Shown: positions 1 through 32,000 of the stretch, one piece after another | Layout of the letters: each line of letters starts with the position of its first letter | How positions within the stretch are numbered: the first letter of the stretch is position 1 | Assembly (NCBI GenBank): GCA_038889235.1 | Contig: JAWAHN010000003.1 | Coordinates: forward strand, 83,703 to 115,702 | Origin: Candidatus Jordarchaeales archaeon | Lineage (GTDB): Archaea; Asgardarchaeota; Jordiarchaeia; Jordiarchaeales; Freyrarchaeaceae | Length of the DNA: 32,000 nt | Direction of reading: 5' to 3' | The notes under the pieces: model-generated | The model's database searches: none | Told to the model about the DNA's origin: nothing | The model's input: only the letters and a program-made list of their open reading frames with translations | Translations under genes and position numbers: made by a program

Positions 1-952
1 ACCTGGCACATATATCCGCGTAGACCACGCTCGAGCCGCCTGAATTAGTCATTATTGCAACCCCCCGACCCTTCGGTGGCTCAGCGTACATGAACCCAAC
101 TGCTATGTCAAGCAAGTCTTCGAAGAAATCGACTTGTATGACTCCCGTCTGCCTGCAGACTCCCTCCCAGACCCTGGCTGATCCAGCCAGAGACCCCGTG
201 TGGAAGGCCGCAGCCCTAGCCCCCTCCTCACTCATCCCTCCTTTAAGTATGGCGACAGGCTTCTTCATGCACGTTTCCTTTAGCAGTTCGAGGAGGCCGT
301 CAGTTTTCTTGAAGCCCTCCACGTACCCCAGTATTATGTCCGTTTTAGGGTCGTCCTTGAGGTATCCGAGGAAGTCTATGAAGTCGAGGTCGCAGGCGTT
401 GCCATAGCTTATAACCTTGCTGAACCTCACGTTTCTGAGACGTGCATTCGCAACCAGGTTCACAGCCCTTCCACCGCTCTGCGAGATGAACGCCACCGGG
501 CCGGGCTCACTCGGCTGGTCGTTGACAAACCTCAACCCGGATTCAGGGCAGTAGATTCCCATGCAGTTTGGACCTATTATCCTGAAGCCACCCTGCCTAG
601 CTATCTCAACCAGCTTTTCCTCAAGCGCCCTCCCCTCCGCCGTCCCAGTCTCACTGAACCCCGAAGTGAAGATGTGCACCGCTTTCACCCCTCTTCTGGC
701 GCACTCAAGTAGAATGCTGGGTGTTTGAGTCGCCGGGACGGCCACTATAACGTAGTCAACTTTTTCCGGTATGTCTAGCAGGCTTGGGTAGCTCTTGACA
801 CCCGAGACCTCCTTGTAGTTGGGGTTAACGACGAATACTTTGAGCATCCCGGCCTCGGCTAAAGCCTCCACGTAGTACCTCACATTCCTATCAGAGGCGC
901 CAACCACAGCGACACTTTTAGGATAAAAAACTTCATCCAAGCTTGCACTCAT
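1..952 (-). CDS. Acyl-CoA synthetase (ADP-forming) alpha-type / CoA-binding protein, 3' end truncated by window edge
   Basis: Manual translation from ATG at 952 gives MSASLDEVFYPKSVAVVGAS...VNP...GFSE...IIGPNCMG...ISQSG...YGNACDLDF...LKGG...AAAFHTGSLAG...TNSGG. These are the standard motifs of the acetate-CoA ligase alpha family, including the phospho-His motif HTGSLAG. It is absent from the ORF track because there is no stop inside the window. Confidence 0.92.
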   Translation of the reverse strand, partial: MSASLDEVFYPKSVAVVGASDRNVRYYVEALAEAGMLKVFVVNPNYKEVSGVKSYPSLLDIPEKVDYVIVAVPATQTPSILLECARRGVKAVHIFTSGFSETGTAEGRALEEKLVEIARQGGFRIIGPNCMGIYCPESGLRFVNDQPSEPGPVAFISQSGGRAVNLVANARLRNVRFSKVISYGNACDLDFIDFLGYLKDDPKTDIILGYVEGFKKTDGLLELLKETCMKKPVAILKGGMSEEGARAAAFHTGSLAGSARVWEGVCRQTGVIQVDFFEDLLDIAVGFMYAEPPKGRGVAIMTNSGGSSVVYADICAR

Positions 953-1085
953 CGTGGACACCAGCCCGGTGACCGATAGGCTCACGAGAAAAACGGGAAT
1001 TTTAAACCTTACTCAAGACCTGCATAAGTTGGAAGGCGGCTGTGCGTGCAGTCAGCTGGGTGCGTGAAGAGCGAAGTGTTAACTT

Positions 1086-2288
1086 TCAGAAGGGTGAACT
1101 CGACCGCTGAAGGACGAACTCACAGTAGTCATCACCCTTAGCCACACACTTCTCCTCCCTAGAAGTGAATGGAGGCTCCCCCTTGGTCTCAGCAAAGTGG
1201 TTTAGGATTCCCTCCACGATCCACCCGTAAGTGCAAATTGGACGCTTAGCCAGCCTCCTTCTTGCAATGTAGCTTCTGGCGACCTCCGCGTAGATAGACT
1301 GGTACACCCTGAAGACCACCTCGGACTCTTCGAACTTTATCAACTCACTCTTCCCCCAACCCATGGAGGATGTTGAGGAAAGAAAGAAGTTCACCACTTT
1401 TTCAACGCCGTGTTTCTCACCCTGCTTTGCGAGCAAACGACCATAGCCCACGTGTGCCTTCATGTAAGCCGCGTACACAACTCCACCGAACAACTCGACG
1501 GGAACCAGCATTTGAGCAATAGAATACATTCCTCCTTCAACCATCAGTATTCTTTCCCTCCCAATGCCAACAGTACCGTCACTTCTCATCTCCAGCTTGT
1601 TAAGGAATTTCCAGATATCCCCGCACTCCTCAGAAGAAGGGGCTTGGACAGCAGCTGGCTCGTACTTGTTGCGGGCTAAGTATGTAAGCTCTTCCTCTAT
1701 ACCTTTGAAGGGGTCCTCCTTGTCGCATGCGGGCTCAATATAGAACTCACAATAATCGTCTCCGAGAGCGAAGCACTTTTCCGAGTAATATGTGAGCGGT
1801 GGGGCGCTACGGCCGCTTTTCTCCAACGCCGCTCTGACTGCTCCAACCCAGTTGTAACCCCACCACGGGCAACTGAAGAACGGAAACACAGCTTTAACAT
1901 TTCTAATATTTCTCTTAAACCAGCACGACACAGCTGAATTGTATATCCTCACGATGACCCTAGGCTTTTCAATGTCGGCCTCAACAATTTCAGTCTTACC
2001 CCGCCCTCCAACGGTGTAAAGCCACGCGTATTTTTCAAGCGCCTCCTCCGGAGAGTAGCCCTCGTCCATCAGCATGCTCACTGTGGTAAACCCTGGGATC
2101 ACTTGGAAGCGGAAGAAGTAATCTTTTGCCAGGAAGCCTAACGTGCTCATAATATCTTTGTAGAGCATTCCAGGTATTACTTCAGCTATGAAAGCGCAGC
2201 GTAGGTTCTTCCAGTAAATCCTCCACCTTTCGACGCGAATATCACTTATGAAGTCCTCAAGAGCGCTTCTCTGCTTTGTTTCGGGCAT
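1086..2288 (-). CDS. Tandem double V4R (XylR-N/4-vinyl reductase-like) domain protein, paralog 1
   Basis: Two internal repeats, each ending in a V4R Cys motif (EKCFALGDDYCEF; EEKCVAKGDDYCEF), plus the SMGWG motif. The ORF track starts at TTG 2324; ATG 2288 gives about 400 aa, matching its paralog. Confidence 0.82.
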   Translation of the reverse strand: MPETKQRSALEDFISDIRVERWRIYWKNLRCAFIAEVIPGMLYKDIMSTLGFLAKDYFFRFQVIPGFTTVSMLMDEGYSPEEALEKYAWLYTVGGRGKTEIVEADIEKPRVIVRIYNSAVSCWFKRNIRNVKAVFPFFSCPWWGYNWVGAVRAALEKSGRSAPPLTYYSEKCFALGDDYCEFYIEPACDKEDPFKGIEEELTYLARNKYEPAAVQAPSSEECGDIWKFLNKLEMRSDGTVGIGRERILMVEGGMYSIAQMLVPVELFGGVVYAAYMKAHVGYGRLLAKQGEKHGVEKVVNFFLSSTSSMGWGKSELIKFEESEVVFRVYQSIYAEVARSYIARRRLAKRPICTYGWIVEGILNHFAETKGEPPFTSREEKCVAKGDDYCEFVLQRSSSPF

Positions 2289-2470
2289 TGTTTCATCACA
2301 CTTGCCGTTTGATGGACATTTCAAATTATATTCACGCGTCTAATTAATCTTTCCCAATCATAACATGTGTTATTAGCAAGTTTTGTATAAAAAAGTTGTA
2401 AAAATCGTGATTGTGCCGCGCTCAGGTGGAGACATTAACGATGTAAACGATTGGCGGTCGGTTTTCTTTG

Positions 2471-3673
2471 TCATAGCTTTGATTTCTCCAATATGAACTC
2501 GCAGAACTTGTCGCCTTTTGCTACACATTTTTCCTCTCTCGCTGTGAAGGGCGGCTCCCCCTCTTTTTCGGCGAAGTAGTTTAGGACCCCCTCCACTATG
2601 TAGCCCATTGGGGCACAGGAGGGTTGGGGGTTGAGCCCTTTGAGCTTTATGTACGCTCCACACTCTTCACCGTAAAGCGGCTGGTGCATTACGATCTTTA
2701 CTTCTTGCCCGTCGACCTTTGTTGTTTTCATGTAACCCCACCCCATAGACGATGCTGAATTCAAGAAGAAGTTTAGCACGTTCTCTGCCCCGTACTTTTC
2801 ACCTTGCCTTGAGAGGTATTTTCCGTACTCGTTGTTTGCCCTTCTGTAAACGGCGTATATCATGTCCCCGAATTTTTCGAGCGGCAGCATCCAGTAAGCA
2901 ATGGAGAAGAGCATGCTAGGTGTTAGGAGTGTTCTGTCGCCTCCTATGCCCACAGTTCCATCCTCTTTAACATCTAGAAGGCTGAGGAAGCCTTTAATGG
3001 CCTCCTCAGGGCTTCCGGGCGCCTGCCCCCCGTTTACGGCTGCCTTAACGTTTTCGTAGTTGAAAAACTCTCTCAGCATGTTGGACTCGAACAAGCGTAA
3101 ACTTTCATCTTCCCCCTGTGTTATAACCCACTCGCAATATTTCCCCCCTTTAGCGAGGCACTCCGTTTCTTCGTAAACAAGGGGAGGCGTGCTCATCCCT
3201 TTCTCCATCATGGCTGCTCTGAACGCCCCGATCCAGCCGTAACCCCACCACGCGCAGTCATAAAAGGGAAAAACCTTTTCCAGGTTTTCCACGTTATCCC
3301 TAAACCACGAAGCGATACTTGAATTGTAGGTCCTCACTACCATTTCGGGCTTTTCGAAGTCGACGCTAACCACCTCGGTGAACCCCCACCCGGCTGCACT
3401 GACGAAGCTAGCGAAGCTTTCAAGCGCCTCCTCGGGAGGCAACCCTCCTTTCACGATTTTGCTCACCTCTGCGAAACATGAAAGGGCAGTGAACTGTAAG
3501 ATGACGCTTTTAAGCGAAGGCCCGAGGACCTTCATCAGCTCCCTCGTAACCCGCATGAGTAGCTCACGCGAAATGAAAGCGTACCTCATCCCGCCGTAAA
3601 TTATTCTCCACCCGTCAAAACCTAAACGAGACTTGAAATCGCTGAGAGCGCGTTTCACTTCTTCAGCAAACAA
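2471..3673 (-). CDS. Tandem double V4R domain protein, paralog 2
   Basis: 400 aa with AAGWG...ETECLAKGGKYCEW in the first half and SMGWG...EEKCVAKGDKFCEF in the second. It is collinear with the 1086..2288 protein (shared VFPF.C.WWGY.W.GA.RAA and EGEPPFT.REEKCVAKGD). Confidence 0.85.
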   Translation of the reverse strand: MFAEEVKRALSDFKSRLGFDGWRIIYGGMRYAFISRELLMRVTRELMKVLGPSLKSVILQFTALSCFAEVSKIVKGGLPPEEALESFASFVSAAGWGFTEVVSVDFEKPEMVVRTYNSSIASWFRDNVENLEKVFPFYDCAWWGYGWIGAFRAAMMEKGMSTPPLVYEETECLAKGGKYCEWVITQGEDESLRLFESNMLREFFNYENVKAAVNGGQAPGSPEEAIKGFLSLLDVKEDGTVGIGGDRTLLTPSMLFSIAYWMLPLEKFGDMIYAVYRRANNEYGKYLSRQGEKYGAENVLNFFLNSASSMGWGYMKTTKVDGQEVKIVMHQPLYGEECGAYIKLKGLNPQPSCAPMGYIVEGVLNYFAEKEGEPPFTAREEKCVAKGDKFCEFILEKSKL

Positions 3674-3703
3674 GTAATACCCCCCTCTTCACACAACCCC
3701 GGT

Positions 3704-3720
3704 CCTTAGAACTTCTAAGG
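3704..3720. promoter_or_regulatory. Perfect 8-1-8 palindrome CCTTAGAA-C-TTCTAAGG, candidate operator or 5' hairpin
   Basis: Read directly from the sequence. It lies between an AT-rich TATA-like element (~3729-3740, minus strand) and the V4R start at 3673. Confidence 0.45.
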
Positions 3721-3805
3721 AGCTCCCTGATATATTAACTTTTTTAACTAGCTTTATTAACTTCCTTTTTATTTTAAAACGTTGAATTTGAGGCTTGAAA
3801 ACCTG

Positions 3806-5725
3806 TTAACTTATACTGCCTTTAACAATTGCGTGAATTTTCTCTGGGTCTACTTCTGGTAGCCTCACATAGCGTGCCTGAGCGTGTTTCACTATTGTTT
3901 CTATGTAGCTCGGCTTCCAGTAGTTGGTGCGCGTGTCGACGACTATGGTTGTTGCTCCAATCCTCCTGAGGTTTTCCGAGAGTCTTTCCAGCTCCGCCCG
4001 CACTCCCAACCTCCAGTCTAGGGGTACGTTAGCCTGCCCATCTGTTATGATTAGCACGATCGGTTTAAGCTCGCTTCTGGAAAGCTTCTCCCTCTTAATA
4101 AGCTCTAACGCCTTGAGCATTGCTGAGGAAAGCGGAGTCTTTCCCCCCGTGGGAAGGCTCTTTAGGAGGCTTGCAGCTGCGTCGAGGTTTGAAGTCGGCG
4201 GAAGCACAACTTGCGCTTCCCTTCCTCTGAAAGCCACGAAGGCAACCCTATCCCTGTTAATGTAAGCGTCCCTTAGAAGGGAGAGCGCCACCCCCTTAGC
4301 TGCCTCCATTCTCCTTAGAGCCGCCATGGAGCCGCTTGCGTCGACAATTAACACCACGAGTGCTGGAGCCCTAGCGAACCTAACTTTCTCCCTAAGGTCT
4401 TCAGGCTTAATAACCAATCTACCCTCCCTCCACCCTCCCCTGGCAGCTGCAGCCCTTATTGTGGCGTCGAGAGCTATGTCCCTGGTTTTACCTCGTGGGA
4501 TGGTGCTCGCCACGTAAGCTCCCCGACCATTGCTCGACTTAACCCTCAGCCTTCTTCCGCACCTTACGGTGCAGTTCGCCTTCTCGTCAAATTCGAAGCT
4601 TAGGTGGTAGGAGGGGTCTGCCTCGAAAACCTTCTCACCCATAAGCTCCCCCTCGCTACCATTCCCCTCTCTAACTTCACCTGGCGACTCCCTAGCCTTC
4701 TCAAGCAGCTCCCTGACTTGCTGCATGTCTAAGCGCGGCTGCTCGAAGGGGTGCCTCCTCATCCTGTGCGGGAGAGCTAGGCTCATGGCTTCCTCGACGT
4801 CTCGCTCGCTCACAGTTGTGCGGCCCTCGAACGCCGCTATGGTCTTAGCTGTCTTGACCACTGTTATCTCAGCTCTACTGCTCGTCCTTAAGCTGGCGCA
4901 CACGCTGGCCACGGCAAGCAGTAATTCGTCGCTCATCGTAACGCTTGGAAGCGTCTCCATAGCTCTGGCAATCTTAGCTTTGAGCCCCTCCTGCTCTTCC
5001 CTGTACTTCTCTATGAACGCTAACGGGTCATTCTCGAACTCCTCAACTCTCCTCACAATCTCAGCTCTAAGACGGGGGTCGTCGAGCCCCCCGACCTCAA
5101 CCTGGAGGCCAAACCTGTCGAGAAGCTGCGGCCTCAGCTCACCTTCCTCGGGGTTCATCGTGCCGATGAGAATGAACTTCGCCGGGTGCGAGACCGAGAC
5201 CCCCTCCCGCTCCACGACGTTGACACCGCTCGCGGCGGCGTCCAGCAGCACGTCGGCGACATAGTCGTCGAGGAGGTTGACCTCATCCACGTAGAGTATC
5301 CCCCTGTTGGCTTCAGCCAGCAATCCTGGCTCCAGCGCCTTAAGCCCCTCCTTCATCGCCCTCTCTATGTCAAGGGACCCTGCAACTCTGTCGACTGTGG
5401 CGTTTAGGGGGAGGTCCACGATCCTAACCTTCCTCTTGACATGGGGGAGCACCCCCTCCTTTTCAAACCGTTCGAAGCAGTTGTCGCACATCTCCGCCGG
5501 GTTACGCGGGTTACAGTTGAACGGGCACCCGTCCACAACTTCTATCTCCGGGAGGAGCTCGGCCAGCCCCCTGACAGCCGTAGACTTACCTGTCCCCTTC
5601 TCGCCTCTTATCAGCACCCCGCCTATCCTGGGATTTATGGCGTTCAGTATCAGCGCCTTCTTCATCGACTCTTGGCCCACGATCGCCGAGAAGGGGTAGG
5701 TGACGCGCCTCACGTGGTGGGGCAT
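3806..5725 (-). CDS. chlD: Class I chelatase ATPase subunit, ChlI/ChlD-type AAA+ fused to vWA domain
   Basis: [10 protein letters not shown], Walker A GEKGTGKS, Walker [36 protein letters not shown], then vWA MIDAS VDASGSM, GKTPL and ITDG. The ORF track starts at GTG 5734; ATG 5725 follows a GGTG SD. Confidence 0.92.
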
Positions 5726-5755
5726 GGAAACCACCGCTTATACACGACAACACAT

Positions 5756-5784
5756 TATTAAAAAATTTTTTCAAAGTATTACCA
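5756..5784 (-). promoter_or_regulatory. chlD promoter: TGGTAATACTTT-N10-TTTAATA (upstream motif plus TATA box)
   Basis: Plus strand TATTAAA at 5756-5762 and AAAGTATTACCA at 5773-5784. The same arrangement occurs upstream of cobN. Confidence 0.6.
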
Positions 5785-5883
5785 TCACTCGGCGTCCAAG
5801 CACCCCAATGGCCTTAACGTGGCGGCGACTGCGAAAATGTTTTAACGTTTTTTGGCTTAAAGGACCCTTTTGGAGGGATTTAC

Positions 5884-6741
5884 TTGTGTGACTTTTGCAG
5901 GAAGCACGCTGAGAAGTACGGCAAATGGTACCTTAACCCGAAAGGCTACTCCGAGGAACTCTTCTACAAGCTAACCATCCTAGACCGAATCCTCAACAGG
6001 AAACCTTTAAGGGAGAGGGTCATGTGGAAGTATTCGGACGCCGCGTGGTACCCCCTCTTCCTATCGAAAACGCTGGACACCGTTGACCTAGCCGCGAAGC
6101 CAATCATAGGCGGGCTAATAAGAGTAATAGGAAACGTTATCGCTGTTAGGGAGCACGCGGGGCAGGTTGTCCCTTTGGAGGACGCCTACAAGATAGTGGA
6201 GCTAAGCGAGGGGCAAGCCCTCTTCCCGTGCATGTGCAAGCGCCTCTTTAAAGGGGATGACGAGTACAAGTGCCTGAACTTCACCCCCGCACCGGAGATA
6301 GCTGAGAAGCATCCTCGAGGGTGGCGGGTTAAGTGGCTCGACAAGGAGGAGGCGAAAGAGAAACTTGAAGAGTTCTCCGAAAAAGGTTATGTTCACGCGG
6401 TCTTCTGGTGGTATGGTTTACCCCAGGTTATATGCATCTGCAACTGTGATGTCAAGTACTGCTACGCGGCCCGCCCCCGCCTGTGGTATGGTATAAGGAA
6501 AGCGTACGTTAAGGCCGAGTACGTTGCCGAGGTCGACCCGGACAGGTGTAGCGGGGACATTCCCAGGTGTGGCGACTGCGTGGCGAGGTGCCAGTTTGGC
6601 GCGATCACGCTTACGAGCGGAGCGGCAAAAATTGACGTTTACAAGTGCTTCGGGTGTGGGCAGTGCAGGTTTGGGTGTGAGGAGAATGCCATAAAGCTCG
6701 TCGATAGGAACGAACACCCGGTGGCTAGGAGGTTGTGGTAG
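5884..6741 (+). CDS. Fe-S protein: Cys-rich N-terminal domain plus C-terminal 2x[4Fe-4S] ferredoxin domain
   Basis: MCDFC, FPCMCK, CICNCDVKYC, followed by CSGDIPRCGDCVARCQFGAI and CFGCGQCRFGCEENAI. Confidence 0.82.
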   Translation: MCDFCRKHAEKYGKWYLNPKGYSEELFYKLTILDRILNRKPLRERVMWKYSDAAWYPLFLSKTLDTVDLAAKPIIGGLIRVIGNVIAVREHAGQVVPLEDAYKIVELSEGQALFPCMCKRLFKGDDEYKCLNFTPAPEIAEKHPRGWRVKWLDKEEAKEKLEEFSEKGYVHAVFWWYGLPQVICICNCDVKYCYAARPRLWYGIRKAYVKAEYVAEVDPDRCSGDIPRCGDCVARCQFGAITLTSGAAKIDVYKCFGCGQCRFGCEENAIKLVDRNEHPVARRLW

Positions 6742-6742
6742 C

Positions 6743-7006
6743 TTGGTTAAGTTCGTGTACGACGCGGAGAAGTGTATTCTTCCACACGACCCGGAGAAGC
6801 TCCGCCCCACCGTCTGCCTCAAGTGCATTGAAGCGTGTCCCAAGTCGCTCCTAATGTTCAGGCCGCTCAGGGAGGAAGGGGCCGACGGCTCCCCCGTGAG
6901 GTATGAAATATACCTGACTTTTAGGAGCCAGGCGAGCAAGTACTGTCCAGGCTGCCTCAAGTGCGTCGAAGTATGCCCGAAGAAAGCGATACAGATTAAG
7001 AAGTAA
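6743..7006 (+). CDS. Small 2x[4Fe-4S] dicluster ferredoxin
   Basis: C-(12)-CLKCIEACP with an inserted loop, and CPGCLKCVEVCPKKAI. It starts 1 nt after the previous stop, consistent with an operon. Confidence 0.85.
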   Translation: MVKFVYDAEKCILPHDPEKLRPTVCLKCIEACPKSLLMFRPLREEGADGSPVRYEIYLTFRSQASKYCPGCLKCVEVCPKKAIQIKK

Positions 7007-7019
7007 GGGTTAGAAGTGT

Positions 7020-10000
7020 TCAGTCTTCTTCAAGCATAGACTCCGTTGCAGCGTACTCGTCCTCCAAGCGTCTAAGTGTTTCCTTGTCAGCCTTCCAGTA
7101 GCCTCTTTTGTTCGCTTCTAGGAGGCGGCTGACCGTCTTCATGAATGCCCACGGGTTTTCTTTCCTCATCTTTTCTCTCCTCTCATCGTTGAGGACTATG
7201 TTCTGCGCGGCGAGGTTCCACATCCAGTCCTCTACACCGCCTAACGTGGCGGCTATCCCGAGCAGGTACTCCACCCTGTCCGCTATCTTGGCCGCCCCTG
7301 TGAACCCTGACTCGAGCATGGAGTCGAGCCACTTCGGGTTCGTCAGCCTGGTTACGACCCCTCTCCTCACAGCTTCCTCCGCCCTCTCCACTTTAACTTT
7401 CTCCCTTGTCGTGTCTGCTACCAAGACCATGGGTTTCTCACCTTTGGCCTCCTCAACAGCCTTGGTCAGCCCGCCTAGGAACTCGTAGTAGTGGTCTAGG
7501 TCTGTTATCTCGTAGTCCACAGTGTCCCTCACCTGTGTGACCACGTCGACTCTTGATAGCAACCTTCTGAACTCGTCTTCAGCCTCCACGCTCCTGTAAC
7601 CGTCGCCGTACGCGTACCTCATGCTGTCAACATAAGCTCTAACAAGGTCCGCTTCGCTTCTCCAAGACGAGGACTCAACCATGCTCGTCATCGACGTGGC
7701 GTACTCGCCTTCAGGTGGGCCGAATATTCTGTAAAGTGGACCGGTCTTCAAGTTCGCCTTAACAAAGTTCTGCTCCTCAGTCTCGTCGAGCGACGCAACT
7801 CTCCTGAAAGCCTGGTCAAGTAGCTCAACAATGTTATAGAACGTATCCCTGAGTATGCCGCAAATGGTGACGACTACATCTATCCTCGGCCTTCCGAGCT
7901 CCTCCACCGGGATTACTTCGATGTCCCTAACGTAAATGCTCTTCCAGACGGGCTTAACCCCTAGCAGTCTGAATACTGCTGCCAGCGTTTCGCCGCCGGT
8001 CTTCATCGTTTCGAAAGCCCATAGGACTACGCTGACTGCTCTAGGCCACCTCCCATGCTTCCTGTAGTAGTTTGCCACGTACTCCTCCGCTATCCTCGAC
8101 CCCCTCTCCCAGGCAGTTTCGGACGGGATGTTCGTCGGGTCAAGCTGGTACGTATTCCTACCAGTCGGGTAAACCTCGGGGCTCCTGACAGGGTCTCCTC
8201 CGGGTCCAGGTTCGACGAACTTCCCCTCTAAGGCATCGAGCACCGCCTCTATCTCCCTTGACGAGTCCACTCTCTCCGCCACCTCCTTCAAGTAAGCTAT
8301 TTCTCCGCTCACATGGGCCGGGGACTTCTCGCCTTCAAGCACGTATCGCTTTATGAGACTGCGCACCTCTCCTTCAACTTTCTCGAGCAGCTCGGCGTAC
8401 GTTTCACCGTTAACCTTCAAGTGGGGCTTTTCCAAGGCTTCGTCATAACTCAACCCTTTAGCCTCCATGAGCACCCTGTGCAGGCTCCTAATCTTCCCCC
8501 TGTCATACCTGGCAACATAGGTTAGGTAGTCCAGCTTCTCCTCTTCTCCCATTCTCTCGCCGAGCACGTGTAGTCCTCTAGGTATAAGACTCCTCTTGTA
8601 CTCCATGAGGGCGTCATACACCTCCTCGACTCCGCCGGTGAAGCCGTACTTTCCAGCCTCCTCCAAAACCTTTCTCTTAGCTTCCTCAGCTCTCTCTCCT
8701 CCGAATTGAGCCGCGTCGAAGTACTGCAGGATGAGCCTCTCAAGCTTGGAGAAGTCGCCGTGCAGCCCACTCGAGGACACGGGCGGCGCCCCATGGTTGA
8801 CTATCACCGCGTAGCTCCTTCTCTTAGCTATCGAGGCCTCCGAGGAGTTTACGATATCGTACACGTAGACGTTCGGCAAGTCGGCTATCATTATGTCGGG
8901 GAAGCATTTACCCGAAAGTCCAACCTCCTTACCTGGGAGAAACTCGAGTGTTCCATGCGTTCCAACGTGGACAACCACGTCCGCGCCGAAGACGTTCCTC
9001 AACCAGTAGTAGAAGGCAAGGTACTGGTGGTGGGGTGGAATATCCCTCCCATGATACTGTTTCCCAGCCTTCTCGTGAACCCCCCTTGAGGGCTGCACTC
9101 CGATGAAGACGTTTCCAAGCAAGACCCCCGGCACGAGAAGGCGGCCCCCGTAAACCATTATGTCTCCTGGAGGCGGCCCCCACCGTTCAAGCACTATTTT
9201 CCTAGCCTCCTCCGGCAGCCTAGAGAACCATTTAACGTAGTCTTCAAGGGGAACATTGGGCAACTTGGCCGCCCTTTCGGGTGTTAGAACCCACTCCCCC
9301 GAGTTTACTGCTCCGCTCTCGAGGAGGAGCCTTTTGAGGTCCTCCCCGCTCTTCAGTTGAGCCCCAACTTTGAAGCCTTTCCTCTCCATAGCTTTGAGTA
9401 GCCGCACGGTGCTCTCCAGAGTGTTGAGGTACGAGGCTTTCCCCAAGTTTTCTTCTCCTGGAGGATAATCGTAGAGCACTATCGCGACTTTCTTATCACT
9501 GTTGGGCTTCGTTCTGAGGCTGATCCACCGGGCGGCTCTACCTGCAATCCTTTCAACCCTGTCCTCTACTGGAACATACTCGTCGACGATGACACCCTTA
9601 AATTTCCCCTTCACGGGCCCTACTAGGGGTATGGGCTCGCACCTTCCATCCAGCTCTGGGAGTATGACCGTTGTCACCGTTTCCACGGGTGGAACCCCGT
9701 CTCTCGACTCCAGCCACTCCTCGACGCTTCTAGACGAAAGGAGTATGCCGTGGAGGAGTGGTACATTTAGGCGTCTGAGGACCTCAAGTGCCTCCCTGTG
9801 GTCTCCGCCTATAGGTCCGCCCGCCAGCCTGAACCATAGCAGGTCGACGACGCACTCGACTACGGGCTTCCCATCCTTGAAGAAGAATCGCTCTAAGCCA
9901 AGGTGATATCTGAGGTCTGAGGAGAATAACGGGACGACGCCCAGCCCCTTCGCCTCGAGCTTCTCAGCCAACATTTTTGCTGCGGGGAGAGTTTGGTCGT

Positions 10001-10709
10001 AGTGGTAGCCGCCATAGTGGTATATGCCGACGAGCCTCCTGTCAGCGTACCTGTACTCTGAAAGGTATTCTTCGAGCGAGCCGTAAATCCTCCCAGTTGA
10101 GAAGTCTTGGATCGCCATGCTCGGCATGGTCACCGGAGGCGCTGGATCCTTCACCTTGACCCCACAGTACTCCTTCAGCAGGAGGAGGAACATGTTATAG
10201 TAGTTTTCCTCGGACGGGTGATCGTAGTACTTTAATGTTAGAGCGTAGTTCCTGGCGTGTCTCATCATTCCGAAGGGGAGTGCCTTTCCAAGCTTCTCGA
10301 ACCTCTCCTGCATCCTCCTGATCTGGGCGTAGTTAACTGTCCCCTTGAAGAACCTCCTTATGAAGGGCTTTTCCCTCATAGAGGAGAACCTTGAAAGAGA
10401 GAAGCTCCCCATACGGGTTAGGTTTATGAGCTCCCTTGACCCGCCGACGAGGCAAACAACGGTGTTTTTCGAGTCTCTTAGAGCCTGCACCGTAAGGGGG
10501 ACGGCTTTGTCTCCTCCTCTCAGATCGAGGAGCACCACGTCAGCCAACCGGAGTGCTTCAACGTACTCCTCGGCTTTCACAGCCCCGCTGTCGACGTCGT
10601 AGGACTTGAAGAACTCGAAGTCGAAGTTTCCAACCTCTTTCCTGACTCTCTCAGCGGCCGACACCAAGCTTGGGCGCAGCTGGTATCCAACCATAACGAT
10701 CCTGGCCAT
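7020..10709 (-). CDS. cobN: Class I chelatase large subunit, CobN/BchH(ChlH) family
   Basis: About 1230 aa with family motifs LPELDG, KVAIVLYDYPPG, WGPPPG, GNVFIGVQPSRG, HQYLAFY, HVGTHGTLEFLPGKEVGLS, KRRSYA, PGPGGDPVRSPEVYPTGRN, GILRDTF, DLDHYYEFLGG and TRLTNPKW. The ORF track starts at GTG 10718; ATG 10709 follows GGTG. Confidence 0.95.
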   Translation of the reverse strand: MARIVMVGYQLRPSLVSAAERVRKEVGNFDFEFFKSYDVDSGAVKAEEYVEALRLADVVLLDLRGGDKAVPLTVQALRDSKNTVVCLVGGSRELINLTRMGSFSLSRFSSMREKPFIRRFFKGTVNYAQIRRMQERFEKLGKALPFGMMRHARNYALTLKYYDHPSEENYYNMFLLLLKEYCGVKVKDPAPPVTMPSMAIQDFSTGRIYGSLEEYLSEYRYADRRLVGIYHYGGYHYDQTLPAAKMLAEKLEAKGLGVVPLFSSDLRYHLGLERFFFKDGKPVVECVVDLLWFRLAGGPIGGDHREALEVLRRLNVPLLHGILLSSRSVEEWLESRDGVPPVETVTTVILPELDGRCEPIPLVGPVKGKFKGVIVDEYVPVEDRVERIAGRAARWISLRTKPNSDKKVAIVLYDYPPGEENLGKASYLNTLESTVRLLKAMERKGFKVGAQLKSGEDLKRLLLESGAVNSGEWVLTPERAAKLPNVPLEDYVKWFSRLPEEARKIVLERWGPPPGDIMVYGGRLLVPGVLLGNVFIGVQPSRGVHEKAGKQYHGRDIPPHHQYLAFYYWLRNVFGADVVVHVGTHGTLEFLPGKEVGLSGKCFPDIMIADLPNVYVYDIVNSSEASIAKRRSYAVIVNHGAPPVSSSGLHGDFSKLERLILQYFDAAQFGGERAEEAKRKVLEEAGKYGFTGGVEEVYDALMEYKRSLIPRGLHVLGERMGEEEKLDYLTYVARYDRGKIRSLHRVLMEAKGLSYDEALEKPHLKVNGETYAELLEKVEGEVRSLIKRYVLEGEKSPAHVSGEIAYLKEVAERVDSSREIEAVLDALEGKFVEPGPGGDPVRSPEVYPTGRNTYQLDPTNIPSETAWERGSRIAEEYVANYYRKHGRWPRAVSVVLWAFETMKTGGETLAAVFRLLGVKPVWKSIYVRDIEVIPVEELGRPRIDVVVTICGILRDTFYNIVELLDQAFRRVASLDETEEQNFVKANLKTGPLYRIFGPPEGEYATSMTSMVESSSWRSEADLVRAYVDSMRYAYGDGYRSVEAEDEFRRLLSRVDVVTQVRDTVDYEITDLDHYYEFLGGLTKAVEEAKGEKPMVLVADTTREKVKVERAEEAVRRGVVTRLTNPKWLDSMLESGFTGAAKIADRVEYLLGIAATLGGVEDWMWNLAAQNIVLNDERREKMRKENPWAFMKTVSRLLEANKRGYWKADKETLRRLEDEYAATESMLEED

Positions 10710-10743
10710 GTCTGACACCTGCGGAACTTTACAACATCTTCGA

Positions 10744-10772
10744 TATTAAATTTTACTAGAAAAGTATTACCA
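10744..10772 (-). promoter_or_regulatory. cobN promoter: TGGTAATACTTT-N10-TTTAATA
   Basis: Plus strand TATTAAA at 10744-10750 and AAAGTATTACCA at 10761-10772, the same motif and spacing as at 5756-5784. Confidence 0.6.
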
Positions 10773-10840
10773 ACGTGTAGGATATCGGGGTGCCCGCTAG
10801 AGAAGCCCAGCCCTTTCGACTTAGCTCGCCACGTTCCAGG

Positions 10841-11266
10841 CTACTTTAGCAGCAAAACAGCCCCGTGAAACCTCGTCCCCCTGGTCTTAGCCTCCAGTTT
10901 TTCATCACACGTCAGGAGTTTCCCTCCAACCTTCTCAGCTAAAGCTAAGAAAAGCCCGTCGTAGACGGGGAGGGACAGCTCAAGTCCTATGTTTAGAGCA
11001 TCTTCGTAGAGCTCACGAGAATCCACTTTGATACACGCTTCACTTATAAACCGGACAGCCTCCCTCAGCAGTTTTTTAACCGTTTCAGCGTCGTCTCCGA
11101 AAAACCTTATCCTCTTCCACGCCACGTTCGCCACTTCTGCGACGGCTAGCTCCAACGTGTACAGCACCCCAAATTTGAACACCTCTTTTTCCGCCATCTC
11201 GGAGCACGGGTCGCTGAAGAACAGGGCAGCTATAACGCTGGAGTCGAGAACAGCGACGTCAATCAC
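10841..11266 (-). CDS. vapC: PIN-domain toxin (VapC family)
   Basis: VLDSSVIAALFF...ELAVAEVANVAW...YDGLFLALAE...LLTCDEKL contains the PIN acidic residues. Its start overlaps the stop of the upstream small gene. Confidence 0.9.
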   Translation of the reverse strand: MIDVAVLDSSVIAALFFSDPCSEMAEKEVFKFGVLYTLELAVAEVANVAWKRIRFFGDDAETVKKLLREAVRFISEACIKVDSRELYEDALNIGLELSLPVYDGLFLALAEKVGGKLLTCDEKLEAKTRGTRFHGAVLLLK

Positions 11267-11487
11267 CGGGACCTATCCTCCCTTATCAACTCAGCTGAGC
11301 CAACTCTCTTGGTCCTATCTCTGAGCGGTTTCACTCCTTCAACCAGTAATCTCGCCTTCTCGGCTCTAACCCTACACTCTATGAACGATCTAACCTCTTC
11401 CTGCCAGTTTACGGGAAGCTTCTTCATGTCCTCCTTAAGCTTCTTCGGAATTCTAACACTAAAAGTTTCGGAGCCCAAAAACGACAC
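11263..11487 (-). CDS. vapB: Ribbon-helix-helix type antitoxin (VapB)
   Basis: 74 aa, ETFSVRIPKKLKEDM...VNWQEEVRSFIE, ending LIREDRSR. It sits directly upstream of and overlaps the PIN gene. Confidence 0.82.
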   Translation of the reverse strand: MSFLGSETFSVRIPKKLKEDMKKLPVNWQEEVRSFIECRVRAEKARLLVEGVKPLRDRTKRVGSAELIREDRSR

Positions 11488-11520
11488 CGCAAAACAAGTA
11501 TGTAAACAAAAATATAAACT

Positions 11521-11946
11521 TTATTCGAACACCTGACTAATTAATTTGCTGACGATTTTGTAAACATACTCGGCTTTTCGAACGGCGTCCTCAGCATCCT
11601 CCCGGTAGTAAAGTTCATCGGGTGGCACCCCGGTCTCTTCGTCGCCATACATAGAGGGTTCCCTCTCTCTACGAAGAATCCTAGAGTACCTCGAGAGGAC
11701 TCCTATCTCCGCCTGGAACCACTCTGGAAACCTGGAAGACTCCCTTCTCAGTACAGGGCCAACGTCATGCCACTTCGGCGGCTCAACGCCGACAAACCTT
11801 AACGCCGCTTTCAAGAGGAGCTCCACAGCCTCCTGGCACTGCCTCACAACGTACGGGTAGTTCCCCCTTTCAAGTGTCTCTTTCGCGTGGTGTATCCTCT
11901 CCTCCGCCTGCCTGAGGTACGACTTAGCCATCGAAGTGTTCTTCAT
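11521..11946 (-). CDS. HEPN-domain protein (MNT-HEPN toxin-antitoxin pair)
   Basis: AKSYLRQAEERI...CQEAVELLLKAAL...EPPKWHDVG...EDAEDAVRKAE. ATG 11946 overlaps the MNT stop as ATGA; the ORF track extends to 11997. Confidence 0.88.
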   Translation of the reverse strand: MKNTSMAKSYLRQAEERIHHAKETLERGNYPYVVRQCQEAVELLLKAALRFVGVEPPKWHDVGPVLRRESSRFPEWFQAEIGVLSRYSRILRREREPSMYGDEETGVPPDELYYREDAEDAVRKAEYVYKIVSKLISQVFE

Positions 11947-12431
11947 ATCTCTATCACGTCCCCGAACTTGTAATCCTTTTTGAGCCTCCAATACCAAGCT
12001 TTCCCGAGCCTAACCCTCTCAGCTCCAAGCTCCTGCAACCTCTCTCTCAACCTCCTTAGAATCCCATCGAAAAACCCATCCCTGTCAAAGAGTACGACCG
12101 CATCTTCAACCATGTCTAAATATAAGGGAGAAAAAACGCGTGCCTCCTCCGGCGTCTTAATAATGGGAGAAAACTCCACGTGGTAACCCATTTCCTCAAG
12201 CTCATCCAACTTCTCACCAAGTTTTTCCTCAACCTCCATAAATAACTCCTGCCTTCTAAAAGCACTCTTAGGCGCCCCCCTGAGAACTATAAGCAGGTCC
12301 ACGTCACTATCCTTCCTAGCCTCCCCTCTCGCAACAGAGCCGTAAACAACAACAGACACGAGGTCCTCCCCAAATTTTTCAAGCAGCCTCTCAACAAGCG
12401 ACGAAAGCAACTTTTCATAAGGCCACCTCAA
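11943..12431 (-). CDS. Minimal nucleotidyltransferase (MNT), partner of HEPN
   Basis: VVVYGSVARGEARKDSDVDLLIV is the Pol-beta GS-x-DxD motif. Likely start is TTG 12431 after GGAGG; the ORF track starts at 12482. Confidence 0.9.
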   Translation of the reverse strand: MRWPYEKLLSSLVERLLEKFGEDLVSVVVYGSVARGEARKDSDVDLLIVLRGAPKSAFRRQELFMEVEEKLGEKLDELEEMGYHVEFSPIIKTPEEARVFSPLYLDMVEDAVVLFDRDGFFDGILRRLRERLQELGAERVRLGKAWYWRLKKDYKFGDVIEI

Positions 12432-12751
12432 CCTCCACGCACACAACCCCGCCCCCCAAATTTCTCCGATACCACTCTCCACACCACATCACCCTAAACC
12501 ACTCACCAACAAATGAAAAGCAAGAATTTAAATTAAATCTTTTTAAATTCCTCAACAATTAAACCAAGAAAGCTCCTTCTAACGTCTCCATCTAAAACCT
12601 CTTTTTTACGTCAAACCAAAAACAAGTAATCAGAAACAAAACATTGGAAGCAAAAGTCCCACAATGGGGGTTGAAAAGTGTTGAATCACTCAAAACAATG
12701 TTGCAAAGCGCGTACTCAGGCCGTGCCCCACTATTGTTACGTTACGCTCAT

Positions 12752-13393
12752 TCATCCCGCACTAAGCTTAAAGGTACTTCCCAGAAGCCTGATCGTTGAA
12801 TCCACTTTCTTCCTCAACTCTATCCTGGCTGCCCTTATAGCCTCTCTGACGGATAACTTGTGTTTCGAAACCTCCGCCGCGATGCAGTTAGCCAACTCAC
12901 TCTCAACAACCTCCTTTCCACTAGAGTAGTTTATCACCATACTGATGAACTTGTCTCTCATAACTCCCTAAAGTGGAAGACTAGGAACCCATCGGTAATC
13001 TCTCGGCAAACCTTTCGATGCCTTGCACGCTACGATAACCGAGCACAACCTCCCCCCTTTTTTGCAAATCCTATCCGTTTGCTTTCCATTAATGTAAACA
13101 GGGAGGCTCAGGACCCCTTCGGGTCGTCTATCTTATCGATCTCGCCTACCAATAAGAACCTTTTCCCCTTCTCAAAAGTTTCCTCGTCCCAGCATTACTA
13201 ATCGTCCCACTTTGCAAGCCCAGCGCCCAGAGTCCTCTTAACCCAATCAAGAAAACGACTTAGCTATCCTAGGCAGGCCAACGAGCAACACGTTGAACGG
13301 CTCACCGGGCAACACTCCTCTTCACGAACGCCTTCAAGCTGTCGAGCCCCCTTCTACCACGTCAAACAAGCCCTCTGGCACGTTGCCTTCCAA
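12752..13393 (-). pseudogene. Decayed small AAA+ ATPase (MCM/MoxR-like clade) with multiple frameshifts and stops
   Basis: Stitched minus-strand fragments read PEGLFDVVEG / LDSLKAFVKRSV / EPFNVLLVGLPRIAKSF (Walker A remnant, ~13300-13255) / RFLLVGEIDKIDDPKGS*ASLFTLMESKRIGFAKKG (Walker B region, ~13160-13055) / VIVAC / FLVFHFRE / RDKFISMVINY...LSVREAIRAAR (lid; ORF 12752..12961). It may extend further 5'. Confidence 0.68.
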
Positions 13394-13737
13394 ACGGCAC
13401 GCTATAGAATAGGTGAACGTCTCGATAGCGCCAGCCCCTGCCGACGAGACCCCAATACTTACACCCGTGACTAAGAACTATTAACTTGAAGGGGGGCTTC
13501 GTGGCGGTTTCTACTTGTTCTTTGAAGGTCTATTGACGACTTAAACAGCCGCCACATACCCCCTAGTTAGTAACGCCTTGTTTGAAATAAGTGATAATAT
13601 ACTATGAATCGGAAGTTGCTGTTGCTCTGGGTTAAAGCGTAGTCGGTGGGTTGCATGGAGTGAGTCGTGGGGAGTGTTCGTGTAGTTGACTGGGAAACTG
13701 GTTGCTCCGCGCCGGATCCAAGGATGTTGTATGGCTT

Positions 13738-14847
13738 TTATGGGTAAGCTTTTGAGCCTATGAATTCTTCCAGAATCTTCGCGGCGGTGGGGCTTTCGGT
13801 TATAACTTCTAGTTCCTGGTAACCGTAGCCTCTCGAGTAAAGTATGTACCTCACCAGAGACTCCCTCGTCTCCTGGTGTTTAATGTACGTCTCAGTAGCT
13901 TTTCCCAGTTTAAACCTTCCAAGCCTAATGTCCTTTACTCCTCCAACTGAGAGGATTCTCCTCAATAGCTTTCTCGCACCCTCGTCCGGTATATCTCTTA
14001 GTGGGAGAATTTTCGCGGCCTTAACTTTCCAAAGGTTACCATGTTCCCCAGCTTTGACGGCATCCCTGCCCAGAATGAGTGCAATCTTCTTAACATCACC
14101 CGAGCTGAAAGCCCTGTAAACAAGCCATCCTGCCGGCGAGAGCATACAGAGGTCTCTCTCCACCCGCTCCAGTAGCGCCCAGAAGTACTTTAAGTCTTCT
14201 CCAAACCTATTCTTGACCTCATCGTACGGCCTAGGCGATTCAATGAGCCACTTTATGTCGTCCAAGTGTTTGATCCAGACGTCAGGGTTAAAGAAGAGCG
14301 GAATTGCAGGGAGGGAGACTATCTCGTTAAACCGCTCATGAATATAGTATACGTCCACCCCGTATAGGAGCGCTGCAATGGTCGCGTAAGCCGTCTCAGC
14401 CTTAAACCCCCCAGTAGCAGCAAGCACAACACCTCCCTCCAGCCTTCGCCCCTCCTCGAATACTTCAACAAGCATGTTTATGAGACTGTTAAGACCGGTC
14501 GTGGAGAACTTTCGCTCGTCATACTTAAGCCCCTTCACCTCTTTGACGCTCACATTGTAACCCCTATCCTCGTAAAACCTCTTTAAAGCTTCAGCGCACA
14601 CCTTCCCCTCAACGGTCTCGGAGTGAAGGAGGACTAGGGTGTCTCCATACTCAAGGATCCTCTCAAGCGTGTTTGTCTCCGCACAAGCCCTGTGAAGCCA
14701 CTGCTCATCTTTCTCGCCCTTAAGGTAGCCAACCAATGCGTCAACAGTACTTTTTTCGTTGCTCAACAACACCTCCTGCCGGACGCCGACATCCCTACAG
14801 TAGTTCGAGAGGAGAGAGGCGCCAACAGTAACCACCACGCGCCTCAA
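13738..14847 (-). CDS. APE2256-family (CARF7) CRISPR-ancillary protein: CARF, then wHTH, then DUF2103-like C-terminal domain
   Basis: N-terminal VVTVGASLLSN, LLHSETVEGKVCAEAL and LAATGGFKAE...YYIHERF are APE2256/CARF7 hallmarks. The wHTH-like segment ends in LSPAGWLVY. The C-terminal ~105 aa resemble DUF2103 by eye. The CARF call is firm; the C-terminal call is tentative. Confidence 0.85.
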   Translation of the reverse strand: MRRVVVTVGASLLSNYCRDVGVRQEVLLSNEKSTVDALVGYLKGEKDEQWLHRACAETNTLERILEYGDTLVLLHSETVEGKVCAEALKRFYEDRGYNVSVKEVKGLKYDERKFSTTGLNSLINMLVEVFEEGRRLEGGVVLAATGGFKAETAYATIAALLYGVDVYYIHERFNEIVSLPAIPLFFNPDVWIKHLDDIKWLIESPRPYDEVKNRFGEDLKYFWALLERVERDLCMLSPAGWLVYRAFSSGDVKKIALILGRDAVKAGEHGNLWKVKAAKILPLRDIPDEGARKLLRRILSVGGVKDIRLGRFKLGKATETYIKHQETRESLVRYILYSRGYGYQELEVITESPTAAKILEEFIGSKAYP

Positions 14848-15338
14848 CTAAACCACCCAGAAAAATAATTGGAGAAAAATTTACCTTAAAAATTTTTTCA
14901 AAAAAAGCGCGCAAAAACTAGCCGTGAGAGGCGCAAAACTCCTGTAAAAACCCCCACGGCCAAACTACCACACAGCTAGCCTGAAACCCCTCAGCTCACA
15001 ATCCAGACATCCACCAGCCAGACCCAAGTAATGGCCAGGCAAACTGGGACTTAACCCACCCCTCCAAAATGTGCCCCAGAAGAGAGGAAAAGTGTTCAAA
15101 GTTTTACAACGAGTAGGAAAGCGTTTTCAAGACATATAACATTCAACGAAAAACAGCCACCCTTCCACACAAATCGATCATACCGTGAGCGAAGAAAACC
15201 AGCAAAAGCGAACACATGCACGACGTCACAATTCCCACAAACTCAAAAAGCAAGCAGCCCTAAAACTTGCGAGCAGTTTAAATAGGGCGCCTGGTAGGAA
15301 AAACACGAAAAACACTTAAAAAAGAGGAAAGTTAGAAA

Positions 15339-16139
15339 ATGACCCAAATAACCCCAGAACTCTACGAGTTCATAGTCAAAGTTGTAGAGGACAGAGTCAG
15401 AGAAATAAAGGTCACGCGCGAAGAATTCGACAAACTAACAAACTCAGTGAACAAACTTGCCGAGGCCCAGCGCAGAACAGAGGAGAGGCTGGAGCAGCTT
15501 GCCGCCAGAGTTGACCAGCTTGCCGAGGCCCAGCGCAGAACAGAGGAGAGGCTGGAGCAGCTTGCCGCCAGAGTTGACCAGCTTGCCGAGGCCCAGCGCA
15601 GAACAGAGGAGAGGCTGGAGCAGCTTGCCGCCAGAGTTGACCAGCTTGCCGAGGCCCAGCGCAGAACAGAGGAGAGGCTGGAGCAGCTTGCCAGTACCGT
15701 GCGCGAGACTAGGGATGCTTTGTCTAATTTGGCTACACAGGTTGGCCGTTTGAGCGAGGTTGTTGGTTTTGGCTTGGAGGATGTTGCCCGCATTATGGTC
15801 GCTGGGTGGCTTGACGCCTATGAGGGTATTCTTGTTGGGGAGTTCGAGAGGGGATTCTTTGTTGTTGATGGAAAGGAGGTTGAGTTTGATCTTTTTGCTC
15901 GCGGGCGAAACAGTATGGGGGAGGACTTGTTTGTTGTTGGGGAGTGCAAGTCTAGGATTTACGAGAGGGATGTGAGGGCTTTCGTTGAAAGGGTTGAAGC
16001 CGTGAAAAAGAAGTATCCGGAAGTAAAGGTGTACGCTTTCATGTTTGGCTACGTCATCCACCCGAGCGGGGACAAGGTTGCTGAGAAGCACGGGGTTAAG
16101 TTACTTGCTCCATACCGTATACCTGTGAAACAAAAATGA
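15339..16139 (+). CDS. Coiled-coil repeat protein with C-terminal PD-(D/E)XK endonuclease-like domain (archaeal DUF3782/DUF1626-like)
   Basis: 21-aa heptad repeats LAEAQRRTEERLEQLAARVDQ, followed by EVEFDLFARG...VVGECKSRI (D...ExK motif). Confidence 0.8.
   Translation: MTQITPELYEFIVKVVEDRVREIKVTREEFDKLTNSVNKLAEAQRRTEERLEQLAARVDQLAEAQRRTEERLEQLAARVDQLAEAQRRTEERLEQLAARVDQLAEAQRRTEERLEQLASTVRETRDALSNLATQVGRLSEVVGFGLEDVARIMVAGWLDAYEGILVGEFERGFFVVDGKEVEFDLFARGRNSMGEDLFVVGECKSRIYERDVRAFVERVEAVKKKYPEVKVYAFMFGYVIHPSGDKVAEKHGVKLLAPYRIPVKQK
15456..15692 (+). repeat. Perfect 63-bp in-frame tandem repeat, about 3.8 copies
   Basis: The unit CTTGCCGAGGCCCAGCGCAGAACAGAGGAGAGGCTGGAGCAGCTTGCCGCCAGAGTTGACCAG starts at 15456, 15519, 15582 and 15645 (last copy partial, to 15692). 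Confidence 0.95.
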
Positions 16140-16359
16140 GCGCTACTGCCGCGTCCACTCAGCTTTAAACTTCTTCTTGCTTAAATGCTCTAGTGGGCTT
16201 TCGAGTTGGACTCTGAAGGCTTAACCTAATTACTGTGAGGAGTCCCCGCTTGGGCTCCAGCGTGATGCGATTGCAAGAGAAGTTTTTCTTTTTAGCTGGA
16301 AGGCGCCCAAGTTTTTAGGAATATTTTTAGCTTGTGCGCGTTCAGGACTTTTCTGGTGT

Positions 16360-16953
16360 TTGAAGATGGACTTGGTTAGTGAAGCTAGGGAGCTCGCCCG
16401 GAGCATACTCGGTGACTCCTTCTCCCACGGTTACCCTCACGTGGAGAGGGTTATGAGGTATGCTGAAGTCATCGCGTCGAACGTTGGAAAGGTTGACCGA
16501 ACTCTTTTGAGTGTGGCGGTTTACCTTCACGACGTTGGCAGACCACTCGGCGAGCCTCACGCCTACTACTCATCGCTGGTGGCTAAGGGCTTCCTCAGGG
16601 GCAAGGGGTGTGGTGAGGAGTTTGTGAAACTCGTTGTCAACGCTGTGGAGTATCACAGCTACAGCTACGCTCGAACAAGGCACGTTGAGCCTCTGAGTGT
16701 TGAGGCGAAGATACTGAGTGACGCCGACAAACTTGACGCGCTCGGCGTCACAGGGTTCCTGAGGGCTTTCGAGCACAGTTACAAGTTTGGGAGGCGACTG
16801 GAGGAAACGCTCGCCCACTTCGACGAGAAGCTCTTCAAACTAAAGGAATTAATGCACTTTGACGTCTCAAGGAAGCTTGCAGGGAAACTCGACGACAGGC
16901 TTAAGGTGCTGGTTGCATGGCTTAACGAAGAGCTTTTCCAAGACACGCTCTAA
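16360..16953 (+). CDS. HD-domain metal-dependent phosphohydrolase
   Basis: SHGYPHVERV...YLHDVGR...EPHA...YHS...ILSDADKLDALG. Confidence 0.9.
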   Translation: MKMDLVSEARELARSILGDSFSHGYPHVERVMRYAEVIASNVGKVDRTLLSVAVYLHDVGRPLGEPHAYYSSLVAKGFLRGKGCGEEFVKLVVNAVEYHSYSYARTRHVEPLSVEAKILSDADKLDALGVTGFLRAFEHSYKFGRRLEETLAHFDEKLFKLKELMHFDVSRKLAGKLDDRLKVLVAWLNEELFQDTL

Positions 16954-17006
16954 ATGCTTAGACAATACGTGAGCGAATAGTTGACCATTCCACACCGCTC
17001 ATTGAA

Positions 17007-17035
17007 CGGCAATTGTTTTCCGAAAAATTTAAATA
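17007..17035 (+). promoter_or_regulatory. NrpR-like operator (cGGCA-N6-TTCCg) abutting BRE/TATA of the glutamate-synthase-family gene
   Basis: CGGCAATTGTTTTCCG at 17007-17022 is one mismatch from GGAA-N6-TTCC and is followed by AAAAA-TTTAAATA (TATA 17028-17035). Confidence 0.45.
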
Positions 17036-17090
17036 TACACGTCCTTATGTGTGGGTAAAGCTTTTACCCGGCATTTTGGAGGGTTGGGTC

Positions 17091-18680
17091 TTGGTAAACT
17101 TGAGAAGGCCGAACTCCGACGAAGCGTTAGGAACACTTAACCGTTCAAGGGACGTAGTTCCCATGTCTGGTTTGTGTACGAGGTGCGTCGATGGGTGTAG
17201 AGGTGGGTGTGACATCTGGCTTGCTTCCTTTAGAGGAAGAGAAGTCCTCTATCCTCAGCCTTACGGTGAGATAACTGCAGGCGGCCGTAAAGACTACCCA
17301 GTGGACTACTCGCACCTGAACATTCAAGGGTACGCCTGGGGAGCTAAGGGGTTGGATGGCAACGTTGGCCCAGATGAAGCTGTATTCACCAGGGTTGATG
17401 TGACCACGGAGTACGGGTGGAACAGTAAGGTCAAAATGCTCCTCCCCATTTTCATGGGCGCCCTTGGTTCTACGGAGATAGCGCGCAGGAACTGGGAGCA
17501 CTTCGCGGTTGGAGCCGCGATATCGGGCATATCTATAGTTTGCGGTGAGAATGTTTGCGGTGTGGACCCAGAGCTGGAGTTGGACGCGAAGGGTAAGGTT
17601 AAGAAGTCTCCGGAGATGGATAGGAGGATAAAAATCTACAAGGAGTACTATGAAGGCTACGGGGAGCTGCGTGTGCAACTTAACGTTGAGGACACGAGAC
17701 TGGGAGTTGCAGAGTACGTTTCAAGCAAACATGAGCTTGAAGCGATAGAGATCAAGTGGGGGCAAGGTGCGAAGAGCATAGGTGGAGAGATAAAGGTTCA
17801 CTCGCTTGAAAGGGCTTTGGAGCTCAAGAGGAGGGGTTACATAGTCCTACCCGACCCCGAGGAACCTGCAGTACAGGAGGCTTTCAAAGCTGGCGCCATC
17901 AAGGAGTTTGAGAGGCACTCAAGGCTCGGCTTTGTCAGCAAGGAGTCGTTCCTAGAGGAGGTTGACAGGCTTAGGGAGTTAGGGTTTAAGAGGGTGGCCC
18001 TCAAGACTGGAGCCTACTCGGCAATTGACCTCGCCATGGCGCTGAGGTACGGGGCTGAGGCGAAGCTCGACCTTATAACTCTTGACGGAGCTCCCGGTGG
18101 AACCGGGATGAGCCCGTGGCCAATGATGAACGAATGGGGAATTCCCACGTTCTACCTCGAAGCGCTAGCCTACCAGTTCTGCAGGAGGCTCGATGAGAAA
18201 GGGTTCCGGGTTCCCGACCTAGCAATGGCTGGCGGCTTCTCGACGGAGGACGGAGTCTTCAAGGCGATAGCAATGGGAGCCCCCTACGTGAAGGCGGTAT
18301 GCATGGGTAGGGCTCTCATGATACCTGGAATGGTGGGCAAGAACATCGGAAAGTGGATAGAGGAAGGAGATTTGCCTAAGACTGTCGCCAGGTACGGTAA
18401 AACGGTGGAGGAGATATTCGTCACATACGAGGAGCTGAGGGCGAAGTACGGCGAGGATGTAAAGAAGATCCCCCTCGGAGCCATAGGAGTATACACGTTC
18501 TGCCAGAAGTTCAAGGTTGGACTACAACAGCTGATGGCTGGGAGCAGGAACTTCAAGCTCTCAACGATTTCACGCAAGGACCTCGTAGCTCTAACAGAGG
18601 AAGCGGCGAAGGTTTCAGGGATACCATACGTGATGGAAGCCTACAGAGAAGAAGCGGAAAGAATACTAGATGGAGAGTAG
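17091..18680 (+). CDS. FMN-binding glutamate synthase family protein (stand-alone GltB FMN-domain type)
   Basis: CTRCVDGCRGGC, GALGSTEIA, VCGENVCG, QLNVEDTRLG, EIKWGQGAKSIGGE, LKTGAY, DGAPGGTGMSP, AGGF and VKAVCMGRA. Likely start is TTG 17091 (MVNLRRPN) after GGAGG; the ORF track starts at 17013, upstream of the TATA box. Confidence 0.9.
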   Translation: MVNLRRPNSDEALGTLNRSRDVVPMSGLCTRCVDGCRGGCDIWLASFRGREVLYPQPYGEITAGGRKDYPVDYSHLNIQGYAWGAKGLDGNVGPDEAVFTRVDVTTEYGWNSKVKMLLPIFMGALGSTEIARRNWEHFAVGAAISGISIVCGENVCGVDPELELDAKGKVKKSPEMDRRIKIYKEYYEGYGELRVQLNVEDTRLGVAEYVSSKHELEAIEIKWGQGAKSIGGEIKVHSLERALELKRRGYIVLPDPEEPAVQEAFKAGAIKEFERHSRLGFVSKESFLEEVDRLRELGFKRVALKTGAYSAIDLAMALRYGAEAKLDLITLDGAPGGTGMSPWPMMNEWGIPTFYLEALAYQFCRRLDEKGFRVPDLAMAGGFSTEDGVFKAIAMGAPYVKAVCMGRALMIPGMVGKNIGKWIEEGDLPKTVARYGKTVEEIFVTYEELRAKYGEDVKKIPLGAIGVYTFCQKFKVGLQQLMAGSRNFKLSTISRKDLVALTEEAAKVSGIPYVMEAYREEAERILDGE

Positions 18681-18725
18681 AAACCCCACTTCCCCCTTCC
18701 GCTGCATTTTATAACTCCCTATTTT

Positions 18726-19586
18726 TTAAACTGTGAAAGCGACGTCGAGGAGCATCATGGCCGCGAAGCCTGTCATAAAGCTTGCTGTGGCAAGGTCAGG
18801 GTTTTTCTGTGATTCAGGTATAAGCTCCTCGACAGAGACGAATATCATTGCCCCAGCCGCAAAGGACATTATATAGGGCATCAGCTGTGTTACGGAAAGT
18901 ACAGCAACCGCTCCCACGACTGCTGAGATCGGCTCAACAACCGCGGACAGCTGCCCGTAGAACGCGCTCCTTAGCGTCGAGAAGCCCTCAGCCCGAAGCG
19001 GCATGGATATGGCGAAGCCTTCAGGCATGTTTTGAAGCCCTATTCCAACGGCTAGAGCGACAGCCGAGGAGAGGCTTGTCCCGTGACTTAGAGTGGTGAA
19101 GGCTAACTCCCACGCTCCCAGGGACATGTAGAGGAAGGCGGTGTTAAGTGTAACGGTCACAGCTCCGAAGGTAACCCCTACAGCGAGCCCCTCTGGAATG
19201 TTGTGCAATGTTACCGCCATTATGAGCAGAACGCTTCGACTCCACGTGACGCTCCGGCCCTCGCTTTTCTCCAAGCCTAGGTGAATGTGAGGTATAACGG
19301 CGTCGAGTAGCCTTATCAACGCGCCCCCCAAGAGGAAGCCCACCACAGCCGGAATCCACTGGTTCCCCGCGCCCACCAGTTCAACTGAGGGGGCTAGTAG
19401 GGACCAGAAGCTGGCTGAAACCATGACCCCCGCGGCAAGCCCAAGCATCCCACTCAAAACTCTCTCGGAAACCCTTTTAAAGAGGAAAACCGCGAGCGCG
19501 CCTAGGGCGGTCAAAAACCATGTAAGGAGCCCCGCCGACGCAGCGTTCACAGCGGCTCCCGCAAGCGTCAACTGGTGTGAAAACAC
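18726..19586 (-). CDS. zupT: ZIP (ZupT/GufA) family divalent metal transporter
   Basis: Hydrophobic TM segments with IPHIHLG, AVTLHNIPEGLAVG, IGLQNMPEGFAISMPL, GQLSAVVEP and FAAGAMIFVSVEELIPES. Confidence 0.93.
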   Translation of the reverse strand: MFSHQLTLAGAAVNAASAGLLTWFLTALGALAVFLFKRVSERVLSGMLGLAAGVMVSASFWSLLAPSVELVGAGNQWIPAVVGFLLGGALIRLLDAVIPHIHLGLEKSEGRSVTWSRSVLLIMAVTLHNIPEGLAVGVTFGAVTVTLNTAFLYMSLGAWELAFTTLSHGTSLSSAVALAVGIGLQNMPEGFAISMPLRAEGFSTLRSAFYGQLSAVVEPISAVVGAVAVLSVTQLMPYIMSFAAGAMIFVSVEELIPESQKNPDLATASFMTGFAAMMLLDVAFTV

Positions 19587-19709
19587 GCCTAAAACACCTC
19601 TTTTTCACAGCATCACCTGAAGCCTTCAAAAAGCCACCTTTAAAAATCATGTCCCACAAGGGTTCGGGCAACCCGGCCCCTTTTTTTCAAAGGCCCCCCT
19701 TCTCCTGGA

Positions 19710-20687
19710 TCATATGACCTCCATGTCTTTTATTTCGATGAGGCAGTGGGGGGCGAACGCGTCCACCTTGATGCCCATCTCTTTTAGCGCCGCTCCCGGG
19801 GTGATGCCTCCAACCATCGATAAGCCGAACCTATCCATGGAAACCGGCACTCCTAAAACAGGTTCGTTCGGCTCGCCCACAACCAGTATCCCGCCCCACC
19901 CTCTATCCTCCAGCTTCCTCAGCGTGGCAATAGTGTCCTCCCTCGCAACAGCCGGGATTTCCCTAAAAACCACTGGCAGCATCCCCGACCCGGTTTCTAG
20001 GAAGCTCGTTATGGACGTCTGGTTGCTTCGCACAAAGACCTCAAGCGGGGGTATCGTCGTCCCATCGTAGGAGATGAGCTCCACGAAGCGTATCGGCTTG
20101 TAGTTCACTGTCTGGACGAGCCCCCCATACTTGAATATCACCGGGATCCCAGAGTGGATTAGAACACCGTCTATAGTCAGGTCGCAAACAGTGAAGAAGG
20201 CTATCTCGCCCTCGGGGACAGAGATCTCATTGTACTCCTCACCTTCATCGAGCACCTTTATGTAAGGCGCCGGGAGCAATCTTCTCTCCCACAGCGCCTC
20301 AACCATCTTAAGCATCTTCTCATAAAAGTTCTTGTCCAACAGAAAGACGTTCGTCACTACAACCCCAGACTTAGACTCAGGCCTGTAAGTAACAGAGTAC
20401 GCCAGCGAAAGAAACTGTGTTATAACAAAGTTGAGCCTCTGAGCGGCTAAAGCCCTACCCAGCTCCTCCAACCCCTTCGCAGTTATAGTCCTCCCGCTTC
20501 GCTCATGTCCCTCAACAAAACCCTTCTCCTCCAGCAGTTGAAGATGGTACCTCACCGCCCTCTCACTCATAAGAAAACCTCTCTTCTTCAGCTCTTCCCT
20601 GATCACAGTCGAGCCTACCGGTCTCTTGTACTGGCTAAGTATGCGGAGAATTTCAATCTCCTTCCTAAAGCTGTCGCTCGTCCCCAT
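19710..20687 (-). CDS. nrpR: NrpR-family transcriptional repressor (wHTH plus single NrpR regulatory/DUF128 domain)
   Basis: EILRIL...VGSTVI...SERAVRYHLQLLEEKG...GRTITAKGLEEL, then TVCDLTIDGVL, RFVELISYDGTTIPPLEVF, GSGMLPVVFREIP and MVGGITP. ATG 20687 follows GGAGG. Confidence 0.88.
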   Translation of the reverse strand: MGTSDSFRKEIEILRILSQYKRPVGSTVIREELKKRGFLMSERAVRYHLQLLEEKGFVEGHERSGRTITAKGLEELGRALAAQRLNFVITQFLSLAYSVTYRPESKSGVVVTNVFLLDKNFYEKMLKMVEALWERRLLPAPYIKVLDEGEEYNEISVPEGEIAFFTVCDLTIDGVLIHSGIPVIFKYGGLVQTVNYKPIRFVELISYDGTTIPPLEVFVRSNQTSITSFLETGSGMLPVVFREIPAVAREDTIATLRKLEDRGWGGILVVGEPNEPVLGVPVSMDRFGLSMVGGITPGAALKEMGIKVDAFAPHCLIEIKDMEVI

Positions 20688-20791
20688 GCTGGTAGCCTCC
20701 AAAGGTCCCCAGTATCTTAGAGGGTCTCATCAACTTTTATTTTTTTATTCAGAAAAGGGTCCCCTGGAACCTTGCTGGCGACGCCGCCAAG

Positions 20792-21577
20792 CTAGAGGAT
20801 CTTCTTTTTACTGAGGATCAAGTATTCTCTTTCAGGCGTGAAAACCTCAAGGGTCACAGTTTCACTGTAACCTTCCTTCTTCAGCACCTTTAGAGGGGTC
20901 TTGTAATCTATGCGCCCAACTCCAAGTGGAAGGTGGTCGTCTCTGCTTCCGAAGTTGTCGCTGATGTGGACGTGAACTATGTGTCCACGTAACTCCTCAA
21001 TGAACTTCAAGGGTGGATCTGAAGGCTTAATGCTCGCGTGCGCAATGTCTAGTGTGAACTTCAACCTCTCCGAGCCAAGCTGGCTGAAAAGCTCCCTGAA
21101 ATCGTCAACACAAGTGAAGTAGTCGGCCCCCGGAAAGACACCTGGAGGCAGGTTCTCGACTCCGAGCACGAAGCCGTACTCTTCAGCCACTTCGAGTAGC
21201 CTGCTAAGGGACTGAACCGTGTTCCTGAACGAGACATCGCGCGGGGTAAGGGGGAACCGGAACCCCGGGTGGACGACTACAACCTCGGCCTCTATGGCGT
21301 GTGCGGCCTCCATAGCTTTCAAGGTGACTCTAACGGAGGCCTCCCTAAGCTCATCGTAGAAGTTTGAGATGTCCACGAAAGTTGGAACATGGACCAGCCT
21401 ATAGAGGCTACCGGACGAAAGGACGTCAACAAGCTCTCTTCTCTTAGAGAGCACGTGGTCGGGGGTTGAAGAAGGGTACTCTATTGCCAGTTCGAAGCCG
21501 TCGAAACCGTTTTCGACAGCGAACCTCGCCTCGTCAACAGGGTCGAAAATGGTAATGTTCTCCATGCACACTTTCAC
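20792..21577 (-). CDS. Sugar phosphate isomerase/epimerase (xylose-isomerase-like TIM barrel, AP endonuclease 2 family)
   Basis: VVVVHPG, GVENL, FTLDIAHA, HVHISDNFGSRDDHLPLGVGRID and TLEVF metal-binding motifs. Confidence 0.9.
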   Translation of the reverse strand: MKVCMENITIFDPVDEARFAVENGFDGFELAIEYPSSTPDHVLSKRRELVDVLSSGSLYRLVHVPTFVDISNFYDELREASVRVTLKAMEAAHAIEAEVVVVHPGFRFPLTPRDVSFRNTVQSLSRLLEVAEEYGFVLGVENLPPGVFPGADYFTCVDDFRELFSQLGSERLKFTLDIAHASIKPSDPPLKFIEELRGHIVHVHISDNFGSRDDHLPLGVGRIDYKTPLKVLKKEGYSETVTLEVFTPEREYLILSKKKIL

Positions 21578-21588
21578 ACAGACACCCG

Positions 21589-21603
21589 CCTAGCGACGCT
21601 AGG
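21589..21603. promoter_or_regulatory. Perfect 7-1-7 palindrome CCTAGCG-A-CGCTAGG, candidate operator or 5' hairpin
   Basis: Read directly. It lies between the minus-strand TATA-like element (~21621-21630) and the start at 21577. Confidence 0.4.
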
Positions 21604-21661
21604 GCACAAAGGCCCGCAGATAGTTAAAACCTTTTTGGAATAAAAAGGGGGAAAAGAGTGT

Positions 21662-23080
21662 TTAGAGCGGCGGCTTTCTGTCATGCCATGGTCTGATCTT
21701 TTCGAATGCCCTTGAAGCTTGAAGTACACCGAGGTCGTCATGTCTCCTCCCAACTATTTGGAGCCCTACAGGTAACCCGCTCTTCGTGAAACCGCAAGGG
21801 ACTGAGGCTGCAGGCTGACCCGTGAAGTTGAACGGGTACGTGAAGGGCATCCAACCCAGCGGTCCAACAGGCTTTCCAGCGATCTCAGTTGGCCCCATTC
21901 CCTCCTCGAGCCTGAAAGTTGGGACTGCTGTCGTCGGCGTTAGGAGGAAGTCGTAGCTTTCGAACACCTTTCTTACGGCGTCCCACAGTTCTTCTCTTTT
22001 AGCACGCACCTTAACGTAGTCCTTGAACGACAGTGTTTCCGCAAGGGGGAGAAAGCTTAGGTAGAGCGGGTATGCGACCTTCTTCCACTCCTCAAGCTTA
22101 TCCCCAACCATCGTAACGACTTCGGCAAGAACTATCGTGATTAGCTCGCCCTCCATGTTCGGTATGCTAACCTTGACCTCCTCGACCTTTGCTCCTGCTT
22201 CCTCAAAGGAAAAAGCTGCACGCCTAGTTATCTCTTCAACTTCCGGGTCAACGACCGCGTAGCCTAAATCGGGAGAGTAGGCAAACCTTTTACCCTCAAC
22301 GCCCTCCTCTAACCTTTCAAGGTAGCTGAATCCAACCGCGGGGAGGGAAGTCCTATCCCGTTCATCCGGTCCAGCTATCACGTCCATCACTAAGGCGGCA
22401 TCGGCAACGCTCCTCGTTATAGGTCCGTTAGACACCATGTCGAGGAATATAGGTGGATCATGGTAGCTTGGAACACGGCCGAATGATGGTTTAAACCCGT
22501 AAACCCCACAGAGCGCCGACGGTATCCTTATCGACCCGCCTCCGTCATTCCCTATGGCAACCGGGCACATTCCAGAGGCAACAGCCGCTGCTGCTCCCCC
22601 ACTTGACCCCCCAGGGGTCCTTTCGAGATCCCAAGGGTTCCTAGTGACCCCGAAGACGGGGTTATCCGTTATCGGTATCAGCCCGAACTCGGGGAGGTTT
22701 GTCTTCCCAACGATTATCGCGCCAGCTCTCTTCAGCCTCTCAACAAGTATTGCGTCCTCCCTCGGAACAAAGTTCTCAAACATCTTCGAGCCATAAGTCG
22801 TCCTCACACCCTTCGTCATGATATTGTCCTTAACAGTTACGGGGACGCCGAGCAGTGGTCGCCTTACACCCCTCCTAGCCTCTTCCTCCGCTCTCCTAGC
22901 CTCCTGCCTCGCCTCGTCCTCAAGCAGGGTTACGACGGCGTTAATCTTTGGGTTGCACTTGTGAATCCTTTCGAGCACAGCTTCCACGACGTCCACGGGG
23001 GAGATTTCGCGGGCAGCTATAGCCCTCGAAAGCTCAACAGCACTCATCCAGCATAGCTCTTCACCGCGCAAGCCACCCAC
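21662..23080 (-). CDS. Amidase, amidase-signature (Ser-cisSer-Lys) family
   Basis: [53 protein letters not shown] and [18 protein letters not shown]. Confidence 0.93.
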
Positions 23081-23162
23081 CCTCCTAAAAATTTAATTTT
23101 AATCCGTTAAAAACGGTTTCCTTCGAAAACGAAGTTCTTCCCTACTCCGGGAGGTTAGATGC

Positions 23163-23987
23163 GTGGAAACTGTTCTATACCAAAAGGATGGACACGTAGT
23201 TGTGATAACAATTAACAGGCCCGAGGTACACAACTGCATAGACCCTGAAACGAACTGGAAGCTTGCAGACGCGTGGCGCAAGTTCTGCGAGGACGACGAC
23301 GCCTGGGTAGCCATAGTGACGGGGGCGGGCGACAAGGCGTTCTGCACGGGGGCGGACCTCAAAAAGTGGCACAGCTACGTCCTAGAACAAAGAGTGAACT
23401 TTCCTAGGAGGAACGCCTACTATGGTCCAGGATTTGGGGGGTTGACGCGCGGCATGCAGGTCTTTAAGCCGATAATAGCGGCGATAAACGGAATGTGCTA
23501 CGCTGGAGGGCTGGAGCTCGCATTGGCGGCGGACATAAGGATAGCCTCCGAAGACGCGCGGTTCGGAGTGCTAAACAGGAGGTGGAACGTCGGTCTCGGC
23601 GACGGTGGAACCCAAAGGCTTTGGAGAGTTGTGGGGCTTGGGAGGGCGCTTGAGCTCATCCTCACAGGCAAAGAGATAGATGCGTGGGAGGCTTACAGGA
23701 TAGGGTTGGTCAACGAAGTCGTACCAAAGGAGAGGCTGATGAAGAGGGCGAGGGAAATAGCGGACCTCATATGCAGCTACCCGCAAGGGTCTATTAGGAC
23801 AGATAAAGAGGCGGTCATAAGGGGGCTCGGGCTCCCGCTGGAAGAAGGCTTAAGGCTGGAAAACCTCCTCTTCTGGACGCTGCTCTTCGACAGGGATTTC
23901 TTCGAGGGGCCGAGGGCCTTTAGTGAGAAGAGAAAGCCCAGCTATAGAAACGAGACCGAGAAGCTCGGAGAAGTAATAAGGGTGTGA
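23163..23987 (+). CDS. Enoyl-CoA hydratase/isomerase (crotonase) family
   Basis: ITINRPEVHNC, AFCTGADL, KPIIAAINGMCYAGGLELALAADIRIA and GGTQRL. Confidence 0.93.
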   Translation: METVLYQKDGHVVVITINRPEVHNCIDPETNWKLADAWRKFCEDDDAWVAIVTGAGDKAFCTGADLKKWHSYVLEQRVNFPRRNAYYGPGFGGLTRGMQVFKPIIAAINGMCYAGGLELALAADIRIASEDARFGVLNRRWNVGLGDGGTQRLWRVVGLGRALELILTGKEIDAWEAYRIGLVNEVVPKERLMKRAREIADLICSYPQGSIRTDKEAVIRGLGLPLEEGLRLENLLFWTLLFDRDFFEGPRAFSEKRKPSYRNETEKLGEVIRV

Positions 23988-24280
23988 CTGGCCGCTGTGG
24001 ACTCAGCGACTCAACTCGAAAACTTTAGCGTTATATTTCATCTTTTTTTGTGAAAAATTAAAGGAAAATCTGGTGATGCACGTTTCTATAAGAGACGGGC
24101 TAAATTATCGACCCTAGAGGCGGAAATGTGCCTGCTGATGTTTCGCGAAGCTTGCCCAATCCAAGAAAGTGCTCACAGTAGGTAAAATTCCCCGCTTCTC
24201 GAAACTCTTAAAAATTTCCGTTGGGAGTTTTCATTTTTGGAAAAGTGTTGGGAGGGTGGTGTTTGAAGGGTGGGGTCCCT

Positions 24281-25132
24281 ATGGAGACTGCTGAGTATTG
24301 GATTAAAAGAAGGGAGGCGGAGCGGAAGGGCTTCTTTGAAGGCGTGAAGCAGCAGGAAGTCATTATTGCCGGAAAGAAGGGCAAGATCCCCATATTTTAC
24401 TATGATGCTAGGGCTTTGATGGTTGTTTTGCCGGCGTCCGCTAGCAGGCTTAGGAGTGTTCTGCCCGAGGTTTACGAGCCTGCGACCATAGTTCCCGGAG
24501 TTGGGTTAGTTGCTATCTCAGCTTTTAACTACCGCAACACGGATATAGAACCTTACAACGAGCTTGCGGTCGCCATAATATTGAAGCAGCCTTACGCCGG
24601 TGGCGTTTTAAGCCAGCTCAGGAAACGCGCCTTCCACGTCTACATACACTACCTCCCAGTCGATACAGAGATTGCACTTAGAGGGGGCGTAGACTACTAC
24701 AACTATCCGAAGTTTATGGCTGAGTTCGAGTGGATTGACAGAGACGGGGAAGTTGCATGTAGGTTGAGCGAGAAAGGCGAGCATATTCTAACGGTCTCCG
24801 GGAAAAAGGTTCGCGCGGAGAAGAGCCGCATAATGCGGTTCTACACCTACCTCTTCATGGACAAGCAGCCCCAGTGGACGGAGTTCAGAGTTAACGCTGA
24901 GCAGCATGCGGTGTCGTGGATGCCGGGGAAAGCGAAACTGGAGCTTGGGGAGCACCCTGTAGCGAAAGAGCTGAAAAGACTCCTACTCTCGACGAGACCC
25001 TTAATGTACATGTACTTGCCGAAAATGCAGGCAATACTCTACGGACCAATGGCGCTATCGCCACACCTACTGCTGGAGATGTTTAGAAGCGTTCCAAGAG
25101 AAGAGCTTAGAACCCTAATAAAAGAAGCATAA
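24281..25132 (+). CDS. Acetoacetate decarboxylase-like family protein
   Basis: IPIFYYDA...GLVAISAFNYRNTDIEPYNELAVAI...YIHYLPVDTEIALRGGVDYYNYPKFMAEF, with a PK Lys motif. ATG 24281; the ORF track starts at 24221. Confidence 0.8.
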   Translation: METAEYWIKRREAERKGFFEGVKQQEVIIAGKKGKIPIFYYDARALMVVLPASASRLRSVLPEVYEPATIVPGVGLVAISAFNYRNTDIEPYNELAVAIILKQPYAGGVLSQLRKRAFHVYIHYLPVDTEIALRGGVDYYNYPKFMAEFEWIDRDGEVACRLSEKGEHILTVSGKKVRAEKSRIMRFYTYLFMDKQPQWTEFRVNAEQHAVSWMPGKAKLELGEHPVAKELKRLLLSTRPLMYMYLPKMQAILYGPMALSPHLLLEMFRSVPREELRTLIKEA

Positions 25133-25145
25133 AGAGGAGGGGGTT

Positions 25146-25712
25146 TTAACCTCCCCTCGCCATTTTTGCCAGCTTGCTCATTACGGGCGCCACTTTCATT
25201 CCTAAGGTCATGCCGCCCTTCATCGAGAACTTCCGCAGCATGAACCCTCTAACTGGGTCTATGCTACCCAGCAGTAAGCCCATAATGTTCTCCGTTGTCC
25301 CCGAGAATTCAAGGTCAGCTTTCTCAGCCAAACCCCAGTTCCCCGTAACTTTTCCACCACTTATCTTCATGGTGACCTCGAGCGGGCTGTCTGTAGCTTT
25401 AAAGTTCATGACTACGGTCCCCAGATTTTCGAGGTCACGCTTAACGTCAGGGGTTCTTTCTGCGAGGATACTGACGCCTTCCCACACGAGGTTGGTGAAC
25501 TCCTTCGCCGCCTGAGGTGCCTCGTTCACGAACTTTTTAACATCCGTCTGTTCTAGCCTTTTAATCATCCTCGGAACCAAGTTTGGTACTGAATCTATGA
25601 GTTCCCTTACGTGTTCCTTAAGCTTCGGAGCTTGCTTTGGTAGCTCCTGCATGAGTTCGCTATCAGACATGACGAGCATTTTTTCTACTAATTTCCTCAA
25701 CTCCTCAACCAT
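25146..25712 (-). CDS. SCP2 (sterol carrier protein-2-like) lipid-binding domain protein, paralog 1
   Basis: C-terminal KISGGKV...KADLEFSGTTENIMGLLLGSIDPVRGFMLRKFSMKGGMTLGMK, with a helical N-terminal extension. Confidence 0.82.
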   Translation of the reverse strand: MVEELRKLVEKMLVMSDSELMQELPKQAPKLKEHVRELIDSVPNLVPRMIKRLEQTDVKKFVNEAPQAAKEFTNLVWEGVSILAERTPDVKRDLENLGTVVMNFKATDSPLEVTMKISGGKVTGNWGLAEKADLEFSGTTENIMGLLLGSIDPVRGFMLRKFSMKGGMTLGMKVAPVMSKLAKMARGG

Positions 25713-25783
25713 CTTATCCTCCTCCCTCCTCGATTCTCAAATTCTCCTGATTGTGAAAAATGAACGGAGGTGAGATAAGAAGT

Positions 25784-26350
25784 TTATCCTCCTCTCACGG
25801 TTTTCGTGAGCTTCGTCATCACTGGGGCGAGCTTCATTCCAACAGTTAGGTTACCGTCCATCTTATATTTTCCAGACATGAAGCCGCTTACAGGATCCAT
25901 GGCGCCGGTCATCAGTTTTATAATGTTCTCCGTTGTCCCTGAGAAGGAGAGGTCTGCTTTTTCCGCCAAACCGGATCCACCGGAGATCTTGCCTCCACTT
26001 ATTTTCACGTGCACTTCGAGCGGGCTGTCCGTAGCCTTAAAGTTTAAAGTCATGTTTCCAAGCTTCTCTAGGTCGCTTTTAAGCTCAGGGGTTCTCTCAA
26101 CCACTACACTGACACCTTCCCACACGAGGTCGGTGAACGCCCTCGCAGCCTCAGGAGCTTTCTCCATGAAGCGCTTAACGTCGATTTCCTCCATTCTCCT
26201 AACTATTTTTGATACGACGTCAGGCCTCGCCCTCAACAACTCCCCAACACGTCCTCTCAACTTCGGAAGTATGGATGGTAATTGCTTCGCCAACTCATCC
26301 TCAGACATGGAAAGCATATTATCCACAATCTTCCCCAACTCCTCCGCCAT
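25784..26350 (-). CDS. SCP2 lipid-binding domain protein, paralog 2
   Basis: KADLSFSGTTENIIKLMTGAMDPVSGFMSGKYKMDGNLTVGMKL. Same length (188 aa) as paralog 1 and collinear with it. Confidence 0.85.
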   Translation of the reverse strand: MAEELGKIVDNMLSMSEDELAKQLPSILPKLRGRVGELLRARPDVVSKIVRRMEEIDVKRFMEKAPEAARAFTDLVWEGVSVVVERTPELKSDLEKLGNMTLNFKATDSPLEVHVKISGGKISGGSGLAEKADLSFSGTTENIIKLMTGAMDPVSGFMSGKYKMDGNLTVGMKLAPVMTKLTKTVRGG

Positions 26351-26518
26351 CCACGACCACCCTAGAATACGTTAGTTCTGGTATGTTCTCCTAGAACAGG
26401 CTACTTTTAAAAATTTCGCAACCCTCCGTCCACCACCCCTCGGCATGAACACTTAAAGTTTTTATGTTTTCCTTGGAGCTTTATCAAGTAGCGGTGGTTG
26501 AAAAGGTGACCGTGCGTT

Positions 26519-27424
26519 ATGAAGATACCTAGATTCTTGTTCCAAGCAAAGGAGAACCTCGTAGAGAAGGCTTGGGGGGGACAATGGATACCGGAACTCA
26601 AAGGACTAGCCATACCGGGCAATATAGGCGAATCCTGGGAGTTTTCAGCCCACCCGTCCAATCCATCAGAAGTTATAGTTAACGCTGTTAAGCTGAAACT
26701 CCCCGACCTCATAGCCGTGGCGAGAGAGGAAATCCTCGGAAAGCTTTCCGGGAAGTACTCGTCTTTCCCAATTTTGGTGAAGTTGCTTGACGTGAGGGGG
26801 AGACTGAGCGTCCAAGTGCACCCTTCGAGCGAAGTGGCAAAGGAGCTCGGTGAAACCGAGCCGGGAAAGAGCGAGGGCTGGATCTCGCTTGGAGAAGGGA
26901 GGGTTTACATAGGCTTCAAAGAAGACGTCAGCCCCGACGAGGTTAGAAAGAGTCCTGAAAGCGTCCCACTAAGACTTAACAGGTTCAATGCAGGCTTCCT
27001 AGACACGTTCATGATACCGGCGGGAACAGTGCACTTCGCGGAGGGCGCGCGCTTCCTAGAAGTCTCGACGAACTCAAACATCACCTACAGAGTTTTCGAT
27101 TTCGAGGGGAGGGAGGTCCACCTAGAGAAAGCGGTGAAAGCGATGAGGCTCACCAAGAGCGCGGAGAGAGAGGTTAAGGGAGAGAAGGGTAGATTCGAGA
27201 TGCCTGAATTCGGAGTAGAAACAATAAAAGTAGAGGGGGAAGCCGAACTGAGCACAGGGGAAGTGTTCAACATACTGTTCGGTGTCAACGGAGAAGTAAC
27301 GCTGAAAAGCGGAAGGGAGAAAGCCAAGCTAAGAAAGGGGTACTCTTGCCTAGTTCCAGCAGCAACAGGCAGCTACACCATTGAGGGAGAACAAGCAACC
27401 ATAATCAAAGTATACGCCAAATAA
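26519..27424 (+). CDS. manA: Mannose-6-phosphate isomerase, class I (cupin)
   Basis: EKAWGG, GESWEFSAHP, PILVKLLD...LSVQVHP, GKSEGW, IPAGTVH and LEVSTNSNITYRVFDF. Confidence 0.9.
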   Translation: MKIPRFLFQAKENLVEKAWGGQWIPELKGLAIPGNIGESWEFSAHPSNPSEVIVNAVKLKLPDLIAVAREEILGKLSGKYSSFPILVKLLDVRGRLSVQVHPSSEVAKELGETEPGKSEGWISLGEGRVYIGFKEDVSPDEVRKSPESVPLRLNRFNAGFLDTFMIPAGTVHFAEGARFLEVSTNSNITYRVFDFEGREVHLEKAVKAMRLTKSAEREVKGEKGRFEMPEFGVETIKVEGEAELSTGEVFNILFGVNGEVTLKSGREKAKLRKGYSCLVPAATGSYTIEGEQATIIKVYAK

Positions 27425-27699
27425 CACAATTCCTCTTTTGAAAACAGCCGAAAAACGAGCAACGCGCGCGAACCACATATCAATCAAACAAAAGGTTAAC
27501 AGTTAACCCAAAAGAGGCCCCGACAAACGGAGAAAGCACCATGTACAAGAAGGTCAGCACACCAATACAACATCACAAGGTAGCCTGTCAATTTTCCGGG
27601 TAAAATCAGGTAAGAAAAAGTAAAAAAGAAGCAATATAAGTAAGTAAAAAGCGAAGGTTTATGTGTTTCATTTTATTAAGGTTATGATGGCGTGAGGAG

Positions 27700-28689
27700 G
27701 TGTGCTTGGGAGTGTTAGGCGTAAAAGATGTTAAAGAGAGGTTGGTAAGGTGGAAGGGGAATCCTATTATCTCCCCGACTGGGAACAGCTGGGAGAACAT
27801 GCAGACCTTTAATCCCGGCGTGGTTTTGCTCGATGGCAGAGTCCACATTTTATACCGTGCTATAGGTGGAGATTGGGTGTCCCGTCTTGGTTACGCCTCT
27901 TCAAGTGACGGATTCAATGTTGATGAAAGGTTGACCTACCCTGTCTACGAGCACAAGTGGCCGTCTCCGTTTCTATCCTCGTCGTTCAACGCTCCCGAAG
28001 AGTACGTTTCTGGAGGGAGCGCTTTCGGGGTAGAGGATCCACGGCTAGTTAAGATGAAAGGTGAGGGCAAGGTTTACATGACTTACACTTTTTACGATGG
28101 GAGAAACATAGGGATAATGCTGACATCTATAAGGGTTGACGATTTCTTGGAGAAAAAGTGGAACTGGAAGCCACCCATCCTCATATCTCCACCAGACCAG
28201 CCGCATAAAAACTGGGTTCTCTTCCCCGAAAAGATAAATGACAGGTATGTTATACTGCACACATTGAGCCCCGACATAGGTATAGCCTACCTAGACAATC
28301 TTGATACGCCGGGCCCCATAGAAAGCTACTACAGGCCTGTTCCCAGGGATACTTGGGACAGGGTTGTGAGGGGGGCAGCTGCGCCTCCCATAAAAACCGA
28401 CCACGGCTGGCTACTCCTATACCACGCCACTACCGACGACGGCTATTACAGGGTTGGAGCAATGATACTGGACATCGACGACCCGACAAAGGTGCTTTAC
28501 AGGGCGAGAGCCCCGCTTCTCGGTCCAAAGGAGAGCTACGAGTTTAGCGGCTTCAAGCCGGGAGTCACATATGTTACGGGCGCTGTGGTCAAAGACTCTC
28601 TGCTCCTAGTGTACTACGGAGCAGCGGACACACATGTCTGCGTCGCATACACAGGTATAGACGAACTCATAGACTACTTAATCCACTAG
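27700..28689 (+). CDS. Glycoside hydrolase family 130 (beta-mannoside phosphorylase/DUF377) protein
   Basis: NPIISP, TFNPGVV, LYRAIG, GVEDPRLV, HKNWVLFPEKIN, GWLLLYHA, YRVGAMILD and VYYGAADTHV. Confidence 0.92.
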   Translation: MCLGVLGVKDVKERLVRWKGNPIISPTGNSWENMQTFNPGVVLLDGRVHILYRAIGGDWVSRLGYASSSDGFNVDERLTYPVYEHKWPSPFLSSSFNAPEEYVSGGSAFGVEDPRLVKMKGEGKVYMTYTFYDGRNIGIMLTSIRVDDFLEKKWNWKPPILISPPDQPHKNWVLFPEKINDRYVILHTLSPDIGIAYLDNLDTPGPIESYYRPVPRDTWDRVVRGAAAPPIKTDHGWLLLYHATTDDGYYRVGAMILDIDDPTKVLYRARAPLLGPKESYEFSGFKPGVTYVTGAVVKDSLLLVYYGAADTHVCVAYTGIDELIDYLIH

Positions 28690-28761
28690 AAGGCTGATTT
28701 TCCTCAAAAACAAGCGGTATTTTTATTTTCTACGCTTCTTCAAACTTATTTTAGGTGATAT

Positions 28762-31700
28762 ATGTTGTTTGCCAGGCGAATGCTAGTGCAGCGCTCCGAC
28801 AGGAACCCTATTTTGAAGCCTAATCCGAGCATTCCTTGGGAGGCTGAAGCCGTTTTTAATGGTTGCCCCGCGAAGAAAGATGGAAAAATTTACTTGCTCT
28901 ACCGCGCCCTCTCCTCGCCTGAAACCATTAACGGTGTGACGCTTAGAGTTTCTAGGATAGGTTTAGCTGAGAGCGAGGACGGGGTCGAGTTTTACGACAG
29001 GAGGATGTTCATATACCCGGAGCAACACTGGGAGCGCTTCGGCTGCGAGGATCCGAGGATAACCGAGCTCGACGGCAAATACTACATCTTTTACACAGCC
29101 CTATCTCACTGGCCCCCTGTACCTGAAGGCATTAGAGTCGGTGTAGCCATAAGCAGGGACCTTAGGAGAGTCGAGGAAAAGCACTTGGTCACCCCCTTCA
29201 ACGCTAAGGCTATGGCCCTCTTCCCTGAGAGGATTAACGGGAAGCTGTGGGCCGTTCTAACAGTACACACGGATAGGCCTCCGGCGAGAATCTGCCTCGC
29301 CTCGTTCGACAGCGAGGAGGACATATGGTCCGAGGACTACTGGAGGGAGTGGTACCCCGAGTTCGAGAAGCACAGTCTCCCCCTCCAGAGGAGGCCGCAG
29401 GACCACATTGAGGTTGGCGCTCCGCCACTGGAGACCCCCTACGGCTGGCTCCTCATATACTCCTACATAAGGGACTACTTCTCGCCCCAGAAGAGGCTTT
29501 TCGGAGTTGAAGCAGTGCTGTTGGACTTGCACAACCCGATGAAGATCCTAGCTCGAACCGATGCGCCTATACTGACGCCGGGCGAGTACTATGAAAGGAT
29601 AGGAATGGTGCCGAACGTCGTCTTCCCCTCTGGGGCGCTGCTGGAGGACGACACAATATACCTCTACTACGGGGCCGCAGACACAACGTGCTGCCTGGCG
29701 TACATAAACCTCCCACTCCTGATATGGATTATGAGGGAGAAGCCTGTTAAACCCGTGCGTTCACCCTCAAACCCGATAATAACGCCTGTACGGGCCCACT
29801 ACTGGGAGTCCAAGGCCACCTTTAACCCGGCGGCAATATACCTGAACGGAAAGGTTCACATAATATACAGGGCGATGTCCGAGGATAACACCTCGGTTCT
29901 TGGATACGCTGTGAGCGAGGACGGCGTCAAGATAAGCTACCGCTCCCCTGAACCCATATACGTTCCAAGGGCGCCTTTCGAGAAGAAGGCTGCTCCTGGT
30001 TTGGGAAGCGGGTGCGAGGATCCAAGGGTGGTGCTGATCGGCGACAGAATATACATGACGTACACGGCCTATGACGGGTTGAACGCGCGTGTAGCTTTAA
30101 CGTCGATAAGCGTGGATGATTTCTTGGCTGGAAGATGGGACAAGTGGGCTTACCCTGTCATAATATCGCCCTACGACGTGTTCGACAAGAACTCGTGCAT
30201 ATTCCCCGAGAAATACAAGGGTAACTACATAATAATACACCGCATAGGTGAGTGCATAGACTACGAGCTGCGCGAAGACCTAGACTTCACAGGAAAACCT
30301 CTCAAGCACTACCCGTGGATCCTCCCAAGAAAAGGGATGTGGGACAGCAAAAAAGTCGGGATAGGCCCACCGCCTATAAGGATCAAGGAAGGATGGCTCC
30401 TGTTCTACCATGGTGTCTCCGAGGAGGGAGTTTACCGCGTGGGAGTGCTTCTCTTGGACCCCGAGAACCCCCTCAAGGTCCTAGCTAGGTCAGAAGAGCC
30501 TTTAATGGAGCCTGAAGAATGGTATGAGAGGTGGGGTCAGGTTCCAAACGTGGTCTTCCCGTGCGGTGCAGTGTTGATCGACGACACGATATACATTTAC
30601 TATGGGGGTGCGGACACCGTTGTCGGTGTGGCGACTATAAGCGTGAGAGACGTGCTGCGCCACCTTGGAATAGAGCCTGCCCCTGAGTGGACGACGCTGG
30701 AAGGCTTTATCCCTGGCGCCCCGCTAACCCTGCCAGCGGTCATAACGACCATCGACGGCAGAACGTTCAGGACGGAGGAAGTATACAGGGCGGTTTACGA
30801 GAGGAGGAGGAAGGAGTTCGAAAAATTCCTGTTCGAGAGGCTCAAGGTTCCAAGGGACGCGCCCCCATCAACGATAATTAGCGCTGTGAGATCGGTCATG
30901 GAGAAGCTTGAAGCAGAGCTTGGAAAAGTGTTCAAAGGCGACCTTTACACTCGCGAGGGAGTTGAAGAGTTCGTGAAAGTAGTCCTCTCACACTTCCCCC
31001 ACGGTAAAACCTTTGCTTTGAAGACGGAGACCGTTCAGCGGATACTCCAAGAAAACCCGCCCATAAACCTCCCGAGCAAGTTTGCGTGCACATCAATAGA
31101 GGAAGTGCCGTGCGAGCCACGCGACGCCCTAGCTCTCGCAAGCTTCTCTGAGGGAAGAGAGTACGACAACAGGATTTGGAGATGGCTGGAGAGCAACGTG
31201 AAGCCGGAGCACTTTGAAGAAACGGAGATAAAGTGCATCGTGGTGGAGCACGAGTTCCTGCCGACAGTTCTCGAGCTAAGAGAGGGGACGGCGATCTCCA
31301 GGCTTACCGGTAGAATTGTAGTTAGCACCCTTAGGCCAGGTGTTGGAGGAGAGTTTCCGAGGCTGCGTGCCTTCATAAGGATTGTGAAGCACATAGTGGA
31401 ACTTGAGCGGTTCGGCGAAATGTGGAAGAGCTTCGCTGAAAAGAGAAAGTTTGGGGTGAGCGTAGCCAACTCCCTGAGAGAGCACTGGGGGATAGAGCCT
31501 TTATCGGCACACTCAGTGTTCGAAAACAAAAACCACCGAGTAATGGTTGAACGCTTGAAGTCTATGGCTGGAAAGCTCCGGGAGAGCGGGTACACCAGCC
31601 TGGCTGAAGCTCTGGAAGACATGCTTGCATGCTACGCCTTAGCGTCAACGCTTCCGGACGGAACCTTCCTACCGTGCTCAGCGTGGACGTGGACCCTCCA

Positions 31701-31893
31701 CAGCTACAGGGGAGGAAAAGGAGTGCCACCCGCGTTCATAGCCTACGTTGAAAGAGACTGGGCGACGCGCGACCTCCTAAACGAGCTCTTCAGGCGCGCG
31801 GGAATAAGCGAGGAAGAGATCGACAGAATGGTAATCGAACTCATAAGGCGAGGAAAAGAGCCGGAGAACATAATCAAGCAGCTCTTTGAATAA
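28762..31893 (+). CDS. Multidomain protein: two GH130 domains plus ~390-aa uncharacterised C-terminal domain
   Basis: Domain 1 (aa ~8-325): FNGCP, GCEDPRIT, KAMALFPERING, VPNVVFP, YYGAADT. Domain 2 (aa ~330-635): TFNPAA, GCEDPRVV, DKNSCIFPE, VPNVVFPCG, YYGGADT. The tail (aa ~650-1043) is not assignable. Confidence 0.88.
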   Translation: MLFARRMLVQRSDRNPILKPNPSIPWEAEAVFNGCPAKKDGKIYLLYRALSSPETINGVTLRVSRIGLAESEDGVEFYDRRMFIYPEQHWERFGCEDPRITELDGKYYIFYTALSHWPPVPEGIRVGVAISRDLRRVEEKHLVTPFNAKAMALFPERINGKLWAVLTVHTDRPPARICLASFDSEEDIWSEDYWREWYPEFEKHSLPLQRRPQDHIEVGAPPLETPYGWLLIYSYIRDYFSPQKRLFGVEAVLLDLHNPMKILARTDAPILTPGEYYERIGMVPNVVFPSGALLEDDTIYLYYGAADTTCCLAYINLPLLIWIMREKPVKPVRSPSNPIITPVRAHYWESKATFNPAAIYLNGKVHIIYRAMSEDNTSVLGYAVSEDGVKISYRSPEPIYVPRAPFEKKAAPGLGSGCEDPRVVLIGDRIYMTYTAYDGLNARVALTSISVDDFLAGRWDKWAYPVIISPYDVFDKNSCIFPEKYKGNYIIIHRIGECIDYELREDLDFTGKPLKHYPWILPRKGMWDSKKVGIGPPPIRIKEGWLLFYHGVSEEGVYRVGVLLLDPENPLKVLARSEEPLMEPEEWYERWGQVPNVVFPCGAVLIDDTIYIYYGGADTVVGVATISVRDVLRHLGIEPAPEWTTLEGFIPGAPLTLPAVITTIDGRTFRTEEVYRAVYERRRKEFEKFLFERLKVPRDAPPSTIISAVRSVMEKLEAELGKVFKGDLYTREGVEEFVKVVLSHFPHGKTFALKTETVQRILQENPPINLPSKFACTSIEEVPCEPRDALALASFSEGREYDNRIWRWLESNVKPEHFEETEIKCIVVEHEFLPTVLELREGTAISRLTGRIVVSTLRPGVGGEFPRLRAFIRIVKHIVELERFGEMWKSFAEKRKFGVSVANSLREHWGIEPLSAHSVFENKNHRVMVERLKSMAGKLRESGYTSLAEALEDMLACYALASTLPDGTFLPCSAWTWTLHSYRGGKGVPPAFIAYVERDWATRDLLNELFRRAGISEEEIDRMVIELIRRGKEPENIIKQLFE

Positions 31894-32000
31894 CCGCATG
31901 AGACACGTGAAAAAGCAGCCAGCCGGCGGACAAGCCTCTTTTCCCAAACCACCAAAAATTTTTATTAAAAACTTTCAAGGATAGGTTTTTCGAAGTCCCG

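Follow-up and report, generated by a model that had tools for sequence, protein, structure and literature searches.

The window analysed here (32,000 nt) comes from the 2.14 Mb, 95%-complete assembly of a hot-spring Asgard archaeon, and near its start lie the two subunit genes of a class I chelatase with two genes for Fe-S proteins set between them on the opposite strand. Gene order and strands, chlID(-), FeS285(+), Fd87(+), cobN(-), agree in the sequence and in the profile matches with what a first-pass annotation of this DNA had described:

3806-5725, minus strand: chlID, 639 aa, motor subunit with fused ChlI (AAA+) and ChlD (VWA/MIDAS) parts; Pfam Mg_chelatase, AAA_lid_2 and VWA_2; TIGR02442, 743 bits
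5755-5782, no strand: candidate NikR-type operator in the chlID promoter, from a dyad scan of the genome
5884-6741, plus strand: FeS285, 285 aa, TTG start preceded by GGAGG
6743-7006, plus strand: Fd87, 87 aa, small 2x[4Fe-4S] ferredoxin with Fer4_7 and Fer4 matches
7020-10709, minus strand: cobN/chlH-like large chelatase subunit, 1229 aa; PF02514, 1153 bits
10743-10770, no strand: candidate NikR-type operator in the cobN promoter, with architecture and spacing as at chlID

Profile searches of the window returned no cob, cbi or bch enzyme, again as that annotation had it. It had also given chlID and the Fe-S operon a shared divergent promoter region; the two do diverge from a 158-nt spacer (5726-5883), but the operator found there is that of chlID and not of the Fe-S operon, so that the divergence stands and the sharing does not.

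The cobN gene is single-copy in the genome, and PF02514 covers its product over the full length (profile positions 2-1090 of 1090). Compared with structures in the PDB, the protein scores 587 bits with ChlH, 567 with CobN and 362 with HmuS. The catalytic residues H621, E625 and E660 of ChlH (PMC13297055) correspond to H585, E589 and E624, invariant in an alignment of 31 sequences. The translation of chlID, which matches ChlI in the PDB at 381 bits, contains Walker A, Walker B (ILYVDE), the Arg finger and MIDAS; both functions of the ChlI/D pair first reported are thus present, though in one protein, and a separate chlI gene was not found in the whole genome. With a full-length large subunit, an AAA+ motor joined to VWA/MIDAS and the catalytic residues in place, cobN and chlID apparently encode a complete ATP-driven machine of the class I chelatase family, active to judge by its motifs. 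It shares three modules with the CobN-ChlID and BchHID/ChlHID systems (PF02514 subunit, AAA+ ChlI, VWA/MIDAS ChlD) as well as the conserved His and Glu residues, and carries the ChlH-like signatures LEFLPGK and SSEASIAKRR. It differs from them in the fusion of I and D, with an AAA+ module active by its motifs, in belonging to a separate, well-supported archaeal clade, in a host genome that lacks a tetrapyrrole pathway, and in having a nickel-type operator instead of B12 or bch surroundings.

ALAD/HemB, CbiX and MCR were not found in the 95%-complete genome, and TP_methylase has a single match in all of it. Because of this the organism should have no tetrapyrrole substrate of its own making, and its chelatase must therefore act on an imported one. 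HemB is likewise absent from 16 of the 18 CobN-positive genomes in a 61-genome Asgard sample, and in the remaining two CobN is of canonical type. In a CobN tree built with few references, among them one Hmu-like protein, the window protein falls inside an archaeal clade (support 100) apart from cob-cluster CobN, from BchH and from the Hmu-like protein; a split supported at 99 sets six CobN-type rows apart from the rest, and the two BchH references form a clade of their own (100). The proposal that this chelatase works outside the standard B12 or chlorophyll role is therefore upheld, by the missing synthesis and by a CobN that is not in the cob-cluster clade, and the counter-case named with it, a canonical cobaltochelatase beside a complete late-insertion pathway, is not what the genome holds: HemB and CbiX are absent and the clade is separate.

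Both chelatase genes, and also nikMNQO, are preceded by an operator of the form GTAWTAC-N14-GTAWTAC. A dyad scan of the genome gave a perfect dyad upstream of nikM and dyads with 1-2 mismatches before an ECF operon, chlID and cobN, and the 12-mer TGGTAATACTTT has 4 occurrences in the 2.14 Mb, where our own calculation predicts ~0.26. At chlID the distal half-site, at 5776-5782, reads GTATTAC without a mismatch, and the proximal half (5755-5761) overlaps an A/T-rich TATA-like box; with its 2 mismatches and A/T-rich sequence, this promoter-proximal half may be no more than a TATA box. The architecture is nevertheless kept before chlID in two related genomes (G002 and G003) and before the unlinked chlID of a third (G004), and upstream of cobN or the first gene of its operon across Jordarchaeales, Baldrarchaeota and other Asgard loci. 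A search ahead of cobN found no GTAWTAC dyad in the loci examined from Bathyarchaeia, Korarchaeia, Terraquivivens and Desulfurococcaceae, and a single perfect half-site in one locus of Thermoproteales (L048). The genome encodes two NikR proteins as well as nickel enzymes. An operator like that of the nickel importer, overlap with the promoter and the presence of nikR together predict that NikR binds at both genes; for the importer itself, we infer that it is nikMNQO and not cbiMNQO. NikR type-2 operators, which Rodionov and colleagues reportedly described in 2006, are said to read GTGTTAC-N13/14-GTAACAC. The sites described here resemble that type in being 7-mer dyads with a 14-nt spacer that also stand before nikMNQO, and the site of one further genome (G016), GTAATAA-N14-GTGTTAC, adds to the likeness; the core at our locus differs, being GTAWTAC. 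The NikR targets named in a comparative-genomics paper (PMC2667541) are nickel transporters and Ni-Fe hydrogenase, and chelatase genes are not among them.

Two candidate associations were rejected. An ECF importer sharing the operator was considered as the obligatory or general route for the substrate and dropped, because only 3 of the 18 CobN-positive genomes have it; it is absent from the three genomes of the same genus. Likewise, an operator-bearing methyltransferase has no specific similarity to the cobN-linked methyltransferase of Deinococcus. As for expression, fragments of the Fe-S genes and of cobN both occur in one contig-only metatranscriptome, whose few contigs cannot show regulation, and three raw-read hot-spring metatranscriptomes contained zero reads for the locus.

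Genes with a bearing on nickel adjoin cobN in several other lineages: nikM lies beside chlID-cobN in Promethearchaeota, hycI beside cobN in Methanodesulfokora, and a Deinococcus operon combines a nickel transporter, cobN, the methyltransferase and a chlID-like gene. In Runella, a CobN-like gene stands with a TonB receptor, HupE/UreJ and ExbB amid hyp genes. Within the archaeal clade, the loci scanned yielded no conserved neighbour of the cobN-chlID core. A parallel in regulation is CobN1 of Methanothermobacter marburgensis: an archaeal CobN homolog encoded outside the cob cluster, it was found by proteomics to be produced, together with NikR1, only under nickel limitation (PMC12350162), which is the regulation predicted for our locus. 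Its host differs in making tetrapyrroles and F430.

Taken together, these observations lead us to prefer, at a probability of roughly 45%, a reading in which the locus comprises two independent units, a class I chelatase or dechelatase induced by nickel starvation and acting on an imported substrate, and an unrelated Fe-S module. The chelatase genes would once have formed one operon and would now each have a NikR-type operator over the promoter; nickel-loaded NikR would shut off both, and nickel shortage would turn them on jointly with the nikMNQO importer. The most likely task of the enzyme would be the ATP-driven handling, and specifically the dechelation, of a nickel complex of tetrapyrrole type, for example F430 or its breakdown products, and the nickel so won may pass to [NiFe]-hydrogenase and CODH/ACS. 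That NikR binds, that the genes respond to nickel, what the enzyme acts on and in which direction it works are all predictions from sequence. The proposal has a partial precedent in HmuS of Bacteroidota, the only proven dechelatase, which requires a reductant and not ATP (PMC12583661). HmuS too is a CobN-family protein of hosts without tetrapyrrole synthesis, and takes the metal from an imported tetrapyrrole, as we propose here, but it is membrane-anchored, ATP-independent and NADH-dependent and is found in an hmuYRSTUV context (PMC12583661). Our protein is far less similar to HmuS than to ChlH, comes with a ChlID motor and without hmu genes (neither a TonB receptor nor ExbB-like HmuT/U is encoded in the window), and shows signals of nickel rather than of iron.

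We know of no nickel dechelatase in the CobN family; every characterised ChlID- or CobST-dependent member is, to our knowledge, an insertase. The enzyme may accordingly work in the opposite direction, as a high-affinity, ATP-driven device that loads scarce nickel (or cobalt) into an imported metal-free corrinoid or a precursor of sirohydrochlorin type. Intact catalytic residues and motor would suit such an insertase, as would induction at low metal of the kind seen in M. marburgensis CobN1, and the nearest relatives include Methanodesulfokora, Bathyarchaeia and Nezhaarchaeales, which we take to be lineages that use MCR and F430. However, the genome, lacking MCR, has no use for F430 and makes no precursor, the cobalt route has no obvious use in the absence of corrin synthesis, and metal-free macrocycles are rare in nature. 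Insertion is thus a serious but unlikely alternative to the dechelation that we favour.

The Fe-S pair is of a more general kind. FeS285 begins with a Cys-rich domain of ~205 aa, in which 8 Cys are conserved and for which a Pfam search of 71 family members found no family, and ends with a 2x[4Fe-4S] ferredoxin domain; only Fer4 families match the protein, at residues 217-277, and a protein atlas returned only generic Fer4 clusters. Both FeS285 and Fd87 have the two CxxCxxCxxxC-type motifs and Fer4 matches of ferredoxins. With 13 sequences, AF2 modelled FeS285 at an unusable pLDDT of 55.8, and with 71 sequences at pLDDT 90; of the latter model, only residues 211-285 match solved folds (Foldseek, VIA-align), the ferredoxin domain aligning with 5c4i_B at Z 9.7 and rmsd 1.5 A over 67 residues. 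In Jordarchaeaceae orthologs the first motif reads Cx6CxxCxxxC, a lineage-specific insert of 4 residues. The family has 4-12 paralogs per Asgard genome, and four checked in our genome have neighbours unrelated to one another.

The first-pass annotation had proposed that this pair supplies low-potential electrons to the chelatase. Read in this way, FeS285 and Fd87 would be dedicated partners of CobN-ChlID in reductive chelation or dechelation, an idea with some points in its favour: the pair lies beside cobN, between the genes of both subunits, in five Jordarchaeaceae genomes (G000-G004) of two genera; the insert in the first cluster motif is peculiar to this family; Fe-S and cobN pieces occur in the same metatranscriptome; and dechelation of the HmuS type requires reduction of the metal (PMC12583661). 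Against it, the adjacency is confined to that one family. The other cobN loci examined have cobN and chlID contiguous or have no pair, the contiguous arrangement without the pair being that of 8 further Asgard genomes and of loci from Bathyarchaeia, Korarchaeia, Terraquivivens, Thermoproteales and Promethearchaeota. Nor does co-occurrence of FeS285 with CobN/ChlD across genomes hold: an ortholog of the pair (identity at least 59%) occurs in 17 Asgard genomes, of which 5, all of them Jordarchaeaceae, have it beside cobN; in 6 cobN lies on a different contig, and in 6 no cobN was found. The pair has its own promoter on the opposite strand, and no operator is found at the Fe-S promoters of G004, G007 and G008; in G004 (genus g2), chlID has moved to another contig and kept its operator. 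Fd87 is downstream of the FeS285 ortholog in 12 of 12 loci checked while the other neighbours vary, and no constant enzymatic partner was found near FeS285 orthologs and the four paralogs of the genome. The pair therefore looks like a lineage-specific insertion rather than a part of the chelatase, and dedicated electron supply strikes us as improbable. FeS285 and Fd87 would form a free-standing two-gene electron-carrier module that came to be inserted between chlID and cobN, facing the other way, in the ancestor of Jordarchaeaceae. Three rearrangements in two genera have not carried the pair further than 3 kb from cobN, and this allows for a functional tie that is recent and local.

A bolder combination of these elements is a long shot: that in Asgard and TACK archaea, and perhaps, by way of CobN1, in methanogens, a class I chelatase run in reverse serves as an ATP-driven 'nickel pirate' that removes nickel from scavenged nickel tetrapyrroles, F430 for one, when nickel is short, and that Jordarchaeaceae would have recruited the Fe-S pair to make the metal labile by reducing the bound Ni(II) macrocycle. 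Hardly credible, and largely refuted, is an ordinary late-insertion B12 cobaltochelatase or Mg-chelatase that has only been parted from its pathway genes: the protein does pass the BchH model (TIGR02025, 918.6, cut-off 829) and ChlID matches the 'putative cobaltochelatase' family TIGR02442, but the CobN equivalog TIGR02257 gives 731.8, under its cut-off of 822.05, all NF CobN models score far under theirs, HemB, CbiX and corrin methyltransferases are missing from the genome and bch genes from the window, the tree groups the protein with neither BchH nor cob-cluster CobN, and the organism is a non-phototrophic anaerobe.

It is important to note that the role of archaeal CobN/ChlH homologs is an acknowledged open question (PMC12583661). 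This locus narrows it, by placing an intact enzyme in tetrapyrrole-auxotrophic archaea under a promoter with the operator of the nickel importer, a pattern that agrees with the methanogen proteomics (PMC12350162). The Fe-S genes are a tempting but misleading clue, and no guide for the design of experiments. What the locus offers instead is a testable hypothesis, that an imported metal macrocycle may be handled upon nickel starvation, together with a defined DNA site for the putative NikR.

The ORF listing and family scans confirmed the gene order given in the first-pass annotation, chlID(-), FeS285(+), Fd87(+), cobN(-):

3806-5725, minus strand: chlID, fused ChlI-ChlD motor subunit
5884-6741, plus strand: FeS285, Fe-S protein of 285 aa
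6743-7006, plus strand: Fd87, ferredoxin of 87 aa
7020-10709, minus strand: cobN, large chelatase subunit (PF02514)

Both Fe-S genes start with TTG, each preceded by a GGAGG-type ribosome-binding site. The proposal that this Fe-S pair provides low-potential electrons for reductive chelation or dechelation by CobN-ChlD is not supported by the distribution of the genes. Asgard genomes, first 61 and then 400, were searched with FeS285 and PF02514, and 16 loci were fetched; the window's own family, Jordarchaeaceae, is the only one with the pair between chlID and cobN. Within its genus g1 (the window's genome G000, and G001-G003), G002 additionally carries PIN and Csx1 genes between the ferredoxin and cobN (L008 8284-10244); in G004, of genus g2, 1.3 kb with a thioesterase and another gene separates the pair from cobN, and chlID is on a different contig. 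Eight other Asgard genomes have cobN right next to chlID and no Fe-S gene in the vicinity. Among 63 cobN loci from a scan of GTDB species genomes, FeS285 and Fd87 are present only in the four from Jordarchaeia, and the chelatase genes are contiguous in Bathyarchaeia, Methanodesulfokora, Terraquivivens, Thermoproteales, Baldrarchaeota and Promethearchaeota. FeS285 orthologs of at least 59% identity occur in 17 Asgard genomes: beside cobN in five, all Jordarchaeaceae, on a different contig from cobN in six, and in six where cobN was not found. Fd87 directly follows FeS285 in every locus checked and all other neighbors vary, being Amidohydro_2 and MFS transporter genes in the sister family and unrelated genes in Promethearchaeota genera.

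Read most simply, these data suggest an ancestral cobN-chlID operon that was broken up in Jordarchaeaceae when a self-contained two-gene Fe-S module inserted into a rearrangement-prone spot that also gathers PIN, HEPN-nucleotidyltransferase and Csx1 cassettes. In the window, cobN is flanked at 10841-14847 by PIN, HEPN plus nucleotidyltransferase, and Csx1-like (Cas_APE2256) genes, which identifies a hot spot of rearrangement here.

Only the C-terminal 70 residues of FeS285 match known families (2x[4Fe-4S]), and its confident AF2 model (pLDDT 90) matches solved structures in the ferredoxin domain only (best Z 9.7, rmsd 1.5 A over 67 residues). These matches, together with eight further cysteines conserved in a 71-sequence alignment (C2, C5, C116, C118, C130, C186, C188, C193), point to a predicted multi-cluster electron carrier with an undescribed N-terminal domain. 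The family has 4-12 paralogs per Asgard genome, and the four paralogs checked in the window's genome each have neighbors unrelated to those of the others. In Jordarchaeaceae orthologs the first cluster motif carries an insert of four residues (window 6544-6590, residues 222-236; CSGDIPRCGDCVARC, Cx6CxxCxxxC), exactly in the lineage with the pair beside the chelatase; all other orthologs have CxxCxxCxxxC.

Motifs read in the chlID translation are intact (Walker A GEKGTGKST, Walker B ILYVDE, arginine finger, MIDAS DASGS). ChlI and ChlD are fused in this single protein, no separate chlI was found in the genome, and CobN is single-copy. Two tandem V4R-V4R proteins of 412 and 400 aa are encoded immediately downstream of chlID, on its strand (1086-3673). 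The arrangement is retained in G001 and G003 and in part in G002; the two proteins are missing beside the chlID of G004, which is unlinked to cobN. BchJ, reported to be a porphyrin carrier binding BchH, likewise consists of the V4R domain. The V4R-V4R proteins may be better candidate chelatase partners than the Fe-S pair. Against solved structures, CobN scores 587 bits with ChlH, 567 with M. tuberculosis CobN and 362 with HmuS, and the ChlH residues reported essential (H621, E625, E660; PMC13297055) are common to both proteins, as H585, E589 and E624 in the window's CobN. The HmuS paper (PMC12583661) describes the archaeal homologs of CobN/ChlH/HmuS as having an unclear role.

In the 2.14-Mb, 95%-complete assembly, of which the window occupies G000:C3:83703-115702, ALAD/HemB, CbiX and MCR alpha have no match and TP_methylase has a single one; therefore no endogenous tetrapyrrole substrate or F430-dependent enzyme is evident. 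HemB is likewise absent from 16 of the 18 CobN-positive genomes in the 61-genome sample. In our tree, with its references limited to two BchH, five CobN and one Hmu-like protein (Runella), the window's CobN falls in an archaeal clade (support 100) separate from all of these references. The CobN of the two HemB-containing exceptions, G012 and G023, groups with cob-cluster CobN and adjoins a Peripla_BP_2/FecCD importer. A different Asgard cobN type (~31% identity) is found in operon with a Peripla_BP_2/FecCD/ABC importer in G034 (L013) and G012 (L009); the G012 copy may be a true cobaltochelatase, because hemB is on the same contig. Desulfurococcaceae MAGs (L041, L045, L049) have cobN homologs of 50% identity without chlID in the fetched flanks, one MAG having two copies on different contigs.

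Regulatory sequence suggests a link between the chelatase and nickel. The 12-mer TGGTAATACTTT has four copies in the genome, three of them at the promoters of chlID, cobN and an ECF operon. Scanning the genome for GTAWTAC-N14-GTAWTAC, a putative NikR-type operator, gave perfect dyads ahead of cbiM/nikMNQO and of a class I SAM methyltransferase gene, a 1-mismatch dyad ahead of the ECF operon, and 2-mismatch dyads ahead of chlID and cobN, where the degenerate proximal half overlaps a TATA-like box. The methyltransferase (294 aa, Methyltransf_11/UbiE-like), with GTATTAC-N14-GTAATAC immediately upstream (G000:C2:208413-208440; L021:5414-5441), is a candidate further member of the putative nickel regulon. 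The GTAWTAC dyad is also present ahead of cobN, or of the gene that opens its operon, in other Jordarchaeales loci and in loci of Baldrarchaeota and further Asgard archaea, as well as ahead of the unlinked chlID in G004; it is absent from the promoters of the Fe-S genes in G004, G007 and G008. The genome has two nikR genes and, as nickel enzymes, a [NiFe]-hydrogenase large subunit and ACS. The ECF importer with this operator is present in just 3 of the 18 CobN-positive genomes. HMMs did not settle nik versus cbi for the cbiM/nikMNQO importer; nickel is favored, since free cobalt would serve no evident purpose in an organism without corrins. NikR binding and the nickel response are things we infer, as are the substrate and reaction direction of the chelatase. 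The earlier suggestion of a non-canonical chelatase of unknown substrate gains support and can be sharpened into the hypothesis that it acts in nickel starvation.

Nickel-linked CobN relatives may be widespread. A nikM gene adjoins chlID-cobN in two Promethearchaeota loci, a CobN fragment adjoins nikMNQO-like genes in a Nezhaarchaeales locus, and hycI is directly upstream of cobN in Methanodesulfokora. On Deinococcus ficus plasmid pDFI1 (L095), an operon holds a NicO-type nickel transporter, cobN, a methyltransferase and a chlID-like gene; on Runella slithyformis plasmid pRUNSL01 (L098), a TonB receptor, HupE/UreJ, ExbB, DUF2149 and a CobN-like gene lie inside hypFCDE. The ties of CobN-family genes to nickel are not confined to this Jordarchaeales genome, but occur in other archaea and in bacteria.

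Follow-up and report, generated by a model that had tools for sequence, protein, structure and literature searches.

In type III CRISPR systems, defense is passed to cOA-activated effectors, and each characterized class of these effectors is a new way of arresting the cell. The closest described systems to the gene analyzed here are Cami1, in which a CARF7 domain and a winged helix (wHTH) carry RelE, the Crn1-type ring nucleases, and a fusion known by the name CARF7_DUF2103. Cami1 is a cA4-activated mRNase that depends on the ribosome, and the Crn1 enzymes cleave cA4 to A2>P. Cami1 is a type III ancillary gene, as we propose for our own gene, in the account of Mogila et al. (2023) as far as PMC11229360 summarizes it. 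The CARF7_DUF2103 fusion was catalogued by Makarova 2020, as cited in the Domainator paper (PMC11754643), which also mentions divergent members of the class; its status as catalogued rests on that citation and on the names of the PADLOC profiles CARF7--CARF_DUF2103 (PDLC01930-01932). The suggestion made earlier from the letters of this DNA, that such a fusion may appear in CARF surveys, is borne out to that extent, and our literature search found no assay or structure of a CARF-DUF2103 effector, in keeping with the earlier statement that no biochemical characterization of the fusion was known. In a study of the Menshen antiphage system (PMC12065111), the effector domains predicted for NsnC include one described as DUF2103-like and as having a novel topology, and its association with Cas_APE2256 in CRISPR loci is noted there.

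We analyzed a window of 32,000 nucleotides (the whole stretch of DNA under study) from a Jordarchaeales archaeon. Positions 13738 to 14847 on its reverse strand form a single intact reading frame of 369 codons, which opens with TTG and closes with TAA (13738 to 13740), and encode the protein that we call P0001. Full-length homologues at 83 to 55% identity come from Jordarchaeales-type MAGs. A database copy (P0002) is 100% identical and was called at 366 amino acids from a GTG three codons downstream of the TTG; we keep the longer form because the full-length homologues align from the TTG column. Upstream, at positions 14848 to 14900 (reverse strand), we read a putative promoter and ribosome-binding region, with an A/T-rich box (TTTTTAAGG) about 35 nt 5' of the start codon and a GGGTGG about 7 nt 5' of it; both would plausibly serve as an archaeal promoter and ribosome-binding site.

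The architecture of P0001 is plain: a CARF7/Cas_APE2256 domain, a winged-helix linker, and a tail of about 115 to 120 amino acids. An AF2 model built on an alignment of 78 sequences has a mean pLDDT of 91.6. Each of the motifs that the earlier note had picked out is where it should be, namely TVGASLL at residues 7 to 13 (Ser11 at nt 14815-14817), TGGFK at 145 to 149 (Lys149 at nt 14401-14403), LSPAGWLVY at the end of the linker (236 to 244), and the tail text from HGNLW onward (His269 at nt 14041-14043). P0001 matches the PADLOC profiles CARF7--CARF_DUF2103 (PDLC01931, E 2.1e-54; PDLC01930, E 3.6e-38) over CARF and wHTH only, and matches CARF7--CARF_RelE at E 2e-62; the RelE and DUF2103 profiles both cover residues 2 to 265. 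The relatives that share its tail reach further: the alignments of P0136, P0132, P0123, P0010, and the Desulfonema protein to PDLC01930/32 continue across the tail columns, and our tail profile finds the first four with E values of 2e-23 to 6e-12. This transitive link to PDLC01930/32 carries the caveat that a profile named for CARF_RelE (PDLC01033) also extends into some of the tails. We regard it as very likely that P0001 belongs to the catalogued CARF7-wHTH-DUF2103-like family; it is an Asgard (Jordarchaeales-like) addition to that family, not a new kind of system, and it may be among the "divergent members" of the Domainator paper.

The sensor domain spans residues 1 to 185 (positions 14293 to 14847, reverse strand) and is identified robustly by several lines of evidence. 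Pfam Cas_APE2256 (PF09651) matches residues 53 to 181 with E 3e-34 (118.3 bits; cut-off 24.8), and TIGR02619 matches with E 3.8e-29 and 101.5 bits against 37.45. The closest solved sequences are Cami1 (8PHJ/8PHB), Sis0811 (7PQ2), and SSO1393 (3QYF), with Cami1 matching over residues 54 to 246 at E about 1e-14 (best 7.7e-15). Foldseek searches with the P0001 model returned 8PHB first (E 2.5e-16) and 7PQ2 at E 1.9e-14, with TM scores by target of 0.59 to 0.70; Cami1 led the order, followed by the Crn1-type ring nucleases Sis0811 and SSO1393 and then by Csa3, Can2, Csm6, and Cad1. Profile alignment to 7PQ2 and 8PHB places Ser11 and Lys149 in the columns of Ser12 and Lys169 of Sis0811, the two positions that are altered in the ring-nuclease mutant structures on deposit; in the cA4-bound Cami1 entry 8PHJ, the column of Ser11 holds Ala. 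Since Ser11 and Lys149 stand in the catalytic columns of Sis0811, P0001 retains, as judged from its sequence, the ligand pocket and the residues for slow cleavage, and may retain the activity itself. That P0001 senses cA4 or another cOA is in our judgment probable.

Retention of these two residues bears directly on a rival explanation, namely that P0001 is mainly a Crn1-type ring nuclease serving an unlinked Cmr complex, its tail a noncatalytic appendage that stabilizes or oligomerizes the protein. Such a role is supported by the close fold similarity to Sis0811 and SSO1393, by a cA4-type Csx1 elsewhere in the genome that needs an off-switch, and by the lack of invariant catalytic residues in the tail. 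The NCBIfam ring-nuclease equivalog NF040951 cuts both ways, for it does match P0001, yet weakly, with 46.5 bits against a cut-off of 600. P0001 has the catalytic Ser and Lys of the Crn1 type, falls short of that cut-off, and departs from a CARF-wHTH-only architecture. The same Ser and Lys, moreover, are kept by Cami1, which is an effector, and a 281-amino-acid Crn1-like CARF7 gene already stands beside cas10 in this genome. The tail is also conserved in both archaea and bacteria and recurs in combination with other sensor domains, and in one bacterial csm operon (discussed below) this protein is the only CARF gene identified. Taken together, we consider a primarily ring-nuclease role unlikely.

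The linker (residues 186 to 249; positions 14101 to 14292, reverse strand) ends in a conserved LSPAG, with L236, S237, P238, and G240 invariant or nearly so among the homologues. In the AF2 model, three helices within residues 188 to 221, a hairpin at 226 to 236, and a helix at 238 to 249 form a winged helix, which aligns with the wHTH of Cami1 up to residue 246. The reading of the N-terminal part as CARF7 plus wHTH, and of the linker as wHTH-like, is therefore upheld by the Pfam match, the Cami1 matches, Foldseek, profile alignment, and the AF2 model. A winged helix might also bind DNA, and P0001 could accordingly be read as a Csa3-like transcription regulator that responds to cOA, with a tail that modulates dimerization or partner binding: Csa3 structures are among the fold matches (E 3e-6), and many CARF-HTH clusters are read as likely regulators in the Domainator paper (PMC11754643). 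The same wHTH, however, is present in Cami1 and Crn1, neither of which is known as a regulator; no obvious regulated cas operon adjoins the gene in the window; and this reading would leave unexplained why the tail recurs alongside beta-CASP nucleases and at effector positions of NsnC. We therefore hold a regulatory function to be improbable.

The tail itself, residues 250 to 369 (positions 13741 to 14100, reverse strand), is a separate and confidently folded domain, supported by its AF2 model, a family of 61 representatives, conservation, hhalign, and TM scores in the ESM Atlas. Modeled alone from a 58-sequence alignment, it has a pLDDT of 93.9 and consists of two short strands, a helix (289 to 299), a four-strand antiparallel meander (304 to 350), and a second helix (353 to 363). 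A two-copy complex prediction of the same residues scored 0.38 against a mark of 0.42, and we count it neither for nor against self-association of the tail. Residues 250 to 369 match no model in Pfam, NCBIfam, or PADLOC, and we found no convincing match among solved structures. The earlier judgment that the tail is unlike RelE, HEPN, PIN, or restriction-fold nucleases agrees with our searches, in which none of these was found by sequence, profile, or structure comparison.

RelE was considered as a candidate for the tail and is ruled out, hhalign giving 0.7% against Cami1-like proteins; P0001 does not carry the C-terminal RelE-fold mRNA interferase domain that marks Cami1 (CARF-RelE). The proteins of about 345 amino acids that dominate the homologue list of P0001 have only CARF-wHTH in common with it and align to Cami1 through RelE. 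A tail HMM matches only 7 of 80 CARF7 loci from species-representative genomes.

What the tail does resemble is DUF2103. DUF2103-bearing clusters are its top predicted-structure neighbors: an ESM Atlas cluster of 93-amino-acid proteins, 29% of which carry PF09876, superposes with TM 0.58/0.72 and an rmsd of 2.4 over 82 residues, the Atlas's own model of the P0001 protein has the same DUF2103 neighbors, and AFDB cluster matches include a DUF2103-named protein and a "predicted metal-binding protein." As a reference for sequence comparison we used P0189, a PF09876 protein from a genome (L095) of the phylum of Desulfonema magnum, together with its relatives (24 proteins, all annotated with PF09876). 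Against these 24, the tail family scored an hhalign probability of 85% (E 5.8e-6, 71 columns), with tail residues 291 to 363 opposite DUF2103 residues 24 to 96; the 11 closest tail relatives scored 74% against the DUF2103 profile, the tail against a single DUF2103 sequence scored 76%, and controls against Cami1-like proteins gave 0.7% and 2.9%. A strand motif, (V/Y)QE..V.T, is common to both alignments. The DUF2103 pattern that the earlier note had named is therefore supported as a distant relationship, by these hhalign probabilities of 74 to 85%, the common motif, and the similarity of fold, but it does not extend to membership of PF09876 as the HMM defines it. The PF09876 HMM matches neither P0001 nor, at E<=10, any of 58 tails, and it finds nothing in the genome of P0001 or in that of Desulfonema, nor in searches of 151 Asgard and 5 bacterial genomes. 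Direct Pfam membership is thereby ruled out, the HMM never being significant. The evidence for distant relationship to DUF2103, short of Pfam membership, is suggestive, not conclusive. At the one DUF2103 locus that we inspected, the gene adjoins a cobT-like gene. We know of no function for DUF2103.

We ran a profile built from 11 full-length relatives, with no word index, over 1.84 billion representative proteins. It matched only 61 proteins at E<=0.001, and these reveal how the domain is used. Most are CARF7-wHTH-tail proteins of 350 to 420 amino acids. Ten representatives of about 800 amino acids place a metallo-beta-lactamase/beta-CASP/RMMBL nuclease ahead of CARF7-wHTH-tail, other fusions join the tail to a nucleoside-deoxyribosyltransferase-like domain with an ATP-cone or to a YaaA-like domain, and some members are short proteins bearing no other recognized domain. 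By fold only, the tail also resembles a Csx13-type CARF cluster and the C termini of plant S1-domain proteins. No column is invariant across the 58 aligned members. The best-kept polar residues are W273 and R292 (49 members each), Q344 (44), H269 and D285 (43 each), R297 (42), Y334 (40), and D288 (36). Of the 31 plain CARF7 fusions, 25 have His at position 269 and 6 have Glu; the His is lost from 7 of the 10 beta-CASP fusions, a pattern that comes from a small sample in which the beta-CASP fusions are probably one clade.

These data leave the chances evenly poised that the tail is the effector output of the protein. In favor, the scaffold is conserved apart from the tail, which stands where RelE would be; other nucleotide sensors carry the tail too; a DUF2103-like domain is listed among the NsnC effector domains; and the csm operon of an uncultured bacterium has the tail-bearing protein as the only CARF gene identified. 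Against, the 58 tails have no invariant residue, some members of the family lack His269, and we found no link to known nuclease chemistry. The fusions to beta-CASP/RMMBL, the fold of S1 proteins, and the analogy with Cami1 weakly indicate RNA or translation as the target, a suggestion that we put forward tentatively. Bolder still, and on present evidence rather unlikely, is the proposal that the tail is a cA4-gated enzyme whose fold is absent from solved structures. A metal-independent RNase or a ribosome-directed toxin would be most plausible, with an active site composed of His269 (Glu in one subclade), Arg292, Arg297, Tyr334, and Q344. Loss of His269 in 7 of 10 beta-CASP fusions is expected if this residue is catalytic where the tail is the sole output, and the pattern fits a catalytic His that is dispensable where a second nuclease is present; a binding or accessory role suits it equally well. 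Should a cA4-gated enzyme be correct, the family would constitute an effector class new to type III CRISPR, and stand-alone DUF2103 proteins would gain a first functional lead.

Elsewhere, members of the family are found close to cas genes. Operon linkage is observed directly in two bacteria: in the uncultured bacterium (L018) the order is cas10-csm2-csm3-csm4-csm5, the CARF7-DUF2103-like gene, and MNT/HepT, and in Desulfonema magnum a Cas10-palm gene lies upstream and RAMP genes immediately precede the orthologue. Other relatives adjoin Csx1, or Csx13 and Cas2. In a Jordarchaeales relative, the gene is not linked to cas10 or csm-cmr genes. A pattern scan of IMG/VR found no viral copies, such as might act as anti-CRISPR ring nucleases. 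Within the sampled phylum, the tail is present in 6 of 151 genomes, four of them from the family of P0001, in which 4 of 5 sampled genomes (this one counted) keep the gene; such a patchy spread of the tail is typical of defense genes.

The immediate surroundings of the gene count against a type III role. The window contains no cas gene or CRISPR array, as the earlier note had said of cas10 and arrays. The gene sits in a toxin-antitoxin island, with an MNT-HEPN pair and a VapBC-like pair to one side and genes for a coiled-coil repeat protein and for an HD protein to the other; noncoding gaps flank the gene on both sides, an Rfam scan of these gaps returned nothing, and the gene cluster adjoins cobN. 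The nearest relatives of the gene are in Jordarchaeales-labeled MAGs, one of which is syntenic and has cas6 two genes away; no relics of that cas6 or of the 313-amino-acid gene that flanks the orthologue in this relative are present in the window.

The isolated setting invites a further explanation, that P0001 is an orphan of a lost CRISPR module, either decoupled from cOA or sensing another nucleotide from a non-CRISPR system. Its position away from cas genes, among VapBC and MNT-HEPN pairs beside noncoding gaps, speaks for this explanation, as does a relative that keeps cas6 close by where the window has no relic of it. The reading frame is intact, however, the ligand-pocket residues are conserved, a plausible promoter lies upstream, most sampled genomes of the family have kept the gene, and the genome retains both a GGDD Cas10 and CRISPR arrays, so that we see little likelihood in an orphaned gene.

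The rest of the source genome (2.14 Mb in 8 contigs, 95% complete) provides a candidate partner. A type I-A and III-B locus on contig 4, which runs off the contig end, encodes Cas3 HD and helicase, Cas5, Csa2, Csa5, an RNA-ligase-like gene, a Csx1-type CARF-HEPN gene, an HTH-CARF gene, the Crn1-like CARF7 gene beside cas10, a Cmr2 of 1152 amino acids, and Cmr3. In this Cmr2/Cas10 the GGDD motif is found at residue 819, and an HD motif lies at the N terminus. Contigs C1, C2, C3, and C5 have CRISPR arrays at their ends, and C2 also carries them internally. Because of the GGDD and HD motifs of Cmr2 and the arrays, the source genome has an unlinked and apparently signaling-competent type III system; the unlinked system to which the earlier note had looked is thus in the same genome, on another contig. 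Since the cas locus already has Csx1 and a Crn1-like CARF7 protein, the gene studied here may be redundant.

On balance we favor the explanation that P0001 is a sister of Cami1, a CARF7-wHTH-DUF2103-like, cA4-sensing ancillary protein with the tail as its output. A Cmr (III-B) complex encoded elsewhere in the genome would meet its target RNA and make cA4, which would bind the dimeric CARF7 domain of P0001. The wHTH and tail would then rearrange, and the tail would deliver the output, most likely by binding or cutting RNA and perhaps, like Cami1, at the ribosome. Slow cleavage of the cA4 by Ser11 and Lys149 in the CARF pocket would switch P0001 off. We infer each of these functional steps, the activity of the tail above all.

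The merit of this gene lies in what it offers to a class for which we found neither assay nor structure, with a putative output domain that has no solved relative and recurs with several nucleotide sensors. P0001 is intact, has a confident predicted fold, and comes from a genome with an apparently signaling-competent Cmr, and is therefore well suited to a first biochemical or structural study.

Set against the described systems, P0001 is closest to Cami1 (CARF7-wHTH-RelE), with which it shares the scaffold, the TGGFK and Ser motifs, length, and domain order; the CARF-wHTH of RelE-type proteins is 35 to 40% identical, and Cami1 has a RelE toxin where P0001 has its DUF2103-like tail. The Crn1-type proteins (Sso2081, Sis0811, and SSO1393) likewise have CARF7 and wHTH and the catalytic Ser and Lys of P0001, but stop after the wHTH at about 275 amino acids, whereas P0001 adds a conserved domain of 120. 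DUF2103 (PF09876), by predicted structure, appears to share the alpha-beta4-alpha core of the tail; DUF2103 proteins, however, stand alone at about 95 amino acids, and the tail has an N-terminal extension of its own with GxHxxLW and DIPD motifs. The NsnC domain of the Menshen study may, from its description, be related to the tail, its role in NsnC being itself predicted. With the catalogued CARF7_DUF2103 fusion P0001 appears to share its architecture, although its own tail has diverged too far to align directly: the alignment to the PDLC profiles stops at residue 249, and the tail alone matches none of them. To that class our finding adds an Asgard member and comparative detail rather than a new principle.

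The genome that encodes the CARF7-wHTH-DUF2103-like protein also carries a cas locus at positions 1-14742 of contig C4 that combines type I-A with type III-B and reaches past the contig end. This locus encodes Cmr3, a 1152-aa Cmr2 with GGDD and HD motifs, Cas3 HD, Cas3 helicase, Cas5, Csa2, and Csa5; an RNA-ligase-like gene also lies within it. Three CARF genes are present in the locus, encoding a Csx1-type CARF-HEPN protein (416 aa), an HTH-CARF protein (222 aa), and a Crn1-like CARF7 protein (281 aa). Together with the CARF7 protein of the window, the genome therefore encodes four CARF proteins. CRISPR arrays were found at the starts of contigs C1, C2, and C5, at 459061-460298 of C2, and at 466354-470008 of C3, the last about 370 kb from the window. 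Most of them sit at the end of a contig, at a break in the assembly, and a k-mer scan indicated at least two repeat types among the arrays.

The DUF2103-like tail recurs in other architectures. In ten proteins of about 785-855 aa (P0135, P0141, P0143, P0145, P0147, and five more), a beta-CASP/RMMBL metallo-beta-lactamase nuclease is N-terminal to CARF7, wHTH, and tail, and the conserved tail residue His269 is lost in seven of the ten. The neighbors of P0135 are DprA-like and phosphoribosyltransferase-like genes. An ATP-cone precedes a whole or partial tail in seven further proteins (P0153, P0162, P0166, P0171, P0173, P0175, and P0176), most of which carry a nucleoside 2-deoxyribosyltransferase-like (DUF4406) domain ahead of the ATP-cone; the tail profile matched only over its first half in P0162, P0171, and P0175. 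No defense context was seen around P0173, the one neighborhood examined.

At the end of the csm operon of an uncultured bacterium (locus L018), the CARF7-DUF2103-like gene is immediately followed by an MNT-HepT fusion gene (11193-12080), in whose single 295-aa product a Pol-beta-type nucleotidyltransferase and a HepT-like RNase are fused. Locus L095 contains a genuine DUF2103 (PF09876) gene that stands alone and is 97 codons long (1477-1767). It and a cobT-like gene overlap at the latter's 3' end, which may hint at translational coupling.

Within the window, a 266-aa protein (15339-16139, plus strand) contains a 21-aa coiled-coil unit in four tandem copies that are nearly perfect, with a 63-nt repeat period at about nt 15455-15644. 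Searches against Pfam and PADLOC returned only coiled-coil noise, and from its sequence we read the C-terminal globular part as PD-(D/E)xK-like. On the minus strand, 10841-12482 holds an MNT-HEPN pair as well as a PIN (VapC-like) gene whose small partner lies upstream of it. The adjoining 1.25-kb stretch at 12483-13737 contains no ORF longer than 114 codons, no Rfam match, and no relics of the cas6 and 313-aa genes of a syntenic relative. That relative, a Jordarchaeales MAG, shares the 10841-12482 genes in synteny at 79-89% identity but differs in having an extra PIN/MazE pair, the 313-aa gene, and cas6 between the PIN/MNT-HEPN genes and the CARF7 gene.
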